Sequence record: PZ452610.1
DNA from: a phage
Strand: one strand, 5' to 3'
DNA: 64,000 nt
This document shows positions 1 through 64,000 of the stretch, piece after piece. Below the pieces are notes generated by a model, which saw only the letters and a program-made list of their open reading frames with translations, made no database searches and had not been told where the DNA came from. The position numbers were made by a program, and so were the translations under genes. Every line of letters begins with the position of its first letter. Positions within the stretch are counted from its first letter, which is position 1.

Positions 1-53
1 AGTGATACAAATATTGTTAAAAGACCAATTCGGTTGGTTTCGCCTAATTTCAT
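1..53 (-). CDS. hypothetical protein, N-terminal fragment (gene runs off window start)
   Basis: ATG at 53..51 (MKLGETNRIGLL...) with GAGGAG RBS and early promoter cassette upstream; continues past position 1. Confidence 0.35.
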   Translation of the reverse strand, partial: MKLGETNRIGLLTIFVS

Positions 54-73
54 AATATTCTCCTCATGTTTTA

Positions 74-110
74 ATAGGACTACTATAACATAGTCCTATC
101 AGTTTGTACA
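74..110 (-). promoter_or_regulatory. early-type promoter with palindromic stem-loop (PeSL-like cassette)
   Basis: Inverted repeat TAGGACTA/TAGTCCTA around minus-sense TATAGT -10, -35-like GTACAA ~17 nt upstream. Confidence 0.5.
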
Positions 111-111
111 C

Positions 112-312
112 TTATTTTGACATTTCTTCGATATCACGACGATACCCGTCACGAACTTCACGAAGAGCTTCAAGGCCACACATAGGCTCGATGCCAGTAA
201 TGTGAACTTGATTAATCTGATACTCTACATCTTCTAACTGAGCGAAAATGTAACGACGTTCTGCTGCACAGCCAGGTTTAGCTTTACCGAAACGTTTATT
301 CAAAGTAGTCAT
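112..312 (-). CDS. hypothetical small early protein
   Basis: ORF 112..333; preferred start ATG 312 (MTTLNKRF...) preceded by GGAG RBS; same leader/ATG ACT start as ORFs at 4923 and 41355. Confidence 0.5.
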   Translation of the reverse strand: MTTLNKRFGKAKPGCAAERRYIFAQLEDVEYQINQVHITGIEPMCGLEALREVRDGYRRDIEEMSK

Positions 313-343
313 TTTGTATCTCCATTCACTCATTTGTTTTGAT

Positions 344-379
344 AGGTCTATAGTATCAACAACTACAGACCTTGTAAAC
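344..379 (-). promoter_or_regulatory. early-type promoter cassette
   Basis: plus gtaaac (minus GTTTAC -35) and tctatagta (-10 region) upstream of ORF 112..312. Confidence 0.45.
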
Positions 380-391
380 AGTTTGGTGAAA

Positions 392-1348
392 TTATTTGAA
401 AGGTTTTACCATATGAAAATTTTGTTTGAAACGCTTGACGTAATCGTCGTGTCCTAAGCTTTGATACATACTTACTACTTTGCCATAGTTCTCCCAGGCA
501 TACTCACGGAACCAGCCTGATGTGATTGAAGTACAGACCTTTTCTAATGCCATCATAAAACTATCACGAGGATGGATTTCAAAGCCATTAGGAATCTGAG
601 AACGTTCTAACGCTAGTACACATGTTTCTTCATATACACCGGCCAATTTGACCATTTCCGGAAGTGATTCAAACTTCTCGCGTGAGGTCATTACTTCAGA
701 ACCGTCTTTCATATAAAACGTATAAGCCGGACGGTCTGTTAGTGCAATGGCTTCATGAATAGTATCATGGTCATATGTATAGATGTCATCTTTAAAGAAC
801 GCACTTTTAGAAGTGTCAAGAACCGGGTGAGCATAGTTCAAGGTTTCTTTCTGGCGTTTCAGCATAATTTCAGTAAGTTCATCGTTAAGTGTAACACCTT
901 TACCACGAAGATACTGAATATGGTTCATAGTCTTTAAAAAGAATGGATTATTTTTCTTGAAACGATGAGACATCTTAATTGCAAGACATATCTCAGGAGT
1001 TGCCCAGTAAAACCCGTTCAAACGGTCTTTAGTCAAATTTTTCTTGGCGTATTTTAAAAGGTCATAAGAAGACGTGAAATCTTCAGGAGTGAGTTCACCG
1101 ACTAATTCACGGACATTAGTGATTGCCGGAACAATATATGCTTCAAAATGAGTTTCGCGTCCATTATGGAAGCATTTGAAAACTTGGACATCAGGGTTAT
1201 CTTGGTGAACATATACACCCATCATTTGATTTTTGAATGCATTCCAAGAACCTTGGTCCGCAATAAAGTCCCAATCACTATTTTTAATAGCGCTAGAATC
1301 AATAAGACCGTGATAGTGAAGTGCACGAGAACCAATAACTAACATCAT
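392..1348 (-). CDS. hypothetical protein, possible nucleotidyltransferase-fold N-terminus
   Basis: 318 aa ORF, ATG ATG start with GAGGAA RBS; N-terminal GS...SDWD arrangement loosely resembles Pol-beta-type NTase motif (weak, from inspection only). Confidence 0.6.
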   Translation of the reverse strand: MMLVIGSRALHYHGLIDSSAIKNSDWDFIADQGSWNAFKNQMMGVYVHQDNPDVQVFKCFHNGRETHFEAYIVPAITNVRELVGELTPEDFTSSYDLLKYAKKNLTKDRLNGFYWATPEICLAIKMSHRFKKNNPFFLKTMNHIQYLRGKGVTLNDELTEIMLKRQKETLNYAHPVLDTSKSAFFKDDIYTYDHDTIHEAIALTDRPAYTFYMKDGSEVMTSREKFESLPEMVKLAGVYEETCVLALERSQIPNGFEIHPRDSFMMALEKVCTSITSGWFREYAWENYGKVVSMYQSLGHDDYVKRFKQNFHMVKPFK

Positions 1349-1376
1349 AATATTTTCCTCGGATTAATTCATTAAC

Positions 1377-1616
1377 TTAAATTTCACGACATGCGATATT
1401 ATATTCATCCCAGAGGTCATCATGTGAAGCCTCTACCAATGGAACGATTGTACCGTTTATGTCTTCATTATAAGGGCAAATTGTACAGTGCGCATCTTCG
1501 AATCGGATGCCTTTGTGTTCAGATTTTTTATAACGCATATCGAATATCTTTGCAAACTTTTCACGAGTAATGGTTTTACCAACCACTTTGGTTCCGATAC
1601 TTTCGTAATAAATCAT
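1377..1616 (-). CDS. hypothetical protein
   Basis: 79 aa ORF immediately downstream of early promoter cassette 1636..1674; Cys-containing (CTICPY). Confidence 0.5.
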   Translation of the reverse strand: MIYYESIGTKVVGKTITREKFAKIFDMRYKKSEHKGIRFEDAHCTICPYNEDINGTIVPLVEASHDDLWDEYNIACREI

Positions 1617-1635
1617 TGTGGACTCTATTTGTTTT

Positions 1636-1674
1636 GATAGGACTACTATAACATAGCCCTATCTTGTTGTAAAC
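1636..1674 (-). promoter_or_regulatory. early-type promoter with palindromic stem-loop (PeSL-like)
   Basis: gataggactactataacatagccctatc palindrome plus gtaaac (-35 GTTTAC on minus). Confidence 0.5.
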
Positions 1675-1678
1675 TGTT

Positions 1679-1876
1679 TTAGCAAGAATAACTAGATGAT
1701 ACCCAGCCTTGAACAGTGATACTATTGTGGGATAATGAGATCGCGTCCTGGAGATTCAGACCTGCGTTATCTTCAATCCATAATGTAACTTCTTCGCGTT
1801 CTTCTGTTGCAATTTGGAACAGGTTTTCCAGAGCAGCTACTGCCGTACGTACAGCACAATCTAATTCGCGAGACAT
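1679..1876 (-). CDS. small protein with conserved C-terminal GWVSSSYSC tail (family member 3)
   Basis: 65 aa; ATG at 1876 preceded by TAAGGAA; C-terminus shared with the two upstream ORFs. Confidence 0.6.
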   Translation of the reverse strand: MSRELDCAVRTAVAALENLFQIATEEREEVTLWIEDNAGLNLQDAISLSHNSITVQGWVSSSYSC

Positions 1877-1885
1877 ATTGTTTCC

Positions 1886-2158
1886 TTAGCAAGTGTGAGA
1901 AGATGCGACCCAACCACCAGTTTCGAGGCTCAGGTTGTAGTCGTATTGGTAAACGTCAGCCCATTCAGCATAACCGTTTTTTGTACAACGTTCAAGATCG
2001 GCTTTAAGATGTCCGGGTGAATGATAGGTTCCACCCATACCATAAGCTGGGTACAAGTTGAATGTTGTGTTTTGTTTATCAGCAATTTCTTTGGCAGCCT
2101 CAATAGCTGCATAGATTTTTGCTACAGCTTCAGCCAGTTCGGTTTGTTCTTTAGACAT
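1886..2158 (-). CDS. small protein with conserved C-terminal GWVASSHTC tail (family member 2)
   Basis: 90 aa; ATG at 2158 preceded by TAAGGAA; translationally coupled to neighbours. Confidence 0.6.
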   Translation of the reverse strand: MSKEQTELAEAVAKIYAAIEAAKEIADKQNTTFNLYPAYGMGGTYHSPGHLKADLERCTKNGYAEWADVYQYDYNLSLETGGWVASSHTC

Positions 2159-2167
2159 AATGATTCC

Positions 2168-2473
2168 TTAGCACAACGCAGAAGACGAAACCCAAGCACC
2201 TTCAGTAATAACGTAACCATTACCTTCACGCTTAACATCACCACCATTATTTTCAATTTCATTTTTCATCCACTGGGATACGATTTCACCCTTAGGATAA
2301 TAAGTACGACCGCTACCATAATCACCTACAGAAAATGATACGGCATATTGGTCTGCGATCTTTGTTGCTTCTTCTTCGATGCGTTCAGCTTGATTCAGAA
2401 GTTTATAAATTGCATCTGAAGCGGATTTGGCATCATTAAACTCTGGTACTTTAATTTCAATAATCTTACTCAT
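2168..2473 (-). CDS. small protein with conserved C-terminal AWVSSSALC tail (family member 1)
   Basis: 101 aa; start overlaps stop of upstream ORF (ATGA); shares GxxYxPxG and C-terminal tail with paralogs. Confidence 0.6.
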   Translation of the reverse strand: MSKIIEIKVPEFNDAKSASDAIYKLLNQAERIEEEATKIADQYAVSFSVGDYGSGRTYYPKGEIVSQWMKNEIENNGGDVKREGNGYVITEGAWVSSSALC

Positions 2474-2829
2474 TTTCTACATTCCTTAATAAAGTTTTCG
2501 ATTGTTTCATTTTCACGTTTAGCTAGGAGTTCATTATAACTAATCATTTGAGAAGCGTAAACCTTTTTATTTTTCTTGTTATGGTTTATAAAATCGTAGT
2601 AAAAATAGACTACAGTACAAAATGATGCGATGGATGCAAAGGCTTGGGTATACCGTAAGTCCTGCCATTGGTCTGTGAATCCGCCAGTGTTCCCTATAAA
2701 TCCTAACACAACGCCGTCAATAAGAAATCCAACTAATCCAAAGGCAAATCCCATGCCAATACTCATAATAAAAATTAGAATGTTCTCACCAAGAGAAGGC
2801 CATACGGTTAAGAGTTGAGGCTTTTGCAT
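2470..2829 (-). CDS. putative small membrane protein
   Basis: 119 aa with long hydrophobic stretch (IFIMSIGMGFAFGLVGFLIDGVVLGFIG). Confidence 0.55.
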   Translation of the reverse strand: MQKPQLLTVWPSLGENILIFIMSIGMGFAFGLVGFLIDGVVLGFIGNTGGFTDQWQDLRYTQAFASIASFCTVVYFYYDFINHNKKNKKVYASQMISYNELLAKRENETIENFIKECRK

Positions 2830-3023
2830 CTTATTTCCTTAACGAATTCCATAGCTTCTTCATATTCATACTTTTTAACAGCTTCATCATACTGAGCTTG
2901 GGCTTTTGCGCACTGAACTTTCCATTCTCTTAATCGGGCTCTGTGATGACGTCCTTGGTACCAATATCCCATCCAGTTAATAGGCATTAATAAAAACGGT
3001 ACAATAAGTGGTGCGACGAACAT
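2808..3023 (-). CDS. putative small membrane protein
   Basis: 71 aa, N-terminal hydrophobic helix (FVAPLIVPFLLMPINWMGYW) then charged tail; weak RBS. Confidence 0.45.
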   Translation of the reverse strand: MFVAPLIVPFLLMPINWMGYWYQGRHHRARLREWKVQCAKAQAQYDEAVKKYEYEEAMEFVKEIRCKSLNS

Positions 3024-3064
3024 TAATGAAAATGCTGCATCAGACGATATAACTTCACTAGAAT

Positions 3065-3205
3065 CTAAAACGGCTCCCCTATAATCATAAAGATTAAAAA
3101 TGCTAAAGCTAAAATAGGGCCAAATAGTACTTCATTTGGGATTAATTTACGCTTGTATTCATATGCCCAGGGCTTAATTGGCATGTACAGGGTTGGCTTT
3201 GACAT
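3065..3205 (-). CDS. possible 46-aa membrane peptide
   Basis: ATG at 3205, hydrophobic core VLFGPILALAFLIFMIIG; overlaps 3' end of ORF 3174..3770; weak RBS. Confidence 0.25.
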   Translation of the reverse strand: MSKPTLYMPIKPWAYEYKRKLIPNEVLFGPILALAFLIFMIIGEPF

Positions 3206-3770
3206 ATTCTCTACATTCCATAATAAATTGCTCAAGGATTAAATTGTTAGTGAAATTAGGACTAACAACCATAGTTTCATAAAGCGCATCAATAGCACTT
3301 AAAGCATCAACTCTTTTAAGCAAAGGCTTGCCTTCATACATAGTTTCAGAATCGACGATTAACGTAAAGTAGTATTTTTTATTATCGACTAGAACTTCTG
3401 TATCGATATAAAACATATTAGACCTCAGAAGCTTATCTCTAAAACCATAATAATCTTCAGAGCGTTCGCTAATATATTCCCATTCGGTGTTTAAACAACA
3501 AACAGACCACGTAGGAGCAACGAAATCAGTGAATCTAATATCATGGTCTACAACTAGTTTAGCAATAGCTCCGATATCATGAATCATAATACCCGGGGCT
3601 AATAAAGATTTTCGGTTATTTGCGTATTCAGTTGTCTCATAAGAAGACGACCAGTACCATTTACGCCCGGTTGCAACATATCGTAATGAATCAACTAAAG
3701 ACGTAGGTGGATTTACCTTATCTCGGAACTCTTCGAACATTGAGTCAATATCATTATTTTGGTTTCGCAT
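3174..3770 (-). CDS. hypothetical protein
   Basis: Track ORF 3174..3791 starts at TTG; preferred ATG 3770 (MRNQNND...) with AGGAG RBS directly after terminator hairpin. Confidence 0.6.
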   Translation of the reverse strand: MRNQNNDIDSMFEEFRDKVNPPTSLVDSLRYVATGRKWYWSSSYETTEYANNRKSLLAPGIMIHDIGAIAKLVVDHDIRFTDFVAPTWSVCCLNTEWEYISERSEDYYGFRDKLLRSNMFYIDTEVLVDNKKYYFTLIVDSETMYEGKPLLKRVDALSAIDALYETMVVSPNFTNNLILEQFIMECREYVKANPVHAN

Positions 3771-3789
3771 GTTAACTCCTTTATTATCC

Positions 3790-3811
3790 AAAAGGAGGAC
3801 CGGAGTCCTCC
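3790..3811 (-). terminator. rho-independent terminator hairpin
   Basis: GGAGGAC-cgga-GTCCTCC perfect hairpin; T-run on minus strand downstream. Confidence 0.6.
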
Positions 3812-3819
3812 GTATTATT

Positions 3820-4413
3820 TTATTTCAAAGAGTTAATATATTCTTGTACATCAGCAGAAGTGGTTTCGACACCGGCTGGAGTGCCATTGAATGTTTCGAC
3901 ACGAGTCAGAGTGTCTTCGATATCAACCTTAGTCAGTGCAGCAATTTCAATCACATCATCAGCCGTAGAGATACCAAGAGCATTGGCTGCTCGAGTTTCA
4001 CGAATGTATTCGAGTTTGATTGCCAGATTCTGACGAGCATCATCAAGTTCAACCACCTTACGAGCAATTTCAATTCGCATAGCGGCATAACCGTCAGCTT
4101 TTGTATTAAGTTGTTCGGCAGTTCGACGATACAGAAGACCAAGCTTAGCATGCATGGTAACATCTTGTCCTTCAGCCAGGAGCTTACGAATTTCACGTTC
4201 CTTAGAAGCGGCTTGCTTGTTCTTTTCATTAACAAGTTCGCGAATACGTTTTTCTTCATTAATAGATTTAACAGAAGCCGTTTTTAGTTCTTTGATTTGG
4301 GTAATCAACTTATCTGCGGCTGCGTTATACTGTTCTTCGACAGTCAGATTTTTAGCCATAGCAGTACCCAGTTTAGTGCGGATGAATTCAACAAGTTTCT
4401 TCAGTGTGTTCAT
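3820..4413 (-). CDS. coiled-coil protein (PspA/IM30-like appearance, unverified)
   Basis: Track start is TTG at 4428; preferred ATG 4413 (MNTLKK...); heptad-rich, highly charged sequence. Confidence 0.55.
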
Positions 4414-4483
4414 ATTATTACCTTTCAATTGGTGGTTTATTATCCAACGAGAGCATTATACTCTGCTCTCAAGAGTTTGTAAA

Positions 4484-4711
4484 TTATTTTTTAATCAAAT
4501 TGACATAAAACTTGGCGTCTTCGGGGTGCATGCCTTCGCAGTATTCTTCAACCATGAACTTCTTAACAGCTTCATAAGGACCACTCAGATTAAGCTCAGT
4601 TGTCCAGAACTTGGAATCTTGTACTGAATCGATACGAACTTCAGGGTGACGGTTGCGAATAACTTCTTCTGTGTATTCATAATCAACGACATCAATACTA
4701 ACTGTAGCCAT
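4484..4711 (-). CDS. hypothetical protein
   Basis: 75 aa, ATG with GAGGAG RBS, promoter-like element 4736..4770 upstream. Confidence 0.55.
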   Translation of the reverse strand: MATVSIDVVDYEYTEEVIRNRHPEVRIDSVQDSKFWTTELNLSGPYEAVKKFMVEEYCEGMHPEDAKFYVNLIKK

Positions 4712-4735
4712 TTTGTTTCTCCTCTCGATTTAATG

Positions 4736-4770
4736 TGATTACTATAACATAAACTTACTTAGATGTAAAT
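4736..4770 (-). promoter_or_regulatory. early-type promoter
   Basis: minus-sense ATTTAC ... TATAGT upstream of ORF 4484..4711. Confidence 0.4.
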
Positions 4771-4923
4771 TATTTCAACGTCACCTTTAGCTGCTTTATA
4801 ACCTTCAGCCCAAGATACAACAGAGTTTTTATCTGAGGATTCAAATTCAGGCATTGGACTTTCACCAATATTCACACAGTATGTTTCTTCATTTTCATCG
4901 AACCAAATAATTAAAGTAGTCAT
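4759..4923 (-). CDS. hypothetical 54-aa protein
   Basis: ATG at 4923 (MTTLIIWFDENEETYC...) with AGGAG RBS inside the 47-bp cassette; below track length cutoff. Confidence 0.45.
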   Translation of the reverse strand: MTTLIIWFDENEETYCVNIGESPMPEFESSDKNSVVSWAEGYKAAKGDVEIIYI

Positions 4924-4963
4924 TTTGTTTACTCCTCTGTAGTTGATAAGTCTATAGTATCAC
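4917..4963 (-). repeat. 47-bp promoter/RBS/start cassette, identical copy at 41349..41395
   Basis: tagtcattttgtttactcctctgtagttgataagtctatagtatcac identical at both loci by direct comparison. Confidence 0.85.
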
Positions 4964-4991
4964 CATCCTTGGTGCTTGTACATCATTATTT

Positions 4992-5297
4992 TTAATTTTT
5001 CCAACTTAACAACTTGTAGTGTCCTTCATTCGTACGAGGTTTATCCCAAGAAATACTAATATATGATTCGCTATCAATAGAAGTCGCCGGGTTTTTCTCT
5101 ACCGTAAGACCTTCACTTTCCAGCCATTCAATAGTATTTGCGCATAAATCTGAAGAACACCTCATCGGAAACTGGCAAGATTTTTCACCTTTAGATGCTG
5201 CATCGTACATCTTTTCTAAAATACGCTTTTGCACGTTTTTAAAAATAGTTTCAGCAGATTCTTCAGATTTTTTATTCAGTTCAGTGTAAAGACTCAT
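4992..5297 (-). CDS. hypothetical protein
   Basis: 101 aa ORF, ATG at 5297 with GAGGAAAA RBS and cassette 5316..5354 upstream. Confidence 0.55.
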   Translation of the reverse strand: MSLYTELNKKSEESAETIFKNVQKRILEKMYDAASKGEKSCQFPMRCSSDLCANTIEWLESEGLTVEKNPATSIDSESYISISWDKPRTNEGHYKLLSWKN

Positions 5298-5315
5298 AAC
5301 ATTTTCCTCTATGGT

Positions 5316-5354
5316 TGATAAGTCTATAGTATCATGTCCTTAGAAGAAGTAAAC
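5316..5354 (-). promoter_or_regulatory. early-type promoter cassette
   Basis: ttgataagtctatagtatca shared 20-mer with cassettes at 4943 and 41376; gtaaac -35 on minus. Confidence 0.45.
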
Positions 5355-5390
5355 ATCTTTATGAAATATTTTTATGCCCTAGATACCAAA

Positions 5391-5414
5391 AGGCCCCAAC
5401 CATAAGGAAGGGGC
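5391..5414 (-). terminator. rho-independent terminator
   Basis: GGCCCC...GGGGC hairpin; minus strand followed by T-run (plus aaaa 5387..5390). Confidence 0.55.
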
Positions 5415-5420
5415 ATTCTA

Positions 5421-5885
5421 TTATTTAATTTGTTTAGCAGACCAGATACGGTCTTTAATAAGTTTTTGGATATCTTCAACATACTCAAGGCTATGAGCGT
5501 GAGGATTATCTTTGAAGCTATGTGCTCGTGCCAGTTTCTGGCCTTCTGTTTTGATTACTAAAAGCTCTTTAAGAATTGCTTCATACTTAGAAATAATTCC
5601 TTTGGCGATATTTTTTTCTTGAGCTGCTTTAGGGTCTGTTTTTGGCGCAGGTGCTTTACCTGTAGCTTTCTGGAACAATTCACCTGATGCAGCTAGGCTT
5701 TTAAAAACTCGGCTAACAGTATTAGCATTAGTAAAACCTTCGGCTTTAAAATCTCTAATAAAACGGAAACGTTCTTCATCAGAGGCGTCTTTGTAAGAAT
5801 ATTTACCTGCTTGAATTGCTGCAATCGCAGCGGCTTTTACATCTGAACTAGATTGTTCAGTCAAAAATTCAGCGTATGATTTCAT
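5421..5885 (-). CDS. putative capsid-packaged internal protein (CTS-like N-terminus)
   Basis: N-terminus MKSYAEFLTE resembles T4 internal-protein capsid targeting sequence MKTYQEFIAE with LxE cleavage site; basic 154 aa. Confidence 0.55.
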   Translation of the reverse strand: MKSYAEFLTEQSSSDVKAAAIAAIQAGKYSYKDASDEERFRFIRDFKAEGFTNANTVSRVFKSLAASGELFQKATGKAPAPKTDPKAAQEKNIAKGIISKYEAILKELLVIKTEGQKLARAHSFKDNPHAHSLEYVEDIQKLIKDRIWSAKQIK

Positions 5886-5930
5886 GTTGCTTTTCCTAAG
5901 TTAATTAACTTATCTATTTATTATTATGCC

Positions 5931-5957
5931 AAAAAGCCCCGACCTTTCGGAAGGGGC
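5931..5957 (-). terminator. rho-independent terminator
   Basis: GCCCC-gacctttcggaa-GGGGC hairpin; TTTTT on minus strand. Confidence 0.6.
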
Positions 5958-6269
5958 TAAGCCTTGCGGCAACCTTGTCGGGGTTCCACCTGCTAAGGCA
6001 AGTGTTTGTACGAAACGCCGGGATTCGAACCCGGTTATTAAGCAGTTGACGCTACTCAATATTTTTAAAAGGCCATATCTCGACCATATCCGAACGTTCC
6101 GTCAAAAACGCTACTCGGCTTACGGCAAAGATATTTCCTCGAATCGATAATTCTGTGCGCCGTTTCTGCTGTGATGTAAGGGGATATTAACAAATCGTAA
6201 AGATTTATTAAGACCAGTCCTTACTCAGGGAACATCAGTCCGACGACTTGCCGGTAGCGACCCGGCTTC
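5958..6269 (-). ncRNA. non-coding structured region with tRNA-like T-arm hairpin (possible small stable RNA or tRNA remnant)
   Basis: No credible ORF; minus-sense CCGGG-TTCGAAT-CCCGG canonical T-arm at 6016..6032 but no canonical cloverleaf; bounded by terminator. Confidence 0.3.
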
Positions 6270-6614
6270 TTATTTTGACATATCATCAATTTGCTCTCGA
6301 CGCCGACGCCATAGATTAATCGCTTCATTAACACATTCGGCGTTTGGTATATGACGGCAATAATATAATGATTCGCGTTTCTGGAACCGATGTTGCAATG
6401 GAATTTCGTTTAAAAGGTCTTTACGGTCAAAGTATTCAAAACCGGTTAACCCAGAACGGTTTTTAAGAAACTTCCAATGTCCGAATTAATTTTGAAAATA
6501 AACATAATCAGCATGTTGATATAACGAATTAATCAACCGGTCGGAAATAACTGTTTCACGTTCGTTAAAATAAAACGTTAAATCATGAACTACCAGATAA
6601 ACATTGCCTTTCAT
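6270..6614 (-). pseudogene. ORF interrupted by in-frame TAA (41 codons, stop at 6488..6486, then 72 sense codons)
   Basis: Same frame read through by eye: MKGNVYLVVHDLTF...YFQN*FGHWKFLKNRSG...DDMSK; second part has no ATG start. Confidence 0.45.
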
Positions 6615-6632
6615 ATTTTCCTCACTTAAAGT

Positions 6633-6709
<77 letters not shown>

Positions 6710-6712
6710 GAT

Positions 6713-6789
6713 TGGTGACCCAGACCAGATTCGAACTGGTAACCTTTCCCTTATGAGGGGACTGCTGCTAACCATTGAGCTACAGGGCC
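6713..6789 (-). tRNA. tRNA with CAU anticodon (Met or Ile-type)
   Basis: Canonical T-arm ACCAG-TTCGAAT-CTGGT, anticodon loop CUCAUAA, encoded CCA; acceptor and D stems have mismatches. Confidence 0.5.
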
Positions 6790-6794
6790 TAAAT

Positions 6795-6850
6795 AACTTT
6801 CTATTATGAAAGGCACTTTAGAGCACCTTTGGTAATAGAGGGTATGAATT
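6795..6850 (-). promoter_or_regulatory. sigma70-like promoter upstream of tRNA pair
   Basis: minus-sense TTACCA ... 17 nt ... CATAAT ending ~14 nt before tRNA 5' end. Confidence 0.3.
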
Positions 6851-6868
6851 AATAATAACACATAATTT

Positions 6869-7384
6869 TTAAAGCAAATCAATCATTTTAACAGTCGGCA
6901 AAACGATTTCTTCTTCAATATAAGCAAATTCAACACATTCAACTACACGCAAGAAATCATAATCATAATATTCAGAAGCATGGCCAAGAATATCAATGAG
7001 ACCTTCTGATACTAAATATCCGTTCTCACGGAACAGGTCAAATACACGTGATTCGTCTTCTTCAGATTTATTACCAAGGTCAACTTCAATATCAAAGACC
7101 TTTTTAATGAATTCTGGATAAAGATGGTCTGAGAACAGTCCTTCAACCAGATATTCGTAGATAATAAGCGAGCAATCACTGAATGGTGTATTACCACAGT
7201 AACGTTCAGCTTTAGTGCTAGAATGACTACTCTTAAATTTCTTCAAGAGATATTTAAACTGTTGGAGCTCATGCTCTTCTACACCAAATAATGTTTTGGT
7301 TTTATAGCTGTCGCCGTCATTTTCCGAAGTAGTGACATCAATTACGTAACCCTTAGGAATTGTACTACCTAAACAAATATTCAT
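6869..7384 (-). CDS. hypothetical protein
   Basis: 171 aa, ATG start; last gene of a 4-gene coupled operon. Confidence 0.55.
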   Translation of the reverse strand: MNICLGSTIPKGYVIDVTTSENDGDSYKTKTLFGVEEHELQQFKYLLKKFKSSHSSTKAERYCGNTPFSDCSLIIYEYLVEGLFSDHLYPEFIKKVFDIEVDLGNKSEEDESRVFDLFRENGYLVSEGLIDILGHASEYYDYDFLRVVECVEFAYIEEEIVLPTVKMIDLL

Positions 7385-7388
7385 TTAC

Positions 7389-7679
7389 TCACCGTACCAT
7401 ATTAATGTAGTTATATTCAATGCAACGTAATTTCAAAGGGTTCTTGAAAATATCATATTCAAGAGGGCCTGATTCAGTTTCAATAAAGAAATCAAAATTA
7501 ACTGTGTTAAATTTATTGTCTTCACAGAGTAATTTAACCTGTGAAGATGAACGGTCGATATAAACCTTTTCAACCTCAAAGTTAGTCAGAATACCGTAGT
7601 CATCGACTAGTGCTTTAGCTGCACGTTGGTCGCTTTCATATCCATTCTCAACGGATTTTACCTTAGCATAAAGAATCAT
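7389..7679 (-). CDS. hypothetical protein
   Basis: 96 aa; ATG overlaps stop of upstream ORF (ATGA). Confidence 0.55.
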   Translation of the reverse strand: MILYAKVKSVENGYESDQRAAKALVDDYGILTNFEVEKVYIDRSSSQVKLLCEDNKFNTVNFDFFIETESGPLEYDIFKNPLKLRCIEYNYINMVR

Positions 7680-8038
7680 GAATGTTCCACCACTTCAAAG
7701 GTATGAGCATCAACAATATGGTACCAGTCAAAATTTTCTTCCGCGTTTTTATAAATTTCGCGAAGAGCCTCAACAGTTTTTCCTGTAGCAACAAGGTCGT
7801 CAATACCGCCAAGAGGATAACAGTCGTAACCGGCAAACAGAATGAAATTAATAGTTTCTGTAGGGGCCGGATGCAGTGTACCATTGTCATCGACTACTTC
7901 AAAGAACATATAACCAGGCGATTTAGATTTAATCCAAGCCCATGCTTGAGCTGCTGAATCAAATGGTCTGCGTATCAAACGACAATCAGGGTCTTTAGAA
8001 GGATTTGCTTCAAAATCCGCATATACGTGATATTTCAT
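7676..8038 (-). CDS. hypothetical protein
   Basis: Track start is TTG at 8071; preferred ATG 8038 (MKYHVYADF...) with AAGGTGAG RBS right after upstream stop. Confidence 0.55.
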   Translation of the reverse strand: MKYHVYADFEANPSKDPDCRLIRRPFDSAAQAWAWIKSKSPGYMFFEVVDDNGTLHPAPTETINFILFAGYDCYPLGGIDDLVATGKTVEALREIYKNAEENFDWYHIVDAHTFEVVEHS

Positions 8039-8039
8039 T

Positions 8040-8225
8040 TTACTCACCTTTTGCAATTTTATCCATAACAATAGCGATTAAACCGATTAGAAATGCTACT
8101 ACCAATGAGATAGAATTTTCAGTTGTTGTCAGTAGTCCGCAAATGAATCCTACAAACATCGAAAAACTAAAAGCCATTGAAGCAATTACTACAGCAACAT
8201 TACGAATCAGTTCAGCGCGTTTCAT
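8040..8225 (-). CDS. small membrane protein
   Basis: 61 aa, two hydrophobic segments; promoter cassette 8249..8285 upstream. Confidence 0.5.
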   Translation of the reverse strand: MKRAELIRNVAVVIASMAFSFSMFVGFICGLLTTTENSISLVVAFLIGLIAIVMDKIAKGE

Positions 8226-8248
8226 TTTATTATCCTCTCATGTTTTGA

Positions 8249-8285
8249 TAGGACTACTATAACATAGTCCTATCATCATGTAAAC
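8249..8285 (-). promoter_or_regulatory. early-type promoter with palindromic stem-loop (PeSL-like)
   Basis: gataggactactataacatagtcctatc perfect palindrome; minus GTTTAC -35 and TATAGT -10 with 18-nt spacer. Confidence 0.55.
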
Positions 8286-8287
8286 TA

Positions 8288-8551
8288 TTAAATACCAGCT
8301 TCGCGTTTAACATAATCGACGTAAGCTTGGATAGCTTTCTTGCTGGTAATTTTTACCTGGCCACGACCATTGCCTTCTTTAGAGTTTTTCTTAACAACTA
8401 CATTACCATCTTTAACACCCCATACATGGACGTAAGTACCGATGTTTCGGTCGTAGAACATTGCATGGTCATTGTTGTAAGAGAATGATTCATAGTTCTC
8501 TGTCAAAGCAAAAGATTCGGATTCTGCGATAAATTCTTTATACGTTTTCAT
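8288..8551 (-). CDS. internal protein (capsid targeting sequence MKTYKEFIAE)
   Basis: N-terminus matches T4 IP capsid-targeting sequence with LxE/IAE cleavage context; 87 aa. Confidence 0.7.
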   Translation of the reverse strand: MKTYKEFIAESESFALTENYESFSYNNDHAMFYDRNIGTYVHVWGVKDGNVVVKKNSKEGNGRGQVKITSKKAIQAYVDYVKREAGI

Positions 8552-8574
8552 TTATTTTTCCGTTTGGTTGTTTT

Positions 8575-8613
8575 GATAGGACTACTATAACATAGCCCTA
8601 TCAAGATGTAAAC
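8575..8613 (-). promoter_or_regulatory. early-type promoter with palindromic stem-loop (PeSL-like)
   Basis: ttgataggactactataacatagccctatc plus gtaaac. Confidence 0.5.
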
Positions 8614-8616
8614 TAC

Positions 8617-8904
8617 TTACAGAAGAGTTTTTGCAATAATTTTAAGCTGAGCTACAGAAATATGCTTAGCTTTAAACAGTGCGGTCTCTTCAGCCGGAGA
8701 GATAACAATAGTAGCGCCATCTTTCTTAGCAGACCATCCATCCCCTAAGTAAACAGTACCTTTTACTTCTTCGCCGTCAACCAGACTAATCATTGGTTTA
8801 CCCTCACGTCCTTTATTTGCTTTAATAACTTCGGAAGTAAGGGTTGCTTCGGTCAGAGTAGAAACGTTAGCAACAGGTGATATAAATTCTTTATAGGTTT
8901 TCAT
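8617..8904 (-). CDS. internal protein (capsid targeting sequence MKTYKEFI)
   Basis: N-terminal CTS-like MKTYKEFISP...LTE; 95 aa; ipII/ipIII position next to 57B. Confidence 0.7.
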   Translation of the reverse strand: MKTYKEFISPVANVSTLTEATLTSEVIKANKGREGKPMISLVDGEEVKGTVYLGDGWSAKKDGATIVISPAEETALFKAKHISVAQLKIIAKTLL

Positions 8905-8930
8905 TTTATTTCCTTGAGGTTGTTTATTTG

Positions 8931-8969
8931 ATAGGATGATAGTATCACACCATCATACTTATGTAAACT
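8931..8969 (-). promoter_or_regulatory. early-type promoter cassette
   Basis: gataggatgatagtatcac plus gtaaac; near-identical to element at 57003..57041. Confidence 0.5.
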
Positions 8970-8981
8970 GTTTTGTGAAAA

Positions 8982-9667
<686 letters not shown>

Positions 9668-9671
9668 TTTA

Positions 9672-10406
9672 TTACCTTAAGATTGTTTCAATTTTAGAAT
9701 AAAGCTCTTCTAAAGAGCCGTCGTTTGTAATAACTAAATCGCCTTCTTCAATAGGCAACCCAGCTTCTGTAATATGTTTATCAGTGGATTCCGTACCAGA
9801 GCGAACCACATGAATAACTGTAGCACCCATCGCTCTAGCGGTTTCCATTTCATGGACTTGGCGTGTATCGGTTACAACATAGTAATCGAAATCACTTCCA
9901 ATATAATCCATATAGTTTAATGCAAAAAGTTTAACCCAATACATACGGTCAAATAAATTAACGACAACATCCGTACCGAGGGCTTGCATAAGACGGCGGA
10001 TTGACCATGTGTCGTTGATATTATTTATAGCTTCACGCAGGGCTTCATACGGTTTAATATCTAGATATGAATACCCACCTTCTAAGGATGATAATACTTT
10101 AACATTATTAATTGGTAAATATTGACTTTGTAAATAAATTAGCGCTTCTTCCAATAATTCAATAACATCCAACTTATTGAGATTTAATGGTGTTTCACGG
10201 TCATATCCGACACCTTCAAAGTATTCGTATTTCAACTCTGTGAATACATTAGGGTTTTCGGCATGTTTACGTCCCCAGGCTATTGCTAGAGCGTCTTTAA
10301 TCGGATATGCCAATTGGTATTTTACGGATTTAAAGTTTGAATTGATGTAATCAGCAGTGGTGTCTTTACCACTACGTTTGACGCCACTTAAAAAGATTAG
10401 CTCCAT
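9672..10406 (-). CDS. 1: gp1 deoxynucleoside monophosphate kinase
   Basis: 244 aa; N-terminal P-loop LSGVKRSGKDT; T4 synteny 57A-1-3-2-4. Confidence 0.85.
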   Translation of the reverse strand: MELIFLSGVKRSGKDTTADYINSNFKSVKYQLAYPIKDALAIAWGRKHAENPNVFTELKYEYFEGVGYDRETPLNLNKLDVIELLEEALIYLQSQYLPINNVKVLSSLEGGYSYLDIKPYEALREAINNINDTWSIRRLMQALGTDVVVNLFDRMYWVKLFALNYMDYIGSDFDYYVVTDTRQVHEMETARAMGATVIHVVRSGTESTDKHITEAGLPIEEGDLVITNDGSLEELYSKIETILR

Positions 10407-10459
10407 AGGTTTTCCTCATATAATTTATGAGTGATTATAACATACGGAGCTAGAAGCGA

Positions 10460-11044
10460 TTAACGCAAGGAAGGGTGTCTAGAAATGGATTTAGATTCGA
10501 CTGCTTGACGTGGTTGTTGAGATACAATGACTTCACCATCCTTTTCTATCGTCATATACGCATAGTGAATAGTTGCTACGCACGTAACGGCAGGGTCAGA
10601 ATCTTCAGTGTAACTAAATTCAATTTCGCTCAGATCGGAAATCCATGGTTTATAGAAATTTGCCGTCAAAACTACTTCTGTCTTATTGTTATTTAAAATG
10701 TGCAAAGTAACAAACTCAGGACCATCGGAGTGGGCAGTATTATGTCCGGTTATATAGTTATTAGTGCTGAGCATCCATTTATACATGTTCATCCAGGACG
10801 TCATGTCTTCATCAACTATAAATCGTACAATAAAAGGGTCGTATTCAAATGTGGTGCCTGCACGCATTGCACGTCCTAACCCCATTGTGCCTGTCACAGT
10901 TTCAACAACAGGAATTCTCACACCTGGCAACGGTGCCGTTTGAGCATTGAGCACAAAACCCGAAGTTCGTGTACTATCTGGGATATCCACAACAAAGTTT
11001 GTTATATTTGTTTGGTTAAAAATCTGTCTCGTTGGACGAGTCAT
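10460..11044 (-). CDS. 3: gp3 tail completion / sheath stabilizer protein
   Basis: Track start is GTG at 11050; preferred ATG 11044; position between genes 1 and 2. Confidence 0.75.
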   Translation of the reverse strand: MTRPTRQIFNQTNITNFVVDIPDSTRTSGFVLNAQTAPLPGVRIPVVETVTGTMGLGRAMRAGTTFEYDPFIVRFIVDEDMTSWMNMYKWMLSTNNYITGHNTAHSDGPEFVTLHILNNNKTEVVLTANFYKPWISDLSEIEFSYTEDSDPAVTCVATIHYAYMTIEKDGEVIVSQQPRQAVESKSISRHPSLR

Positions 11045-11146
11045 AAGCACCTCAAAAACGCTTTAATAAAAATGCAGTATAATGGTTTTAGGTCTCTTCC
11101 ATTAATCTGGTTCAACAGAATATCAGAAGAACGGAAGAGAATAGAA

Positions 11147-11968
11147 TTAAGATTTCCAAACAGTATTCGCAGAGAAACGTTTTCCTTTTGACATAAATTG
11201 CTGAGTAGGTAACATGATTATGTTAGCCCAGTCTTTAGGAGCTATTTCTGTTATTGTTCCTCTAATGTGGCCTGGCAGGTATGCTTTAATCATTTTGTCC
11301 GCACCTTGAAATCCTTTCACCTTGCTCCAGTCTATCTTCAACTTTGTGTTATTAGTAATAGTAGTTGTGCTAGCATATTGCTTCAGCAATTCTTCAAGAA
11401 ACTGTTGTCGTGCTTTAGGTGGGATATAGTGCAAGTTTAACCCATACATCAAATTATGTTTACCTAATCCTAAATAAATAATCAAAGGATATCTGTCCCA
11501 ATACGGCAGAGTATCTTTATGTTTAGCATCATACACGTAAGTATAAATTTTGCCTGGCGTAGGCTTGACTACTTTATGACCTTTTACACTTTTCTTAATT
11601 GTTTCAACAAACCACTTAGATGATTTGTTGTTTACTGCTGCGCCTTCATTTCTAATCTTTTCTCGTATTGAACTGCGAAACGAGTTTATCATCAGAAGTT
11701 GACGTTCTTGCTTATTGAGTTTATTTTTAGGTTTAGATTCAAGCGTTTCAATTTTCTGTGCAGTCTTAATAGATGATGCATATCTAGACATTGCAGATGT
11801 AAACGACGAGTATTTTATTCCTTTTGATTCTGCAAATGCTTTTGCAGTGATTCCTTTCTCTTTAGCTTTCTTGTATTCTAATCCTATCTCAATCCATTTT
11901 CTTTCATTCATAGACTGAGCAATCTTAGGGGCTTGTACGCCTTCAGATATAATTTGGAATATGCTCAT
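11147..11968 (-). CDS. 2: gp2 DNA end protector protein
   Basis: 273 aa (T4 gp2 ~274), basic; synteny. Confidence 0.8.
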
Positions 11969-11970
11969 AA

Positions 11971-12420
11971 TTACCCCTTGTATCCGAGTTTTCTAAGACC
12001 ATCTTCGGTTAGAACTCGAAATTTTATATTTCTCTTTTCAGCAACAGCTGAGGCAGCTTTCCATTTGTCACAGTTCACAGACCAGGTATATATTTCATTC
12101 ATATAACGTTTCTTTGCTGCGGTAGTAAGATTTGCGGGCTTAATAGGTGGTTGAGTTTCTTTCTTTGGTTTTATTTCTACAAAGAACTCTTGACCTGATG
12201 CATCTTTCATCCATATGTCCATATAGTATCGACGTTTCTTACCTTCAGCATTACAAAAATATGGAATTACTGCTGTTTCACTACCCCATGCAATAATTTC
12301 TGGATTTTTATCCAACCATTCGAAAAAGAATTTTTCCCAGTTTGAACGATACGTTATTTTGGTATGGTCTCCACGGTATTTTTTTAAATTTTTTGGGACC
12401 CATTTACCAGAGTAGGCCAT
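11971..12420 (-). CDS. 4: gp4 head completion protein
   Basis: Preferred ATG 12420 ([11 protein letters not shown]...) with GGAGGA RBS gives 150 aa as in T4; track ORF 197 aa uses upstream non-ATG. Confidence 0.85.
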
Positions 12421-12431
12421 GTTGTCCTCCT

Positions 12432-12439
12432 TATAAATA
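12432..12439 (+). promoter_or_regulatory. late promoter TATAAATA (gene 53)
   Basis: Exact TATAAATA ~43 nt upstream of gp53 start. Confidence 0.6.
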
Positions 12440-12446
12440 GTATTAT

Positions 12447-12454
12447 TATTTATA
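12447..12454 (-). promoter_or_regulatory. late promoter TATAAATA (gene 4, divergent)
   Basis: Minus-sense TATAAATA 27 nt upstream of gp4 ATG. Confidence 0.6.
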
Positions 12455-12481
12455 CCAATTTCATATTGGAAGGAGACTATC

Positions 12482-13057
12482 TTGTTATTTACATTCTTCG
12501 ACCCAATAGGATATAGTGCTAAAACAGTTGATAAGAATGCACCTACTATTCCTATGACAGACATATTTCGTAACTATAAAGAGTACTTTAAGCGTGTGGC
12601 TGCCAATTATAGATTACGTTCTTATTATATTAAAGGCTCTCCGCGTCCTGAAGAACTAGCGAATATCATTTATGGCAACCCTCAATTATACTGGGTCCTT
12701 TTGATGTGCAACGATAACTACGACCCGTATTATGGTTGGATTACATCTCAGGAAGCAGCGTATCAAGCTTCTATTCAGAAATATGCTAATGCTGGCGGCG
12801 ACCAAGTTCTTTATCATATTAATGAAAATCGTGAGAAATTTTACAATTTGGTTTCATATCCGGACGAGCCTTTAGTGTGGTATGATAAAGGTGATGAAGC
12901 TCGTAAGTATCCGCAATATAAAGGACCTTTAGCTGCAGTAGATACTTATGAAGCTGCAGTATTAGATAATGAAAAACTTCGTAAAATAAAAATTGTTGCA
13001 AAAGAAGATATAAACTCGTTTATCACAGATTTGATTCGTGAGATGGAGATTGCATAA
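12482..13057 (+). CDS. 53: gp53 baseplate wedge subunit
   Basis: 191 aa; apparent TTG start 8 nt after AAGGAG; stop overlaps gp5 ATG (TAATG). Confidence 0.85.
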   Translation: MLFTFFDPIGYSAKTVDKNAPTIPMTDIFRNYKEYFKRVAANYRLRSYYIKGSPRPEELANIIYGNPQLYWVLLMCNDNYDPYYGWITSQEAAYQASIQKYANAGGDQVLYHINENREKFYNLVSYPDEPLVWYDKGDEARKYPQYKGPLAAVDTYEAAVLDNEKLRKIKIVAKEDINSFITDLIREMEIA

Positions 13058-14790
13058 TGGAAATGATTAGCAGTAGCCTTAATTGGTTCGTGGGTGTTGT
13101 CGAGGACAGAATGGACCCATTAAAACAAGGGCGAGTTCGAGTTCGAGTCGTTGGTCTTCATCCAGCACAGAGAGCACAAGGTGATGTACAAGGTATTCCT
13201 ACAGAAAAACTTCCATGGATGACTGTTATTCAACCTATTACGTCTGCATCAATGTCAGGTATTGGTGGTTCTGTTACAGGTCCTGTTGAAGGAACTCGAG
13301 TATATGGTCATTTCTTAGACAAATGGAAAACAAACGGGATTGTACTTGGTACATACGGCGGAATCGTACGTGAAAAGCCTAATAGACTTGAAGGTTTTTC
13401 AGACCCGACAGGCCAGTATCCGCGACGTTTAGGTAATGATACGAACGTATTAAACCAAGGTGGTGAAGCTGGTTATTATTCAAACTCTAACGTAATTCAA
13501 GATAACAACTTGGATTATGGTATAAACCCGGATGATACAGATTTAGCAAATATTCCGGAAGATGATGACCCTAATTTTACAATAACAGAAATGTTACGTC
13601 GTGACGAAGGTCTTCGTGATAAAGTGTATTGGGACCATCTCGGATATCCTACCGTAGGTATTGGACACCTTATAGTAATGGAAAAAACCCGAGATATGTC
13701 TAGAATTAATAAATTGTTATCCGATCAAGTAGGGCGTGAAGTAACAGGAAATCCTGGGACTATTACATTAGAAGAAGCAACAGCGTTATTTGAGAAAGAC
13801 CTTGCTAAGATGCAGAAAGACATTCGTTCTAATTCTAAAGTAGGTCCTGTTTATGCTAAAATGAACAGATCTCGCCAAATGGCATTAGAAAACATGTGCT
13901 TCCAAATGGGCGTTGGTGGTGTAGCAAAATTCAATACTATGCTTAAAGCAATGGCCGAAGGCGATTGGAAAACTGCATACAAATCTGGACGCGATTCATT
14001 ATGGTTCCAACAGACTAAAGGGCGTGCTTCACGTGTAACAACAATTATTTTAACCGGTAACATGGAATCATACGGTGTTCCTGTTAAAACACCGCCTTCA
14101 CCAGGAGTTGGTGCTGATTTAGTTACTAGAAATACCGATCCGGAAGACCCTGCTGGTCCTCCTGTTCCATTAGATTCACGTATCCTTTTTAAAGAACCTG
14201 AATCAAGTTATCGTGGTGAGTATCCATACGTTCATGCTATGGAAACAGAAAGTGGTCATATCCAAGAGTTTGACGATACTCCAGGTAATGAACGTTATCG
14301 CTTAGTTCATCCAACAGGGTCATATGAGGAAGTTTCTCCGTCTGGGCGTCGTACTCGTAAAACTGTAGAAGACCTTTTTGACATCACTAATGGTGATGGG
14401 AACTTCTTGATTTCTGGCGATAAGCTTGTTAACGTTGGTGCTAATGAAATATATTATAACATGGCAGACCGCCTCCATCAAATAGACGGCAATGACACAA
14501 TCTTTATTCGTGGTAACCAATCTAAAACTGTTGAAGGCGATGGAACTCTTTACGTTAAGGGTAATATCAAAATAGTTGTTGACGGAAATGCAGATATTCT
14601 TGTTAAAGGTGATGCTAAAACTCAGGTCGAAGGGAATCATGATTACACCGTCAACGGAAACGTTAAATGGACTGTTAATGGTAATGTTGATATGACTGTT
14701 GCCGGTGATTGGGCAGAAAGAATGTCTACAATGAGCTCAGTAGCTTCAGGACAATACACTGTTGACGGATCTCGTATTGATATTGGGTAA
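13057..14790 (+). CDS. 5: gp5 baseplate hub subunit with tail lysozyme domain and C-terminal beta-helix
   Basis: 577 aa; internal T4-lysozyme-like segment (RRDEGLRDKVYWDHLGYPTVGIGHL) and VxGxxxxxV repeats at C-terminus. Confidence 0.95.
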   Translation: MEMISSSLNWFVGVVEDRMDPLKQGRVRVRVVGLHPAQRAQGDVQGIPTEKLPWMTVIQPITSASMSGIGGSVTGPVEGTRVYGHFLDKWKTNGIVLGTYGGIVREKPNRLEGFSDPTGQYPRRLGNDTNVLNQGGEAGYYSNSNVIQDNNLDYGINPDDTDLANIPEDDDPNFTITEMLRRDEGLRDKVYWDHLGYPTVGIGHLIVMEKTRDMSRINKLLSDQVGREVTGNPGTITLEEATALFEKDLAKMQKDIRSNSKVGPVYAKMNRSRQMALENMCFQMGVGGVAKFNTMLKAMAEGDWKTAYKSGRDSLWFQQTKGRASRVTTIILTGNMESYGVPVKTPPSPGVGADLVTRNTDPEDPAGPPVPLDSRILFKEPESSYRGEYPYVHAMETESGHIQEFDDTPGNERYRLVHPTGSYEEVSPSGRRTRKTVEDLFDITNGDGNFLISGDKLVNVGANEIYYNMADRLHQIDGNDTIFIRGNQSKTVEGDGTLYVKGNIKIVVDGNADILVKGDAKTQVEGNHDYTVNGNVKWTVNGNVDMTVAGDWAERMSTMSSVASGQYTVDGSRIDIG

Positions 14791-14793
14791 TAT

Positions 14794-15309
14794 ATGGCAC
14801 AAATACTTCCTTTAAATACCGACTTAGGAGAAGACATGGAAGGGGCGTCTATTGACGTCCTTTTTACTCCACAGTTAGAAACAACCGAAACTTTAGTGTC
14901 AATAAATATAACAGATTATGAACCGACACAAGGCATTACGGTAGACGGCAATCGTTTATATGGAACATATGAAAGTGTGTTTAGCTTTTCTTCGGATGCA
15001 TTGAAATACCGATTAAATGATGATTTTGAAACAGCATCTTCATGGGATGATTTACCAAAAGATGAATCCACACAGTTATATTTGTGGAGAGCTCCTCAGA
15101 ATCTTCGTAAAGTGTTTAGTTATACGGTTGAAATGATTTATAACTACCAAGAAGAAAGTTCATCAGGCGGTTCTAGAAGTGACTCTGGTACAGAACCTCC
15201 ACCGGCTCCAGTACAAAAAACTCTTACTAAGGTTTATACAAAAACTATAGTAGGAAATTGGAGCAAATGGGCTCATCAATTACGAAACTATGTTTATGTG
15301 AGGCCGTGA
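14794..15309 (+). CDS. 5.1: gp5.1-like protein
   Basis: 171 aa between gene 5 and PAAR gene, as in T4. Confidence 0.7.
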
Positions 15310-15311
15310 AA

Positions 15312-15605
15312 ATGTCTGGCTTAAGTTACGACAAGTGCGTTACAACAGGTCATGAAGCATGGCCTCCTACTGTAATAAATGCTTCCCAATCTAAAGTATT
15401 CACCGGCGGTATTCCTGTTCTTGTAGCAGGAGACCAAATAACACCTCATACAGAAATTAAAAAACCATACGAGACTCATGGAGGTGTTACTGAACCTCGT
15501 ACATCTAAAGTATACGTCACCGGTAAAAAGGCCGTTCAAATGGCTGACCCAATTTCATGCGGGGATACTGTTTCTCAGGCCTCGTCAAAAGTCTTTATAA
15601 AATAG
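15312..15605 (+). CDS. 5.4: gp5.4 PAAR-repeat spike tip protein
   Basis: Preferred ATG 15312 ([11 protein letters not shown]...) gives 97 aa; track ORF has N-terminal extension. Confidence 0.85.
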
Positions 15606-15613
15606 GAATTAAA

Positions 15614-17587
15614 ATGGCAAACACTCCTGTAAATTATCAATTAACCCGAACAGCGAATGCTATTCCCGAGATTTTTATCGGGGGCACATTTGCCGAAATC
15701 AAACAGAACATTATCGAATGGCTCCATGGACAGAATGAATTTCTTGACTATGATTTTGAAGGTTCACGCTTAAACGTATTGTGCGACCTTTTAGCATATA
15801 ACACTCTTTACATCCAACAGTTCAGTAATAGTGCAGTGTATGAAAGTTTTATGCGCACTGCAAACTTGCGTAGCTCTGTTGTACAAGCGGCTCAAGATAA
15901 CGGATATCTGCCTTCATCTAAATCAGCAGCACAAACAGAAATTATGCTCACATGTACGGATGCGTTAAATAGAAACTATATCACCATTCCACGTGGCACT
16001 CGTTTCTTAGCATATGCTAAAGATACTTCTGTTAACCCATATAACTTTGTTTCTACTGAAGATGTCATTGTAGTTAAAGACAAAAATAACCAATATTTCC
16101 CACGTCTTAGATTAGCTCAGGGACGTATTGTTCGTACTGAATTAACATTTGATAAATTAAAACCTATCATTATTCGTGATAAGAACATTGACCGTAATTT
16201 AGTTAAGTTGTACGTTGATGGAGCAGAATGGATTAACTGGACTCGTAAGTCGATGGTTCACGCTGGTTCTACGTCAACAATCTATTATATGCGTGAAACA
16301 GTTGATGGGAACACCGAATTTTATTTTGGTGAAGGCGAAATCTCTATTAACACATCAGAAGGTGCGTTAACATCCAACTATATTGGTGGCCTTAAACCTG
16401 TTCAGGGTTCTAAAATCGTAATTGAGTATATTTCTACTAATGGCGCAGATGCTAACGGTGCTGTAGGATTTTCTTATGCTGATACATTAGCTAATATCAC
16501 GGTAATCGATATTAATGAGAACCCTAGCAATAACCCAGACTTTGTCGGGGCCGATGGCGGCGGCGACCCTGAAGATATTGAACGTATTCGAGAATTAGGC
16601 ACAATTAAACGCGAAACTCAACAACGTTGTGTAACCGCTTCCGACTATGACACATTCGTCTCTGAGCGGTTTGGTTCTATTATTCAAGCAGTTCAAACAT
16701 TCACAGATTCGTCTAAACCTGGGTATGCATACATTGCTGCTAAGCCTAAATCTGGATTGTATTTGACTTCTGTCCAACGTGATGATATCAAAAACTATTT
16801 GAATGATTATAACTTAGGGACTATTACACCTGTTGTTATTTCGCCTGATTATTTGTTTATCAAAATGAATATCAAAGTTACGTACGCGTTGAATAAACTC
16901 CAAGAATCAGAACAATATCTTGAAGGGCAAATTATTAATAAAATTGACCGATATTATATTGAAGATGTAGAAATTTTTAACTCATCGTTTGCAAAATCTA
17001 AAATGCTAACTTATGTCGATGATGCAGATATTTCTATTATTGGTTCTTCAGCTACTATTCAAATGGTTCGCGAAGTACAGAACTTTTATAAAACGCCTGA
17101 GGCCGGTATTAAATACAATAATCAGATTAAAGATAGATCGATGGAATCTAATATATTCTCGTTTGATTCGCACAGACCTAATCCAGAAAATGCAAACGAA
17201 ACTATTAAATACGGTGTTCGCATAGTATCTTCTGACCGTAATGACCGTGGCATAGGTCAAGTTATTATTGGTCCATTTGCAGATGGCGATGTTGTTGAAA
17301 ACGAAAATATACAACCTTATACAGGTAATGATTTTAATAAACTTACTGTTACTGACGGACGAAACAAATACTATTCAATTGGTGAGGTGAATTATCCTGC
17401 CGATTCGATTTATTGGAACATTGCTAAAATTGACCTCACTTCAGACCGTTTTGAAGTTCAGACAATTGAACTTTATTCCGACCCTGCAGATGATATTATT
17501 TTTACAAAGGATGGTTCTTTAATCGTATTCGAAAATGACTTACGTCCTCAGTACTTAACTATAGATTTGGAGCCTATTTCACAATGA
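15614..17587 (+). CDS. 6: gp6 baseplate wedge subunit
   Basis: Preferred ATG 15614 (MANTPVNYQL...) after gp5.4 stop, 657 aa; track start 15557 overlaps gp5.4. Confidence 0.9.
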   Translation: MANTPVNYQLTRTANAIPEIFIGGTFAEIKQNIIEWLHGQNEFLDYDFEGSRLNVLCDLLAYNTLYIQQFSNSAVYESFMRTANLRSSVVQAAQDNGYLPSSKSAAQTEIMLTCTDALNRNYITIPRGTRFLAYAKDTSVNPYNFVSTEDVIVVKDKNNQYFPRLRLAQGRIVRTELTFDKLKPIIIRDKNIDRNLVKLYVDGAEWINWTRKSMVHAGSTSTIYYMRETVDGNTEFYFGEGEISINTSEGALTSNYIGGLKPVQGSKIVIEYISTNGADANGAVGFSYADTLANITVIDINENPSNNPDFVGADGGGDPEDIERIRELGTIKRETQQRCVTASDYDTFVSERFGSIIQAVQTFTDSSKPGYAYIAAKPKSGLYLTSVQRDDIKNYLNDYNLGTITPVVISPDYLFIKMNIKVTYALNKLQESEQYLEGQIINKIDRYYIEDVEIFNSSFAKSKMLTYVDDADISIIGSSATIQMVREVQNFYKTPEAGIKYNNQIKDRSMESNIFSFDSHRPNPENANETIKYGVRIVSSDRNDRGIGQVIIGPFADGDVVENENIQPYTGNDFNKLTVTDGRNKYYSIGEVNYPADSIYWNIAKIDLTSDRFEVQTIELYSDPADDIIFTKDGSLIVFENDLRPQYLTIDLEPISQ

Positions 17588-20500
17588 CAGTAAAAGCGCC
17601 AGCAGTCACAAGTCTCAGAATATCCAAGTTGTCCGCTAACCAAGTTCAAATACGCTGGGATGACGTTGGTGCTAATTTCTACTATTTCGTAGAAATCGCT
17701 GAGACTAAAACGGCAGACGGGGAAATAATTCCCCCTGCCAGCTACAGATGGATAAATTTAGGATATACCCCTAATAACAACTGGTTCGAAAGTAGCTTAG
17801 ACCCATTAACTTCTTATATTATTCGTGTATCAACTGCCGCTGAAGGCTTCGAGAGATCTGATTGGGTATATACCGAAATATTTGAATCATTTCAGACTAA
17901 CGCGTATACATTTCAACATATGATTGAAATGCAATTGGCTAACACTTTTATTAGAGAAAAATTTACAAATAACAACATGGCTTATGTCGATTTTAATAAC
18001 GACACTATAATGGCAGCTCTAATGAATGAATCGTTCCAATTTAGCCCTGCTTATGCAGATATTTCATCTATTAAAAATTTCATTATTGGCGAAAATGAGT
18101 ATCATGAAATTCAAGGTTCGATTCAACAGGTGTGTCATGATATAAACCGTGTTTATTTGATGGAATCCGAAGGAATTCTTTATTTGTTTGAACGGTATCA
18201 GCCTGTGGTTAAAGTCTCTAATGATAAGGGACAAACCTGGAAATCGGTTAAATTGTTTAATGACCGTGTAGGGTACCCTGTATCAAGAACAGTGTATTAC
18301 CAGACAGATTACACCACGTATGTTCTTGGGTATGATAAATTATTTTACGGCCGTAAATCAACTGACGTTCGTTGGTCTGCTGATGATGTGAGATTTAGTT
18401 CTCAAGATATAACATTTGCTAAAATTGGTGACCAGTTAAATTTAGGATTTGATGTAGAAATATTTGGTAACTACGCATCATTACCTGCTAACGTGTCACG
18501 TATTGCAGAAGCTATCGTTTGCAATGACGATTATGTGTACGTCGCTGCTCGAGATAAAGTTCGTTTTATTAAAACTAGTAATGCCCCTATCGATTCAGAC
18601 CCGTTATCTCCGACGTATTCCGAACGTTTGTTTGAACAAGAAACATTTAACATCACAGGTAACCCTAAGGCAGTTTGTTATAAAATGGATTCTGTCGGCG
18701 GTAAAATATTTGCACTGATTATCGGTGAAGTTGTTAATCTTAATGACGACCCGAGGACCACTCCTATTGTTGATTCTGCTGATAAGGGTATTTACGTTCT
18801 AGACCATGATGCTGGCACATTTAAACGTGTGTTTGGTAATACTGAAGAAGAACGCCGTCGTATTGAACCTGGGTACACCAGTATGTCTACTGATGGTGTT
18901 GAGTTATCTATTTCATCTAGTAATTTTAAATTTCTAGAATCGGATATTGTTGATGACCCAAAAACGCAAATCAAGTACGGTTTAATCGGTGCTGTTAAAT
19001 ATGAGTATCCTCGCGAATGGTTGGCTGATAAACATTATCATATGATGGCATTTATTTCAACTGAAGACTCTCAATGGGAATCGTTCACTCCTCAACCGAT
19101 GGAATACTATGCTGAGCCATTCTTTAGTTATTCTAGAAAGTCTGGTACTCGTTGTTGGATTAATAACTCAGACAAGGCCGTTGTAATTTATTCTGATTTA
19201 CTTTACACTAAGGTTATTGAGAATCATCCACTTAGTTCTTCAGACCGTGAAGTTCATGAATATTGGAAGGACGGTGACTGTACAATAGTGATGCCTAACG
19301 TGGATTTCACCGGATTTAAAAAATATGCATCCGGCATGATTTTCTATAAATCATCAGGTGAGATTATTTCTTATTATGATTTTAGTTATCGTGTTAGAGA
19401 TAATGTTTCTATAATTTGGAAGCCTACTAATATATTCTTAACAGCATCATTACAAAACCAAGAAAAAGATACCACATGGACTCCTGTAGAAGAGAATGGT
19501 ATTGCAGACCCAGATTTACGTCCATTGCTCACTACAATGATGCCGGAGTCTTATCTTTTAGATAATACAAACTTTGAAGCGTTCTGCGAGGCTTATATTC
19601 AGTATCTTTCTGACGGTTATGGGACCCATTATAACAACCTTTTGAATCTTATTAAAAATCAATATCCGCGCGAAGAACATGCGTGGGAATACTTATGGTC
19701 TGAGATTTATAAACGAAACATTTACTTAAACGCCGAAAAACGCGATTTAGTGTCTCGTTTCTTTGAATCAAGAAGTTATGACTTCTATTCAACTAAAGGA
19801 ACTGAAGCATCATATAAATTCTTGTTTAAAGTGCTTTATAACGAAGATGTTGAAATTGAAATTGAATCTAGTTCCGGGACCGAATATGATATCATCATTG
19901 AATCTGATTCGTTGACAGAAGATTTGGTCGGACAAACCATATACACCGCTACAGGACGTTGTAATGTGACGTATATCGAGAGAAGTTACTCTAAAGGTAA
20001 ATTACAATGGACTGTAACAATTCACAACCTCTTAGGTCGTTTAATCCAAGGACAGGAAGTTAAAGCTGAAAGACTCCCTGGTTTTGAAGGTGAAATTGTT
20101 CGTGGTATTAAAGGTAAAGAGCTTTCTCAGAACAACATCGATTACATAAATCGTGGTAGAGCATACTACGTAATGAAGATTAAATCTAAACTTCCGTCAT
20201 CTCGTTGGAAATCAGACGTATTACGTTTTGTTCATCCGGTTGGATTTGGATTTATCGCAATTACCCTTCTCACAATGTTTATTAACACCGGATTAACACT
20301 TAAACATGTTGAAACCATTATTAATAAATACAAAAACTATAAGTGGGATTCTGGATTACCGACTAAATATGCAGACCGAGTGGCTAAATTAGACCCACAA
20401 GGAAATGTTGAGTTTGACCCTATTACAGGTAAAGCGATATATGAAATAGGCCCTATGGCTGGTCAAGATTATCCATTGCCTGAAGATTATAACGCTGAAA

Positions 20501-20682
20501 ACAATAACTCCATATTTCAAGGTCAACTTCCATCGGAACGACGTAAACTGATGAGCCCATTATTTGATGCGTCCGGAACAACATTCTCTAGATTTAGAGA
20601 TTTGGTTGAACAACGGTTAATCGATAATGTAGGAAATCCAAGAGACCCCGTGAATCCACCACAGGTTAAATTAGATGAATGA
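17584..20682 (+). CDS. 7: gp7 baseplate wedge initiator
   Basis: 1032 aa, matching T4 gp7 length; synteny. Confidence 0.9.
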   Translation: MTVKAPAVTSLRISKLSANQVQIRWDDVGANFYYFVEIAETKTADGEIIPPASYRWINLGYTPNNNWFESSLDPLTSYIIRVSTAAEGFERSDWVYTEIFESFQTNAYTFQHMIEMQLANTFIREKFTNNNMAYVDFNNDTIMAALMNESFQFSPAYADISSIKNFIIGENEYHEIQGSIQQVCHDINRVYLMESEGILYLFERYQPVVKVSNDKGQTWKSVKLFNDRVGYPVSRTVYYQTDYTTYVLGYDKLFYGRKSTDVRWSADDVRFSSQDITFAKIGDQLNLGFDVEIFGNYASLPANVSRIAEAIVCNDDYVYVAARDKVRFIKTSNAPIDSDPLSPTYSERLFEQETFNITGNPKAVCYKMDSVGGKIFALIIGEVVNLNDDPRTTPIVDSADKGIYVLDHDAGTFKRVFGNTEEERRRIEPGYTSMSTDGVELSISSSNFKFLESDIVDDPKTQIKYGLIGAVKYEYPREWLADKHYHMMAFISTEDSQWESFTPQPMEYYAEPFFSYSRKSGTRCWINNSDKAVVIYSDLLYTKVIENHPLSSSDREVHEYWKDGDCTIVMPNVDFTGFKKYASGMIFYKSSGEIISYYDFSYRVRDNVSIIWKPTNIFLTASLQNQEKDTTWTPVEENGIADPDLRPLLTTMMPESYLLDNTNFEAFCEAYIQYLSDGYGTHYNNLLNLIKNQYPREEHAWEYLWSEIYKRNIYLNAEKRDLVSRFFESRSYDFYSTKGTEASYKFLFKVLYNEDVEIEIESSSGTEYDIIIESDSLTEDLVGQTIYTATGRCNVTYIERSYSKGKLQWTVTIHNLLGRLIQGQEVKAERLPGFEGEIVRGIKGKELSQNNIDYINRGRAYYVMKIKSKLPSSRWKSDVLRFVHPVGFGFIAITLLTMFINTGLTLKHVETIINKYKNYKWDSGLPTKYADRVAKLDPQGNVEFDPITGKAIYEIGPMAGQDYPLPEDYNAENNNSIFQGQLPSERRKLMSPLFDASGTTFSRFRDLVEQRLIDNVGNPRDPVNPPQVKLDE

Positions 20683-21679
20683 TTCAAGTGTTATCTATCG
20701 TGCAATAGTTACATCAAAATTTAGAACAGAGAAAATGCTGAATTTTTATAATTCAGTTGGGGATGGAGATGATAAGAACTCCATTTATATTACGTTTGGA
20801 CGTTCAGAGCCTTGGGCGTCAAATGAAAATGAGGTGGGCTTCGCCCCACCTTATCCTACAGATTCTGTTCTTGGTGTTACTGATATGTGGACCCATATGA
20901 TGGGTACCGTTAAAGTTTTACCTTCAATGTTAGATTCTGTTATTCCTAGACGTGATTGGGGAGATGTGCGATATCCAGACCCTTACACGTTTAGAATTAA
21001 CGATATAGTCGCATGTAATACTGCTCCGTACAACGCGACAGAAGTTGGAGCTGGTTGGTTAATTTACCGTTGTTTAGATGTCCCTGACGTAGGGCTCTGT
21101 TCAATAGAATCTTTAGATAATAAAGATGAATGTCTTAAATTAGGTGGTAAATGGACTCCGTCTGTTCGTTCTATGTCTCCTCCTGAAGGCAGAGGCGATG
21201 CTAATGGGGTCATCGAAACAGGTGATGGATATATTTGGGAATATCTTTATGAGATTCCTGCTGATGTGTCAATTAACCGTTGCACTAACGAATATCTTGT
21301 AGTTCCATGGCCGGAAGAAATTAAAGAAGACCCCACCCGTTGGGGATATGAAAATAACTTAACTTGGCAACAAGATGACTACGGTTTGATTTACCGTGTT
21401 AAAGCTAATACGATGCGGTTTAAAGCATATTTTGATTCTGTTTATTTCCCTGAGGCAGCTTTGCCTGGTAACAAGGGTTTTAGACAGATATCAATTATCG
21501 CAAACCCGTTAGAAGCTAAGAAAAATCCAAATGACCCTAATGTTAAAGCAGAAAAGGATTATTACGACCCTAGAGACCTGCAACGTCATTCCGGTGAAAT
21601 GATTTATATGGAAAACCGACCACCTGTTATTATGGCAATGGACCAAACAGAAGAAATTAACATTTTGTTTATGTTTTAA
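20675..21679 (+). CDS. 8: gp8 baseplate wedge subunit
   Basis: 334 aa as T4 gp8; overlaps gp7 stop. Confidence 0.9.
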   Translation: MNDSSVIYRAIVTSKFRTEKMLNFYNSVGDGDDKNSIYITFGRSEPWASNENEVGFAPPYPTDSVLGVTDMWTHMMGTVKVLPSMLDSVIPRRDWGDVRYPDPYTFRINDIVACNTAPYNATEVGAGWLIYRCLDVPDVGLCSIESLDNKDECLKLGGKWTPSVRSMSPPEGRGDANGVIETGDGYIWEYLYEIPADVSINRCTNEYLVVPWPEEIKEDPTRWGYENNLTWQQDDYGLIYRVKANTMRFKAYFDSVYFPEAALPGNKGFRQISIIANPLEAKKNPNDPNVKAEKDYYDPRDLQRHSGEMIYMENRPPVIMAMDQTEEINILFMF

Positions 21680-21682
21680 TTA

Positions 21683-21706
21683 GGGAGCCTTCGGGCTCCC
21701 ATTTTT
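21683..21706 (+). terminator. rho-independent terminator after gene 8
   Basis: GGGAGCC-ttcg-GGCTCCC followed by ATTTTT. Confidence 0.7.
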
Positions 21707-21711
21707 GTATC

Positions 21712-21719
21712 TATAAATA
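21712..21719 (+). promoter_or_regulatory. late promoter TATAAATA (gene 9)
   Basis: Exact TATAAATA 33 nt upstream of gp9 ATG. Confidence 0.6.
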
Positions 21720-21751
21720 GAATATAATATCGGACAACAAAAGGCAGAATT

Positions 21752-22624
21752 ATGGCATTTTTTAAGCAAACTCCTAAACAATTAATCGATACCGGCGAAA
21801 TTGGTAATGCCTCAACAGGTGATATCTTATTCGACGGTGGTAATAAAATAAATGACGATATCAACGCTATTTACAATGCATTTGGCGATCAACGTAAAAT
21901 GGCCGTAGCAGATGGAACCGGACCTACAGGTCAAACTATTCATGCCACAGGTTATTATCAAAAAGGAAAGGCAGCCGATTATCAAACTCCTATTAAACCC
22001 GGCACCATGCATGATATTGATGCTTCTGATGGCGGTGTGATTGTTATTATTGACCGTCCTGAATTAGGTGACTCTGTAGAATTCATAAACTCTAATGGGT
22101 CTATTTCTGTTAACAATCCTTTAAGTATCCAAGTAACTGATGGTTCGATTAAAGGTGTTCTTAATAATCTTGTTATTTCCACCCCTTATACCCATGTTGT
22201 TCTTCGTTGTGTTGAACTTAATGGGCCAACTTCAGTATGGAATTATTCTACTGATAGCATGTTTGGGCAGAAAGAATCTCCTGTCGATGGGACTTGGAGT
22301 CTTACAGGAAACACAGTTTCTATTCCTCTGTTTTATCGCACGGATTATAACATGGCCAAATTGCTTGTTACATGCCAATCCGCCGACGGTAGAAAAATAA
22401 AAACATGCGAAATAAATATTCTAATAGATACAATTAACTCAGAAGTTCTTTCTACCGAATTTGCAGTAATGCGAGTTGGTAATGTAGATGAAACCGACGA
22501 GATTGCTAATATTAGCTTTAGTATTATTAACAACTTTGCTACTATGACGATTACATCCGATATTATTGGATTACGTTCGGCAGTTAAAATTATCTCAACT
22601 CAGAAAATTGGGGTCGCTCAATAA
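21752..22624 (+). CDS. 9: gp9 baseplate wedge tail-fibre connector
   Basis: 290 aa (T4 288); synteny. Confidence 0.9.
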   Translation: MAFFKQTPKQLIDTGEIGNASTGDILFDGGNKINDDINAIYNAFGDQRKMAVADGTGPTGQTIHATGYYQKGKAADYQTPIKPGTMHDIDASDGGVIVIIDRPELGDSVEFINSNGSISVNNPLSIQVTDGSIKGVLNNLVISTPYTHVVLRCVELNGPTSVWNYSTDSMFGQKESPVDGTWSLTGNTVSIPLFYRTDYNMAKLLVTCQSADGRKIKTCEINILIDTINSEVLSTEFAVMRVGNVDETDEIANISFSIINNFATMTITSDIIGLRSAVKIISTQKIGVAQ

Positions 22625-24429
22625 TGAAACAAAATATTAAAATTGGTAACGTCGTTGATGACGGACAAGGCGATTACCTTCGTCGAGGTGGTGAAAAAAT
22701 AAATGAGAACTTTGACGAAATCTATTATGAATTAGGTGATGGTGAAGTTCCTTATGCAGCTGGTGCATGGAAGACTTATGATGCGGCTGATGGTCTTAAT
22801 CTTAAGGCTGCTTGGGGTAAATCTTATGCAATTAATACTACTTCTGGGCGAGTTTCGGTAAATCTTCCTAAAGGGACAATTGCAGACTATAATAAAGTTA
22901 TTCGTGCTCGTGACGTATTTGCAACTTGGAACATTAACCCTGTTACTTTAATTCCGGCAAACGGAGACACGATTAAAGGTTCTTCATCTCCGGTAGAAAT
23001 TAACGTTCAGTTCTCTGATTTAGAATTAGTTTATTGTGCTCCTGGACGTTGGGAATACATCAAGAACAAACAAATTGATAAAATAGTTAGCTCTGACATT
23101 AGTAATGTTGCTCGTAGAGAATATCTTGTTGAAACCCAAGGTCAGACCGATTTCATGGATGTTTTTAACGGGACCTCTTATAACGTTAACAACATTCGCG
23201 TAAAACATCGTGGCAACGAATTGTATTATGGTGATGTATTCAGTGATAATAGTGATTTTGGTTCTCCGGGCGCTAATCCTGGTGAACTGGTTGCACTCGA
23301 TGGATTTAATATTAGATTACGCCAACCATGTAATGTTGGGGACACTGTACAAATTGAGACATTCCTAGACGGTGTTTCTCAGTGGCGTAGTTCATATACT
23401 CGTCGCCAAGTTCGCATTTTAGATAGTAAATTGACTGCTAAAAAGTCTATTGACGGAAGTATTTACGTCACTGATTTGAGTACGTTCAGGTCTATTCCAT
23501 TTACAGCATTTGGTATTAATCCTACGGAACCACCTAACCCGAATTCATTAGAAGTTCGCTTCAATGGTATTCTCCAAGAATTAGCTGGTACTGTTGGAAC
23601 TCCTATTTTCCGTTGTGAAGGTGTGGATGCTGATTCTGAAGAGTCATGCGCTAATCTCGGTGGGACATGGACTCAATCGTATACAGATTATGCGATTGAA
23701 TATACTGATAATATCCCTAGCGCAATTCTGTTTGACCGTCAATTTGAAGACCAAGACATTATTACCATAACATGGTTTAATAACGATTTAGGAACTCTTC
23801 TTGAAATGGAAGAAATTCTTGATGTCGCTGATGAGAAATATGTTTCTCAAGGGTCTAACATTGAAATTACTGGTGACGTTGCATTAACCGATTTCGATAA
23901 AATTGGATGGCCTAATGTAGAACCTGTTCCTAAGTATGAACGTGAATTCTCGACTATCTCAGCAATATTTGACACAATTTATCCTGTTGGGACTATTTAC
24001 GAAAATGCTGTTAACCCTAATAATCCGGCCACTTATTTAGGTTTTGGTTCATGGAAAATTTGGGGGCAAGGCAAAGTATTAGCAGGTTGGAATGACGACG
24101 CGTCGGATCCTAATTTTGCATTAAATAATAATGACCTTGACGTCAATGGTAACCCTACTCATACCGCAGGTGGTACCGTTGGTGTAACAACCATCACATT
24201 AGAAAATGCTGATTTACCGGCTACACAAACCGATGAAAAGGTTCTTATTTCTGATGATAATGGTACAGTAATTATAGGCGGCTGCCAATATGACCCGGAT
24301 GAAGAAGGTCCTATTTACACTAAATATCGTGAAGACCATGCAAAGACTAATGGATCTCATGTTCCAGCGCGTTCTATAACTAATATTCAGCCATCTATAA
24401 CTGTATACCGTTGGGTAAGGATTGCATAA
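22624..24429 (+). CDS. 10: gp10 baseplate wedge subunit / tail pin
   Basis: 601 aa (T4 602). Confidence 0.9.
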
Positions 24430-25088
24430 TGACTGTACTTAATACAAAGGCGGGAGTTATTTCCCGTCATGCTGATTTTTTGAATTACAGAAAAAATCCA
24501 GATCAAATTGATGTTTTAAACAACCAAGCTGTAGGTTCCGTGACTATTTCTCAGTTAGCTCGCGGTTTTTATGATGCTAACGTAGAATCTGCAATAAATG
24601 ATGTCCATAATATGGCACGAGCTGATATTGGTACTGTTGTCACAAACACTTCAGGCGTATCGCCTGAAGGTACAGCACAAGTTGATTATTGGACTTTTTC
24701 TGGTGATGTTCTCGACGATACTTTGGCCCCTGGAACGCCGGTCGTTATTAACGTATTTGGACTTGCTGTTAAAGCAACAATCGGTATGACTGATAACGAA
24801 TTAACGGCACAAGTTCGTATAGCTTTACAAGAAGCCATTGCTAATCAAATCGCTATTTCTTCTTATAAAGACCATCCGTCCGAAGGTAATAAACTTCAGG
24901 TGACATATTTAGATAACCAACGTCATGTGTTGCCAACATATGCTTCGTTTGGTGTAACAATTTCGCAAGAAATTTTGTCTGAAGCAAAATCCGGATACGG
25001 AACATGGAATTTACTGGGTGCCCAAACGGTTACTCTTGATAACCATAATACTCCTACCGTTTTCTACCACTTTGTGAGAGCCTCATGA
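24429..25088 (+). CDS. 11: gp11 baseplate wedge subunit / tail pin
   Basis: Preferred ATG 24429 overlapping gp10 stop (TAATG) gives 219 aa as in T4. Confidence 0.9.
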
Positions 25089-26668
25089 GTAATAACAATA
25101 CATACCAACACGTTTCAAACGAATCCATTTACGTTGAATTCGACCCTACGGGGTCGAATTTTCCAGATACAGTCACTAATGTCCAAGCCGCATTAGCTGC
25201 TATTTCTCCTTCAGGTGTTAATGGTGTACCGGAAGCAACAACTACTACACCAGGAATTATTCAAATAGCTACTCCACAAGAAGTTATTGATGGACTAGAT
25301 AATAGTAAAGCTGTTACTCCGGCATCACTGAATGCTCGTCTACAATATCCTAATGCAACCGAAACTCAATATGGCTTAACTCGTTATGCTACTGAAGATG
25401 AAGCAGTAACAGGAACTATTGACGATGCATCAATTACTCCGCTTAAATTGAATCAAAAAATAGACAATGTATTCCAGACAAAAGTGTCAACAGAAGCATC
25501 AAATGGTGTAATTAAAATTTCGACTTCTGCTGCGGCATTAGCCGGTTCTGACGATACGACGGCAATGACTCCGTTAAAAACGCAACAATTGGCAATTAAA
25601 CTTATTTCGCAAATTGCTCCAAATAATAGTGACGCCACTGAATCTATTACCGGTGTTGTTCGTTTGGCTACAGTTGCTCAAGCGCAACAAGGCACCCTGC
25701 GTGAAGGCTATGCAATTTCACCTTATACCTTTATGAATTCAGTAGCATCAGAAACTAATAAAGGTGTCGTTAAACTAGGGACACAGACTGAAGTAAATAG
25801 TAACAACTCTTCAGTTGTAGTGACCGGCGCAACATTAAACGGGCGTGGGGCTACAACTTCTTTACGTGGAGTTGTTCGTTTAACTACACAAGCTGGTAGC
25901 CAATCAGGTGGTGATGGTTCTTCTGCCCTTGCTTGGAATGCTGATGTTATCCACCAACGAGGCGGACAAACTATTAATGGCACGCTTCGCATTAATAATA
26001 CGTTGACTGTTGGTTCTGGTGGCGCTAATATAACGGGTAATGTCAATATGACCGGTGGTTATATTCAAGGCAATCGTATTGTGACTCAAAATGAATTAGA
26101 CCGAATTCTCCCAGTTGGCGCTATTACAATGTGGGCTGCAGATAGTTTACCGAGTTCTGACTGGCGCTTCTGTCACGGTGGGACCGTTTCTGCTTCAGAA
26201 TGTCCGGTATATGCTTCCAGAATTGGGACACGATATGGCGGTAGTTCTTCTAACCCAGGCTTGCCTGATATGCGTGGATTATTTGTTCGCGGCTCAGGTC
26301 GTGGCTCTCACTTAACAAATCCAAATGTTAATGGTAATGACCAGTTTGGTAAGCCTAGATTAGGTGTAGGTTGTACCGGTGGATATGTCGGTGAAGTGCA
26401 AAAACAACAGATGTCATATCATAAGCATGCTGGCGGTTTTGGTGAACATGATGATTCTGGAGCATTCGGTAATACCCGTAGATCAAATTTTGTTGGTACA
26501 CGTAAAGGACTTGACTGGGATAACCGTTCATACTTCACCAATGACGGATATGAAATTGACCCGGCATCACAACGAAATTCCAAATATACATTAAATCGTC
26601 CTGAATTAATTGGAAATGAAACACGTCCATGGAACATTTCTTTAAACTATATCATTAAGGTAAAATAA
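25085..26668 (+). CDS. 12: gp12 short tail fibre
   Basis: 527 aa, identical length to T4 gp12. Confidence 0.9.
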
Positions 26669-28116
26669 TGGCTGATATAACTCTGGTAGATTTACCATAT
26701 GTTGACGGCCCGCCAGACGCGGGTCAGAGTCGTATTGAATGGATTAAAAACGATGAAGAAATAACAGGTGCTGACACAAAATACGGTTCTGAAGGTGTAA
26801 TGAACCGTCCTATTGTTGAAGTTCAACGTAACGTAGAAGCGTTAGATGTTAATATTAAAACTATAGCATCTTCTTTGAATACGGCCAATGAAGATATCAA
26901 AGCTATTCAAGGTATTTTAGATGTTTCTGGGGATGTTGATGCTCTTGCACAGATAGGCCAGAACACCCAAGATATTGATGTCATTAAAGTCACAGTTCAA
27001 ACCCATGCTAGTGAATTGAATGATTTGAATGAACATATTGATGCGAATACTGATGATATTGGTGTTTATAATCAGGAAAAAGATTCAGTTTATAGAACGG
27101 TTCGTAACGACCTGCTTTGGATTAAAAATGAATTAGGACAATATACTGGTCAAGATATTAATGGGGTTCCTACTCCAGGAAATGATAGCACTGGTATGAA
27201 ACGCCGTATTATGACTAATAGCTCCGTAATTGTTGACCACGGTGTTCGATTAACTGATCTAGAAACTAAATTTGCTGATTCTGACGTCGGCTCTTTAACT
27301 ACTGAAGTCGAACACTTGCGCGAAGAAATGGGACCTCGCACTTCTTTCACTACTCCAGTGTTTAGTCGTCTTTCCAGTATTGATTTAACTTTGTCGCGTC
27401 AAAATGCTGACTTGGATGGCATTAAACAGTCTATTGGGTATCCTAATACGACTTCTATTATTACTACCACTAATGCAAATAGTTCAGCAATAAACGACAT
27501 TAATCTTGAGCTCAATCAATCAGGTGGTATTAAACCTCGTTTGACTACAGTAGAAACTGCCATTGGCGCTGATGATTTGCCTACTACAATCCAAGGACGT
27601 ATTAAACTCAATACTGATGCTATCGGAGCATTGAACACTGTTGTCGGCTCTGATTCTTCGTCAGGACTGCGTTTTAATGTGTCATGGTTAAATAACGTAG
27701 TTGGTGTTGACGCTTCAGGCGGAAAACCGGAACCAGACGGCTCTTTGCTTTATCGTACTCGAGAGCTTGAAGGAACTATCAGTGGGATGAGTAATGACAT
27801 TCAGAACATTCAAACTGATGTTGGGACTACTTCCACAGGAATTAAGGGTTCTGTAAACACATTAAATACTCTTATAAATGGCACCAACCCAAATGGTTCG
27901 ACTGTTGAAGAACGCGGTATATTGCCTACAGTTAAAAGTCATGATACGACAATTAATGGTTTAACTTCTAGAATTGCTACTCTTGAAACTGACTTGGCCG
28001 CTGCAGAAGCTGAAATCCAAACTCTTAAGGACGCTGGATATATTGAAGATGCTCCTTCAGACGGTAAATTCTATGTTCGCAAAGATGGTGCATGGGTTGA
28101 ACTTCCTACAGCTTAA
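26668..28116 (+). CDS. wac: fibritin (whisker antigen control, Wac)
   Basis: 482 aa coiled coil ending in foldon-like GYIEDAPSDGKFYVRKDGAWVELPTA. Confidence 0.95.
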   Translation: MADITLVDLPYVDGPPDAGQSRIEWIKNDEEITGADTKYGSEGVMNRPIVEVQRNVEALDVNIKTIASSLNTANEDIKAIQGILDVSGDVDALAQIGQNTQDIDVIKVTVQTHASELNDLNEHIDANTDDIGVYNQEKDSVYRTVRNDLLWIKNELGQYTGQDINGVPTPGNDSTGMKRRIMTNSSVIVDHGVRLTDLETKFADSDVGSLTTEVEHLREEMGPRTSFTTPVFSRLSSIDLTLSRQNADLDGIKQSIGYPNTTSIITTTNANSSAINDINLELNQSGGIKPRLTTVETAIGADDLPTTIQGRIKLNTDAIGALNTVVGSDSSSGLRFNVSWLNNVVGVDASGGKPEPDGSLLYRTRELEGTISGMSNDIQNIQTDVGTTSTGIKGSVNTLNTLINGTNPNGSTVEERGILPTVKSHDTTINGLTSRIATLETDLAAAEAEIQTLKDAGYIEDAPSDGKFYVRKDGAWVELPTA

Positions 28117-28148
28117 TGAAAAGGGCCTTCGGGCCCTAAAGGATTTAT

Positions 28149-29075
28149 ATGTCAGGTTATAATGCACAAAACCCTAAAGAATTAAAGGATGTAATATTAC
28201 GTCGTTTAGGCGCTCCTATTGTAAATGTTGAATTAACTACGGACCAAATTTATGATTGTATTTCACGAGCGTTAGAACTTTATGGCGAATACCATTTTGA
28301 CGGGTTGAATAAAGGTTTCCATGTATTTTTTGTTGATGACGAAGAAAAATACCGTCACGGCGTATTTGATATGCGTGGTTCTAATGTATTTGCCGTAACA
28401 AGAATTATAAGAACAAATGTTGGCTCTATTACTTCAATGGATGGTAATGCAACTTATCCATGGTTCACCGATTTCCTTTTAGGAATGGCTGGTGTTTCAG
28501 GTGGTATGGGTAGTAATTGTGGTAAATTCTACGGTCCGAACGCTTTTGGCGCTGACCTCGGGTATTATTCTCAATTAGTATCTTATATGGGTATGCTTCA
28601 AGATATGATTGCTCCTCTTCCAGATTTTTGGTTTAACTCTGCAAACGAGCAATTAAAAGTAATGGGTAACTTTAGACAAAAAGATGTCATTATCGTTGAA
28701 TCGTATGTTCGCTCTTATATCGAGACCCATAAGATGGTAGGAAATACAGTAGGGTACGGACAGGTCGGTCCTCGTGATTCATGGTCTATTTCTGAACGTT
28801 ATGATAATCCAGACCATAATTTGGTCGGACGTCGAGTTGGTGAAGATCCTGCAACTAAACAAGGCGCATATAACAACCGCTGGGTTAAAGATTATGCAAC
28901 TGCATTAGCTAAAGAGCTTAATGGACAAATTCTTGCTAAACATCAAGGTATGATGTTACCGGGTGGCGTCACTGTTGATGGTGTTCGATTAATTGAAGAA
29001 GCTCGTTTAGAGAAAGAAGCTTTACGAGAAGAGTTATATTTACTGGACCCTCCTGCAGGTATTTTGGTAGGTTAA
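28149..29075 (+). CDS. 13: gp13 neck protein
   Basis: 308 aa (T4 309); synteny. Confidence 0.9.
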
Positions 29076-29076
29076 T

Positions 29077-29841
29077 ATGGCAACTTATGATAAAAATCTT
29101 TTCGCCAAACTAGAAAATCGTGGTGGGTATTCTAAAACTAATGAAACCGAGATTTTAAACAAATATGTGAATTTTAATAATTACGAGAATAGTCAGACAT
29201 TAGCTGATGTTCTAGTGGCAGAAAGCATACAGATGCGCGGTATTGAATGTTTTTATGTTCCACGTGAATATGTTGCCGTGGACCTTATCTTTGGTGAGGA
29301 CCTTAAAAATAAATTTACTAAAGCATGGAAATTTGCTGCATATCTGAACTCTTTTGAAGGTTATGAAGGAGCGAAATCGTTCTTCAGCAACTTCGGAATG
29401 CAAGTTCAAGACGAAGTTACATTATCTATTAACCCAGGTCTTTTCAAACACCAGGTCAACAATCAGGAGCCCAAGGAAGGTGATTTAATATACTTCCCAA
29501 TGGACAACAGTTTGTTTGAGATTAACTGGGTTGAACCATATGACCCATTCTATCAAGTAGGTAAAAATGCGATTCGTAAAATTACTGCAGGCAAGTTTAT
29601 TTACTCTGGCGAAGAAATCAATCCGGTGCTTCAGAAAAATGAAGGTATCAATATACCTGAATTTAGTGACTTGGAACTTAACCCTGTTAGAAATCTTGAC
29701 GGTATCCATGACATTAATATCGATGAATATTCTGAAGTTGAGCAAATCAATTCAGAGGCAAGTGAATACGTTGAGCCGTATGTAGTAGTTAACAACCGTG
29801 GTAGACAAAATTCACCATTTGACGATGGGTTTATGAATTAA
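29077..29841 (+). CDS. 14: gp14 neck protein
   Basis: 254 aa (T4 256). Confidence 0.9.
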
Positions 29842-29890
29842 TAAATAGATAAGATAAAGCAAACACCGGTCGAAAGGCCGGTTAGGAGAA

Positions 29891-30715
29891 ATGATGTTTG
29901 GTTATTTTTACAACTCGTCGTTCAGGCGATATATCACAATGATGGGCGATTTGTTTTCAAATATCCAAGTTAACCGTCAATTGTCTACAGGCAATAAATT
30001 AATTAGAGTTCCTATCACGTATGCATCTAAAGAGCACTTTATGATGAAACTTAATAAATGGACCTCTATAAACTCACAAGAAGATGTGGCTAAAGTCGAA
30101 ACTATCCTACCACGTATAAATCTCCAAATGGTAGATTTCGTTTATAACCCGACGTTTAAAACGAATATATTGAATAACTCTCTTTTGAGTAAATCGACTA
30201 AGGATATTGTAGACCAATACAACCCATCACCAATTAAAATGATTTTTGAACTGAGCATCTTTACTCGTTATGAAGATGATATGTTCCAAATCGTTGAGCA
30301 AATTATTCCATATTTTCAGCCACATTTTAATACGACTATGATTGAGCAATATGGGCAGGATATTCCATTTGAAAGGGATATTAAGGTCGTATGGATGGCT
30401 GCGGCAATGGATGAACAAATAGATGGTGATAATTTATCCCGTAGACGTTTAGAGTGGTCATTAACATTTGAAGTAAATGGATGGATGTATCCTCCGGTAG
30501 GCGCAGCAGAAGGTCTTATTAAAACGACTTATCTTGATTTTCATGCTAATGAACGAGACCTTCAAACAGCCGAAAGCGTTTTTGAATCAGTTGATACAGA
30601 AATTAAACCGAGAGACGTTGAAGTACAAGATTGGAATGGTGAAGTTGAACAAACTTATACTCATGATATTCCAATTCCGACTCCACCAACCCCTCCTGGT
30701 CCTAGAAAACAATAA
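29891..30715 (+). CDS. 15: gp15 tail sheath stabilizer / tail terminator
   Basis: 274 aa (T4 272). Confidence 0.9.
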   Translation: MMFGYFYNSSFRRYITMMGDLFSNIQVNRQLSTGNKLIRVPITYASKEHFMMKLNKWTSINSQEDVAKVETILPRINLQMVDFVYNPTFKTNILNNSLLSKSTKDIVDQYNPSPIKMIFELSIFTRYEDDMFQIVEQIIPYFQPHFNTTMIEQYGQDIPFERDIKVVWMAAAMDEQIDGDNLSRRRLEWSLTFEVNGWMYPPVGAAEGLIKTTYLDFHANERDLQTAESVFESVDTEIKPRDVEVQDWNGEVEQTYTHDIPIPTPPTPPGPRKQ

Positions 30716-33041
<2,326 letters not shown>

Positions 33042-33068
33042 AAATAAAGCAAATTAAGAGGAATTAAA

Positions 33069-35051
33069 ATGTCACTTCTCTCTCCGGGCGTTGAGCTCAA
33101 AGAAACTACCGTACAGAGTACTGTAGTTAATAACTCCACTGGTACTGCTGCCCTGGCTGGAAAATTCCAATGGGGCCCTGCATTCCAGATTAAACAAATC
33201 ACTGATGAAGTTGCATTAGTTGATATGTTTGGTACTCCTAATACGGATACAGCAGATTATTTCATGTCTGCTATGAACTTCCTTCAATATGGTAATGACC
33301 TTCGTGTTGTACGCGCAGTTGACCGTGATACTGCTAAGAACTCATCTCCTGTAGCAGGCAATATTGAATTCACAATCTCTGCTGCTGGTAGTAACTATGC
33401 AGTTGGTGATAAAATTATCGTTAAGTATTTGACCGAAACTGTTGAAGCAGATGGTTATGTCACTTCGGTTGATGTCGATGGTAAAATTCTTAACATTTAT
33501 ATCCCAACCGGTAAAATTATTGCTCGTGCAAAAGAAATTAATGAATATCCGGCATTGGGTTCTAACTGGACCGCCGAAGTTGCCAGTTCTTCTTCTGGAC
33601 TTTCTGGCGTTATTACAATTGGTTCTATCGTAACCGATTCGGGTATTCTGTTAACTGAAGTTGAAACTTCTGAAGAAGCTATTACTTCTCTAACTTTCCA
33701 AGAATCTATTAAAAAATATGGTGTCCCAGGCGTAGTTGCTCTTTATCCTGGTGAACTTGGCGACCAGCTCGAAATTGAAATCGTATCTAAAGCAGACTAC
33801 GACAAAGGTGCTTCAGCCCAGTTAAAAATTTATCCTGATGGTGGTACTCGCGCATCTACTGCTAAAGCAATCTTTGGGTATGGCCCACAAACTGATGACC
33901 AATATGCAATTATAGTTCGTCGTAACGATGCTGTAGTTCAGAGCGTAGTTCTTTCTACTAAACGTGGTGAACGCGATATTTATGGTAGTAATATCTTTAT
34001 TGATGATTTCTTTGCTAAAGGTGCAAGCAATTATATTTTCGCTACTGCACAAGGTTGGCCAAAAGGTTTCTCTGGCGTAATCAAACTGGGTGGTGGCTTA
34101 TCATCTAATGAAACGGTTGACGCTGGTGATTTAATGGAAGCTTGGGATTTGTTTGCTGACCGCGAATCTGTTAATGCGCAGTTGTTTATTGCCGGTTCTT
34201 GTGCAGGTGAATCTTTAGAAGTTGCTTCTACAGTTCAGAAACATGTTGTAGCAATTGGTGATTCTCGCCAAGATTGCTTGGTTCTTTGCTCACCACCACG
34301 TTCAACTATAGTCGGTATTCCTGTTAATCGTGCAGTTGATAATCTGGTTGATTGGCGTACTGCATCAGGAACTTACACTGATAATAACTTTAATGTAAGT
34401 TCTACTTATGCTGCTATTGACGGTAACTATAAATATCAATATGACAAATATAATGACGTGAATCGTTGGGTTCCGTTAGCTGCTGATATTGCAGGTCTTT
34501 GTGCCCGTACAGACAATATTTCTCAGCCTTGGATGTCTCCGGCCGGTTATAACCGTGGACAAATTCTTAACGTTATTAAGCTTGCAATTGAAACTCGTCA
34601 ACCACAACGTGATCGTTTGTATCAGGAAGCTATTAACCCTGTTACTGGTACCGGCGGTGACGGATATGTTCTGTATGGTGATAAAACTGCCACTTCCGTT
34701 CCTTCACCATTTGACCGTATTAACGTTCGTCGTTTGTTCAATATGGTTAAAACGAACATTGGTTCAGCATCTAAATATCGCCTGTTTGAATTGAACAACG
34801 CATTTACCCGTTCTTCTTTCCGTACAGAGACTTCTCAATATCTACAGGGTATTAAAGCTCTCGGTGGTGTATATAACTTTAAAGTTGTTTGTGATACTAC
34901 CAATAACACCCCAGCAGTTATCGACCGTAATGAATTTGTAGCTACTTTCTACTTACAACCTGCCCGCTCGATAAATTATATTACGTTGAACTTTGTAGCA
35001 ACAGCAACTGGTGCCGATTTCGACGAACTGATTGGTGCTGTAGGTGGTTAA
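33069..35051 (+). CDS. 18: gp18 tail sheath protein
   Basis: 660 aa (T4 659). Confidence 0.95.
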   Translation: MSLLSPGVELKETTVQSTVVNNSTGTAALAGKFQWGPAFQIKQITDEVALVDMFGTPNTDTADYFMSAMNFLQYGNDLRVVRAVDRDTAKNSSPVAGNIEFTISAAGSNYAVGDKIIVKYLTETVEADGYVTSVDVDGKILNIYIPTGKIIARAKEINEYPALGSNWTAEVASSSSGLSGVITIGSIVTDSGILLTEVETSEEAITSLTFQESIKKYGVPGVVALYPGELGDQLEIEIVSKADYDKGASAQLKIYPDGGTRASTAKAIFGYGPQTDDQYAIIVRRNDAVVQSVVLSTKRGERDIYGSNIFIDDFFAKGASNYIFATAQGWPKGFSGVIKLGGGLSSNETVDAGDLMEAWDLFADRESVNAQLFIAGSCAGESLEVASTVQKHVVAIGDSRQDCLVLCSPPRSTIVGIPVNRAVDNLVDWRTASGTYTDNNFNVSSTYAAIDGNYKYQYDKYNDVNRWVPLAADIAGLCARTDNISQPWMSPAGYNRGQILNVIKLAIETRQPQRDRLYQEAINPVTGTGGDGYVLYGDKTATSVPSPFDRINVRRLFNMVKTNIGSASKYRLFELNNAFTRSSFRTETSQYLQGIKALGGVYNFKVVCDTTNNTPAVIDRNEFVATFYLQPARSINYITLNFVATATGADFDELIGAVGG

Positions 35052-35083
35052 TAAGACGCCTGATGGGCTATTTCGGTAGCCCA

Positions 35084-35091
35084 TATAAATA
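35084..35091 (+). promoter_or_regulatory. late promoter TATAAATA (gene 19)
   Basis: Exact TATAAATA following hairpin TGGGCTA-tttcgg-TAGCCCA. Confidence 0.6.
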
Positions 35092-35163
35092 TACTATATC
35101 GTTTAAAAATTAATTCTATGGGCATCAGGTTAATCCTAAGCCCATATTACTACAGAGGCTAAT

Positions 35164-35655
35164 ATGTTTGTAGATGACGTAACTCGTGCCTTCGAATCTG
35201 GTGATTTCGCTCGCCCTAACCTGTTCGAAGTAGAAATCTCTTATCTTGGGCAAAACTTTAGCTTCCAGTGTCGTGCTACGGCTCTTCCTGCTGCGATCGT
35301 TGAAAAGGTTCCTGTTTCTTATATGAACCGTAAAATTAATGTGGCTGGTGACCGTACATTCGATGATTGGACTATTACAGTAATGAACGACGATGCTCAT
35401 AGCATTCGTCAGAAATTTGTTGATTGGCAAGGTATTGCAGCAGGACAAGGTAATGAAATTACCGGTGGTAAACCTGCTGAATATAAAAAGACTGCTATCG
35501 TTCGTCAATTTGCTCGTGATGCTAAAACGGTCACTAAAGAAGTTGAAATTGTCGGCTTGTGGCCTACTAACGTTGGTGAAGTATCTCTTGACTGGGACAG
35601 TAATAACGAGATTGAAACGTTCGAAGTAACTCTTGCTCTTGATTGGTGGGAATAA
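35164..35655 (+). CDS. 19: gp19 tail tube protein
   Basis: 163 aa as in T4. Confidence 0.95.
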   Translation: MFVDDVTRAFESGDFARPNLFEVEISYLGQNFSFQCRATALPAAIVEKVPVSYMNRKINVAGDRTFDDWTITVMNDDAHSIRQKFVDWQGIAAGQGNEITGGKPAEYKKTAIVRQFARDAKTVTKEVEIVGLWPTNVGEVSLDWDSNNEIETFEVTLALDWWE

Positions 35656-35703
35656 TCTGGTTGGGGAGAAATCCCCAGCTTCCCGTGATGACGGAGAAGT
35701 CCA

Positions 35704-35711
35704 TATAAATA
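35704..35711 (+). promoter_or_regulatory. late promoter TATAAATA (gene 20)
   Basis: Exact TATAAATA 29 nt upstream of gp20 ATG. Confidence 0.6.
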
Positions 35712-35739
35712 TAACTATAATTCCCATTCGGAGAATACA

Positions 35740-37311
35740 ATGAAATTTAATATCTTAAGTTTGTTTGCTCCATGGGCAAAAATGGACGAACGTGATTACA
35801 AAGACCAAGAAAAAGAAAATTTAGAATCGATCACCGCACCAAAATTAGACGACGGCGCTAAAGAATACGAAGTATCTGAAAATGAAGCACAGCAAACATA
35901 TAATGCTATGTTTCAGAGAATGTTCGGTAGCCAAGAACCAGGGCTCAAATCAACGCGTGAATTAATCGATACGTATCGAAATTTGATGACGAACTATGAA
36001 GTGGATAATGCAGTCTCTGAAATAGTTTCCGATGCTATCGTATATGAAGATGATACAGAAGTCGTTTCTATAAATTTAGACAACACAAAATTTAGTCCAA
36101 ATATCAAATCAATGATGTTGGATGAATTTAACGAAGTGTTAAATCATTTATCTTTCCAACGTAAAGGTTCAGACCATTTTAGACGTTGGTACGTAGATTC
36201 TCGAATTTTCTTCCATAAAATTATTGACCCTAAACGCCCTAAAGAAGGTATTAAAGAGCTTCGTCGTTTAGACCCACGTCAAGTTCAATATGTCCGTGAA
36301 GTTATTACAACCACTGAAGCTGGTGTTAAAATAGTCAAGGGTTATAAAGAATATTTCATTTATGACACATCACACGAATCTTATGCTTGTGATGGTCGCA
36401 TATATGAAGCTGGCACAAAAATAAAAATCCCTAAAGCCGCGATTGTTTATGCCCATTCTGGTTTAGTTGATTGTTGTGGTAAAAATATCATTGGTTATTT
36501 GCATCGGGCTATTAAGCCGGCGAACCAATTAAAACTTCTTGAAGATGCAGTCGTAATTTATCGTATTACTCGTGCTCCCGATCGTCGTGTATGGTACGTT
36601 GATACAGGTAATATGCCTTCAAGAAAAGCAGCAGAACATATGCAACATGTTATGAATACGATGAAAAACCGTATTGCATATGATGCTACTACAGGCAAGA
36701 TTAAAAACCAGCAGCATATTATGTCGATGACCGAAGATTATTGGTTACAACGACGTGATGGTAAAGCAGTAACAGAAGTTGATACATTACCAGGTGCAGA
36801 TAATACCGGAAATATGGAAGATGTACGTTGGTTCCGTAATGCGCTTTATATGGCTTTACGTATTCCTATTACCCGTATTCCAAGTGACCAAGGTGGTATA
36901 CAGTTTGATGCTGGTACTTCTATTACACGAGATGAATTATCATTTGGTAAATTTATTCGTGAGCTGCAACATAAATTTGAAGAGATATTCCTAGACCCGC
37001 TTAAAACTAATTTAATTCTTAAAGGAATTATTACAGAAGATGAGTGGAATGATGAAATAAATAATATTAAGATAAAATTTCATCGGGATAGTTATTTCTC
37101 GGAATTAAAGGATGCTGAGATTCTGGAGCGTCGCATTAATATGCTTCAGATGGCCGAACCATTTATTGGTAAATATATTTCTCACAGAACAGCTATGAAA
37201 GATATTCTTCAGATGTCTGACGAGGAAATTGAACAAGAGGCTAAGCAAATTGAAGAAGAGTCGAAAGAGGCTCGTTTCCAAGACCCCGACCAAGAACAAG
37301 AGGATTTTTAA
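35740..37311 (+). CDS. 20: gp20 portal vertex protein
   Basis: 523 aa (T4 524). Confidence 0.95.
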
Positions 37312-37541
37312 TGGACGATTTAATTCAAGCTATTAAATCAAACGACCTCGTTGCTACTCGAAAGTTTTTTGAAAGTGCAATGGCAGAAAAAACGGTTCGT
37401 TTGATTGAAGCACGCAAAGCAGAAATCGCTTCTCAATTTTTGATTGAAGGCGAAGAACCTGAAGAAGAAAAGAAAGCTTCGGAAGACGACGCTGATGAAG
37501 GCGATGACGACGAAGACGAAGATGATGAGGACGATGAATAA
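37311..37541 (+). CDS. 67: gp67 prohead core protein
   Basis: 76 aa with poly-acidic C-terminus ([12 protein letters not shown]). Confidence 0.85.
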
Positions 37542-37966
37542 TGTATCTTATCCCTGAATCTTATGAATTGGTACTCGAAAATGTCGAAGCACTTATTCCT
37601 GAAGCACAGGGCCGAATCGATGCATTGTCTTCTGCTCTCGATATTGACGATATAAATACTATTATCGAGAACATGCTTGAAACTGAAACGGATTTAGCTG
37701 TTGCAATGGCTTCCATTATTAATGAAGAACAGTTAAACGAGTTTATCGTTAAACATGTTTCTTCTCGTGGTGAAGTCACCCGCACTAAAGACCGTAAAAC
37801 TCGTGAACGTAACGCGTTCCAAACAACCGGTCTTTCTAAAGCAAAACGTAGACAAATCGCTCGTAAGGTCGTTAAAGCTAAAAAAGCTAACCCTTCAGGC
37901 CAAGTTAAAGGCTTGCGTAAGCGTAAAAAAGCTCTTAAACGTCGTAAAGCATTAGGATTAAGCTAA
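37541..37966 (+). CDS. 68: gp68 prohead core protein
   Basis: 141 aa as in T4; basic C-terminus. Confidence 0.85.
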
Positions 37967-38607
37967 TGAATAAACCCGAGTTACTTATTGAAACTTGGGG
38001 TCAACCCGGTGAGATTATTGATGGCGTTCCAATGTTGGAATCTCATGATGGAAAAGATTCTGGCTTAAAACCAGGGCTTTATATAGAAGGTATTTTTCTT
38101 CAGGCAGAGGTTGTTAACCGAAATAAACGTTTATATCCTAAACGTGTTTTGGAAAAAGCCGTAAGCGACTATATTAAAGAACAAGTCGCAACCAAACAAG
38201 CCCTTGGAGAATTAAATCATCCACCTCGTGCAAATGTTGACCCTATGCAAGCCGCTATCATTATTGAAGATATGTGGTGGAAAGGAAACGATGTATATGG
38301 ACGTGCTAGAATTATTGAAGGCGACCATGGTCCCGGCGATAAATTAGCTGCTAATATACGAGCTGGTTGGATTCCAGGTGTTTCCTCTCGTGGTCTTGGT
38401 TCTTTAACCGACACCAATAAAGGGTACCGTATCGTGAACGAAGGATTTAAATTAACCGTCGGTGTAGATGCCGTATGGGGTCCTTCTGCTCCAGATGCTT
38501 GGGTTACTCCTAAACAAATATCAGAATCAGAAAATTCGGTGGAAATCACCAAAAACAGTGCTGATGAAGCATTTAAAGCTCTCGCAGAGAGTTTAAAAGC
38601 ATTATAA
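37966..38607 (+). CDS. 21: gp21 prohead core protein / prohead protease
   Basis: 213 aa (T4 212). Confidence 0.9.
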   Translation: MNKPELLIETWGQPGEIIDGVPMLESHDGKDSGLKPGLYIEGIFLQAEVVNRNKRLYPKRVLEKAVSDYIKEQVATKQALGELNHPPRANVDPMQAAIIIEDMWWKGNDVYGRARIIEGDHGPGDKLAANIRAGWIPGVSSRGLGSLTDTNKGYRIVNEGFKLTVGVDAVWGPSAPDAWVTPKQISESENSVEITKNSADEAFKALAESLKAL

Positions 38608-38640
38608 ATAATAATGTAATCTAAACCACAGGACACTAAA

Positions 38641-39453
38641 ATGATCAAAGAACAACTTTTGAAAGAAGCTCAGAACATCGAGACTTCAGTTGCTCTTAAT
38701 AGTGTTTTCGAATCAGTAGAACTGTCTCCGGACGTTAAAGCTAATTTCAGCACTGTATTCGAAGCCACCGTTAAGCAGGAAGCAGTCAAACTGGCTGAAT
38801 CTCATATCAAAGCCATCGCCGAAAAGGCCGAAGAAGAAGTTGAAAAGGCTAAAGAAGATGCTGAAGAGAAAGCTGATAAAAAATTGGCTGAACAAGCTTC
38901 TAAATTCCTAGACCATCTTGCAAAAGAATGGCTCGCAGAAAACCAAATCGCAGTTGATAAAGGCATTAAAGCTGATTTGTTCGAATCCATGCTTGGTGGT
39001 CTGAAAGAACTGTTTGTTGAACATAACGTTGTTGTTCCAGAAGAATCTGTAGATGTTGTAGCAGAAATGGAAGAAGAGCTGGCCGAACATAAAGAAGAAA
39101 CCGCTCGTTTGTTCGAAGAAGTTACCAAACGTGATGCATATATCAATTACGTTCAGCGTGAAACCGCTATTAATGAAAGCGTGAAAGACCTGACTGAATC
39201 TCAGAAAGAAAAAGTTATTGGCCTGGTTGAAGGTATGGATTATTCTGACGCATTTGGTACTAAGTTAACTGCTATTGTAGAAATGGTTAAAGGTTCTACT
39301 AAAGAAGAAGCCGCTATTACCGAAAGTATAAATACAGTTGACAATGACGCTGCCGGTCTTAATTTTGTTGCCGAAGCAGTTGACACTACCACAACTCAGG
39401 TAGAACAGAATTCTAATGTAAGTTTATATGCGAAAGTCGCATCTCGTTTCTAA
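38641..39453 (+). CDS. 22: gp22 prohead core scaffold protein
   Basis: 270 aa acidic coiled coil (T4 269). Confidence 0.9.
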   Translation: MIKEQLLKEAQNIETSVALNSVFESVELSPDVKANFSTVFEATVKQEAVKLAESHIKAIAEKAEEEVEKAKEDAEEKADKKLAEQASKFLDHLAKEWLAENQIAVDKGIKADLFESMLGGLKELFVEHNVVVPEESVDVVAEMEEELAEHKEETARLFEEVTKRDAYINYVQRETAINESVKDLTESQKEKVIGLVEGMDYSDAFGTKLTAIVEMVKGSTKEEAAITESINTVDNDAAGLNFVAEAVDTTTTQVEQNSNVSLYAKVASRF

Positions 39454-39470
39454 TTTAAAGGTTAACACAA

Positions 39471-41033
39471 ATGACTACTATCAAAACTAAAGCTCAGCTC
39501 GTAGACAAATGGAAAGAACTGCTGGAAGGTGAAGGCCTGCCGGAAATCGCTAATAGCAAGCAGGCTATTATCGCTAAAATCTTCGAAAACCAGGAAAAAG
39601 ATTTCGAAGTATCCCCTGAATATAAAGACGAGAAAATCGCTCAGGCATTTGGTTCTTTCTTGACCGAAGCTGAAATTGGTGGTGACCATGGTTATAATGC
39701 TCAGAACATCGCAGCAGGTCAAACCTCTGGTGCAGTAACCCAAATTGGGCCAGCAGTTATGGGTATGGTTCGTCGTGCTATTCCTAATCTGATCGCTTTT
39801 GATATTTGTGGTGTTCAGCCTATGAACAGCCCTACCGGTCAGGTATTTGCTCTCCGTGCAGTATATGGTAAAGACCCTATCGCTGCTGACGCTAAAGAAG
39901 CTTTCCATCCGATGTATGCTCCAGATGCGATGTTCTCTGGTCAGGGTGCTGCTAAGAAATTCCCAGCTCTGGCTGCTAGCACACAAACCACAGTAGGTGA
40001 TATCTATACTCACTTCTTCCAGGAAACTGGTACTGTATATCTGCAAGCTTCTGTTCAAGTAACAATCGATGCGACCGATGCTGCTAAATTAGATGCCGAA
40101 GTTAAGAAACAAATGGAAGCTGGTGCACTGGTAGAAATCGCTGAAGGTATGGCTACTTCTATCGCTGAACTCCAGGAAGGTTTCAACGGTTCTACCGATA
40201 ACCCATGGAATGAAATGGGCTTCCGTATCGATAAACAAGTTATTGAAGCTAAATCTCGCCAGCTGAAAGCTGCTTACTCTATCGAATTAGCACAAGACCT
40301 CCGTGCAGTACACGGTATGGATGCTGATGCTGAACTGAGCGGTATTCTGGCTACAGAAATTATGCTAGAAATCAACCGTGAAGTTGTTGATTGGATTAAC
40401 TACTCAGCACAGGTTGGTAAATCTGGTATGACCCTGACTCCGGGTTCTAAAGCTGGTGTATTTGACTTCCAGGACCCGATTGATATCCGTGGTGCTCGTT
40501 GGGCCGGTGAAAGCTTTAAATCTCTGTTGTTCCAGATTGATAAAGAAGCAGTTGAAATTGCTCGTCAAACCGGTCGTGGTGAAGGTAACTTCATTATCGC
40601 TTCCCGTAACGTAGTTAACGTACTGGCTTCAGTTGATACTGGTATTTCTTACGCTGCACAGGGTCTGGCTTCCGGTTTTAATACCGACACTACTAAGTCT
40701 GTATTTGCCGGTGTACTTGGTGGTAAATACCGCGTATACATCGACCAGTATGCTAAACAGGATTATTTCACCGTTGGTTACAAAGGCGCTAACGAAATGG
40801 ATGCAGGTATTTACTATGCTCCTTACGTTGCACTTACCCCACTGCGTGGTTCTGATCCTAAGAACTTCCAGCCGGTAATGGGCTTTAAAACTCGTTACGG
40901 TATCGGTGTTAACCCGTTTGCTGAAAGTTCCCTGCAGGCTCCAGGTGCTCGCATCCAGTCCGGTATGCCATCTATCCTGAACAGCCTTGGTAAGAACGCT
41001 TACTTCCGCCGTGTATATGTAAAAGGCATCTAA
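39471..41033 (+). CDS. 23: gp23 major capsid protein
   Basis: 520 aa; closely matches T4 gp23 as recalled (e.g. GLPEIANSKQAIIAKIFENQEKDF). Confidence 0.97.
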   Translation: MTTIKTKAQLVDKWKELLEGEGLPEIANSKQAIIAKIFENQEKDFEVSPEYKDEKIAQAFGSFLTEAEIGGDHGYNAQNIAAGQTSGAVTQIGPAVMGMVRRAIPNLIAFDICGVQPMNSPTGQVFALRAVYGKDPIAADAKEAFHPMYAPDAMFSGQGAAKKFPALAASTQTTVGDIYTHFFQETGTVYLQASVQVTIDATDAAKLDAEVKKQMEAGALVEIAEGMATSIAELQEGFNGSTDNPWNEMGFRIDKQVIEAKSRQLKAAYSIELAQDLRAVHGMDADAELSGILATEIMLEINREVVDWINYSAQVGKSGMTLTPGSKAGVFDFQDPIDIRGARWAGESFKSLLFQIDKEAVEIARQTGRGEGNFIIASRNVVNVLASVDTGISYAAQGLASGFNTDTTKSVFAGVLGGKYRVYIDQYAKQDYFTVGYKGANEMDAGIYYAPYVALTPLRGSDPKNFQPVMGFKTRYGIGVNPFAESSLQAPGARIQSGMPSILNSLGKNAYFRRVYVKGI

Positions 41034-41057
41034 TCTTAATTGATTAAATCTTATTTT

Positions 41058-41087
41058 GGGAGACTTCGGTCTCCCATTTTTGGTTTT
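41058..41087 (+). terminator. rho-independent terminator after gene 23
   Basis: GGGAGAC-ttcg-GTCTCCC followed by ATTTTTGGTTTT. Confidence 0.7.
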
Positions 41088-41355
41088 ATTTCTGTGCAAT
41101 TTTGATGTAAGTTTTCAAAATATTTTGCCAATTAGGCATACCTTCTTGGACATATGCCGGAGAACCATCTTTGTTTTTGAATGATGCAAGTTTATCAGTG
41201 GCCCAATAACCTTTAGCTCGAGCTTCAGAATCAACTTTCATCCATACTTTGTTGAAGGCATTACCATTAACTTTTGCACCATATTTTTCTACTAACTTAA
41301 CTGCTTCAGCTTCCAGAACTTTTAAAGTATCTCGTAAGAAACGTGCTTTAGTCAT
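41086..41355 (-). CDS. hypothetical protein between genes 23 and 24 (T4 segD position)
   Basis: 89 aa basic protein (MTKARFLRDT...) driven by the 47-bp cassette; no GIY-YIG motifs visible. Confidence 0.55.
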   Translation of the reverse strand: MTKARFLRDTLKVLEAEAVKLVEKYGAKVNGNAFNKVWMKVDSEARAKGYWATDKLASFKNKDGSPAYVQEGMPNWQNILKTYIKIAQK

Positions 41356-41395
41356 TTTGTTTACTCCTCTGTAGTTGATAAGTCTATAGTATCAC
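41349..41395 (-). repeat. 47-bp promoter/RBS/start cassette, identical copy at 4917..4963
   Basis: Exact identity over 47 bp including RBS AGGAG and ATG ACT. Confidence 0.85.
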
Positions 41396-41415
41396 ATACC
41401 AAATACGTTGTAAAC
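41376..41415 (-). promoter_or_regulatory. early-type promoter cassette
   Basis: ttgataagtctatagtatcac ... gtaaac (minus GTTTAC -35, TACTAT -10). Confidence 0.5.
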
Positions 41416-41421
41416 AATCTT

Positions 41422-41429
41422 TATAAATA
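41422..41429 (+). promoter_or_regulatory. late promoter TATAAATA (gene 24)
   Basis: Exact TATAAATA 28 nt upstream of gp24 ATG. Confidence 0.6.
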
Positions 41430-41456
41430 ATCTATATCACATAAGGAAAAAATGCA

Positions 41457-42740
41457 ATGAGTAAAATCCAAAAATTATTGCGTGAATCTACAACGTCTAC
41501 TAGCAACTCAATTGGTCGCCCAAATCTCGTTGCTTTGACTCGCGCTACGACTAAATTAATATATTCTGACATTGTAGCAACACAAAGAACTAATCAACCT
41601 GTTGCTGCTTTTTATGGTATCAAATATCTTAACCCAGATAACGAATTCACATTTAAAACCGGTGCTACTTATGCTGGCGAAGTTGGATATGTAGACCGAG
41701 AAAAAATTACTGAACTCACAGAAGAATCAAAAGTCACACTAAATAAAGGTGATTTTTTCAAATATAATAATATCGTCTATAAAGTGTTAGAAGATACACC
41801 ATTTGCAGATATTCAAGAAAGTGATCTAGAATTAGCTCTTCAGATTGCAGTCGTTCATTTAAAGGTACGGTTATTTTCAGATGCAGCGGTAACAAGCAAA
41901 TTTGAAAGCTCTGATAGCGAAATTTCTGATGCAAGATTCCAGATTAATAAATGGCAAACTTCAGTCAAATCTCGCAAACTTAAAACTGGTCTCACGGTTG
42001 AATTAGCGCAAGATTTGGAAGCGAATGGATTTGATGCCCCTAACTTCTTAGAGGATTTGCTTGCTACTGAAATGGCTGATGAAATTAATAAAGATATTCT
42101 TCAGTCTTTAATTACTGTATCGAAACGTTATAAAGTTACTGGAATTACTGACACCGGATTTATTGACTTGAGCTATGCATCCGCTCCAGAAGCAGGTCGT
42201 TCATTATATCGAATGGTGTGTGAAATGGTATCACACATTCAAAAAGAGACAACTTATACTGCAACGTTTTGTGTAGCCTCAGCTCGTGCAGCTGCTATTC
42301 TTGCTGCTTCCGGTTGGTTAAAACATAAGCCAGAAGATGACAAGTATCTTTCACAAAATGCTTATGGATTCTTGGCAAATGGATTACCTCTTTACTGCGA
42401 TACCAACAGTCCGTTAGATTATGTTATTGTTGGTGTTGTAGAAAATATCGGCGAAAAAGAAATTGTAGGGTCCATCTTTTATGCTCCATACACTGAAGGA
42501 GTAGATTTAGATGACCCGGAACATGTTGGTGCATTTAAAGTTGTAGTTGATCCAGAAAGCTTGCAACCGTCTATCGGATTATTGGTTAGATATGCTTTAT
42601 CAGCAAATCCTTACACAGTAGCAAAAGACGAAAAAGAAGCGAGAATAATTGATGGTGGGGACATGGATAAAATGGCAGGACGTTCAGACTTGTCTGTTTT
42701 ACTCGGTGTTAAATTGCCTAAAATTATTATAGATGAATAA
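41457..42740 (+). CDS. 24: gp24 capsid vertex protein
   Basis: 427 aa as in T4. Confidence 0.95.
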   Translation: MSKIQKLLRESTTSTSNSIGRPNLVALTRATTKLIYSDIVATQRTNQPVAAFYGIKYLNPDNEFTFKTGATYAGEVGYVDREKITELTEESKVTLNKGDFFKYNNIVYKVLEDTPFADIQESDLELALQIAVVHLKVRLFSDAAVTSKFESSDSEISDARFQINKWQTSVKSRKLKTGLTVELAQDLEANGFDAPNFLEDLLATEMADEINKDILQSLITVSKRYKVTGITDTGFIDLSYASAPEAGRSLYRMVCEMVSHIQKETTYTATFCVASARAAAILAASGWLKHKPEDDKYLSQNAYGFLANGLPLYCDTNSPLDYVIVGVVENIGEKEIVGSIFYAPYTEGVDLDDPEHVGAFKVVVDPESLQPSIGLLVRYALSANPYTVAKDEKEARIIDGGDMDKMAGRSDLSVLLGVKLPKIIIDE

Positions 42741-42742
42741 AC

Positions 42743-42772
42743 AAAAAAAAAGGGACCTTACGGTCCCTTTTT
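42743..42772. terminator. bidirectional rho-independent terminator (gene 24 / rnlB)
   Basis: A8-AGGGACC-ttac-GGTCCCT-T5. Confidence 0.7.
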
Positions 42773-42774
42773 CG

Positions 42775-43773
42775 TTATGATACTAATTCAATCCATGCAG
42801 GACGCAGAACATCTTGCACCATTCGGACTAATTCTTTCTTAACAAGATTCGGATTATCGGATGATGTTAATACAATACCTTCACGAGAAGTTTCTTCCAG
42901 AATATCTTGAACAGTCAATCCCATCACTTTGCCAAAATCTTTTGGCGTTACAGTCCCAATCTTAGAAATCACATTATTAACACGGTTTAATGTAACATAA
43001 CAAGCTAGGACATCAAGCAAGTTTTTGTCAATTTCGGTTAATGGAACCTGAGTTTTAATAGGCTTATCAGACTTTTTCTTTTCACTGAATTTAGAGTTCT
43101 TACACTTAATAGCTACACGAGTACCGTTTGGCAGCCATTTAGGGAAACAAGGCTTCAGAACATAACCTTCTGCTGTATTATCACCAATAACATTAGCATC
43201 AAATACGCAATTATTTGCTTCGACAAGGTCTTCTGACGCAGTAGCATTATAAGCGGCTAAGACGGAATCAAGGTCGTTTGGAATCATGATAAGAGCATCA
43301 AATGTGCCACGACCAAGCATTGGTGCCATTTTAAAACCGAATTCATTACAGAAATCTTGCATTTCGTAATCAGTCAAATACGTATTATCACCACTTTCTG
43401 TATTGATAATGATATCGAACACATAAAAATCTTTTTCACCGTAGTCAACACCTTTCTGGATTCCACCACCAGCGAATTCACCGAATACTTGATATGATAC
43501 GGCTCGAGCTGTGTACATGAATTCCTGAACGGCTTTAATAGCTTTATCATACTTCTTGAGTACGATTTCATAACCATAAAAATCTTCTGCTGGAAGAATA
43601 GGGCCTGTGCGCTTGGCGCATGTGACGTTGTCACGTTCAATAATTAAACTAAAGTTGGTCCCATGGATTTTCTCACGTGCTACCCAAACACCAGTAGTCA
43701 AACCATTAGTGTAGAGTTTTTCAATAAACTTAGAGTTGTAGTGGTTTTCAAGACTGCTGTATTTCTTAAACAT
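42775..43773 (-). CDS. rnlB: RNA ligase 2 (RnlB)
   Basis: 332 aa; N-terminus [21 protein letters not shown] and KIHGTN ligase motif I. Confidence 0.93.
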
Positions 43774-43892
43774 AAATCACCATTATAAATAATAATATCA
43801 AAATAATTAGCAGAGACTCTGTCTCCGACCCGATGTTTAATTTGAATGGATAGAACCTAGATTCATTATACCATCAAAAAATGTAAAGCATA

Positions 43893-44144
43893 TTAGAACT
43901 TGATTTCTATCCAATGCCCATCACGTTGGTCATGATTAATTTTGTACTGAAAGCCGTTATCACGAAGCCATTGACCGACTTGCTCGGTGATAGTTAAATC
44001 ATTCTTTGATGGATAGTACGTGAATTGTGTCTGGCCTTTGTCAGCGGCTTTCTCTGCCATCACAGAGAAGTTAGTAATAAAATCACTCAACAAATTGGCT
44101 TTAGTGGCCAGAGCCCTTTCTCTTAATTCCTGTGCAAAACTCAT
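43893..44144 (-). CDS. hypothetical protein (24.3-like position)
   Basis: 83 aa ORF between rnlB and hoc. Confidence 0.55.
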   Translation of the reverse strand: MSFAQELRERALATKANLLSDFITNFSVMAEKAADKGQTQFTYYPSKNDLTITEQVGQWLRDNGFQYKINHDQRDGHWIEIKF

Positions 44145-44335
44145 TTCTTCACCTTTTTGTTAATCAAACGTTTACGGTATACAACTTTTTCTTTTGCTTT
44201 AAACTTTGACCGAGCTGTCTCGGCTTTAGTCCATAGTAATCCAACTTCTTTAGGTTGTAAACCGATTTTTTGAGCAATTTCTACGAATGAAAATCCCGCC
44301 TCATGTAATGTATAAACTTCAACTTCAGCTCTCAT
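44141..44335 (-). CDS. hypothetical small basic protein, possible HTH
   Basis: Track start is TTG at 44341; preferred ATG 44335; segment FSFVEIAQKIGLQPKEV and basic tail. Confidence 0.5.
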   Translation of the reverse strand: MRAEVEVYTLHEAGFSFVEIAQKIGLQPKEVGLLWTKAETARSKFKAKEKVVYRKRLINKKVKK

Positions 44336-44436
44336 AATCAATCCAGTATTATTTGGTTTGTGCCATTATATACATCAATCTCAAGATGTGTTTTGTATGC
44401 TTTAAAAACGAAGAAAGGGGCCGAAGCCCCTTACGA

Positions 44437-45852
44437 TTATGGATATGTATAGATGATACCAGTTTCTAAAGCAGTTTTATGGATGATGTATCCATTACGT
44501 GATTCTTGAACATCAACTTCTGGATAGTCTTTCATCATCTTCTGAAGAGTGTAACGATGCAGGTAGTATTTACTATCTGGATCGTCAATTTTCCAATCTT
44601 TACCTTCTTCAGTCATTTTTTGTATTTCATCCATAACCCACCAACCGCACCAGATGTAAGCTGAAGTACGATGTGGAAGAGGATGAACATAAGGTAATTC
44701 ACCTTCTGGTTCAATTGGAGTCCGTTCAGCAATAACAACTTCAGCGGTTGAACTAATTGTCTTTGAAGTATAATTATCTTTAGTTAATACTGCTTCAACT
44801 TTAATTGTATGAGTACCCGCTGAGGAGGTATCAATACTGTAAGTATTGGTAGAATTACTTTCTGCTACGTTGTCTTTCTTCCAAGAATATACAATATTAG
44901 TATCACCTGGAGCACCAGTAACAGATGCTGTTAAAGTTGCAGTTCCACCAACAGTAGTATTAACTGATGGCGGAGATAAAGAAATGGTGGCACTATTAAA
45001 TGTCGCATTATTAGTTACTACTGTTGCTTCTGCTGAAATTTCTTTTGTAACATAATCTGTTGCAGAAACAGATACGGTGCATTTAAGAGTTTTACTTCCG
45101 ACCTCGGTTGGAGTGAATTTATACGTAGCAGAAGTTGCATCCGGAATATTACTGTCATCCATTGACCACTGGAATGATGTAGTAGCACCTGGAGGTGCAC
45201 TAGAGACATTTGCAGTTAAAGTAATAGGAACACCAAAGACCGTAGTCGGAGACTCAGGCGTAATTTTTAGTGTTGAAGAATTAGCCTTTTTATTTACAGT
45301 CAAAGAAACCGCTGATGATTCTACTGTTTTATCAACGTAATCAGTTGCAGTCACTGTGACAGAACAAGTTATAGACTTAGTTCCTTCGGATGTTGGTATA
45401 TATTCAAAGGTTGATTGCTTTTGACCATCAACAGCGACCCCGTCAACTTTCCATGTATAAGCAATAGCAGCACCACTAGGTTGATTGCTTACATTAGCAG
45501 TGAATGTTGTTGCTGTTCCAATTTCTACTGCCGCCGGAGAAGCCGGAGTAACAGCGACGGTAGAATTATTTTCTTTCTTATTAACAGTGATAGTTGTTGA
45601 CGCTTCAGCTATTTCCGGATCTCCTGCGGAAAGTGTATTAGTTGCAACCACTTTAATTTTTTTTGTTCCTGCTGGAGAAGCAAGAGTATAATCCATTGTA
45701 GCAGCCGTAGAATCCTGTGCTATATCATCTACAGTCCAGACGTATGTAATAGTACCATCCGGAGTTTCACCTGCAGGTGTAGCAGTGAATGTTTGTGAAC
45801 CTCCAATAACCCCTGTAGGAGTTATTGGAGATAACGTGACAGTGAATGTCAT
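44437..45852 (-). CDS. hoc: Hoc highly immunogenic outer capsid protein (Ig-like repeats)
   Basis: 471 aa; repeated ~90 aa Ig-like modules plus C-terminal capsid-binding domain (GELPYVHPLPHRTSAYIWCGWW). Confidence 0.9.
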   Translation of the reverse strand: MTFTVTLSPITPTGVIGGSQTFTATPAGETPDGTITYVWTVDDIAQDSTAATMDYTLASPAGTKKIKVVATNTLSAGDPEIAEASTTITVNKKENNSTVAVTPASPAAVEIGTATTFTANVSNQPSGAAIAYTWKVDGVAVDGQKQSTFEYIPTSEGTKSITCSVTVTATDYVDKTVESSAVSLTVNKKANSSTLKITPESPTTVFGVPITLTANVSSAPPGATTSFQWSMDDSNIPDATSATYKFTPTEVGSKTLKCTVSVSATDYVTKEISAEATVVTNNATFNSATISLSPPSVNTTVGGTATLTASVTGAPGDTNIVYSWKKDNVAESNSTNTYSIDTSSAGTHTIKVEAVLTKDNYTSKTISSTAEVVIAERTPIEPEGELPYVHPLPHRTSAYIWCGWWVMDEIQKMTEEGKDWKIDDPDSKYYLHRYTLQKMMKDYPEVDVQESRNGYIIHKTALETGIIYTYP

Positions 45853-45861
45853 AAGTTATCC

Positions 45862-46530
45862 TTATTTTAATGTTATGAAAGAAGAATTACGAGTTTCACG
45901 AATTAGAACTGATCCGTCGCGATTAATATAATAAATTAAGCTAAATAATGTTTGGTGAGCAGAAGCATGTACAAAACTAGTTGGGCGAGATTTCCAATCT
46001 GGGGTTTCGGCTATCCATTGATAAATCCACCAAGGAACAGTAACATACCCTGGGCCTTTGCCTAATTTAATGAGTGTAGGACTAAAATTTTCAGGCAGAA
46101 CAAATTTTACTTCTTTATTTACCTCTGACTCAGGCTCTTTTTCAGATTCAACAACCTGAGTAATTGCTTCTTCGAATTTATCATGGTCGAATTCTTTTTC
46201 TTGTTCGACAACTTCTAATACTTCAACTTGTTCTGTTGGAGAATCAAACAACAGAATAGCTTCTTCTTTAACTTCTTCGTTGGTGAAATTAACACCATCC
46301 ACATCATCTGCGGCAGTAATTAAATCAGTGATAGATAATCCATCAGTTTCAGGTAATGGTTCATCAGCCAGTGCGTTAAGAGCTTCTTCGATATCAATAA
46401 CAATATTATCGAATGATTTTGTTTTCTTAACACTAATGCCAAATTGTTTCGCATATTCGAACAGTTTAGCTTTGGCTTCCTTTTTATCAGAAAGAGCACG
46501 TAACTCTTCAATATAGTCTTTATCGATCAT
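45862..46530 (-). CDS. inh: Inh inhibitor of prohead protease
   Basis: 222 aa acidic protein between hoc and uvsW (T4 226). Confidence 0.8.
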   Translation of the reverse strand: MIDKDYIEELRALSDKKEAKAKLFEYAKQFGISVKKTKSFDNIVIDIEEALNALADEPLPETDGLSITDLITAADDVDGVNFTNEEVKEEAILLFDSPTEQVEVLEVVEQEKEFDHDKFEEAITQVVESEKEPESEVNKEVKFVLPENFSPTLIKLGKGPGYVTVPWWIYQWIAETPDWKSRPTSFVHASAHQTLFSLIYYINRDGSVLIRETRNSSFITLK

Positions 46531-46543
46531 GGTATTTCCTCAT

Positions 46544-46551
46544 TATAAATA
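46544..46551 (+). promoter_or_regulatory. late promoter TATAAATA (uvsW)
   Basis: Exact TATAAATA 30 nt upstream of uvsW ATG. Confidence 0.55.
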
Positions 46552-46580
46552 TAACTATATTTATTACATGGTAATTTGAC

Positions 46581-48095
46581 ATGACTGACATTAAAGTACA
46601 TTTTTATGATTTTAGTCACGTGCGCATTGAATGCGACGAAAGTACGTTTTATGAACTTCGTGACTTTTTTAGCTTTGAAGCTGACGGGTATAAATTTAAC
46701 CCAAAATATCGCTATGGGCAATGGGATGGTAGAATTCGACTTTTAGATTACAATCGTTTGTTACCATATGGACTTGTAGGACAAATAAAAAAGTTCTGTA
46801 ACAATATGAGTTATTCTGTATGGATTGACCCTAAAATCTTTGAGACTGAAGACCTTACCAGGGAAGATTTTGACGCATGGCTTTCTAAACAAGAAATTTA
46901 TTCGGGCAACACCAAAATCGAACCACATTGGTATCAAAAAGATGCAGTATATGAAGGACTAGTTAATCGTCGTCGAATTTTAAACCTTCCGACATCAGCA
47001 GGTAAATCACTAATCCAAGCACTTTTAGCTCGGTATTATTTAGAGAACTATGAAGGTAAAATTCTCATTATCGTCCCTACAACAGCATTGACAACCCAAA
47101 TGGCTAATGATTTTGTTGATTATCGCTTGTTTAGTCATTCGATGATTAAGAAAATTGGCGGTGGTGCTGATAAAGCGGACAAATCTAAAAACGACGCTCC
47201 AATTATTGTTGGCACATGGCAAACGGTAGTTAAGCAGCCTAAAGAATGGTTCTCTCAGTTCGGTATGATGATGAACGATGAATGCCACTTAGCAACAGGC
47301 AAAAGTATTTCTTCAATCATCGCAGGATTAAATAATTGCATGTTTAAATTCGGTTTATCCGGCTCATTAAGAGACGGAAAAGCCAATGTAATGCAGTACG
47401 TAGGTATGTTCGGCGAAATCTTCCGTCCTGTTAGCACGTCTAAATTAATGGAAGACGGACAGGTAACTGAGCTTAAGATTAATAGTATTTTCCTTCGTTA
47501 TCCGGACGAATTCACCGTTAAATTAAAAGGTAAAACATACCAAGAAGAAGTTAAAATTATTACCGGACTAAAACGTCGTACAAAGTGGATTGCTCAACTT
47601 TCGGTCAAATTGGCTAAGAAAGACGAGAACGCCTTTGTAATGTTTAAACACGTTACACACGGTAAAGAAATATTTGAAGCTATTAAAGAGCTTGGATACG
47701 AAAAAGTTTATTACGTATCAGGTGAAGTTGATACTGAAACACGTAACGCGCTTAAAGTCATGGCAGAAAATGGTAAAGGCATTATTATTGTCGCATCATA
47801 TGGAGTATTCTCTACTGGTATTTCAGTCAAGAATCTTCATCATGTTATTTTTGCTCATGGTGTTAAATCAAAAATTATCGTACTTCAAACCGTAGGTCGT
47901 GTGCTTCGCAAGCATGGTTCTAAAGCTGTTGCTACAGTTTGGGATCTCATCGACGATGCAGGTGTAAAACCTAAATCATTAAATACTAAAAAGAAGTATA
48001 CTCATCTTAATTACTTGTTAAAACACGGTATTGATCGTATCCAACGTTACGCTGATGAGAAATTTAACTATGTAATGAAAACAATTAATTTATAA
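46581..48095 (+). CDS. uvsW: UvsW SF2 DNA/RNA helicase
   Basis: 504 aa; DECH box (MMNDECHLATGK) and helicase motifs. Confidence 0.93.
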   Translation: MTDIKVHFYDFSHVRIECDESTFYELRDFFSFEADGYKFNPKYRYGQWDGRIRLLDYNRLLPYGLVGQIKKFCNNMSYSVWIDPKIFETEDLTREDFDAWLSKQEIYSGNTKIEPHWYQKDAVYEGLVNRRRILNLPTSAGKSLIQALLARYYLENYEGKILIIVPTTALTTQMANDFVDYRLFSHSMIKKIGGGADKADKSKNDAPIIVGTWQTVVKQPKEWFSQFGMMMNDECHLATGKSISSIIAGLNNCMFKFGLSGSLRDGKANVMQYVGMFGEIFRPVSTSKLMEDGQVTELKINSIFLRYPDEFTVKLKGKTYQEEVKIITGLKRRTKWIAQLSVKLAKKDENAFVMFKHVTHGKEIFEAIKELGYEKVYYVSGEVDTETRNALKVMAENGKGIIIVASYGVFSTGISVKNLHHVIFAHGVKSKIIVLQTVGRVLRKHGSKAVATVWDLIDDAGVKPKSLNTKKKYTHLNYLLKHGIDRIQRYADEKFNYVMKTINL

Positions 48096-48120
48096 GGGCT
48101 TCGGCCCTTAGGAGATAAAA

Positions 48121-48351
48121 ATGGTACTTGAATTTAAACAATTTTTATACGAAGCATCTATTGACGAATTCATGGGTAAAATTGCTAGTTGTCATACCCT
48201 AGAAGGGCTTGAAGAATTGGAAGCTTATTATAAGAAACGTATAAAAGAAACGGAATTAAAAGATACAGATGATATTTCTGTCAGGGATGCCTTAGCAGGT
48301 AAGCGTGCCGAACTTGAAGGCGATGATGAGGATGTGGAAGAAGACTTCTAA
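48121..48351 (+). CDS. uvsW.1: UvsW.1 small acidic protein
   Basis: 76 aa directly downstream of uvsW, as in T4. Confidence 0.8.
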   Translation: MVLEFKQFLYEASIDEFMGKIASCHTLEGLEELEAYYKKRIKETELKDTDDISVRDALAGKRAELEGDDEDVEEDF

Positions 48352-48353
48352 TT

Positions 48354-48390
48354 AAAAAAAAAGGCCCGACCTTTTTGGAAGGGCCAAAAA
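48354..48390 (-). terminator. rho-independent terminator
   Basis: GGCCC...GGGCC hairpin with T9 on minus strand (A9 on plus). Confidence 0.6.
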
Positions 48391-48411
48391 CCATAGGCAA
48401 AAAAGGTAACA

Positions 48412-48579
48412 CTATAGTAAAAGTTGGGTTTCGTTCAATTGCTCTTCTGAACTTTCTGAAACCGGCAATTGTTGGACATAATTATAACAAGGACCAGGAT
48501 GTGCTGGACCTTTGTCTGTTTCAACAACCAATGCAGAATCGATTGGAGTTTTACAGACAACACAAATCTTATCTGACAT
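48412..48579 (-). CDS. uvsY.-2: UvsY.-2 small Cys-rich protein
   Basis: 55 aa MSDKICVVCKTP...PGPCYNY with GGAGG RBS; plus-strand ORF 48375..48581 is its shadow. Confidence 0.7.
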   Translation of the reverse strand: MSDKICVVCKTPIDSALVVETDKGPAHPGPCYNYVQQLPVSESSEEQLNETQLLL

Positions 48580-48611
48580 GATTGCCTCCTAAGTTGAAAT
48601 TACATATCTAT

Positions 48612-48836
48612 TTATACAACTCTCATATGCATATCAATGCCCATATCTTTAGAATAAAAATATTCATCAAGATATCCGGCAAATTTTCCTTTAATATAAA
48701 GGACGTCTTCACCACACGGGTGGTCTGCCAGGATACGAATATCCTGACGACGTAGACGATACTTTTCCATTAAGAATTTAATTTCAGTTTCAAATTCTTC
48801 GTCATTATTAAAGGCATCTTCAATTGAATAACGCAT
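48612..48836 (-). CDS. uvsY.-1: UvsY.-1
   Basis: 74 aa downstream of uvsY, T4 synteny. Confidence 0.75.
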   Translation of the reverse strand: MRYSIEDAFNNDEEFETEIKFLMEKYRLRRQDIRILADHPCGEDVLYIKGKFAGYLDEYFYSKDMGIDMHMRVV

Positions 48837-49249
48837 TATTGCCCCGCTTCAAATTCTCGCATATCCTGGATATGTTTAAGTGCAAAACTACGAGACTTAA
48901 CCGCGTCAAGTGCACCACTACAGAACTCAAGTAAAATTCCCCAGTATTGTAAAGTAGTCTCTATTTTAAGCACATCTTTATCTGCAGCCAGGACAGTTTT
49001 CATTTCAGATTTCTCATATCGGTCCATACTGAATTCATCACCGTCACCTCGTCCCGAGTAGTAGTCTAATCTTGCTTTTAGAGCAGTTTTCTTCTGAGTC
49101 TCTATACGCAACATTTCTTTACGAATAAATGAGTGCTTACGTAGCCATTTGCTGTATAACTTAACATTATTCGCCGTCTCATATTGCAACTTTGTCGTAT
49201 CAATAGCTAAGTCTGCGTCTAACTCTTCCTGTAAATCTTCCAGCTTCAT
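48836..49249 (-). CDS. uvsY: UvsY recombination mediator
   Basis: Preferred ATG 49249 (MKLEDLQEEL...) gives 137 aa as T4 UvsY; track ORF has 27-aa extension. Confidence 0.9.
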   Translation of the reverse strand: MKLEDLQEELDADLAIDTTKLQYETANNVKLYSKWLRKHSFIRKEMLRIETQKKTALKARLDYYSGRGDGDEFSMDRYEKSEMKTVLAADKDVLKIETTLQYWGILLEFCSGALDAVKSRSFALKHIQDMREFEAGQ

Positions 49250-49304
49250 AATATTCTCTCTTTTAACTAATAATCTCCCGGCTGTATCGGAAGGACCTAA
49301 AACC

Positions 49305-49330
49305 ATTATACATAGGTTGCCTTGAAGCAT
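49305..49330 (-). promoter_or_regulatory. T4 middle-type promoter (MotA box ATGCTTCA + TATAAT) for uvsY
   Basis: minus-sense aTGCTTcA, 12-nt spacer, TATAAT; MotA box overlaps gp25 stop. Confidence 0.5.
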
Positions 49331-49728
49331 TACACTCTATTGCTTGACGCTAACTGAAGTTTAATTTGTTCAATATCGTCAGGGTTGTCTACGACCGAAA
49401 ATCTAATCTCTACTATAACCGTATAGTCATCATATACTGGCGTTACACTTACAGAAAGTTTGTCGATGCGTGGCTCATAGTTACGAACAGCTGCCTGGAT
49501 ATTACGCTCAATCGTATCGGCTGTAAGTGGTGTCATGTTCTCGAAAAGTTCATCGACCAAATCACATCCAAATTCAGGGTCGAAGGGGCGTGAGCCTTTT
49601 CTAGTTGTCACTATGCCAAGAAGACTATTTTTAATAGAACGAAGTCCTACAGAACGAGCAACGTCCTTGTTCCAATCCATACGCATTTCTGGGTCGATAT
49701 CTGAATAAAGTTTATTGATATTAGACAT
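49330..49728 (-). CDS. 25: gp25 baseplate wedge subunit
   Basis: 132 aa as in T4. Confidence 0.9.
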   Translation of the reverse strand: MSNINKLYSDIDPEMRMDWNKDVARSVGLRSIKNSLLGIVTTRKGSRPFDPEFGCDLVDELFENMTPLTADTIERNIQAAVRNYEPRIDKLSVSVTPVYDDYTVIVEIRFSVVDNPDDIEQIKLQLASSNRV

Positions 49729-50354
49729 TATAGTAACTCAAAGAATTCTTTGAGGCCTCGTATTGTGTGAACGTGTGACGCCCCACATTTGGGACATTTA
49801 ATAGGGGTTGCTAGATAAATTGATGGTGATACTAAAAGATTTTTAATATTGATCATGTCATCTTCCGTTATAAGGCCATAAAGGTCGTTTATTTCTGCTT
49901 CAGTTAAATCTTCAACAGGGATGGACTCTCCATTGACAAAAACGGCCTCAATACATGAAGCAATCATTAATGCGATATTTTTATCGTCAAATAATTTAGG
50001 TTGACGGAACTTAATTTTAATACCGCTGAACGAATACCAGGGATCGGCCTGTTCATCTAATTGAGTGTGCAATAAATTCATATAGACTTGAAATGAATGC
50101 CCACAGGAACAATTCCAGGTGTGTTCTTGATTCACTTCACCTAATGAATGTGCCCACAGATTTACCAACAATAACTCGGCTTCTTGTTTAGTCAAGTTTT
50201 TAGCATTAGAGCAATTAGTGATAATATTGTTCACTGCTGATTCAATAGTACCGGTAGCCCGCGCACCTATGAGTCCTAAATATTCTTTTAAAGTAAAGGC
50301 TCTACAATTCACTTCTTTATCGCCTAAACGTACGGTAAACGTATATTTGTACAT
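49728..50354 (-). CDS. 26: gp26 baseplate hub subunit
   Basis: 208 aa as in T4. Confidence 0.9.
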   Translation of the reverse strand: MYKYTFTVRLGDKEVNCRAFTLKEYLGLIGARATGTIESAVNNIITNCSNAKNLTKQEAELLLVNLWAHSLGEVNQEHTWNCSCGHSFQVYMNLLHTQLDEQADPWYSFSGIKIKFRQPKLFDDKNIALMIASCIEAVFVNGESIPVEDLTEAEINDLYGLITEDDMINIKNLLVSPSIYLATPIKCPKCGASHVHTIRGLKEFFELL

Positions 50355-50372
50355 GTTAACTCCTTTATTGTG

Positions 50373-50384
50373 TATTTATAAATA
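50373..50384. promoter_or_regulatory. overlapping divergent late promoters (TATTTATAAATA) for genes 26 and 51
   Basis: Palindromic 12-mer reads TATAAATA on both strands, ~19 nt from each start codon. Confidence 0.6.
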
Positions 50385-50401
50385 ATAGAAAAGGAGTAAT
50401 T

Positions 50402-51154
50402 ATGGCTAATATAATTCGTTGTAAATTACCGGATGGTGTTCATCGTTTTAAGCCGTTCACTGTGGCGGATTATAGAGACTTTTTACTAGTTAGAAATGAT
50501 ATCGAACATCGTTCGCCGCAAGAACAAAAAGAAATAATTGCCGATCTGATTGATGATTATTTTGGCGAGTACCCTAAAACATGGCAACCATTTATATTCC
50601 TGCAAGTTTTTGCAGGCTCTATAGGCAAAACAAAAGTTCCCGTTATTTTCACTTGCCCTAAATGCTCTAAAGAAAAAACTGCACCATTTGAGATATATCA
50701 AAAAGAACTAGTCGAACCTGAACTTGATGTTGCTGGTATAAAAATACGTTTTTCTTTCCCTGAAAAGTTTTATGACAATAAAGCATTAATGATAAGTGAA
50801 AACATAAAAGAAATATATTATAATGATGAATGGTACCCATGGAATGATTTGACTGAAGAGAACCAAATCCAAGTAATAGAAGCAATAGACATTGACTCGC
50901 TCGAGAAGGTTATTGCTTCTATGAATCCTATTAATTTGACCCTTAGATTAGGTTGTTGTGAACGTCATGTTAAAACATACACTGATATCTTAGAGGTTTT
51001 TAAATTGTTAGTTAACCCTGATGAGATTTTTACATTCTATCAGATAAACCATTCACTAGTAAAGAGTCAATACACATTGGATTCTATTATGCAAATGATT
51101 CCTGTTGAACGTGGTATTGCTTTAACATTAGTAGAAAAGGACCATAAAAAATGA
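50402..51154 (+). CDS. 51: gp51 baseplate hub assembly catalyst
   Basis: 250 aa (T4 249). Confidence 0.9.
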
Positions 51155-52323
51155 CAGTATTCCAACGTCCAGGATATCCTAACTTAAGCGTTAAATTATA
51201 CCAAGATTATTCTGCTTGGCAAGAAAATAGATACGTTGAACTCGCAGCAACAATAACAACTTTAACCATGCGAGATTCACTATATGGAAGAAATGAAGGG
51301 ATTCTTCAATTTTATGACACTAAAAACATCCACACTAAAATGGATGGTAGACAGATAGTTCAAATCTCTGTTTCAAATTCAAACACACCTCTCCAAGTTA
51401 GAACTCGAATTTACGGATGTAGACATTATTCTGTGTCTGTGGACTCAAAAGGCGACAATATTATTGCAATTGAGCTTGGAACAATACATTCTATAGAGAA
51501 CCTTAAATTTGGGCGTCCATTCTTCCCAGACGCAGGCGAATCTATACGTGAAATGTTAGGTGTCATATACAAAGACCGTACGTTAATTACTCCGCCAATA
51601 AACACTATTAATGCTTATGTTCCTGATATTCCTTGGACAAGCACATTTGATGATTATTTGGCATATGTCAGAGAATTAGGACTTGCTACAGCGAGTGATA
51701 AGTTCGTATTCGTATGGCAAGATATTTTAGGCGTAAACATGATTGACTACGATACTCTTATTGGTCAAGAAGGCATTAAGATGATTGTAGGCGAGCCAAA
51801 TACTGTAGGTCAGTATATTCAAGAGCTTGAGTATCCATTAGTATGGGATTTCACCTGGATGACTAAAGCCAACCAATTTACAAGAGACCCTATTAAAAAC
51901 GCCACAATATTCGCTCATTCATTTTTAGATACATCTATTCCGGTTATTGTTACAGGCGATGGTGATAATGCTATTGTTGTGTCAAGATCCGGCGGATATT
52001 CCGAAATGACCTATCGTAATGGATTTGAAGAAGCAAGTCGTCTTCAGACAATGGCTCAATATGATGGATATGCTAAATGCACTACTACAGGCAATTTTAA
52101 CATAACGCCTGCTACTAAAATTATATTTGTTGACCAAAAGAACCAATTCAAATCCGAATTTTACGTAGATGAAGTTATTCATGAGTTATCAAATAACAAC
52201 TCACAAACTCATCTGTACATGTTTACCAACTCAATGGTGTTAGAACCTGTTAACCCAGTTAAGGTTAAAAATGAACTTAAATCTGATTCTACCTCTAAAG
52301 AAAATAATTCTACCACAGTCTAA
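51151..52323 (+). CDS. 27: gp27 baseplate hub subunit
   Basis: 390 aa (T4 391). Confidence 0.9.
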
Positions 52324-52804
52324 TAAAAAGGTAATGATTCCCAAATTAGGGCTCAAACATTATAATCTTTTAAAGGACGTTAAAGGCCCTGATGAAAACA
52401 TGAAAATCTTAGCTGATTCTATTTGTAAAAATATGAGTCCCGCAGATTTTGATTTTGCATGTCTACACATATTGGAATTTAATAACAAACTTAAGTCTGA
52501 AGTTGAAAAAGACGGATTCACATATAAGCTAGATGACGTCTATGTATGCCAACGAACAGAATTCCAATTCCAAGGCAATACTTTTTATTTTAGACCTCCA
52601 GGCAAATTTGAACAATTCGCTACAATCAGTGAAATGCTATCAAATTGCTTAATAAAAGTTAATGACGAAGAGAAAGAAATTTCTTTCCTTGAGATGCCTG
52701 CTTTTGTAATCAAATGGGCAGAAGACCTTTCGACAACTATTGCTATTCCAGGCCCTAATGGTCCTATTAAGGGTATAGCAGAAATTATTGGATTGCTTGA
52801 ATGA
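52271..52804 (+). CDS. 28: gp28 baseplate hub distal subunit
   Basis: 177 aa as in T4; overlaps 3' end of gene 27. Confidence 0.85.
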
Positions 52805-54573
52805 AACCTGAAGAAATGAAATCCATGCGTAGAAATAAGGTCATTGCCGATAATAAACCACAAAAAGTAGCTGCAACAGCAGCTACCGATTCATTAGAAG
52901 CATTGAATAACATTTCATCAAAACTAGACGATGTCCAAGCTGCGTCTGAACTCACATCACAAAGTGTAGAAGATAAAGGCAATGGAATTATTGAATCAAT
53001 TGGAGACTTAAAGAATTCGACAGATAATACTGCTGAAGGCACAGAGCTTATCGCAGAAGTTATTGAAAAACAAACTGAAGTCACTAAAAGTATAAACGAA
53101 GTTTCTAATGCAATAAACTCTAAGTTAGACCGATTAGCTACATTATTAGAGCAAAAATTACAAACATCTACCGCTATTCAAAATACAGGAGGCACCTCTC
53201 TTGAAGTAATTGAGAACGCAATACCTGTTAAAGTGGTTGAGAACGAAACTTCTGATGAGTTGTTTAAAGCATTACCTACACCTGAAAAGATTGATAATAA
53301 GCCAGACGAAGATTTCTTCCCAGCGCCGGTTCAAGAAAGTGCTAATTCTACTTCCGATTCTAAAGGCGGAATTAGCTTTAAATTGAGCGATAAAATTGCA
53401 ATGCTCACCAAAACAGTTCAAGCCGGGTTTAATAAATCAATATCCATTTCAGACAGAATTGCTGGAATGCTTTTCAAATACACTATAACGGCTGCTATTG
53501 AAGCAGCAAAAATGGCTGCACTTATTCTTGGTATTGTTATTGGTATTGATTTATTGATAGTCCATTTCAAATATTGGACAGACAAGTTCACTTCTGCCTG
53601 GGATTTATTTGATGAAAACTTTACTAAATTCTCCGATGAAGCTAAAGAGTGGGGTAAATTCTTAAGTGATATATTCACTTCTATTGACTCGATAAAACAA
53701 TTGTGGGAAGCTGGAGACTGGGGTGGTTTAACCGTTGCTATTGTCAAAGGTGTAGGAACAGCATTAATGAACTTAGGTGAACTAATTCAATTAGGAATGG
53801 CTAAACTCTCCGCGTCTATATTGCGTGCTATAGGTTTTGGTGATACCGCTGACGAAATAGAAGGACGTGCTTTAGAAGGATTCCAAGAAACTACTGGGAA
53901 CAAATTAAAGAAAGAAGACCAAGAGAAAGTCGCTAAATATCAAATGAAGCGTGACGATGGGGAATTAGGAACCGTTTCTAAAGGTCTTGATATGTTACAA
54001 CGCGGCAAAACATTCGTTACTAACTGGGTTCGTGGTAATGACAATAAAGAAGAGTTTAGTACAAGTGATGAGCGCGCTGCGGAATCAGCAAAATTAAAAG
54101 AGTTACCTGAAGAGGAACGTAAAGAGGCGTACATAAAAGCGAATGAAACTCGTGCTGCACTGGTTAGATTTGAGGATTATATCGATAAAATCGATATGAC
54201 TAATCCAGAAAATGCTAAAAACGTCGAGAAGTCTTATGCTGATTTAAGTAAACTTATTAAAGACCCTGAACTTAATAAAACTCCTGTTGTTAAAAAGGAA
54301 ATAGATGCTAGATTTGAAAAGCTAAATAATAAAATGGCTGAAGCCAAAAAGGCTCAGACAACAGTTAAGCCTGAATCTTCGACTAAATCTCCGGAAGCAA
54401 AACAAGTTCAGTCAATAGAGAAAGGACGTGCTTCTGAATCTAAACAACAGCAACCGGTAGCGGCGATTAGTAACACAAATAATGTCGTCAAAAAGAATAC
54501 CGTAGTCCAGAATATGACCCCTGTAACAAGTACAACGGCTCCTGGAATTTTCCATGCCACCGGTGTTAATTAA
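52801..54573 (+). CDS. 29: gp29 tail tube length determinator (tape measure)
   Basis: 590 aa as in T4. Confidence 0.9.
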   Translation: MKPEEMKSMRRNKVIADNKPQKVAATAATDSLEALNNISSKLDDVQAASELTSQSVEDKGNGIIESIGDLKNSTDNTAEGTELIAEVIEKQTEVTKSINEVSNAINSKLDRLATLLEQKLQTSTAIQNTGGTSLEVIENAIPVKVVENETSDELFKALPTPEKIDNKPDEDFFPAPVQESANSTSDSKGGISFKLSDKIAMLTKTVQAGFNKSISISDRIAGMLFKYTITAAIEAAKMAALILGIVIGIDLLIVHFKYWTDKFTSAWDLFDENFTKFSDEAKEWGKFLSDIFTSIDSIKQLWEAGDWGGLTVAIVKGVGTALMNLGELIQLGMAKLSASILRAIGFGDTADEIEGRALEGFQETTGNKLKKEDQEKVAKYQMKRDDGELGTVSKGLDMLQRGKTFVTNWVRGNDNKEEFSTSDERAAESAKLKELPEEERKEAYIKANETRAALVRFEDYIDKIDMTNPENAKNVEKSYADLSKLIKDPELNKTPVVKKEIDARFEKLNNKMAEAKKAQTTVKPESSTKSPEAKQVQSIEKGRASESKQQQPVAAISNTNNVVKKNTVVQNMTPVTSTTAPGIFHATGVN

Positions 54574-54581
54574 GGATTATT

Positions 54582-55691
54582 ATGATTAGTGTAAAAGAAA
54601 TAGTAGTAGATGCAAAGGATTTAAATAAAGCAATCCCAGTCTCAGAAAGTGCTGGGCAAAGCACTAAAACCGAAACAACTACTAAAACTTATGTTGCTCA
54701 ATTTCCTACAGGAAGAGCAGCCGGAAATGACTCCACAGGAGACTTCCAGGTAACAGACCTTTATAAGAATGGATTATTATTTACCGCGTACAATATGTCT
54801 GCACGCGATTCAGGATCCCTCAGGAATTTACGTCCGGCATACGCCGGGACTTCATCTAATGGTATCATATCAGATTTAACTGATAATGTGAAAGATGCAG
54901 TGACTAAATTCTCAAACGGATTGCTTCCTGCCGGAGCTAATAAATCTACTATAAATAAAACTCCTGTTGCTAATATACTTTTGCCACGTTCCAAATCTGA
55001 CGTTGATACAACTTCACATCGTTTTAATGATATCGGTGATAGCCTTATTACTAAAGGTGGAGGTACTGCTACGGGTGTTTTAAGTAACATTGCTTCTACT
55101 GCAGTTTTTGGTGCATTAGATTCTATTACTCAAGGGCTTATGGCTGATAATAACGAACAGATTTATACGACTTCTCGTAGTATGTATGGCGGTGCTGAGA
55201 ACCGTACTAAAGTCTTTACATGGGATTTAACTCCGCGTTCAACTGAAGACCTTATGGCTATTATAAACATTTACCAGTATTTTAACTATTTCTCATATGG
55301 TGAGACCGGTAAATCACAGTACGCCCAAGAGATTAAAAGTTATTTAGACGAATGGTACCGTTCAACGTTTATTGAGCCTATGACGCCAGATGATGCAGTA
55401 AAAAATAAGACATTGTTTGAAAAGATTACTGCGTCATTAACAAACGTATTAGTTGTAAGCAACCCTACAATTTGGATGGTTAAAAACTTTGGTTATACAT
55501 CTAAATTTGATGGATTAACTGACGTATTTGGTCCATGCCAAATTCAAAGTGTACGTTTTGATAAAACTCCAAATGGACAATTTAATGGTCTCGCTGTTGC
55601 TCCTAACTTACCGTCAACATTTACGTTAGAGATAACAATGCGAGAAATTATTACATTAAACCGTTCTTCACTTTATGCGGGGACTTTCTAA
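54582..55691 (+). CDS. 48: gp48 baseplate tail tube cap
   Basis: 369 aa (T4 364). Confidence 0.9.
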   Translation: MISVKEIVVDAKDLNKAIPVSESAGQSTKTETTTKTYVAQFPTGRAAGNDSTGDFQVTDLYKNGLLFTAYNMSARDSGSLRNLRPAYAGTSSNGIISDLTDNVKDAVTKFSNGLLPAGANKSTINKTPVANILLPRSKSDVDTTSHRFNDIGDSLITKGGGTATGVLSNIASTAVFGALDSITQGLMADNNEQIYTTSRSMYGGAENRTKVFTWDLTPRSTEDLMAIINIYQYFNYFSYGETGKSQYAQEIKSYLDEWYRSTFIEPMTPDDAVKNKTLFEKITASLTNVLVVSNPTIWMVKNFGYTSKFDGLTDVFGPCQIQSVRFDKTPNGQFNGLAVAPNLPSTFTLEITMREIITLNRSSLYAGTF

Positions 55692-56653
55692 TGTACTCTT
55701 TAGAAGAATTTAATAACCAAGCTATAAATGCAGATTTCCAACGAAACAATATGTTTAGTTGTGTATTTGCTACTACACCATCGACTAAATCATCTTCACT
55801 AATTTCGTCAATTGGTAGTTTTGCTTATAATAACTTAGGGTTGGATTCTGATTGGTTAGGATTAACTCGAGGTGATATCAATCAGGGTGTAACAACCCTG
55901 ATTACAGCAGGAACACAGAAATTAATTCGAAAATCAGGTATAAGTAAATATCTGATTGGAGCAATGAGTCAACGTACGGTACAAAGCTTGTTAGGTGAGT
56001 TCACAGTCGGAGCTTATCTGATAGACTTCTTCAATATGGCATATAATAATACAGGTTTAATGATTTATTCTGTAAAAATGCCTGAGAACCGATTATCGTA
56101 TGAAACAGATTTCAACTATAACTCCCCGAACATCCGAATTACCGGTCGTGAAATGGACCCGTTAGTAATAAGCTTTAGAATGGATTCCGAAGCATCTAAC
56201 TTTAGAGCAATGCAAGACTGGGTAAACTCGGTCCAAGACCCTGTAACAGGTCTTCGTGCTTTACCACAAGACGTCGAAGCGGATATTCAGGTTAATTTAC
56301 ATGCACGAAATGGTTTACCACATACCGCTGTCATGTTCACTGGATGTATTCCTGTTAGCGTCTCTTCTCCTGAGTTAACGTATGATGGTGATAACCAAAT
56401 AACAGTTTTTGACGTAACATTTGCTTATCGCGTTATGCAATCAGGTGCTGTAAATAGACAGGCTGCTTTAGAATGGCTGGAATCAGGACTTATTAGTAGT
56501 GTTTCAGGAATGTTTGGGAATAATCAAAATGATTCTGGGCTAGGAAGTGCAGTATCAAGACTTTCTAGATTAGGTGGGACTGCTGGAGGTGTGTCTAATA
56601 TAAACACATTGACAGGTGTGGTGAATTCTGCATCAAGAGTTTTAGGTCTATAA
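55691..56653 (+). CDS. 54: gp54 baseplate tail tube initiator
   Basis: 320 aa as in T4. Confidence 0.9.
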   Translation: MYSLEEFNNQAINADFQRNNMFSCVFATTPSTKSSSLISSIGSFAYNNLGLDSDWLGLTRGDINQGVTTLITAGTQKLIRKSGISKYLIGAMSQRTVQSLLGEFTVGAYLIDFFNMAYNNTGLMIYSVKMPENRLSYETDFNYNSPNIRITGREMDPLVISFRMDSEASNFRAMQDWVNSVQDPVTGLRALPQDVEADIQVNLHARNGLPHTAVMFTGCIPVSVSSPELTYDGDNQITVFDVTFAYRVMQSGAVNRQAALEWLESGLISSVSGMFGNNQNDSGLGSAVSRLSRLGGTAGGVSNINTLTGVVNSASRVLGL

Positions 56654-56654
56654 G

Positions 56655-56682
56655 AAAAAAAAGGGAGACGTTGTCTCCCTTT
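56655..56682. terminator. bidirectional rho-independent terminator
   Basis: A8-GGGAGAC-gtt-GTCTCCC-TTT. Confidence 0.65.
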
Positions 56683-56688
56683 AGGGGT

Positions 56689-56982
56689 TTATTTACGGAA
56701 TGAAAGAAATGCTGGTGCTCGGAATGGAGTATCATCTTTAGAGTATTTAACTAATACGACCATTGGTACCTCTGTTTCTAAATGACCTGTCAGTACACCG
56801 ATAAAAATTTGATCAGTGTGTTCAGGGTCACGAAAGTTTTTAAGAGGTTCCATAGCAATATGGAATGCACCTGGGAATACTCGATTCAATTCGTCAATCA
56901 CAGCTTCGTTAAAAACATCATCCGCTGGGATAGCATCTTCAACTACTAGTTCTTGACCATTAAAGCGAAGCATAGATTTCAT
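56689..56982 (-). CDS. hypothetical protein (alt.-1-like position)
   Basis: Preferred ATG 56982 (MKSMLRFNGQ...) with GAGGAG RBS after cassette 57003..57041; 97 aa. Confidence 0.55.
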   Translation of the reverse strand: MKSMLRFNGQELVVEDAIPADDVFNEAVIDELNRVFPGAFHIAMEPLKNFRDPEHTDQIFIGVLTGHLETEVPMVVLVKYSKDDTPFRAPAFLSFRK

Positions 56983-57002
56983 AACGTTCTCCTCATGTTG
57001 TT

Positions 57003-57041
57003 GATAGGATGATAGTATCACACATCCATGTGCTTGTAAAC
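57003..57041 (-). promoter_or_regulatory. early-type promoter cassette
   Basis: ttgataggatgatagtatcac ... gtaaac; overlaps alt stop codon. Confidence 0.5.
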
Positions 57042-59128
57042 TATCCTTGAACAAATTTAAACGGAACCGATTCCAAATCCATTAAAGATGCTAACAGTTT
57101 CAATCCTTTAGGAGCACTAGTTTTTTCTACAAATGAGGAGAACGATACCGGCTCATCCGATTCGATTTCACCCGTCATAGCAACCACCTCGCCTGTTTCC
57201 ATGAGAACATCACCATCGTAAATTACAGCTTCGTCCAACTGGTCTGAGGACATAACTTCAGCTTGAATAAATTTAAGGTTGGATTCTAAACCTGCACCAG
57301 TGTCAGATGACGCATCTGTAATTTTATTTATCTGCAAGAGAATGCCTCTAGGCAAAATAATTTCTTGCTCATTAGGGTGATTACTCAACTGTCCTGGATA
57401 AATCACGTTAACTTTATGGGCGCCGTCAATAGCCCATCCAACGTTAACACGGATTTGTTCTGGTGCATGCATAGCTGTTCTTACTTGACTAGGAGAAATA
57501 GTAACACCTTCGTCATTATTGTCAATGTTAAGCTCTTTGCGAACTTCTTCAGGAGCAAGTCCAAGGGCAACGTTCTCTTTAAACCCGCCAAAAATAATAG
57601 GAGCTAATGAAGTAGAAACATAGTTTCTGAAGTAGAATACCTTATTTTTAACCATTGCTTCGTAAATAGGCATTCTGATAGACTGGGCTCTATACAACGT
57701 TAGTCCTTCAGGTAAACGGTCTCCATTTAAAAACGCCGAATCAAGACCATCAATAGCGCGTTTAACTTCATCTTCATCTGCAACATCATAAAAATCCGGT
57801 TTATAACGGCCTAACAACATATTATTGATATCGGTATACGCAGAAGAGGCATATTCACGAATAGCTCGTTTTTCAGCAACAGAGTATTGTTTAGGGTCCC
57901 GATTCATTGTTATATTAAAGGTGCCTCTAGCCGATTCTCGTGCATAAGTATACATCACATTAGACAAGAACGCTGATTTACGTTGTTTCCAAGTTTTTTC
58001 AGATACTTCAGCTAAAACGTCGTCAGCCAGTTGGAAATTATCTCGTCTAAAATCTTCAAACCATTCGTCTTTAATAGAGTCTGCAATTTCGTTTGCAGCT
58101 TCAACAAAAGCAGCTAATGCTTTAACAGATGTTGTTTTTTCAGTTTTAATTTTCTTAGCAAACTTTTCTAAAGTTGGCTTAATAACACTACCATAAGAAA
58201 CTTCATCAGCAAATCTAAAGGATTCATCAATACGATTATAAATCTTATTTTCGATATCAGCAACTAGAGTGCCTTTTGCTGTAGACGATGCCTGGGCTAG
58301 TACGATTTCATATGCTTCAGGAAGTAATTCAGCTGTAGCTGGGCCACTAACTTCTTTAGCAGAATTTTCGTATTTCTGGAATAACTCGCCTTCTTGGCGG
58401 TCAGCTTCTAAAGATTGACTTGCTGCAATAGCGCGACGAGAAATTTTAGTACGAGCAATAACAGGCTTATCTTTACGTTTTTCTTCTACAGCAGCAATAG
58501 AACCAGCGATAGCCGTTTCTTTGGTGACTTTTTCGCCAGTCTTTTTACTCACATAAACTTCACCAACATCAGAATCTACTTTCGTGTACAACTCTGTGTT
58601 AATGTTAGGGATGCCTTTAATATCTTCAATGTTGGCATTTTTACGAACCATCATCACATAGGTGTGTTTACCTGTGAATTGATACATTGCAGACAATACT
58701 TTAAAACGACCACCAGTTTTAGTAGAAACTAAACGAGCAAGAAGAGTTTGAAGTTGTTGTCCACGTCCTTTCAATTTCTTGGTAGGGAATCGGAACAAAA
58801 CTGCATCCATACGAAGAGCTTTAACCTGTTCATACACTGTATTGAAAATGGTGTTGATTGCATCAATAGGAGCAGGACCAAGACCATTTTTTAATTCAGC
58901 GAGATTACCCTTTTCAGAAAGACTCATAATAACGACATGAGCGTATTTGTCACCAAGTTTAACTTGTTTTACAGCATCGCCTTCGGAAAGGTAAGAGAAT
59001 AAACGAACTACGATGTTTGTATCGATATCACCAATTTTCCAGACTTGTGGAACTTTAGCTTTAGGGTTCAAATTGACGACAGGAAGACTGCCTTCAGATT
59101 CAAACACTTCATTTAATTGTTCAGACAT
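57041..59128 (-). CDS. alt: Alt ADP-ribosyltransferase (capsid-packaged)
   Basis: 695 aa (T4 682); position between 54 and 30. Confidence 0.88.
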   Translation of the reverse strand: MSEQLNEVFESEGSLPVVNLNPKAKVPQVWKIGDIDTNIVVRLFSYLSEGDAVKQVKLGDKYAHVVIMSLSEKGNLAELKNGLGPAPIDAINTIFNTVYEQVKALRMDAVLFRFPTKKLKGRGQQLQTLLARLVSTKTGGRFKVLSAMYQFTGKHTYVMMVRKNANIEDIKGIPNINTELYTKVDSDVGEVYVSKKTGEKVTKETAIAGSIAAVEEKRKDKPVIARTKISRRAIAASQSLEADRQEGELFQKYENSAKEVSGPATAELLPEAYEIVLAQASSTAKGTLVADIENKIYNRIDESFRFADEVSYGSVIKPTLEKFAKKIKTEKTTSVKALAAFVEAANEIADSIKDEWFEDFRRDNFQLADDVLAEVSEKTWKQRKSAFLSNVMYTYARESARGTFNITMNRDPKQYSVAEKRAIREYASSAYTDINNMLLGRYKPDFYDVADEDEVKRAIDGLDSAFLNGDRLPEGLTLYRAQSIRMPIYEAMVKNKVFYFRNYVSTSLAPIIFGGFKENVALGLAPEEVRKELNIDNNDEGVTISPSQVRTAMHAPEQIRVNVGWAIDGAHKVNVIYPGQLSNHPNEQEIILPRGILLQINKITDASSDTGAGLESNLKFIQAEVMSSDQLDEAVIYDGDVLMETGEVVAMTGEIESDEPVSFSSFVEKTSAPKGLKLLASLMDLESVPFKFVQG

Positions 59129-59162
59129 AGTGTTTTCCTTTTAGTAATAATTTATATTTATG

Positions 59163-59185
59163 CCAAAAAGAGCCCGAAGGCTCTT
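59163..59185 (-). terminator. rho-independent terminator
   Basis: AAGAGCC-cgaa-GGCTCTT with T5 on minus strand. Confidence 0.55.
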
Positions 59186-59372
59186 AATCCACAATCAGGA
59201 ACAAAGTACGATAAACTTCAAAATTAGGGCCTTTTTCGTACTTATCAAAATTGTCCATAAAAATATTATAGGAATCGTTATTAGGAAAATCTAATACAAT
59301 TTGGGAACAAGAGGTGGAAACGTCACCACCATCTTTATTAGCGACAACTACTGTTTCTAAATAAGCTTTCAT
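59184..59372 (-). CDS. hypothetical protein (30.9-like position)
   Basis: Preferred ATG 59372 overlapping ligase stop (TAATG); 62 aa. Confidence 0.5.
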   Translation of the reverse strand: MKAYLETVVVANKDGGDVSTSCSQIVLDFPNNDSYNIFMDNFDKYEKGPNFEVYRTLFLIVD

Positions 59373-60865
59373 TATAAACCTGTCTGGGACCACGGTCCAA
59401 ATACGTCTTCAAATGAATCCGCTTCTGTTTTATCAAAACGGAACCCTTTAATAATTGGAAGGAAAATACCTACAGTACCTTCACGGCCTTTAGAATGAAC
59501 CCAACCATTACATTCGCAATCAGCAATACGTCCAATCAATTTACCTTCACGAGCTTCAGCCATTAATCGTTCACGGTCTAAATCATGACGCTCATCTAAA
59601 GGAATAAGAACCTTTACACCATCAACTGTTTTATGAGTTGTATCTTTAAACCCTGAACCACAATCGGTTGTAATACGACGACAACGTGATACGAGTTCGA
59701 CACCACCTAATTTGTTAGGGTCTTTAGAGTGTTCGTAGTATCCTACAACTTCTAAAGCGATATCAATAACTTCTTTAAATTTAATTAGGTTCTTAGAGCG
59801 TTTGTTTTCCCAATATGAATCACGGTTTTTAAGGATAATACCTTCAAGACCTTGGTCAACATATTTTTTATAAACCACTTTAGCTTCGTCAAGATTACGA
59901 ACTAACTGATTTTCAATTGGCTCAATTCGCTTAAAGCCTTCAGCCATATTTTCAAGAGCAGCAAAACGAACATCGTATTTCTGACCTTTAATTTTGCCAT
60001 CAGAATAGACTTCATCTAAAGGAACATAGTCCCAGGCTTGAAGAACCATACCTTCCGCTTCTTTAGGAGAAATAGTCCCTTGAAGAGATTTATTTGCTAA
60101 ACCGTTTGAAGTGCTACGGTCTGCAACTTGTACTTCTTCAGATTCTTCATTATCGCCAAATAAGAACGACAGGTCATTTCCTGAGCTCACAGCCTTTTTA
60201 ATATCAAATGAATGATAAACCAATTCACCGTCGATTAAAACCCCATTAGGGTGTCTTTCACGGGCTTCTTTAGTCATTTCCATTAGTTCATCTGCTAATA
60301 GGGTAAGACCATGGTATTCATTACCAGCACGAGAAAAGAATTGAACACCGTCATCACGAACTTCAGCGAAACAACGAGCACCATCTGCCTTTAATTGAGC
60401 AAATGCAGGCCATTTAATATTTTTAGTAATCAATTTCTCGTCATATGCAGATGCTAACATCTGCGGTTGCAATTGAATAAGTCCAGGCCATACCTTATTC
60501 GCGATAGACACTGAAGCACCTACTTCAAGGTCTCGCATCATTACACGGCGTAGTACTTCAACATCATCAGGTTTACCGTCGGCGATATAACCCATGAGCT
60601 CTTTAATTGCTGCATTACCAGTGAGTTTACGAGTGGCCAATGTGAACTCAATAAAATCCAACATGTCATCTAATTCAAGAAGGCCATACGCTTGAGACCT
60701 TTCACCTGGTCCTGGCCATTTCTTAATATAATACTGAATGCCACGTGCATACGTTAAACGATATACACGTTCAAGTAATTTGTTGTCCTTATTTTTCTTA
60801 AGGATTTCCTGTTTTGTTTTAGTAGAACCGATCGCAGCTATTTGGTTTAAAATATCTAAAATCAT
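59372..60865 (-). CDS. 30: gp30 ATP-dependent DNA ligase
   Basis: 497 aa; KADGAR adenylation motif (KxDG). Confidence 0.93.
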   Translation of the reverse strand: MILDILNQIAAIGSTKTKQEILKKNKDNKLLERVYRLTYARGIQYYIKKWPGPGERSQAYGLLELDDMLDFIEFTLATRKLTGNAAIKELMGYIADGKPDDVEVLRRVMMRDLEVGASVSIANKVWPGLIQLQPQMLASAYDEKLITKNIKWPAFAQLKADGARCFAEVRDDGVQFFSRAGNEYHGLTLLADELMEMTKEARERHPNGVLIDGELVYHSFDIKKAVSSGNDLSFLFGDNEESEEVQVADRSTSNGLANKSLQGTISPKEAEGMVLQAWDYVPLDEVYSDGKIKGQKYDVRFAALENMAEGFKRIEPIENQLVRNLDEAKVVYKKYVDQGLEGIILKNRDSYWENKRSKNLIKFKEVIDIALEVVGYYEHSKDPNKLGGVELVSRCRRITTDCGSGFKDTTHKTVDGVKVLIPLDERHDLDRERLMAEAREGKLIGRIADCECNGWVHSKGREGTVGIFLPIIKGFRFDKTEADSFEDVFGPWSQTGL

Positions 60866-61131
60866 TTGATATCCTCGATTTTGGTTACGGTTCTATTATA
60901 AGCCACTTCATCTAGAAGCGATTTCAGCGTTTTCTGATAAGTGGTAATCCATTTACCGAGTCCTTCAACATAATATTCTGAAATGTAGATGAACCCTTGT
61001 TCAACACACTCTTTAAATATTTCTGCGTCTTTTACTGAACGAAACACCGGCCAGTCTCGAAAGAACATGTTAACATGACCGTAGTCACGTGTGGTGTTTT
61101 TGCCATCTGTAATATCATGAACTACAAACAT
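60862..61131 (-). CDS. hypothetical protein (30.1-like position)
   Basis: 89 aa ORF coupled to ligase gene. Confidence 0.55.
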   Translation of the reverse strand: MFVVHDITDGKNTTRDYGHVNMFFRDWPVFRSVKDAEIFKECVEQGFIYISEYYVEGLGKWITTYQKTLKSLLDEVAYNRTVTKIEDIK

Positions 61132-61140
61132 AATTAGCCC

Positions 61141-61956
61141 TTAACAATTTATAGACCAAGTCCATTTAGACGAATCTAAAGGAAAGTTTTGAATCGTCCA
61201 CCATGGCTGCATATCGGTTGGTCCTGGAGTTCGCCAAGTATACGGATTCGACGGAGTGCCAATTTGATTAGGCCATGCACCTGGACTTGTTGCACCAGAT
61301 TCTTTAAGCAAATCTGCCAATCGTTTTAAAAGGTCTTCACGATCTGAATCTGAATTATGCTCTGGCGGAACTAAACGAGATTCAATATCATCCCATGTGT
61401 GTACACGTTGTGCAGTGCGAGGAATATCATCACGTTCACCACGAGCCAACCAATAAATCGGTACATTAAGAATTTCTGCCGCATGGTCACAGTGATGAGC
61501 TAAATCGTCAACGTAACAAATCACGTTATACTTTGTTTTGGCTAGTTCGAATAATTGTTCTTTTGAAGAATCATGACCACACATCATTACTTCAGAGAAA
61601 GCGCCTGGGAACAAAGCATTCAAATTAAATTGTCTATTCAATCGAGCATCAATTGAATCGCCTAGTGCCGTCACGGCTACAAAATTATAGTCTTCTTTTA
61701 GTTTATTGATAACTCGAAGAGCATCTGAATAAGGCGCTAAGTAACGAATAAAATCAGAGCTATTATATTTTTCTATTAATTGTTTACCAAGGTTATCGTC
61801 GGTATTGAACAGTTTACCAGGAGAAATAAATTTTTCGTCCTGAATCATTTTTAAAATATGTTCTAATGGAAGATTATATTTTTGGGCAAAATAAGGAAGT
61901 CCAGATTGCCAACTTAAACATACACCATCAATATCAGTCAAAATAGTAGGCTTCAT
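61141..61956 (-). CDS. HAD-superfamily hydrolase-like protein
   Basis: N-terminal ILTDIDGV matches HAD motif I (DxDG); 271 aa. Confidence 0.6.
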   Translation of the reverse strand: MKPTILTDIDGVCLSWQSGLPYFAQKYNLPLEHILKMIQDEKFISPGKLFNTDDNLGKQLIEKYNSSDFIRYLAPYSDALRVINKLKEDYNFVAVTALGDSIDARLNRQFNLNALFPGAFSEVMMCGHDSSKEQLFELAKTKYNVICYVDDLAHHCDHAAEILNVPIYWLARGERDDIPRTAQRVHTWDDIESRLVPPEHNSDSDREDLLKRLADLLKESGATSPGAWPNQIGTPSNPYTWRTPGPTDMQPWWTIQNFPLDSSKWTWSINC

Positions 61957-62411
61957 AAAGAGTCTCTTAATAGGTTTAACACATCAATAAATTCAGCTTC
62001 AGTTAGTATTGTATCATCTTTTGTTAGGTGGCTAGCCATGCTGTGCTTCAAAATTTTTCCTTTAGAGGCTTGTAAGGCATCACGAAACCCCTTATTTTGG
62101 ATCGCGGCTTCAAAATATGCATTTGTGTATAATTCTTTCCACGCTTCGGAGTATCTTGAAAATGGAACTCCTAACCAGAAGAGAGTCCCACGGTCCTGAG
62201 CTCTTGCATAAGACCTTCCAGCTTGCTGTGCAGCCAATCCAGACAACCCAAATATACGTCTTTGTTGTTCAACATTTTTCACCTTACATCCTTGGAGAAA
62301 TCCTTCAAGACCTCCGAATTGAATACCATCCATAACAAAAGGCCATTGAGCAAAGTTACTTAATGCACATGACGGCCACTTGAAATTACTTCTTATTTCT
62401 AATTCAGACAT
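61953..62411 (-). CDS. NADAR (YbiA/DUF1768)-like protein
   Basis: Track start is GTG at 62420; preferred ATG 62411; SNF...PF...DG...F signature recalled for NADAR domains. Confidence 0.55.
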   Translation of the reverse strand: MSELEIRSNFKWPSCALSNFAQWPFVMDGIQFGGLEGFLQGCKVKNVEQQRRIFGLSGLAAQQAGRSYARAQDRGTLFWLGVPFSRYSEAWKELYTNAYFEAAIQNKGFRDALQASKGKILKHSMASHLTKDDTILTEAEFIDVLNLLRDSL

Positions 62412-62619
62412 CTTTAACACTTATAATTTCAACATCAGCCCAATGGTCGTATCCGGGTATACGGTCTTCGATAGATAAATTTCCGTCATTTTTAGGTAGT
62501 TTAATCGATGTGATATACGGTTCTAAATGGTCTTCTGTATGCGGAGAAACGTCTGTCACACGATAAGTAACTTCAACCATTTCCGTACCAAACAATTTCT
62601 GGATTAGTTTATTCAACAT
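62404..62619 (-). CDS. hypothetical protein
   Basis: 71 aa ORF, ATG start. Confidence 0.5.
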   Translation of the reverse strand: MLNKLIQKLFGTEMVEVTYRVTDVSPHTEDHLEPYITSIKLPKNDGNLSIEDRIPGYDHWADVEIISVKDV

Positions 62620-62806
62620 GTTTCAACCCTTTAATAGGAGATAACTCTTTACCCATACGTATGTCAGAAGTCCCATCAACCCATTGAACAGCATACGCTT
62701 CATTGATAATTCCAGCGGCGGTTTTAAATTCATGGAGAACTTTAAAAATCATCCCAGGGATTCCAACACCTTTTAATTGGACTGTTTGTGCTATTAAAAA
62801 TTTCAT
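62609..62806 (-). CDS. hypothetical protein
   Basis: 65 aa ORF downstream of promoter 62822..62860. Confidence 0.5.
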   Translation of the reverse strand: MKFLIAQTVQLKGVGIPGMIFKVLHEFKTAAGIINEAYAVQWVDGTSDIRMGKELSPIKGLKHVE

Positions 62807-62821
62807 ATTTTTCCACTTACT

Positions 62822-62860
62822 AAAGAAATCATTATACTCTAATCCGTCCTTGGATGTAAA
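62822..62860 (-). promoter_or_regulatory. early-type promoter
   Basis: minus-sense GTTTAC ... TATAAT. Confidence 0.45.
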
Positions 62861-63475
62861 CTACTTAACGAAATTAATTTCTACCGGATGAACGACAGGT
62901 TGAGCAGTGATATATTGAGTAATTGCTTTCATGACTAGAGCTTCAGAACCAGGATTTTTCTCAACGAATTCACGTGCTTGGTTATGAGCTTCAAGTTCAC
63001 TTAGTAAACCACTTCGTTGGCATCCACGGTCTTGAGTACCCTGTTCAGATAAAAAGACGACGATGTATTTTTCATCGTCATACGGTTTAGACGGTTGAGC
63101 AAATGTTCCTTTACTTCCGAAAGGAGAGTTATGACGCCACATATCGCCGTGAGGAGTTTCAACCTTCGTATATTCGTGCGGGCCATTTTTCTTAATTTCT
63201 TGATGTGGAACTTCATAGATCTTAGGGTTAGGACATTCAATAAAATGCTCATCTAAATCAGTCGAGAATATTAAAGTAAAACAATTACTGAATTTACCGA
63301 CACCTGCCTGATAAATTTTACCTTCAGAAGTTCTAATTTCACAAACTGAGCCGGCATCAGTAACTTCTAAAACTTCAAAAGGCTCGATAAGGTCATATGA
63401 GAACATGTTTTTAAGGCGTGGAGTAATATCCCCATTTTTAAAATTCATTTTATAAAAAGTATTAACTTTAAACAT
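62861..63475 (-). CDS. hypothetical protein
   Basis: 204 aa, ATG with GAGGAA RBS. Confidence 0.6.
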   Translation of the reverse strand: MFKVNTFYKMNFKNGDITPRLKNMFSYDLIEPFEVLEVTDAGSVCEIRTSEGKIYQAGVGKFSNCFTLIFSTDLDEHFIECPNPKIYEVPHQEIKKNGPHEYTKVETPHGDMWRHNSPFGSKGTFAQPSKPYDDEKYIVVFLSEQGTQDRGCQRSGLLSELEAHNQAREFVEKNPGSEALVMKAITQYITAQPVVHPVEINFVK

Positions 63476-63510
63476 AATTTCCTCAGTGGGAGCCGAAGCT
63501 CCCAGTTAAA

Positions 63511-63876
63511 TTAGATATCAAATTCATTAAGAACTACATCAAAGATTGCTTCAAGATGTTCAGGTTTAGCTCGATGACTCAGGATATGACGAATCCAAGT
63601 TTTAACCAGAAGTTCACGATTATCACCATTCCAGCAAGGATGAGTACCTAAATCGCGCTGACGGAAATCATCATCTAATGCAATTTTAAAATTTGAACCT
63701 TCCATCGTGATTGAAACCGTGATGCCATTTTCAAATCGCATATAAACGTAATTAGGAGTCATGCACTGTTCGATTTCACAAACTGTACCGTTTTCGTGTT
63801 TCCATAAGCAAATAACTTCAGAAGAACCAGCGATACCGTTAGAAACATATTTACGTTCGAAGTTGATGTAGTTCAT
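63511..63876 (-). CDS. hypothetical protein
   Basis: 121 aa, ATG with GGAGAA RBS; promoter cassette upstream. Confidence 0.55.
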   Translation of the reverse strand: MNYINFERKYVSNGIAGSSEVICLWKHENGTVCEIEQCMTPNYVYMRFENGITVSITMEGSNFKIALDDDFRQRDLGTHPCWNGDNRELLVKTWIRHILSHRAKPEHLEAIFDVVLNEFDI

Positions 63877-63897
63877 TTTATTCTCCGGATGTTTAAG

Positions 63898-63944
63898 TTG
63901 TTTGTTGGTACAGGTCTATAATAACATAACCTGTACCAAAGTAA
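63898..63944 (-). promoter_or_regulatory. early-type promoter with palindromic stem-loop (PeSL-like)
   Basis: GGTACAGGT ... ACCTGTACC perfect 9-bp inverted repeat around TATAAT/TTATAG, gtaaac -35. Confidence 0.5.
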
Positions 63945-64000
63945 ACTGTTTTATGCAACTTTAATCCAATTGTCTAAATTTAAAACACCTTTGGCTTTCA

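Follow-up and report, generated by a model that had tools for sequence, protein, structure and literature searches.

The analysed window is a 64-kb stretch of phage DNA. Its sequence is nearly the same as that of E. coli O157 typing phage 3, a Mosigvirus (RB69-like T-even phage). An accessory island of small minus-strand genes occupies the first 9 kb of the window and includes the 57B-ipI-ORF87-trna.4 locus, which is the T-even internal-protein locus. The gaps between these genes hold early promoters, several of which coincide with an inverted repeat (Table 1).

Early promoters of the accessory island

All nine early promoters of the original prediction were confirmed as T4-type promoters on the minus strand, strong ones of consensus sigma-70 type, and each lies in a short gap ahead of a small minus-strand gene. 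They share a GTTTAC -35 element (GTGTAC in the leftmost one), followed after 18 nt (17 nt at 5354 and 63946) by a TAnnnT -10, mostly with TGn, and a Shine–Dalgarno sequence and ATG lie 26–41 nt after the -10. The pattern GTTTAC-N18-TAYWRT matches nine times in the window, always on the minus strand, against 0.14 expected. Further, the predicted start placement matches the promoter logo of RB69, in which positions -3 to -1 are C. The dense tiling claimed for the island was borne out: ten promoters, each preceding a small early ORF, fall in window 1..9000 versus four in the remaining 55 kb. Three minus-strand island promoters had been overlooked, one with the repeat (4484..4443) and two without.

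Table 1. Promoters, repeats and associated small genes (positions in the window; energies in kcal/mol; z relative to shuffles)
Feature	Position	Strand	-35	-10	Arms	Energy	z	Gene or remark
Promoter-hairpin cassette	70..111	-	GTGTAC 111..106	TATAGT 87..82	ATAGGACTA 99..91, TAGTCCTAT 82..74	-15.5	-5.4	drives ORF starting at 53 (RB69 ORF133c homologue)
Small ORF cassette	112..333	-						between promoter cassettes 74 and 344; not in RB69
Promoter-hairpin cassette	344..379	-	379..374	TACTAT 355..350	AGGTCTGTAG(T) 372..362, (A)CTATAGACCT 354..344; one G·U pair	-15.2	-5.2	drives ORF 112..312/333
Promoter-hairpin cassette, family A with G·T	1636..1674	-	1674..1669	1650..1645	TAGGGCTA/TAGTCCTA	-16.0	-6.0	drives ORF 1377..1616
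Early promoter without repeat	2562..2533	-						overlooked in the original prediction
Promoter-hairpin cassette	4443..4484	-	ATTTAC 4484..4479	TATAAT 4460..4455	GAGAGC 4470..4465, GCTCTC 4454..4449	-12.6		overlooked in the original prediction
Early promoter without repeat	4770..4741	-						overlooked in the original prediction
Early promoter without -10-centred repeat	5304..5354	-	5354..5349	5331..5326		-2.5	-0.1	ORF 4992..5297
Promoter-hairpin cassette, family A	8246..8285	-	8285..8280	8261..8256	8275..8264 and 8257..8246, perfect, 11–12 bp	-17.5	-6.4	drives trna.4 homologue 8040..8225
87-aa ORF cassette	8288..8551	-						internal-protein leader MKTYKEFIAE; between two near-identical cassettes
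Promoter-hairpin cassette, family A with G·T	8573..8613	-	8613..8608	8589..8584	8604..8592 and 8585..8573	-18.0	-6.2	drives ORF 8288..8551
ipI cassette (internal protein I, nuclease inhibitor)	8617..8904	-						leader MKTYKEFIS
Promoter with decayed repeat	8929..8968	-	8968..8963	TACTAT 8944..8939		-8.9	-2.7	drives ipI
Early promoter downstream of alt	57007..57041	-			GGATG/CATCC, 5-bp match only	-5.1	-0.06	
Promoter-hairpin cassette, unrelated 11-bp arm	63905..63946	-	63946..63941	TATTAT 63923..63918	TTGGTACAGGT/ACCTGTACCAA	-17.7	-5.3	drives gp30.7 homologue

Strength and geometry of the inverted repeat

The nine promoters had also been credited with a perfect or near-perfect inverted repeat each. 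This holds for six of them (74, 344, 1636, 8249, 8575 and 63898; -15 to -18 kcal/mol, z -5 to -6 against shuffles), and the overlooked cassette at 4484 has the stem-loop as well. At 8931 the repeat is marginal, one arm being broken by a G-to-T change at a single position. RB69, DCP548 and SA79RD lack this change, and their arms read AGGATGATGG/CTATCATCCT (-15.4 kcal/mol in the RB69 version). No repeat above shuffles was found at 5316 or 57003, and these stemless promoters are comparable to the 'degraded' or half PeSLs (promoter-early stem-loops) of Comeau et al. (2014). The 24-mer TAGGACTATGTTATAGTAGTCCTA occurs four times at ≤1 mismatch versus 0 expected.

The placement of the repeat on the -10 was described correctly: the dyad falls between -12 and -11 at most sites (-11.5) and 3–4 nt further upstream at 344. 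The left arm occupies the promoter spacer, and the start site is covered by the right arm. Genome-wide, no more than roughly a quarter to a third of ~47 early promoters have the repeat, which implies that promoter function does not need it. The dyad peak lies at -11.5, with at least six perfect pairs in 11 of 47 promoters against 2.95 in permutations that paired the arms of different promoters with each other. Across three phages (68 promoters), 57% of cells were paired versus 32–46% with the partner slid, and the covariation score was 0.248 versus 0.205 when shuffled, a value reached by none of 500 shuffles. Tequatrovirus promoters use a dyad at -14.5, so that a single rigid dyad model is too strict for them. 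The ORFs that follow promoters with the repeat are smaller (median 87 versus 122 aa, p = 0.02).

The geometry is conserved and the letters are not. At least eight unrelated arm sequences occur in one register across the present phage, RB69, T4 and metagenomic relatives; T4 uses TGATGAGGTA, ATAGGGT, ATAGGCT and CTAGAATTGTGA, and RB69 likewise has unrelated arms. Loss of the repeat from orthologous promoters had been named as grounds for abandoning the prediction, and a repeat was found to persist at the corresponding loci of T4 and RB69, with arms of other sequence. At 33 metagenomic loci, 27 of 44 promoters fold at or below -10 kcal/mol. A pattern scan of IMG/VR (GTTTAC-N18-TAYWRT-N6-ATCAA) returned mostly chance hits among the matches listed, where those at ≤-8 kcal/mol made up 11 of 55 promoter-like and 6 of 64 chance matches, little different.

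Gain, loss and exchange of cassettes

The suggestion of a recombination hotspot is supported by comparison with four relatives (JK45, DCP548, SA79RD and RB69), in which five to six of eight indels or replacements have their junction inside a cassette (rough chance probability 0.004). The joins are clean hybrid cassettes. For example, ORF 112..333 is missing in RB69, where a single cassette is left and BLAST places window 1-111 and 373-5309 side by side. ORF 8288..8551 is missing in SA79RD and RB69, and was found in 29 records versus 155 for the neighbouring 57B gene. The ipI cassette is missing in DCP548, with the join in the flanking cassette and leader. Conversely, RB69 and SA79RD carry extra ORFs with junctions inside these elements, one such insertion in SA79RD joining at cassette 4443..4484. 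Among the 33 metagenomic loci the number of internal-protein cassettes ranges from 0 to 2, and chimeric elements occur whose left and right arms belong to different families. Collectively, the cassettes are junctions for the gain, loss or swap of ORF cassettes, notably of internal-protein genes. Selection for viable recombinants alone would also leave junctions in intergenic DNA.

Relation to known promoter stem-loops

The definition of PeSLs includes a stem-loop that overlaps the -10 or lies between it and the -35 (Arbiol 2010). For promoter/stem-loop repeats at the T-even internal-protein locus, Arbiol (2010) and Comeau et al. (2014) refer back to Repoila et al. (1994). The elements described here are this already known motif. 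The PeSL promoter consensus (A/T-rich upstream region, TTTACW, a 17-nt spacer counted from TTTACW, and TAYWAT) is present, and all nine sites have the PeSL context; in cassette 70..111, for instance, the upstream gene's stop TAA (114..112) directly adjoins the -35. As in the T-even and PST elements, an early promoter TTTACW-N17-TAYWAT overlaps an A/T-rich stem-loop, the repeats stand on both sides of internal-protein genes with a common N-terminal leader, and phages differ in how many of these genes, and which, they carry. The AGGA…TCCT arms fit the T4/PST consensus AGNA-loop-TCNT (Comeau et al. 2014). There is no essential difference, although the present RB69-like Mosigvirus lies outside the published pairs and has a lineage-specific arm (TAGGACTA/TAGTCCTA) as its most frequent one. 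In the PST figure legend the stems stand 'just upstream of the promoter' (Comeau et al. 2014), whereas here and in T4 they run from the spacer to +3.

The PeSLs of RB49 and phi1 show the same order of stop codon, A/T-rich region, -35, -10, stem-loop, Shine–Dalgarno and ATG (Arbiol 2010), with stems mostly between -35 and -10 or over the -10, and they too lie in hyperplastic regions, near small ORFans and at indel junctions. However, the RB49 elements have a near-perfect sigma-70 TTGACA -35 and polyG/polyC stems, whereas the T-even analogues have AT-rich stems, and the authors regard the two as analogues and not homologues (Arbiol 2010). Promoter and terminator activity in lacZ fusions was reported for RB49 PeSLs, and RB49/phi1 are the only phages for which terminator activity and mini-circles have been demonstrated (Arbiol 2010). 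Lambdoid 'morons' (discussed in Arbiol 2010 and Nolan 2006) are likewise single accessory genes with their own promoter and terminator, but they have no conserved flanking repeat mediating exchange and often differ in G+C content.

An RNA hairpin and its alternatives

Taken as a whole, the elements are very probably PeSL cassettes of the T-even type, in which an RNA hairpin is combined with an exchange junction and no operator is involved. On the sense strand, isolated stem mismatches comprise 12 G·T (about 9 independent, as several are copies of one variant) versus 0 A·C. Such wobble compatibility in the early sense only points to an RNA hairpin as the selected object, as does the combination of varying arms, constant geometry and G·T-only mismatches, which tells against a sequence-specific operator. 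Part of the G·T bias could come from C-to-T mutation that is biased towards the non-template strand. Since the predicted start lies inside the right arm, the hairpin would form only in read-through RNA from upstream and never in the promoter's own transcript.

The closest competitor, itself unlikely, takes the hairpins for plain intrinsic terminators that overlap the next promoter by accident. The GenBank record of SA79RD annotates the same intergenic hairpins as WebGeSTer 'rho-independent terminator' features, one of which overlaps an annotated T4-type early promoter, and an RB49 PeSL stem-loop cut downstream lacZ about as much as rrnB T1 (Arbiol 2010). However, the stems here are A/T-rich with 2–4 G·C pairs, and the island does contain a genuine bidirectional terminator (3794..3811), of quite different appearance. 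No T-run follows any hairpin, CAAAAC or similar standing there instead of the U-run after a G/C-rich hairpin, which makes efficient intrinsic termination unlikely. A consensus terminator scan of 1..12000 gave 18 sites, none of them these hairpins, and a canonical terminator was rejected on this ground. An Rfam gathering scan of the same interval returned two tRNAs only. RNase III processing was dismissed, the stems being only 9–13 bp.

There is a slender chance that the hairpins are not just passive RNA structures and homology patches but, as RNA or extruded DNA, are recognised by a phage factor that helps to shut off some early promoters or that catalyses an integron-like, targeted exchange of the flanked ORF cassettes.

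The operator offered in the original prediction, a symmetric DNA site through which a dimeric phage or host regulator would switch early promoters off or on, is not supported and appears highly improbable. The repeat does overlap the core promoter, so that a protein bound to it would obstruct RNA polymerase; a 28-bp version (GATAGGACTATGTTATAGTAGTCCTATC) recurs about ten times in the genome, and the shut-off of T4 early promoters is still unexplained (Hinton 2010). Yet most early promoters have no repeat, the half-site is not the same everywhere, with the unrelated arms sharing only their register, and the half-site centres are ~17 bp apart, which is no whole number of helical turns. Nor would a double-stranded DNA site give the asymmetry between G·T and A·C. 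Further, the right arm is conserved even in promoters that have no left arm, which marks it as a promoter or start-site element rather than a half-site.

No better placed is a structure at the DNA level, in which an extruded hairpin or cruciform would initiate cassette exchange during replication or recombination, the RNA effect being incidental; structure-specific cleavage or template switching would be its route of initiation. The junctions within the elements, the arm chimeras, which imply crossovers in the loop or -10 region, and the RB49 crossovers mapped to the loop (Arbiol 2010) speak for it, but a cruciform has both strands and should tolerate G·T and A·C alike, and arms of 9–13 bp with 6–8 nt loops extrude poorly. 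Against its weaker form, with the repeat a passenger of a spreading cassette, independent arm families share one geometry, which speaks for selection acting on the helix.

Proposed role and significance

In the preferred reading, that of PeSL cassettes, each element is an intergenic linker of roughly 60–75 bp. Its components are an A/T-rich upstream element, the -35 (GTTTAC), TGn, the -10 (TAnnnT) and a start region of conserved sequence (…CCTATCAA). In some elements, positions -27 to -17 of the spacer are complementary to positions -8 to +3, which cover the discriminator and start site. Judging from the present results together with the RB49 PeSL experiments, the hairpin would attenuate read-through, or cap read-through RNA as a 3' structure, and each small gene may thereby be transcribed as a unit of its own. 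For its attenuator role, this reading draws on the G/C-rich RB49 elements. On the same grounds, the repeated, conserved cassette would provide homology for recombinational shuffling.

Such elements account for the dozens of tiny accessory genes of T4-like phages being individually expressed and readily exchangeable. Among these genes are injected anti-defence internal proteins such as IPI, which gives the elements relevance for host range and phage-therapy cocktails. The finding is real but ordinary within T4-like phages: the principle has been in print since 1994 and 2010, and one further lineage is added. The modest additions are the fixed dyad at -11.5 or -14.5, the start site within the right arm, and the sense-strand wobble bias, which is suggestive of an RNA-level role.

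The arrangement resembles the control of T4 e, soc, 49 and I-TevI, where the 5' arm of a helix also lies upstream of an internal promoter's start, so that only read-through RNA folds and promoter-proximal transcripts stay free. Those genes, however, have a late promoter, and it is the Shine–Dalgarno sequence or AUG that the helix sequesters, whereas here the hairpins centred on the -10 extend no further than +3 and the Shine–Dalgarno sequence (about +12 to +20) stays unpaired. Pairing of the spacer with the Shine–Dalgarno sequence does occur in another class of the present genome: ahead of ORF 4992..5297, the spacer TTCTTCTAAGG (5348..5338) is weakly complementary to the Shine–Dalgarno region CCATAGAGGAA (5314..5304), with a fold of -11.9 in read-through RNA versus -0.5 in the promoter's own transcript.

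Promoters and hairpins at the nine sites

Window positions 1-9000 match the Mosigvirus Escherichia coli O157 typing phage 3, which is an RB69-like T-even phage, at 100% identity over their full length with two 1-nt gaps. The window corresponds to ~19742-83739 of that record, reverse complemented, and the early genes therefore lie on its minus strand. The region e.2 … frd.3 … tRNA … ipI … 57B, with many small hypothetical ORFs, makes up the 'left accessory island'. All nine minus-strand elements of the original prediction are indeed early promoters, with GTTTAC (GTGTAC at 111) separated from TAnnnT by 17 or 18 nt that mostly end in TGn, followed by a conserved start region (…CCTATCAA) and, 26-41 nt further on, a Shine–Dalgarno sequence and ATG. 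The promoter pattern has nine matches in the window where 0.14 would be expected, and every match is on the minus strand; the 24-nt palindromic core has four copies against 0 expected.

The inverted repeat had been proposed for every site and holds for about two-thirds of them. Graded by folding against shuffle controls, six of the nine hairpins are strong (74, 344, 1636, 8249, 8575 and 63898; -15.2 to -18.0 kcal/mol, z -5.2 to -6.4), the one at 8931 is marginal (z -2.7), and neither 5316 nor 57003 has a hairpin above chance. At 8931 a single base change has weakened a repeat that is still good in the relatives RB69, DCP548 and SA79RD. One more promoter with a repeat, at 4484..4443, had been overlooked.

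When the complete record was scanned by sequence-neutral criteria, its early strand held ~47 early promoters, 12 of them with a hairpin z below -3. A dyad scan gave a single sharp peak at -11.5, where 11 promoters have at least six consecutive Watson–Crick pairs, against 2.95 (maximum 7 in 200) in a control that combined left and right arms of different promoters. Arms vary in sequence both in this phage (TAGGACTA, AGGTCTGTAG, TTGGTACAGGT, GGAGCA/GAGAGC, GGTGGAGTT, AGGATGAT) and in T4 (TGATGAGGTA, ATAGGGT, ATAGGCT, CTAGAATTGTGA), and additional families occur among 33 metagenomic relatives. The right arm falls on the conserved discriminator and start region, which is found also in promoters without a left arm.

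A probable RNA helix rather than a DNA site

An alignment of 68 promoters of this phage, RB69 and T4, picked irrespective of the repeat, showed 57% paired cells in the tested register against 32-46% in slid registers, and its covariation score lay above 500 of 500 shuffles. Isolated transition mismatches were further counted on the early-sense strand of 37 distinct promoters with at least eight paired positions. There were 12 G·T and no A·C mismatches, the former representing ~9 independent events (p ~0.002-0.0002). Such asymmetry is expected if early transcripts form an RNA helix, and not of a cruciform or a protein operator, so that the suggestion of an operator for a phage or host regulator is not supported. 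Numbered as in RB69, with C at -3 to -1, the predicted start (+1) falls on the A of ATCAA within the right arm, and the hairpin can therefore form only in read-through RNA from an upstream promoter.

In the SA79RD GenBank record the same hairpins are annotated as WebGeSTer terminators, one of them overlapping an annotated early promoter. No T-run was found 3' of any promoter hairpin, and a terminator scan did not call them. A hairpin lacking a U-tract could affect the read-through RNA as an attenuator, a 3'-end protector or something else; protection could, for example, follow RegB cleavage in the downstream Shine–Dalgarno sequence. In contrast, the intrinsic terminator between the e.5 and e.6 homologues is canonical and bidirectional, consisting of GGAGGACCGGAGTCCTCC flanked by T-runs on either side (Table).

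A second class of 'palindromic' early promoters was observed at NC_041863 record positions 131011, 144056, 86655 and 89608 (retrieved sequences L003-L004), weakly at window 5304..5354, and at the T4 regB promoter (L010:2798). Here an anti-Shine–Dalgarno string (TTCTCC…) lies in the spacer directly 3' of the -35, complementary over 10-14 nt to the Shine–Dalgarno sequence of the driven gene. Read-through RNA folds here at -20 to -23 kcal/mol, compared with ~0 for the promoter's own transcript. At regB, the arm sequences of T4 and this phage are not the same. This class shares the logic of T4 e/soc/49/I-TevI, except that the promoters here are early.

Cassette exchange between relatives

Comparison of window 1-10500 with JK45, DCP548, SA79RD and RB69 revealed eight indels or replacements, five with a junction inside the promoter cassettes (Table). 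Further, the window has two cassettes at the ORF 8288-8551 locus, and the one that SA79RD has there combines them as an exact hybrid. These observations support the proposed role of the palindrome as a recombination hotspot; the probability of at least five of eight junctions falling in cassettes by chance is roughly estimated at 0.004, although viability selection favouring intergenic joins also plays a part. Two of the eight events clearly lie elsewhere, one within an ORF and one in the tRNA region, at a segB-like insertion. The latter, in DCP548 (L007), is a 221-aa ORF in the position of T4's segB (homing endonuclease), an indel not tied to promoter cassettes.

Table. Junctions relative to the four relatives, and other features of the region (window coordinates unless stated)
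Feature	Position	Observation	Junction
ORF 112-333	112-333	missing from RB69	in cassette
Extra ORF in SA79RD			crossover in -35 of 4484 promoter
ORF 8288-8551	8288..8551 (-)	missing from SA79RD and RB69	in cassette
ipI		missing from DCP548	in cassette
Extra internal-protein ORF156 in RB69			in cassette
Sixth junction	5309		adjoins 5316 promoter
221-aa ORF in DCP548	8375..9040 of DCP548; window equivalent ~6661..6712	inserted, tRNA region	
Intrinsic terminator	3794..3811, both strands		
rnaC homologue	6009..6147 (-)	98.6% identity	
rnaD homologue	6155..6273 (-)	86.7% identity	

The internal-protein locus and known PeSLs

The first residues of the 87-aa 'hypothetical protein' of ORF 8288-8551, MKTYKEFIAE, are the cleavable leader found on encapsidated internal proteins, and ipI shares MKTYKEFI… with it. 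The ORF probably represents an internal-protein gene beside ipI that has escaped annotation, and is present in 29 phage records against 155 with the neighbouring 57B gene. Among 33 IMG/VR loci retrieved via 57B, the interval between 57B and trna.4 holds 0, 1 or 2 internal-protein cassettes, each preceded by an early promoter of this type; of 44 promoters, 27 fold at -10 kcal/mol or below. Several of the weak ones are chimeras, with the left arm from one family and the right arm from another, which implies apparent crossovers within the loop or the -10 region. Examples such as ATAGGGTA … TACCTCATCA, in which the repeat is destroyed, occur at ~3450-4600 in L145, L150 and other IMG/VR loci.

Promoter-early stem-loops (PeSLs) were defined in RB49/phi1 (Arbiol et al. 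2010). By that paper's account, Repoila et al. 1994 had already observed PeSL-like elements at both variable internal-protein loci of the T-even phages, built on T4 early promoters and with weaker, A/T-rich stems. The class was widened by Comeau et al. 2014 to include T4/PST (TTTACW-N17-TAYWAT, AGNA-loop-TCNT) and KVP40/nt-1. The window elements agree feature by feature with these published descriptions, and part of the window is the very T-even internal-protein locus of the PeSL-like elements. Both their type and their location are already known. A different PeSL subclass is matched at record positions 11079, 12262, 100542, 142552 and 20881 (L002, L004).

An Rfam scan matched no family to the homologues of rnaC and rnaD, small stable RNAs of T4. 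Both lie in an ORF-free stretch that early transcription reaches after the two tRNA genes, and neither is annotated in the source record.

What the first reader, a model, noticed from the sequence alone, without database searches (positions are those of the whole stretch)
392..1348. 318-aa early protein with a possible nucleotidyltransferase-like N-terminus
The N-terminus (IGSRALHYHGLIDSSAIKNSDWDF) has a G-S followed by an acidic D-x-D pair, loosely reminiscent of Pol-beta-superfamily nucleotidyltransferases, with a large unassigned C-terminal region. Phage NTase-fold proteins can synthesise or sequester nucleotide signals, so this is a candidate anti-defence or RNA-modifying enzyme. The assignment is tentative; the spacing is longer than the classical motif.
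Basis: inference. Interest (0 to 1): 0.55.

Follow-up and report, generated by a model that had tools for sequence, protein, structure and literature searches.

The report
Phage nucleotidyltransferase with small partner proteins
The gene encodes a virus-only enzyme with a very probable nucleotide-transferring fold, and in very different phages it sits next to small acidic proteins that all end in the same Trp-x-x-Ser-…-Cys tail, which points to an undescribed enzyme-partner module of unknown function.

Summary
The ORF is real: 392..1348, minus strand, 318 aa, in an RB69-like Mosigvirus. Its product is Pfam DUF7277 + DUF7275 (PHROG 2141), with no published function found.

The proposed role in CBASS/Thoeris/Pycsar signalling has no support. 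The nearest folds add single NMPs to hydroxyl groups or RNA 3' ends; they are not cGAS-like cyclases.

The C-terminal domain is a highly conserved helical domain with an invariant His/Asp/Glu cluster and no convincing structural match.

New here: in almost all lineages the gene lies directly downstream of 1-6 paralogous small acidic proteins (PHROG 899). These have an invariant C-terminal W-x-x-S-x(1-4)-C tail. Three are in this window (1679..2473). Phage T4 has no module at the syntenic e.2/e.3 site, and neither tail ORFs nor small-protein-family hits in the 66 kb scanned.

My best guess is that the enzyme nucleotidylylates the tail serine (about 0.35). Regulation or targeting of a MenT-like RNA transferase is the main rival.

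The parts
392..1348 (-). Gene for the 318-aa two-domain protein (DUF7277 NTase domain + DUF7275 helical domain); RB69ORF134c homologue, PHROG 2141
   Evidence: ORF. Pfam DUF7277 aa 2-101 at E 1e-27 and DUF7275 aa 120-305 at E 2.5e-78. PHROG 2141. The RB69ORF134c note comes from the annotated relative. AF2 model pLDDT 93.6, pTM 0.87.
1034..1348 (-). N-terminal NTase-fold domain (aa 1-105)
1328..1333 (-). Codons for G6-S7 (the hG[GS] motif)
   Evidence: G 99% and S 97% in 262 homologues. They lie at the N-cap of helix 6-12.
1268..1276 (-). Codons for D25-W-D27 (catalytic DxD candidate)
   Evidence: D25 99% and D27 100% conserved. D27 lies in strand 26-31 and D25 immediately precedes it.
1142..1144 (-). 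Codon for E69 (candidate third carboxylate)
   Evidence: E 248 and D 14 of 262. It lies on strand 64-73. Its 3D proximity to D25/D27 was not measured.
395..1033 (-). C-terminal all-helical domain (aa 106-318, DUF7275) with invariant K125, H128, H194-D195, H198, E240-E241, E248-R249 and R281
1377..1616 (-). 79-aa ORF (PHROG 3723) between the small-protein genes and the NTase gene; it probably shares the NTase gene's transcript
   Evidence: It was not seen as a conserved neighbour outside T4-like phages.
1645..1673 (-). T4-type early (sigma-70-like) promoter-like site, TTTACA-17-TATAGT with TG, inside a hairpin cassette
   Evidence: Consensus scan and sequence. This is a consensus match only.
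1679..1876 (-). Small acidic protein 1 (65 aa, PHROG 4882), tail ...QGWVSSSYSC
1886..2158 (-). Small acidic protein 2 (90 aa, PHROG 899), with YGMGGTY motif and tail ...GGWVASSHTC
2168..2473 (-). Small acidic protein 3 (101 aa, PHROG 899), with YGSGRTYYP motif and tail ...GAWVSSSALC
344..378 (-). Hairpin (AGGTCT...AGACCT) overlapping a second early-promoter-like site just after the stop codon; it marks the 3' end of the unit
   Evidence: Sequence, promoter scan, and a terminator annotated at the equivalent place in phage SA79RD.

Best explanation
Shown or strongly supported:
- The gene encodes a virus-restricted, two-domain enzyme.
- Its N-terminal domain has a minimal Pol-beta-type nucleotidyltransferase fold with an intact G-S / D-x-D / E set.
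- Its C-terminal domain is a very highly conserved helical domain (DUF7275) carrying an invariant His/Asp/Glu/Arg cluster.
- The gene is one half of a conserved phage module. The other half is a set of 1-6 paralogous small acidic proteins. These have a variable body (N-terminal helix, YGxGGxYxP loop) and an invariant C-terminal tail W-x-x-S-x(1-4)-Cys, with the Cys as the last residue. They are encoded immediately upstream on the same strand.

Inferred mechanism:
- The tail of each small protein docks on the conserved C-terminal domain, beside the NTase active site.
- The enzyme transfers a nucleoside monophosphate from an NTP onto the invariant serine hydroxyl (protein O-nucleotidylylation).
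- This either arms or switches a diversifying family of early effector proteins.
- The His/Asp/Glu cluster may bind the terminal Cys or carboxylate through a metal, or it may remove or process the nucleotide, as the HD domain of GlnD does.

For: The nearest folds, ANT(2'') and LnuA, nucleotidylylate hydroxyl groups. ANT(2'') also shares the long G-to-DxD spacing.

Linkage in 80 IMG/VR loci (40-98% identical enzymes):
- 181 of 190 tail-motif ORFs lie within 3 kb upstream on the same strand.
- 73 of 80 loci have at least one.
- 16 of 17 enzyme clusters at 60% identity have one, often abutting or overlapping the enzyme's start codon.
- Most apparent exceptions carry variant tails.

The same arrangement holds in an Otagovirus, a Phapecoctavirus, a Twarogvirinae phage, jumbo-phage contigs and 5 MAG contigs; in a Menderavirus the tail genes lie just downstream instead.

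Among 21 enzyme lineages at 55% identity or less, this is the only widely shared neighbour family: 16 loci, plus 3 holding a sub-family that is not known to be additional. The next best family is in 5 loci.

Reverse test: 4 of 4 small-protein hits on long contigs have a DUF7277+DUF7275 gene 0-2.4 kb downstream.

A body-only HMM with the tail removed finds 255 ORFs, of which 251 carry the tail. Only the three upstream ORFs are found in this 64-kb window.

In T4, e.2 abuts e.3 where this phage has the whole block. The 66 kb of T4 scanned holds no tail ORFs and no hits to the small-protein HMM.

W, S(W+3) and the terminal C are invariant in a 30-sequence alignment with 22% mean identity. The proteins are acidic, with median pI 4.3.
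Against: No direct evidence of interaction or modification exists.
- The one apparent enzyme/small-protein fusion turned out to be a gene-calling artefact.
- Gene linkage is equally compatible with the small proteins being regulators or targeting subunits rather than substrates.
- A few enzyme-bearing phages show no such neighbour: CC31 (L027) and the compact Gordonia phage version.
- In Moby the small proteins lie downstream, not upstream.
- The best structural match, MenT1, acts on tRNA and not on protein.
- The loci are phylogenetically non-independent, so the Fisher p-value overstates the evidence. The lineage counts are the fairer measure.
Confidence: 0.35

Rival explanations
1. The enzyme is a MenT/AbiEii-like RNA nucleotidyltransferase. 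It adds nucleotides to tRNA (or other RNA) 3' ends, either to shut off host translation or to repair ends damaged by host defence nucleases. The small tail-bearing proteins are inhibitors, timers or specificity adaptors that plug or steer the active site, as the 68-aa MenA1 does for MenT1.
Against: No DUF1814/AbiEii profile matches at the sequence level. The catalytic strand carries a classical DxD, not the [ST]xD of MenT. Up to six diversifying paralogues with an invariant tail is not what an antitoxin looks like. No RNA ligase or Pnkp genes are consistently nearby.
Confidence: 0.25
2. The module matures proteins in a RiPP-like way. The NTase activates the invariant Ser by O-nucleotidylylation. 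The C-terminal domain then eliminates the nucleotide to give dehydroalanine, which the terminal Cys attacks to form a C-terminal thioether (lanthionine-type) ring or a reactive warhead.
For: Ser and a terminal Cys are invariant and lie 2 or 4 positions apart (i+2 in 51 tails, i+4 in 160 of 223). Several precursors with variable bodies are encoded upstream of a single enzyme. The NTase fold class acts on hydroxyl groups. The second, strictly conserved domain has acid/base residues of unknown role.
Against: No known lanthipeptide pathway uses nucleotidylylation. The C-terminal domain shows no similarity to LanC, LanB or lyase folds. The enzyme's own cysteines are not universally conserved: C243 becomes Y in the Acinetobacter and Gordonia phage versions. 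The 'precursors' are 60-170-aa folded-looking proteins, not leader-core peptides. No protease or exporter gene is linked.
Confidence: 0.1
3. The enzyme is a small-molecule O-nucleotidylyltransferase like ANT(2'') or Lnu. It would inactivate an antiphage or antibiotic small molecule or modify a metabolite, and the small proteins would be unrelated neighbours.
Against: The reciprocal linkage to the small proteins, specific across lineages, would be left unexplained. There is no profile similarity to ANT(2'') (hhalign probability 0.2%). The extra 210-residue domain is absent from those enzymes.
Confidence: 0.07
4. This is the first reader's idea: the protein makes, degrades or sequesters nucleotide second messengers to counter CBASS, Thoeris or Pycsar.
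For: It has an NTase fold and is an early-expressed accessory gene in a variable region. NAD-related genes recur nearby: NAMPT in 5 of 21 lineages, an ADP-ribosyltransferase gene in 2 loci, and SIR2 in 1.
Confidence: 0.05

Closest known systems
MenT1/MenT3/MenT4 and AbiEii (DUF1814 nucleotidyltransferase toxins)
   Different: No DUF1814 or AbiEii profile matches. The catalytic strand has DxD, not [ST]xD. The C-terminal domain is about 210 residues, mostly unmatched, and far more conserved than the NTase lobe. The family is virus-restricted, with only 5 MAG contigs among 185,579 species genomes. The partners are 1-6 paralogues with a fixed tail, not a single antitoxin.
ANT(2'')-Ia (AadB) and LnuA (antibiotic O-nucleotidylyltransferases)
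   Different: There is no detectable sequence-profile similarity. Those enzymes are about 160-180 aa and lack a DUF7275 domain. Their substrates are small molecules, and they have no partner proteins.
GlnD acting on PII (and, more loosely, GlnE on glutamine synthetase, MntA on HepT, DrrA on Rab1): NTase-fold enzymes that nucleotidylylate a protein side chain
   Same: This is a functional analogy only. An NTase domain is joined to a second domain with a His/Asp cluster and acts on a small protein; in the MntA/HepT case the partner is genetically linked. (This rests on established knowledge, not on a test done here.)
   Different: No sequence or fold match to these enzymes appeared in any search. 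The acceptor proposed here is Ser, not Tyr. The HD-like nature of the second domain is not established.
RlaP (PF10127) and CCA-adding enzymes: phage RNA-repair NTases
   Same: These are Pol-beta NTases found in large phages that add one or two nucleotides to RNA 3' ends (PMC7824862; PMC12776372).

Membership tests
Pol-beta-superfamily nucleotidyltransferase fold | alpha/beta core (beta1-helix-beta2 plus further strands) superposable on solved NTases | tested here: met
Pol-beta-superfamily nucleotidyltransferase fold | hG[GS] at the start of the first helix | tested here: met
   V-I-G6-S7 precedes helix 6-12. G is 99% and S 97% conserved in 262 homologues.
Pol-beta-superfamily nucleotidyltransferase fold | [DE]h[DE]h on the second strand, plus a third carboxylate on a neighbouring strand | tested here: met
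   D25-W-D27-F lies at the start of strand 26-31 (99% and 100% conserved), with D25 just before it. E69 lies on strand 64-73 (E or D in 100%). 3D distances could not be measured.
Pol-beta-superfamily nucleotidyltransferase fold | 9-13 residues between G[GS] and the DxD | tested here: not met
   There are 17 residues between S7 and D25. The solved NTase ANT(2'') has a comparable 15-17 (WIGGGWAIDARLGRVTRKHDDIDL), so this is a subgroup trait and not an exclusion.
Pol-beta-superfamily nucleotidyltransferase fold | NTP-dependent nucleotidyl transfer activity | not testable with these tools
   This needs biochemistry.
DUF1814 / AbiEii / MenT toxins | match to the family profile (Pfam DUF1814/AbiEii; PADLOC AbiE models) | tested here: not met
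   Only DUF7277 and DUF7275 are found, even at E up to 10 for 49 members. PADLOC gives no hits.
DUF1814 / AbiEii / MenT toxins | bi-lobed NTase plus helical-lobe structure | tested here: met
DUF1814 / AbiEii / MenT toxins | motif III Lys and motif IV Asp in the C-terminal lobe (K137 and D152 in MenT1) | tested here: inconclusive
   Invariant K125 and D193/D195 exist, but the K-to-D spacing is about 70 residues against 15-22 in MenT proteins. No residue-level superposition was available.
DUF1814 / AbiEii / MenT toxins | tRNA 3'-end extension activity and toxicity neutralised by a cognate antitoxin | not testable with these tools
   Small adjacent genes exist but are unrelated to MenA or AbiEi.
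HD-domain phosphohydrolases (for the C-terminal domain) | H...HD...D metal-binding motif on the HD helical fold | tested here: inconclusive
RlaP (PF10127) RNA-repair NTases | PF10127 profile match and linkage to RNA ligase genes | tested here: not met
   PF10127 matches none of the 49 members. No ligase gene is a conserved neighbour.
Pfam DUF7277 + DUF7275 / PHROG 2141 | profile matches above the curated cut-off, in this order | tested here: met
   Scores are 97.1 and 262.7 bits against a cut-off of 27. PHROG 2141 matches at E 4.5e-150.

The most novel reading that the evidence does not exclude
The module could be a new, phage-specific post-translational maturation system. A Pol-beta-type nucleotidyltransferase would activate the invariant tail serine of several small acidic effector proteins. 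Its unique C-terminal domain would then eliminate the nucleotide to make dehydroalanine, which the terminal cysteine closes into a C-terminal thioether ring. This would be a nucleotidylylation-driven route to lanthionine-type crosslinks on whole proteins, used by viruses early in infection.
Probability: 0.1. Interest if true: 0.9.

Novelty: new variant of a known kind. Interest (0 to 1): 0.65.

Why it matters
The family is large: about 1,600 clusters at 50% identity and 734 deposited phage genomes. It is almost confined to viruses and is catalogued only as two domains of unknown function.

Showing that it is an NTase tied to a diversifying set of small proteins with an invariant Trp-x-x-Ser-…-Cys end turns two anonymous gene families, PHROG 2141 and PHROG 899, into one testable system. 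A few mass-spectrometry and labelling experiments would decide what it does.

If the enzyme modifies the tails, it would be a new kind of viral protein nucleotidylylation, or possibly a new crosslinking chemistry. The variable small proteins would then be good candidates for host-takeover or counter-defence effectors.

If instead it is a regulated MenT-like tRNA transferase, it would show phages using the same weapon as bacterial toxin-antitoxin and Abi systems.

Tried and rejected

2. A 'Rosetta-stone' fusion, P0233 (377 aa), with a small-protein-like N-terminus joined to the enzyme. It is a singleton. The DNA shows a TAG stop after ...GPACW, followed by a ribosome-binding site and a GTG start. 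It is a gene-calling artefact and I rejected it.

3. Sequence-level links to known NTases. PDB phmmer and hmmsearch gave only a spurious PsaB hit. NCBIfam gave only a sub-threshold HisJ hit. PADLOC gave nothing. hhalign against AadB gave 0.2% probability.

4. A Foldseek search against AFDB50 was not available on the machine.

5. Literature searches found nothing on the family. I searched for DUF7275, DUF7277, the PF numbers, the PHROG ids, the RB69 ORF names, and a combined query of 'C-terminal cysteine', bacteriophage, nucleotidyltransferase, 'gene neighborhood' and 'small proteins'.

6. tRNA-gene proximity as a functional clue. It is close only in a Gordonia phage and about 5 kb away here. 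Because all carriers are large phages, this is weak evidence.

7. The 'sulfurtransferase' annotation under the region in phages JK42 and JK45 belongs to the e.4 homologue, outside the module.

8. A conserved-cysteine metal site in the enzyme. C243 and C272 are not conserved in the Acinetobacter and Gordonia versions.

Full report
**What is there**

The window is 100% identical over its first 3 kb to Escherichia coli O157 typing phage 3; a 98%-identical relative is classified as Mosigvirus, the RB69-like T-even phages. It is the homologue of RB69ORF134c.

It lies in the early-gene region between the e.2-side genes and e.3. An early-promoter-like site (GTTTACA...TGTTATAGT, 1673..1645) precedes a 79-aa ORF (1377..1616). 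The gene is followed by a hairpin and a second promoter-like cassette at 344..378. Annotators of a 98%-identical phage put terminators in the equivalent places.

**Family**

The protein matches Pfam DUF7277 (aa 2-101) and DUF7275 (aa 120-305), both far above threshold, and PHROG 2141, which has 'unknown function'. NCBIfam, PADLOC and PDB sequence searches gave nothing meaningful.

Homologues are abundant and spread widely:
- tblastn finds them in 734 deposited phage genomes, including phages of Escherichia, Acinetobacter, Aeromonas, Pseudomonas, Vibrio, Klebsiella, Gordonia and Streptomyces.
- A profile search of 1.84 billion representative proteins finds 1,603 clusters, nearly all about 300 aa with both domains.
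- BFVD adds giant-virus proteins from Sylvanvirus and Satyrvirus.
- A scan of one genome for each of 185,579 bacterial and archaeal species found only five hits. All are MAG contigs, and all five carry tail-motif ORFs upstream like the phage loci.

The family is therefore essentially viral. Full-text searches for the Pfam, PHROG and ORF names found no paper on it.

**Is the N-terminus a nucleotidyltransferase?**

At fold level, very probably yes.
- An AlphaFold2 model built on 49 homologues is confident (pLDDT 93.6, pTM 0.87).
- The motif residues sit where they should. G6-S7 caps helix 6-12, D25-x-D27 lies at the start of strand 26-31, and E69 is on strand 64-73.
- In 262 homologues G6, S7, D25 and D27 are 97-100% conserved, and position 69 is always E or D.

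The similarity is structural only. No NTase Pfam model matches any of 49 members even at E = 10, and hhalign against AadB gives 0.2% probability.

**The C-terminal domain**

Residues about 106-318 are all-helical and are the most conserved part of the protein. K125, H128, H194, D195, H198, E240, E241, E248 and R249 are invariant in all 262 sequences, and R281 in 261.

**The unexpected finding: a conserved partner family**

While comparing neighbours in distant phages, I noticed small proteins ending in ...G-x-W-x-[AS]-S-S-x-x-C. Three lie directly upstream of the enzyme gene in this window:
- 2168..2473, tail ...GAWVSSSALC
- 1886..2158, tail ...GGWVASSHTC
- 1679..1876, tail ...QGWVSSSYSC

They have no Pfam family. 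Two match PHROG 899 and the 65-aa one matches PHROG 4882.

I then fetched 80 IMG/VR loci whose enzymes are 40-98% identical to this one.
- 181 of 190 ORFs with the tail motif lie on the same strand within 3 kb upstream of the enzyme gene, out of 15,278 ORFs in 20-kb windows.
- 73 of 80 loci have at least one.
- Because the loci are related, I also counted by lineage. 16 of 17 enzyme clusters at 60% identity have one, often ending 1-60 nt before the enzyme's start codon or overlapping it.
- Three of the five loci that the strict pattern missed (L084, L033 and Acinetobacter phage Apostate) carry variant tails, such as W-N-P-S-S-Q-G-C.
- Across 21 lineages at 55% identity or less, this is the only widely shared neighbour family: 16 loci, plus 3 holding a sub-family that is not known to be additional. 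The next best family, NAMPT, is in 5 loci.

Further tests point the same way.
- Reverse direction: four small-protein hits from the 5.8-billion-protein collection that sit on long contigs all have a DUF7277+DUF7275 gene 0-2.4 kb downstream.
- Family coherence: an HMM of the protein body, with the tail removed from both the model and the targets, retrieves 255 ORFs, of which 251 carry the tail. It hits only the three ORFs in this 64-kb window and none in 66 kb of T4 early regions.
- T4 comparison: in T4, e.2 abuts e.3 exactly where this phage has the whole block.

**What the small proteins look like**

They have an N-terminal amphipathic helix, a short strand, a YGxGGxYxP loop, a variable acidic linker and then the tail. 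W, the serine three residues after it, and the terminal cysteine are invariant in a 30-sequence alignment whose mean identity is 22%.

The Ser-to-Cys gap is one residue in 51 and three residues in 160 of 223 distinct tails. A second, internal copy of the motif occurs in 31 of them. They are strongly acidic, with median pI 4.3. Copy number per locus is 0-6.

**Interpretation**

Two things are well supported: (i) this is an NTase-fold enzyme with an intact catalytic set, and (ii) it works together with the tail-bearing small proteins. How it works is inference.

The nearest folds either add NMPs to hydroxyl groups (ANT(2''), LnuA) or to RNA 3' ends (MenT). The partners keep a serine and a terminal cysteine invariant while everything else drifts.

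The most economical model is that the tail docks on the ultra-conserved C-terminal domain and the serine is nucleotidylylated (about 0.35). In outline this is a GlnD/PII-like or MntA/HepT-like arrangement, though nothing links this protein to those families by sequence or fold.

The main rival (about 0.25) is a MenT-like RNA transferase whose activity is gated or targeted by the small proteins, as the 68-aa MenA1 blocks MenT1. A RiPP-like serine activation, elimination and thioether closure is the most novel reading not excluded (about 0.1).

**Caveats**

- All structural statements rest on predicted models.
- I could not inspect coordinates, model the complex or search AFDB.
- An apparent enzyme/small-protein fusion proved to be a gene-calling artefact.
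- A few carriers lack recognisable partners nearby, namely CC31 and the compact 259-aa Gordonia version.

**Verdict**

The fold assignment is supported and the proposed anti-signalling role is not. The gene is part of a previously undescribed, widespread, virus-restricted enzyme-partner module. Interest 0.65; novelty: a new variant of a known kind (Pol-beta NTase).

Noticed in passing
window 1679..2473 (-), and L003, L004, L006, L007-L092: A family of small acidic proteins (PHROG 899/4882) with an invariant C-terminal W-x-x-S-x(1-4)-C tail and a YGxGGxYxP loop. There are 0-6 paralogues per locus, nearly always just upstream of the NTase gene. 31 of 223 distinct tails also carry a second, internal W..S..C copy (for example ...EDWQSSSCYGEG...VWHSSSC).
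   Followed up: yes
window 82..110, 350..378, 1645..1673 (all -): A repeated cassette of about 60 nt, GTTTACA...TA(T/C)(A/T)(G/A)T inside a hairpin and followed by CCTATCAAAACAAAT, stands in front of successive small genes. It looks like T4-type early promoter and terminator units that have been duplicated along the region.
   Followed up: partly
L036 4444-5925, L076 4422-6032, and L078, L089, L092; L002 4853-5167; L006 6206-6933: NAD-related genes recur within about 5 kb of the enzyme gene. Nicotinamide phosphoribosyltransferase is present in 5 of 21 lineages (Pfam confirmed for two). A putative ADP-ribosyltransferase lies next to the enzyme in Acinetobacter phage Apostate, with a homologous ORF near the enzyme gene in L080. 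A SIR2-family gene is present in phage TSP7_1. I do not know whether this is more than island clustering.
   Followed up: partly
L005 2821-3600 (Gordonia phage WilliamBoone gene 14): A compact 259-aa version keeps G-S, D-W-D and the C-terminal His/Asp/Glu residues but has a much shortened NTase lobe. No tail-bearing small proteins are nearby. It lies about 1.3 kb upstream of a seven-tRNA cluster.
   Followed up: partly
L102 107-1240 (ENA metagenome contig): The database protein P0233 (377 aa) is a false fusion. The gene caller read through a TAG stop between a small-protein gene (ending ...GPACW) and the enzyme gene, presumably because it applied a recoded genetic code.
   Followed up: yes
BFVD entries A0A3G5AJ90 (Sylvanvirus, 508 aa) and A0A3G5AE53 (Satyrvirus, 571 aa): Giant eukaryotic viruses carry longer DUF7275 proteins with the same predicted fold (Foldseek E 1e-14 and 8e-12). 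Their extra regions and their neighbours were not examined.
   Followed up: no
L080 9395.. (IMG/VR 650627003, a 167.7-kb contig): The enzyme has an extra N-terminal extension of about 100 residues with no tail motif; I could not identify it. Some phages appear to have the two domains as separate proteins, such as the 168-aa DUF7275-only and 117-aa DUF7277-only entries in BFVD.
   Followed up: no
window 2808..3182 region (e.4 homologue); L087 3309-3683: The e.4 homologue just beyond the module is annotated 'sulfurtransferase' in Shigella phage JK42 and in the GenBank record of JK45. I did not check this annotation. The gene is not part of the module.
   Followed up: no
window 6633..6789 (-): Two tRNA genes, tRNA-Arg(TCT) and tRNA-Met(CAT), lie about 5 kb from the enzyme gene.
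   Followed up: partly
window 61141..61956 (-): A 271-aa ORF ends in ...KWTWSINC and matches the loosest tail pattern. It is not hit by the small-protein body HMM, so the match is probably coincidental.
   Followed up: partly

Follow-up and report, generated by a model that had tools for sequence, protein, structure and literature searches.

A family of small phage proteins with a conserved C-terminal tail and a gene for a predicted nucleotidyltransferase form a conserved two-family module that is largely restricted to phages. The module is encoded in the window, i.e. the 64,000-nt stretch of phage DNA analysed here (sequence record PZ452610.1), which represents an RB69-like Mosigvirus. Its three small proteins, W1, W2 and W3, belong to a phage-restricted family of small acidic proteins that is widespread and previously undescribed. 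As to its function, we propose, with a probability of roughly 0.4, that the tail is the contact point with the transferase, for which it would most likely serve as an acceptor or pseudo-substrate. The family, its motif, the protein-level selection on this motif, the gene linkage and the nucleotidyltransferase fold with its intact catalytic residues are shown by the data, and it is important to note that we infer the interaction itself, the nucleotidylation of a serine and possible consequences for the host.

The window proteins are members of phrog_899, phrog_4882, DUF7275 (PF23940) and DUF7277 (PF23942), all of which are annotated as having an unknown function. Literature searches for DUF7275, DUF7277, the PHROG identifiers, the RB69 ORF names, the motif strings or the pairing retrieved no paper, and a search of the MenT-related literature retrieved no phage counterpart. 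The families span T4-like, jumbo and other large phages of Escherichia, Klebsiella, Acinetobacter, Aeromonas, Pseudomonas, Xanthomonas and Stenotrophomonas, many of which are candidates for phage therapy. Viewing them as a module turns dozens of 'hypothetical protein' labels per genome family into one testable question, which concerns a MenT-like transferase and its partners with a Ser/Cys tail.

The small proteins and their C-terminal motif

An earlier note on this DNA had described three consecutive small ORFs on the minus strand that end in a common peptide. Their coordinates, strand, translations and shared tail all check out against the sequence (Table 1), and so do the synonymous codon differences within the tail, namely GTT/GTC/GTA for the valine, TCG/GCA/TCA at the second position after the tryptophan (W+2) and TCT/TCT/AGT at W+5. 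The stop-to-start layout behind the translational coupling that had been proposed for the array is seen at the W3/W2 and W2/W1 junctions, both of which read TGC TAA GGAA(T/A)C A(T/A)T ATG, i.e. a stop codon, an AAGGA Shine-Dalgarno-like element and the next ATG. This layout does not extend beyond W1, which is followed by a 62-nt spacer instead of a coupled gene. Profile searches assigned W3 and W2 to phrog_899 (E 1.8e-22 and 5e-19, respectively) and W1 to phrog_4882 (E 7.7e-37). When a family HMM was run against all 927 ORFs of the window, no member beyond W1, W2 and W3 was found; a single weak match (43893-44159) lacks the tail.

Table 1. Features of the module and its surroundings in the window.
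Feature	Position	Strand	Description
Transferase gene	392-1348	minus	318 aa; Pfam DUF7277+DUF7275; equivalent of RB69ORF134c
ORF of 79 aa	1377-1616	minus	phrog_3723; between tail array and transferase gene
Promoter-like site TTTACA-17-TG-TATAGT	1645-1673	minus	between W1 and the 79-aa ORF; consensus match only
W1	1679-1876	minus	65 aa; phrog_4882; ends ...ITVQGWVSSSYSC (QGWVSSSYSC)
W1 tail codons and stop	1679-1705	minus	
W2/W1 junction	1877-1885	minus	identical TAAGGAA...ATG layout; direct reading
W2	1886-2158	minus	90 aa; phrog_899; ends ...LETGGWVASSHTC (GGWVASSHTC)
W2 tail codons and stop	1886-1912	minus	
W3/W2 junction	2159-2167	minus	W3 stop TAA (2168-2170), AAGGAA Shine-Dalgarno-like, W2 ATG (2156-2158); direct reading
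W3	2168-2473	minus	101 aa; phrog_899; ends ...ITEGAWVSSSALC (GAWVSSSALC)
W3 tail codons and stop	2168-2194	minus	
Promoter-like site TTTACG-17-TATAAT	2533-2561	minus	inside e.3, upstream of W3; consensus match only

The three proteins had been regarded as otherwise divergent carriers of a shared tag. This description fits W1, for which the tail is the sole detectable shared sequence, since W1-type bodies without the tail score no better than shuffles against a profile of the main-family bodies. It does not fit W2 and W3, which are homologous over their full length (BLASTP, 30% identity over 73 aa, E 3e-6) and whose bodies still cluster without the last 10 residues. Across the family, 162 of 192 members, including W2 and W3, remain in one BLAST cluster after removal of the last ten residues, and the W1-type bodies form a separate short cluster. 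Rather than being a floppy tag attached to unrelated proteins, the tail belongs to a true family with a common core, of which it is the most conserved part, and it is modelled as folded.

The alignments reveal a common plan, in which a long helix at the N-terminus closes with IADE(H/Y)G and leads into a beta strand (xFxF); a YGxG(G)TYYP loop comes next, and a variable insert separates it from the G-x-W-x-S-S-x-x-C tail. W1-type members, with about 65 aa, have almost no insert. The family is strongly and uniformly acidic (median pI 4.35). An AlphaFold2 model of W3, built from a 45-sequence alignment, is confident (pLDDT 90.8) and comprises a helix (15-43), two strands (47-49, 56-59), a second helix (67-75), three further strands (79-83, 86-91, 93-96) and a turn (97-100). 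The tail is modelled as the last of these strands together with the short turn, and the mean pLDDT of residues 91-100 is 91. The predicted W3-type domain has no fold match in the PDB, and the tail proteins have no match in Pfam, NCBIfam, PADLOC or the PDB sequences.

Screening 1.84 billion cluster representatives with a family profile, along the lines that had been suggested earlier, yielded 358 members (clusters at 50% identity, E <=0.001), nearly all of which span 72-153 aa, with a match that extends to the C-terminus. Tail-less homologs in related phages had been named as evidence that would count against the motif; instead, homologs in both near and very distant phages retain it. W2 shares 41% identity over its full length with the product of gene 81 of Xanthomonas jumbo phage XbC2 and only 30% with W3. 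Since W2 is closer to a protein of a Xanthomonas phage than to its neighbour, the tail subfamilies are old and, as judged from these sequences, probably not interchangeable.

The tail is the most conserved part of the family. Its invariant core consists of the Trp, a Ser at W+3 and a Cys at W+5 or W+7. At W+4, Ser predominates, but A, N, D, T and G are tolerated. The three core residues are retained in alignments with a mean column identity of only 18-27%. Among 189 unique members of related loci, the Trp is located 8 residues from the C-terminus in 142, and in 40 this distance is 6 residues. An independent set of 142 previously unseen representatives gave a similar picture, as the motif is terminal in 128 and a single extra residue follows the Cys in a further 11 (139/142, ~98%). 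In one subfamily (...IWYPSSC) a second copy of the motif, DWLNSSCYGE, occurs internally.

The codons of 166 members were compared. The invariant Ser positions use all six codons (30-33% AGY), the Cys is encoded by TGC in 111 and by TGT in 55 members, and all three stop codons occur. Therefore, selection acts on the protein and not on a DNA or RNA element, which agrees with the previous view that conservation of the tail is at the protein level and does not reflect a copied DNA block, and a nucleotide-level constraint on the tail can be ruled out.

Linkage to a predicted nucleotidyltransferase gene

In the window, about 330 nt separate the end of W1 (position 1679) from the start of the downstream transferase gene (1348), which is on the same strand. 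The 79-aa ORF located between them is conserved only among enterobacterial T4-like relatives and is probably not part of the core module. In an enzyme-first survey we inspected 80 viral loci, in which the identity of the enzyme to the window protein ranges from 98% down to 39%. In 78 of the 80 loci, or in 79 when a truncated locus is counted, the enzyme gene is preceded within about 3 kb by one to five motif ORFs of the same strand. Altogether, the gene strand of these loci carries 217 ORFs that end in the motif, as opposed to none among the 2209 ORFs of the other strand. In the window, a search of all six frames of the 64 kb with the expression W[VILMA][SAGT]S[SAT]..C-stop matched W1, W2 and W3 only. 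Taken with the strand counts, this rules out a chance origin of the motif. Upon clustering of all neighbouring ORFs, the tail and transferase families proved to be the only ones conserved across the loci.

The truncated locus, one of the two exceptions, breaks off 243 nt ahead of the enzyme gene, yet its border retains ...GWKNSSSSC-stop. The other exception, phage CC31, has kept the transferase gene and has no tail ORF within 8 kb; the space upstream of the gene is filled by seven or eight tRNA genes. A general linkage between the module and tRNA genes, which could have hinted at MenT-like tRNA chemistry, was considered and rejected, as it is confined to the enterobacterial T4-like lineage and was seen at only 5 of about 40 other loci.

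The reverse, protein-first search employed a DNA pattern for W-V-S-S-S-x-x-C-TAA and returned 30 stretches, 27 of which are true family ORFs and three of which are short random ORFs. For every assessable ORF among the 27, i.e. those at new loci with enough downstream DNA or on contigs already known for the enzyme, the transferase gene was found. Likewise, three of three distant small proteins from Logan, JGI and ENA assemblies have a DUF7277/DUF7275 gene at most 1 kb downstream. Two tail proteins of Xanthomonas jumbo phage XbC2 (...GGWVASSQTC and ...GRWMGSSDFC) are encoded in tandem, two genes upstream of a homolog of the 318-aa window protein, and the pairing also occurs in Stenotrophomonas phage Moby, Salmonella jumbo phage Munch and Acinetobacter phage Apostate. 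The tail gene of Moby is located downstream of the enzyme gene, whereas it is upstream elsewhere. A search of 100,044 bacterial and archaeal genomes revealed a single module locus, on a 4.8-kb contig of a Bacillota MAG, and the pairing is kept there as well. The hosts and sources over which motif and enzyme track each other include Escherichia, Xanthomonas, Acinetobacter, Aeromonas, Pseudomonas and the Bacillota-associated contig. For the tail, docking to a host factor had been considered in the earlier note; the linkage points instead to a partner encoded by the phage itself, namely the nucleotidyltransferase.

The pairing ends with more remote transferase homologs, with at most 35% identity; in the Gordonia, Vibrio, Streptomyces and Roseobacter phages that encode them, tail genes are absent from the vicinity. 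A second small family that is encoded beside the distant Vibrio and Gordonia homologs was compared with the tail family, and homology was rejected (hhalign probability 0.2).

The 318-aa partner belongs to a family with 2163 database relatives (E <=1e-5) that is present in 734 deposited phage genomes. Its AlphaFold2 model, based on 48 homologs, has a pLDDT of 92.3 and a pTM of 0.86, and on this model the protein is predicted to be a nucleotidyltransferase with a Pol-beta fold. The structural matches are the MenT1 toxin (10.0), ANT(2'') (8.7), TglT/MenT3 (8.4), MenT4 (7.7), TM1012 (7.6), an H. pylori nucleotidyltransferase (7.4) and LnuA (7.2). Foldseek also ranked MenT1 first, with a probability of 1.0, and this tRNA-modifying toxin is the closest solved relative. 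MenT1, ANT(2''), TglT/MenT3, MenT4 and LnuA all transfer a nucleotide to a hydroxyl group.

The superfamily signature, hG[GS]...[DE]h[DE]h... with a third carboxylate on a later strand, is present in the 318-aa protein, where I-G6-S7 closes strand 1, D25-W-D27 opens strand 2 and E69 lies on the strand 64-73. G6, S7, D25, D27 and E69 are invariant in the 48 homologs, and because these residues fit the Pol-beta signature the enzyme is probably active. The helical C-terminal half, DUF7275, is even more conserved than the catalytic half, and its invariant residues include K125, H128, H174, H194-D195, H198, E240-E241, C243, C272 and R281. Neither by structure nor by sequence did this half show a convincing relative. 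A Pfam scan of the whole protein up to an E value of 1 returned only DUF7275 and DUF7277 and no DUF1814, the sequence hallmark of the MenT/AbiEii toxin family, and no PADLOC defence model matched the module.

Possible roles of the tail

In the role that we favour, an array of one to five paralogs would be served by a single MenT/ANT-like Pol-beta nucleotidyltransferase (that at 392-1348 in the window), and the tail of each paralog would be the element that contacts the enzyme. The invariant Ser at W+3, flanked by the Trp and the (near-)terminal Cys, would be offered to the catalytic cleft, either to accept a nucleotide on its hydroxyl or to act as a pseudo-substrate, and the variable bodies of the paralogs could lead to different downstream roles. 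We favour this scenario because the structural relatives of the enzyme transfer nucleotides onto hydroxyls, because the invariance of Ser and Cys suggests chemistry rather than mere packing, and because one enzyme with one to five old paralogs resembles one-enzyme, many-substrate systems. On the other hand, AlphaFold folds the tail into the domain (strand 93-96 and turn 97-100), which is compatible with a purely structural role. CC31 and the transferase homologs of at most 35% identity, both of which have the enzyme without tail genes nearby, also speak against an acceptor, as does the internal DWLNSSCYGE copy, according to which a free C-terminus is not strictly needed.

A bolder version, which we regard as less likely but as having a real chance, would be a new post-translational modification system of phages, in which the transferase O-nucleotidylates the Ser at W+3 of small folded proteins, perhaps followed by thioether formation, to yield phage effectors that are activated by the enzyme. 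In a possible later step, the nucleotide could be eliminated and the terminal Cys close by could capture the site, with a lanthionine-like thioether as the product. The invariant Cys243 and Cys272 of DUF7275 could form a metal site together with four invariant His residues. If a covalent modification proved true, it would represent a new protein-modification chemistry in phages; if a regulated inhibition proved true, the module would be a viral counterpart of the nucleotidyltransferase toxins. Such toxins are used by bacteria against phages.

The main rival of the acceptor role is that the small proteins, without being modified themselves, act as antitoxin-like inhibitors that bind and block a MenT-like effector, e.g. 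an enzyme that extends the 3' end of tRNAs. We consider this unlikely, yet the closest solved analogue, and the best structural match of the enzyme, speaks for it and against an acceptor: MenA1, a 68-aa helical protein with a long helix that is encoded upstream of MenT1, only blocks the active site and is itself unmodified (PMC10435456). The phage proteins are likewise small, are usually encoded upstream and possess a long first helix (15-43 in W3), and their strong acidity would be expected of an occupant of a nucleic-acid-binding cleft. However, one enzyme can be accompanied by as many as five old and probably non-interchangeable paralogs, in contrast to the one-to-one pairing that is typical of toxin-antitoxin systems, and such antitoxins rarely hold an invariant Ser, Cys or Trp over this divergence. 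Moreover, the module resides in lytic phages and is essentially absent from cellular genomes, and neither DUF1814 nor the PADLOC defence models were matched. Adaptors or subunits, each of which would dock on the transferase with tail and core and recruit a different target, such as a host protein or RNA, for nucleotidylation through the variable insert, appear still less probable. They would account for the combination of one enzyme with one to five paralogs that have a common tail and vary in the insert that follows the YGxGxTYYP loop and precedes the tail, for the conservation of subfamilies in distant phages and for the tight gene linkage. A docking motif alone, however, does not explain the invariant Ser and the terminal Cys, and W1-type members of about 65 aa are nearly devoid of an insert.

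Equally improbable, in our estimation, is a purely structural tail, with the Trp as core, the Ser-Ser as turn and the Cys as cap, on proteins that are independent of the transferase, e.g. host inhibitors or nucleotide-binding sponges co-located for the sake of co-expression. AlphaFold indeed places the tail within a confidently folded domain, Trp and Gly are typical fold-determining residues, and the Gly-rich YGxGG(T)YY loop could make a ligand site with the tail, considering that the internal motif directly precedes YGEE in one subfamily. Yet the co-location with one gene persists in phage groups that share no other neighbour gene, and it survives rearrangement, as in Moby with its downstream tail gene; such persistence argues for functional coupling and not for shared regulation. 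Packing alone also hardly explains that about 98% of the members stop at the Cys or one residue later. Least of all do we expect the tail to be a tag for docking, localisation or processing that is read by the host machinery, as had been proposed initially. This idea derives from a motif conserved at or near the C-terminus of several small proteins from an early region, but no host-related signal was identified in them, the tail is modelled as folded, and the motif tracks the phage gene across very different hosts, which argues against dependence on a particular host factor.

By analogy, the module appears most like systems in which a nucleotidyltransferase has a dedicated small protein partner, such as MenAT and HEPN/MNT. 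It is located outside both families, because there is no DUF1814 or HEPN match, several partners are present per enzyme and the module is restricted to phages. It also departs from the general layout of bacterial toxin-antitoxin systems, one toxin with one antitoxin on a chromosome, plasmid or prophage, by having one to five small genes and a single locus in 100,044 genomes. With MenAT1 of M. tuberculosis (MenT1, Rv0078A; MenA1, Rv0078B; PDB 8an4, 8an5) it has in common a small long-helix protein that is encoded directly upstream of the transferase, but there is no detectable sequence homology, and the identity in structural alignments amounts to about 8-10%. Unlike MenT1, the phage enzyme comprises 318 aa with a much larger and extremely conserved C-terminal DUF7275. 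It has one to five partners instead of one, these possess a beta domain and the invariant W-x-x-S-S-x-x-C tail that MenA1 lacks, and the module is found in lytic phages rather than on bacterial chromosomes.

The phage module resembles HepT/MntA in that a nucleotidyltransferase gene stands beside a gene for a small partner with a conserved C-terminal motif, the modification being hypothetical in the phage case. In HepT/MntA (type VII), a minimal Pol-beta nucleotidyltransferase is said to covalently nucleotidylate the small partner encoded next to it, as reportedly found in 2020 by Yao et al. and by Songailiene et al. The modified hydroxyl residue, which is conserved, reportedly lies near the conserved C-terminal motif of the partner, and the acceptor is said to be a Tyr of a HEPN RNase (Rx4-6H). 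In contrast, the phage partner has a new fold without the HEPN motif, and its candidate acceptor is a Ser, not a Tyr. The small-molecule O-nucleotidyltransferases ANT(2'') and LnuA differ in being antibiotic-resistance enzymes of about 160-180 aa without a dedicated protein partner, and the phage enzyme has no sequence similarity to them.

RiPP pathways such as that of ProcM and the prochlorosins employ one enzyme for many precursors. The phage module follows a similar logic, as paralogous small products share a conserved Ser/Cys-rich segment and are encoded beside a single enzyme gene, which in RiPPs is that of the modifying enzyme. However, no RiPP enzyme domain (LanB/C/M, YcaO, radical SAM etc.) was found in the module, the phage proteins are folded domains of 60-150 aa and not leader-core peptides, and the conserved part would here be the modification site itself.

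Genomic setting

Around the array, the sequence matches that of E. coli O157 typing phage 3 with 99.9% identity and that of RB69, a member of the genus Mosigvirus, with about 98%. In RB69, the tail genes are located in the block between e.3 and ORF134c. According to the RB69 annotation, the flanking e.2 and e.3 have counterparts in T4 and ORF132c-139c have none. The tail family does not appear to be present in T4, in keeping with the initial impression that it could not be recognised from there. In phage JK42, a 'Sulfurtransferase' label turned out to be attached to a homolog of the e.4 membrane protein; it is located outside the module.

Consensus scans for sigma-70-like promoters gave two pattern matches near the array (Table 1). 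On the minus strand between 2473 and 392 a pattern scan detected no terminator-like site, so the tail array and the transferase gene may be co-transcribed by read-through. The equivalents of W1 and W2 in RB69 are ORF136c and ORF137c, and the ortholog of W3 is split in two there (ORF138c and ORF139c).

Tail arrays of related phages

Gaprivervirus- and Dhakavirus-type loci (L006-L016, at about 5700-7700) carry five tandem paralogs of the tail family, and the order of the subfamilies is fixed throughout: ...AWVSSSxMC, ...GGWVSSSxEC, ...SWVSSSYEC, ...FWFxSSMSC and ...IWYPSSC. Only the first three of these five types are represented in the array of the window. The annotation of the RB69 reference record divides the ortholog of W3, the array member farthest from the transferase gene, between two overlapping ORFs, ORF138c and ORF139c, a split that reflects a frameshift or else an error in the sequencing; W3 is intact in other Mosigvirus genomes.

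Features of the window and of the viral loci compared with it (L-numbers)
Feature	Position	Strand	Remark
79-aa ORF, phrog_3723	1377-1616	-	between tail array and transferase gene
tRNA-Arg(tct) and tRNA-Met(cat)	6633-6789	-	sole tRNA genes in window 1-12000
ORF containing AEKAADKGQTQFTYYPSKND	43893-44159	-	weakly similar to tail family; profile match
RB69 W3 ortholog (ORF138c/ORF139c)	L001 4869-5175 = window 2168-2473		RB69 annotation
e.4 homolog of Shigella phage JK42	L002 3509-3883 = window about 2808-3180
Different small-protein family beside distant transferase homologs	L118 4620-4985, L119 3360-3656, L116 4091-4910

Neighbours of the transferase gene

The 79-aa ORF, which contains an FEDAHCxxxPY segment, shows conservation in enterobacterial T4-like relatives alone and therefore probably does not belong to the core module of transferase and tail family. 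In phage CC31 (L024/L127, record 67713-70111) seven or eight clustered tRNA genes directly adjoin the transferase gene, and tail-family ORFs are absent within 8 kb of it. In L005, which is closely related to the window phage, a 94-nt 'tRNA-Stop' with the anticodon UUA is predicted at 2381-2474 by ARAGORN; no such gene was called in window 1-12000.

In the Vibrio phages K406 and VH7D and in Gordonia phage WilliamBoone, a different family of small proteins, with the pattern GGGEG...(W/Y)SYYSY...EVxPxxxIT, flanks distant transferase homologs; this family may be an alternative partner. Its homology to the tail family is unsupported by profile comparison (probability 0.2).

A weak profile match and an apparently misleading label

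One further ORF of the window (...AEKAADKGQTQFTYYPSKND...) weakly resembles the tail family in its helix and TYYP portion, with E-values of 0.004 against profile A5 of this family and 0.26 against profile A4. It lacks the Cys tail, and the resemblance may reflect either distant kinship without the tail or chance.

The name 'sulfurtransferase', which the homolog of the predicted membrane protein e.4 bears in JK42 as in a few further records, was considered in connection with the Cys tail and rejected as unrelated. It looks like an annotation artefact. In RB69 the protein is annotated as a membrane protein.

Follow-up and report, generated by a model that had tools for sequence, protein, structure and literature searches.

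Identical copies of a 47-bp predicted early promoter/leader segment before two unrelated small genes of a Mosigvirus genome

Genes and features at the two sites

The window, i.e. the whole stretch of 64,000 nt of phage DNA analysed here, shows ~100% identity to Escherichia coli O157 typing phage 3 (NC_041863.1). This phage belongs to Mosigvirus, the RB69-like genus of T4-type phages. Two of its sites, which we call site 1 and site 2, carry a small minus-strand ORF behind the same 47-bp segment (Table 1). Site 1 lies in the variable e.x/tRNA/internal-protein (IP) region and holds a homologue of RB69 ORF145c (hereafter ORF145c); site 2 is the slot between g23 and g24. The matching GenBank record annotates the two ORFs, which Pfam and PHROGs place only in function-unknown families. 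A preliminary description of this DNA had called the two ORFs unrelated, and we agree with it on their coordinates as well as on their lack of relationship, as they give no BLASTP alignment and fall into different PHROGs (5461 vs 6003).

Table 1. Position of the features discussed in the text.
Feature	Position	Strand	Remarks
ORF 112-312 module	100..372	-	Absent from 6 of 9 compared Mosigviruses; junction at the P378 and P110 -35 boxes
Sister promoter P378	350..378	-	Before ORF 112-312; stem-loop encloses the -10
Sister promoter P4483	4455..4483	-	e.6 homologue; extra ORF enters here in SA79RD
ORF145c + P4769 module	4726..4916	-	Absent from CCU7 and NHEP36; junction in repeated leader GAGGAG(T)AAACAAAATG(A/G)CTAC
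Sister promoter P4769	4741..4769	-	Before the frd.3 homologue (4484-4711)
54-aa ORF (ORF145c)	4759..4923	-	RB69ORF145c / PST ORF130 homologue; phrog_5461, no assigned function
47-mer, copy 1	4917..4963	-	From the extended -10 through the ATG and the next 4 nt of the ORF145c homologue; exact match
Site-1 Shine-Dalgarno GAGGAG	4932..4937	-	Crossover point in NHEP36 and CCU7, where the cassette precedes frd.3
Site-1 extended -10 TGaTACTAT	4954..4962	-	
Site-1 -35 box TGTACA	4977..4982	-	17-nt spacer; outside the identical stretch; RB69 Pe:72567
Sister promoter P5353	5326..5353	-	21-nt exact run in common with the 47-mer
Sister promoter P8284	8256..8284	-	11-12 bp stem-loop around the -10
Sister promoter P8612	8584..8612	-	With P8284, flanks an internal-protein ORF absent in AV111 and CCU7
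Hairpin GGGAGAC-TTCG-GTCTCCC	41057..41076		g23 terminator, z -5.15; immediately follows the antisense 89-aa ORF at its 3' end
89-aa ORF	41086..41355	-	Antisense between g23 and g24; phrog_6003, no assigned function
47-mer, copy 2	41349..41395	-	From the extended -10 through the ATG and the next 4 nt of the 89-aa ORF; exact match
Site-2 Shine-Dalgarno GAGGAG	41364..41369	-	LF82-4 homology breaks exactly here
Site-2 -35 box TTTACA	41409..41414	-	17-nt spacer; outside the identical stretch; RB69 Pe:109605
g24 late promoter TATAAATA	41422..41429	+	8 bp upstream of the site-2 -35 box, opposite strand

Read on the minus strand, both copies present the -10 region, ribosome-binding site and ATG ACT that the preliminary description had seen in them: an extended -10 (TGn followed by TACTAT), a Shine-Dalgarno sequence (SD) GAGGAG located 8 nt before the ATG, and ATG ACT A, so that ACT is codon 2 at both sites. 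The predicted transcription start, placed by spacing, is the A of TTATCAA at 4947 and 41379 (start region AGACTTATCAA), which would give a leader of ~27 nt, contained in the 47-mer. The 15 nt upstream of the -35 box are A/T-rich, with 14/15 A/T at site 1 (aattaaaaataatga) and 13/15 at site 2 (tatttataaagattg). Both sites correspond to early promoters predicted in RB69 with an HMM, Pe:72567 (score 33) and Pe:109605 (score 29.9), the latter being overlapped by the g24 late promoter Pl:109573 (Nolan 2006, PMC1524935). In the window too (41386-41429), the antisense early promoter has its upstream region overlapped by the g24 late promoter. The match to the early consensus and these earlier predictions point to the 47-mer being the core of a predicted immediate-early promoter joined to a strong translation start. 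A search of Rfam gave no match in 4400-5400, and only chance-level hits, far under the gathering scores, in 40900-41600.

Two further observations concern the surroundings of site 1. The frd.3 homologue (4484-4711; Pfam Phage_FRD3, E 6e-38) is found in the e.x region, and not beside frd as in T4; together with its own promoter it forms an insertion relative to PST, between two AATAATTTACA (-35) repeats. The window reads CCCC at 3076-3079, against CC in NC_041863.1, and the additional 2 bp split a 131-aa e.4-like ORF into 2808-3023 and 3065-3235; this homopolymer-length difference is possibly a sequencing or version difference.

Occurrence and age of the repeat

As the preliminary description had reported, the same 47 bp occur at 4917-4963 and 41349-41395, and our exact search found the sequence (TAGTCATTTTGTTTACTCCTCTGTAGTTGATAAGTCTATAGTATCAC on the plus strand, GTGATACTATAGACTTATCAACTACAGAGGAGTAAACAAAATGACTA in the minus-strand reading of both sites) at exactly these two places. 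No third site was detected in the 64,000-nt window at up to 3 mismatches, nor did any of 100 dinucleotide shuffles yield a match to the 47-mer. The repeat had been presented as a promoter cassette, which is only partly accurate: everything from the -10 to the start codon is shared, but the -35 box and the A/T-rich region upstream of it differ between the two sites. The repeat does not resemble a miniature transposable element, as its ends (GTGATAC... and ...ATGACTA) are not inverted repeats and the sequences on either side of the two copies have nothing in common that resembles a target-site duplication.

The 47-mer is found at 227 places in 142 phage records, all of them from Escherichia/Shigella phages of the Mosigvirus type, and it is conserved at both sites across this genus. 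A metagenome scan recovered 4 loci, only in the same two contexts as in the window; an exact scan of IMG/VR with a 30-nt core of the repeat gave no match. An assembly artefact is ruled out by the presence of the 47-mer in the 142 independent records and in metagenome contigs.

This conservation has exceptions. In RB69, the 47-mer is intact at site 1, and the site-2 copy shows 3 private substitutions. In phage LF82-4, the site-1 copy has 1 substitution, located in the SD, and its own site 2 is free of that change. Since each of these changes is confined to a single site, neither phage gives evidence of concerted evolution; the duplication is thus older than the sampled Mosigviruses, and the two copies now drift independently. 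As Mosigviruses diverge from one another by only 2-5%, finding 47 nt without a difference departs only a little from the neutral expectation, so that conservation does not by itself demonstrate selection on the 47-mer.

A family of sister promoters

A pattern scan identified at least 13 similar early promoters in the window, all on the minus strand, with -35 starts at 110, 378, 1673, 4483, 4769, 4982, 5353, 8284, 8612, 8967, 41414, 57040 and 63945 (we name each promoter P followed by this position). Ten of the 13 lie within positions 1-9000, that is, in the e.x/tRNA/IP hyperplastic region. The degenerate copy that had been reported before ORF 112..312 is real and corresponds to one of them, P378 (350-378), which has TGATACTATAGAC and ACAAAATGACTACTT in common with site 1.

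Over the segment equivalent to the 47-mer, the 13 cassettes have a mean identity of 66% (78 pairs), and the next best pair reaches 82%, vs 100% for the pair considered here. Exact runs are common to other pairs as well (35 nt for P1673/P8612, and 28, 27, 23 and 21 nt), the run of 47 nt being the longest. Chance and promoter consensus were considered as sources of the 47/47 match, and are ruled out by the shuffles and by the pairwise identities within the family. Thus, a copying event has to be added on top of family resemblance.

Seven of the sister promoters can fold into a hairpin: P110, P378, P1673, P8284, P8612 and P63945 have strong hairpins with the -10 in the loop (-15.5 to -20.6 kcal/mol, z -4.5 to -6.1), and P4483 has a weaker, seventh one (z -2.8). 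These hairpin promoters are located at 64-110, 332-378, 1627-1673, 4437-4483, 8238-8284, 8566-8612 and 63900-63945 (minus strand). One arm of the inverted repeat lies in the -35/-10 spacer and the other just past the -10, with no T-run after it, and the arms vary among promoters (GATAGGRCTA/TAGTCCTATC, TGGTACAGGT/ACCTGTACCA, AGGTCT/AGACCT and GAGAGC/GCTCTC). No significant stem-loop was found in the promoters of the two 47-mer copies (z -0.27 at site 1 and -0.88 at site 2), nor in the wider 130-nt cassettes (z -0.11 and +0.42, respectively). Near site 2, only the g23 terminator forms a strong hairpin.

[quoted passage not shown] As the positions of the sister hairpins match this layout, they are PeSL stem-loops, now found in a Mosigvirus. 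We also considered that hairpins enclosing the -10 might be a new feature, and rejected this, the layout being already described by Arbiol 2010 (PMC2839356).

The two ORFs in other phages

At site 1, ORF145c is also present in many Tequatroviruses (T2, PST as ORF130, RB5 and others), with ~92% nucleotide identity, vs only ~79% for the neighbouring e.6. The Tequatrovirus orthologues keep the -35/spacer of site 1 (TGTACAAaCACCAAGGAcGGTG, 20/22), and have another -10 (TGTTATTAT) and another leader (…AAACAAATACAGAAACGGAGAAATAA), with indels; we searched these genomes for a second copy of this leader and found it to be single-copy. The higher similarity of ORF145c and its -35/spacer (~92%) compared with e.6 (~79%) suggests a fairly recent exchange of an ORF145c module (window 4759-4982) between the two genera.

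At site 2, distant orthologues of the 89-aa ORF (32-37% amino acid identity) occupy the same slot in Dhakavirus and Gaprivervirus phages, with their own -10 and leader, and only the upstream region and the -35 box, beside the g24 late promoter, are conserved across genera. JS10, VR7 and SHFML-11 keep the site-2 upstream region and -35, and have a different sequence from the -10 into the ORF. The content of the slot is itself variable: a small ORF is found there in Mosig-, Dhaka- and Gapriverviruses, accompanied in LF82-4 by a homing endonuclease gene; SHFML-11 has a segD-like homing endonuclease gene with its own early promoter, and in RB3 the slot is empty. In RB69, a 1-bp deletion and a divergent stretch disrupt the 89-aa ORF (RB69 109291-109531), which is annotated as two very small ORFs, ORF188c and ORF189c.

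As both ORFs are found at the same loci in other genera behind other leaders, it is the patch that moved, and the ORFs that were resident: the segment from the -10 to the ATG appears to have been exchanged between two resident genes.

Junctions and cargo changes in related phages

For the 9.5-kb variable region, the versions of nine Mosigviruses were set against the window and their junctions surveyed. Fourteen of the 31 distinct junctions fall inside cassettes, which represent 9% of this region (binomial p = 1.4e-7), an enrichment confounded by the fact that cassettes make up almost all of the intergenic DNA and that gene-breaking junctions are removed by selection. The repeated sequence found at junctions is a stronger argument than this enrichment. 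For example, the absence of ORF145c and P4769 from two phages is bounded by two versions of the repeated leader (CAGAGGAGTAAACAAAATGACTAC vs GAGAGGAGAAACAAAATGGCTAC): in NHEP36, the cassette is identical through GAGGAG and is then directly followed by frd.3, and in CCU7 too the cassette meets frd.3 at the SD. For the ORF 112-312 module, made up of that ORF and one promoter, this part is played by the -35 boxes of P378 and P110 (Table 1). An extra ORF is inserted at P4483 in SA79RD. AV111 and CCU7 lack the IP ORF 8288-8551, and the corresponding junction falls between P8284 and P8612.

At site 2, homology between LF82-4 and the window ends at 41364, inside GAGGAG, and resumes at 41089, just beyond the stop codon of the ORF. 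In between, LF82-4 carries a JS10-type (Dhakavirus-type) allele of the ORF, 89% identical to JS10 at the nucleotide level, followed by the homing endonuclease gene. The preliminary description had proposed to look in related phages for a change of ORF behind a conserved cassette, and such changes do occur at both sites: site 1 precedes ORF145c or, in NHEP36 and CCU7, frd.3, and site 2 precedes the Mosigvirus-type ORF or, in LF82-4, the Dhakavirus-type allele with its homing endonuclease. The 30-nt core of the cassette is therefore found before four cargos, namely ORF145c, frd.3 and, in the g23/g24 slot, two ORF alleles.

Other variation was noted in these genomes. The IP-type ORFs 8288-8551 and 8617-8904 share an N-terminus, MKTYKEFI, of the capsid-targeting-sequence type, as well as their promoter/leader, and junctions in relatives at 8528 and 8878 fall within this common 5' coding stretch. 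Homing endonuclease genes are inserted beside tRNA genes in LF82-4 and AV116, insertions that the window does not have, and tRNA content varies, AV111 having an extra tRNA-Asn.

Origin of the repeated segment

We consider it probable (roughly 0.7) that, in an ancestor of Mosigvirus, one early promoter/leader received a patch of ~40-47 bp from another by copying, within a family of look-alike promoters that serve as crossover points for ORF modules. The 47-mer would ensure immediate-early transcription by the host sigma-70 polymerase and efficient translation of two unrelated small ORFs. Its copying would likely have proceeded by ectopic homologous recombination or gene conversion, primed by short motifs shared within the family (TGnTAYTAT, AGACYTATCAA and GAGGAG...ATG), and the copies may since have been kept alike by low divergence and by selection on promoter and ribosome-binding site. 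Between related phages, the look-alike segments would likewise allow crossovers through which small ORF modules are gained, lost or swapped. Both the duplication and the mosaic of -35/spacer, -10/leader and ORF fit homologous recombination at short shared motifs during recombination-dependent replication, and T4-type recombination is known to need less than 50 bp of homology (Arbiol et al., PMC2839356). As for the direction of the putative copying, a transfer from site 2 to site 1 is suggested by the existence of a donor for the Mosigvirus leader in the same genome, the Tequatrovirus leader being single-copy; a transfer from site 1 to site 2 is suggested by codon 2, as ACT is native to ORF145c and AAC is found in the site-2 orthologues of JS10 and VR7 and in the site-2 allele of LF82-4.

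Under a strict PeSL hypothesis, the 47-mer would instead be a complete mobile unit, promoter and stem-loop together, that delivered both ORFs, e.g. by mini-circles. Six to seven sister promoters do have a stem-loop enclosing the -10, the commonest layout according to Arbiol 2010 (PMC2839356), and ORF modules have been gained and lost at sister promoters. However, neither 47-mer copy has a significant stem-loop, the -35 box and upstream region are outside the identity, and both ORFs are present at the same loci, with another -10/leader, in phages of other genera (PST, T2, JS10, VR7). In addition, the copies are separated by 36 kb that include essential genes, which rules out that together they delimit a single excisable module. 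We regard this hypothesis as unlikely. The same facts apply to the proposal, made in the preliminary description, of mobile cassettes shuffling ORFs: crossovers do occur at cassettes in relatives, but the 47-mer is not a discrete unit carrying these two ORFs.

The cargo swaps, for their part, could result mainly from co-conversion by homing endonucleases in mixed infections, junctions at SDs and promoters being merely the ends of viable conversion tracts. Such genes are indeed found beside the swapped site-2 ORF in LF82-4, in the same slot in SHFML-11 (segD-like) and by the tRNAs in LF82-4 and AV116, and co-conversion may contribute at site 2. It cannot account for the site-1 events, however: neither site has an endonuclease gene in the window, and the events involving ORF145c, ORF 112-312, frd.3 and the IP ORF have promoter/leader repeats at both junctions and no endonuclease nearby. 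It also leaves the 47-bp identity itself unexplained. We find it very unlikely as the main explanation. We give least credence to co-regulation without copying, in which identity would reflect functional convergence or constraint through selection on a cis-element shared by both leaders, such as a RegB cleavage site at GGAG or a RegA-type operator. GGAG belongs to the motif class cut by T4 RegB; it is present within the SD, and the 47-mer is invariant in most of the 142 records. Yet sister leaders with the same motifs are only ~66% identical, the private substitutions described above (one in the SD of LF82-4, three in RB69) do occur, Rfam gave no match and no significant fold was found, and constraint alone does not generate 47/47 identity between unrelated loci.

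Relation to known systems

The preliminary description had likened the repeat to PeSLs, and most of this comparison stands. PeSLs (PMC2839356, PMC4122927) are repeated early promoters with an A/T-rich upstream region and with an SD and start codon at the 3' end, and both sites have all of these: TGTACA-17-TACTAT at site 1 and TTTACA-17-TACTAT at site 2, each with TGn, make an early promoter that had been predicted in RB69. PeSLs are clustered in hyperplastic regions before small ORFs of unknown function, and so is the repeat family of the window; site 2 is in the capsid block but occupies a variable slot. Indel and replacement junctions of close relatives fall in PeSL motifs, as they do here, where cassettes are nearly equivalent to the intergenic space, and the ORF cargo changes. 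[quoted passage not shown] The definition of PeSLs further includes a terminator or attenuator role for the stem-loop, mini-circles formed when neighbouring copies recombine, and promoter and terminator activity in reporter assays. What the comparison lacks is the stem-loop in the two 47-mer copies themselves, as their z values indicate; it is the one sequence feature of PeSLs missing from them, and they can thus be placed in a PeSL-type family of early promoters, as putative members devoid of a stem-loop or as fragments. They also differ from PeSLs in that identity is limited to the sub-segment from -10 to ATG, and in that one copy runs antisense to late genes, within the block of capsid genes.

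Neither PeSL paper (PMC2839356, PMC4122927) mentions RB69-like phages. The predicted promoters Pe:72567 and Pe:109605 (PMC1524935) are the same two sites on the same strand in RB69, the type Mosigvirus, obtained with an HMM built from the T4 early consensus, although the RB69 site-2 copy is off at 3 positions and its ORF is broken. The text and supplement of Nolan 2006 (additional file 3, PMC1524935) give coordinates only, with no mention of the shared stretch from -10 to ATG. The IP locus of T-even phages offers another parallel: as relayed in PMC2839356 and PMC4122927, Repoila et al. 1994 described there unrelated small ORFs shuffled behind a conserved promoter, leader and first codons. The IP genes of the window (starts 8551 and 8904, both MKTYKEF...) show the pattern as thus relayed, with junctions at P8284/P8612. 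However, IP genes also share a functional N-terminal capsid-targeting peptide, whereas the two ORFs considered here have only Met-Thr in common and are 36 kb apart.

The phenomenon is therefore the published PeSL-mediated modular shuffling; it is already known, and the 47-mer pair is a further case that reveals no new kind of element. A more far-reaching reading, which we think very unlikely, is that the patch was fixed because it places two unrelated ORFs, one of them antisense in the capsid block, under one expression programme, promoter sub-modules being exchanged genome-wide. If this were true, both ORFs would share the same promoter strength, RegB-type cleavable SD and translation rate, and sub-modules (upstream/-35, -10/start region, SD/ATG) would be exchanged combinatorially and beyond neighbours, as a genome-wide currency rewiring early expression.

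PeSL shuffling, described for RB49/phi1, T4/PST and KVP40/nt-1, is here extended to the RB69-like genus, with junctions resolved at the nucleotide level: crossovers take place at the -35 box, at the -10 boundary and at the Shine-Dalgarno box inside the promoter/leader, so that promoter halves, leaders and ORFs assort independently. Copying of the 47-mer would further mean that patches can be transferred between sites 36 kb apart. In annotation, the promoter family can be relied on to flag early transcription units and slots with variable genes.
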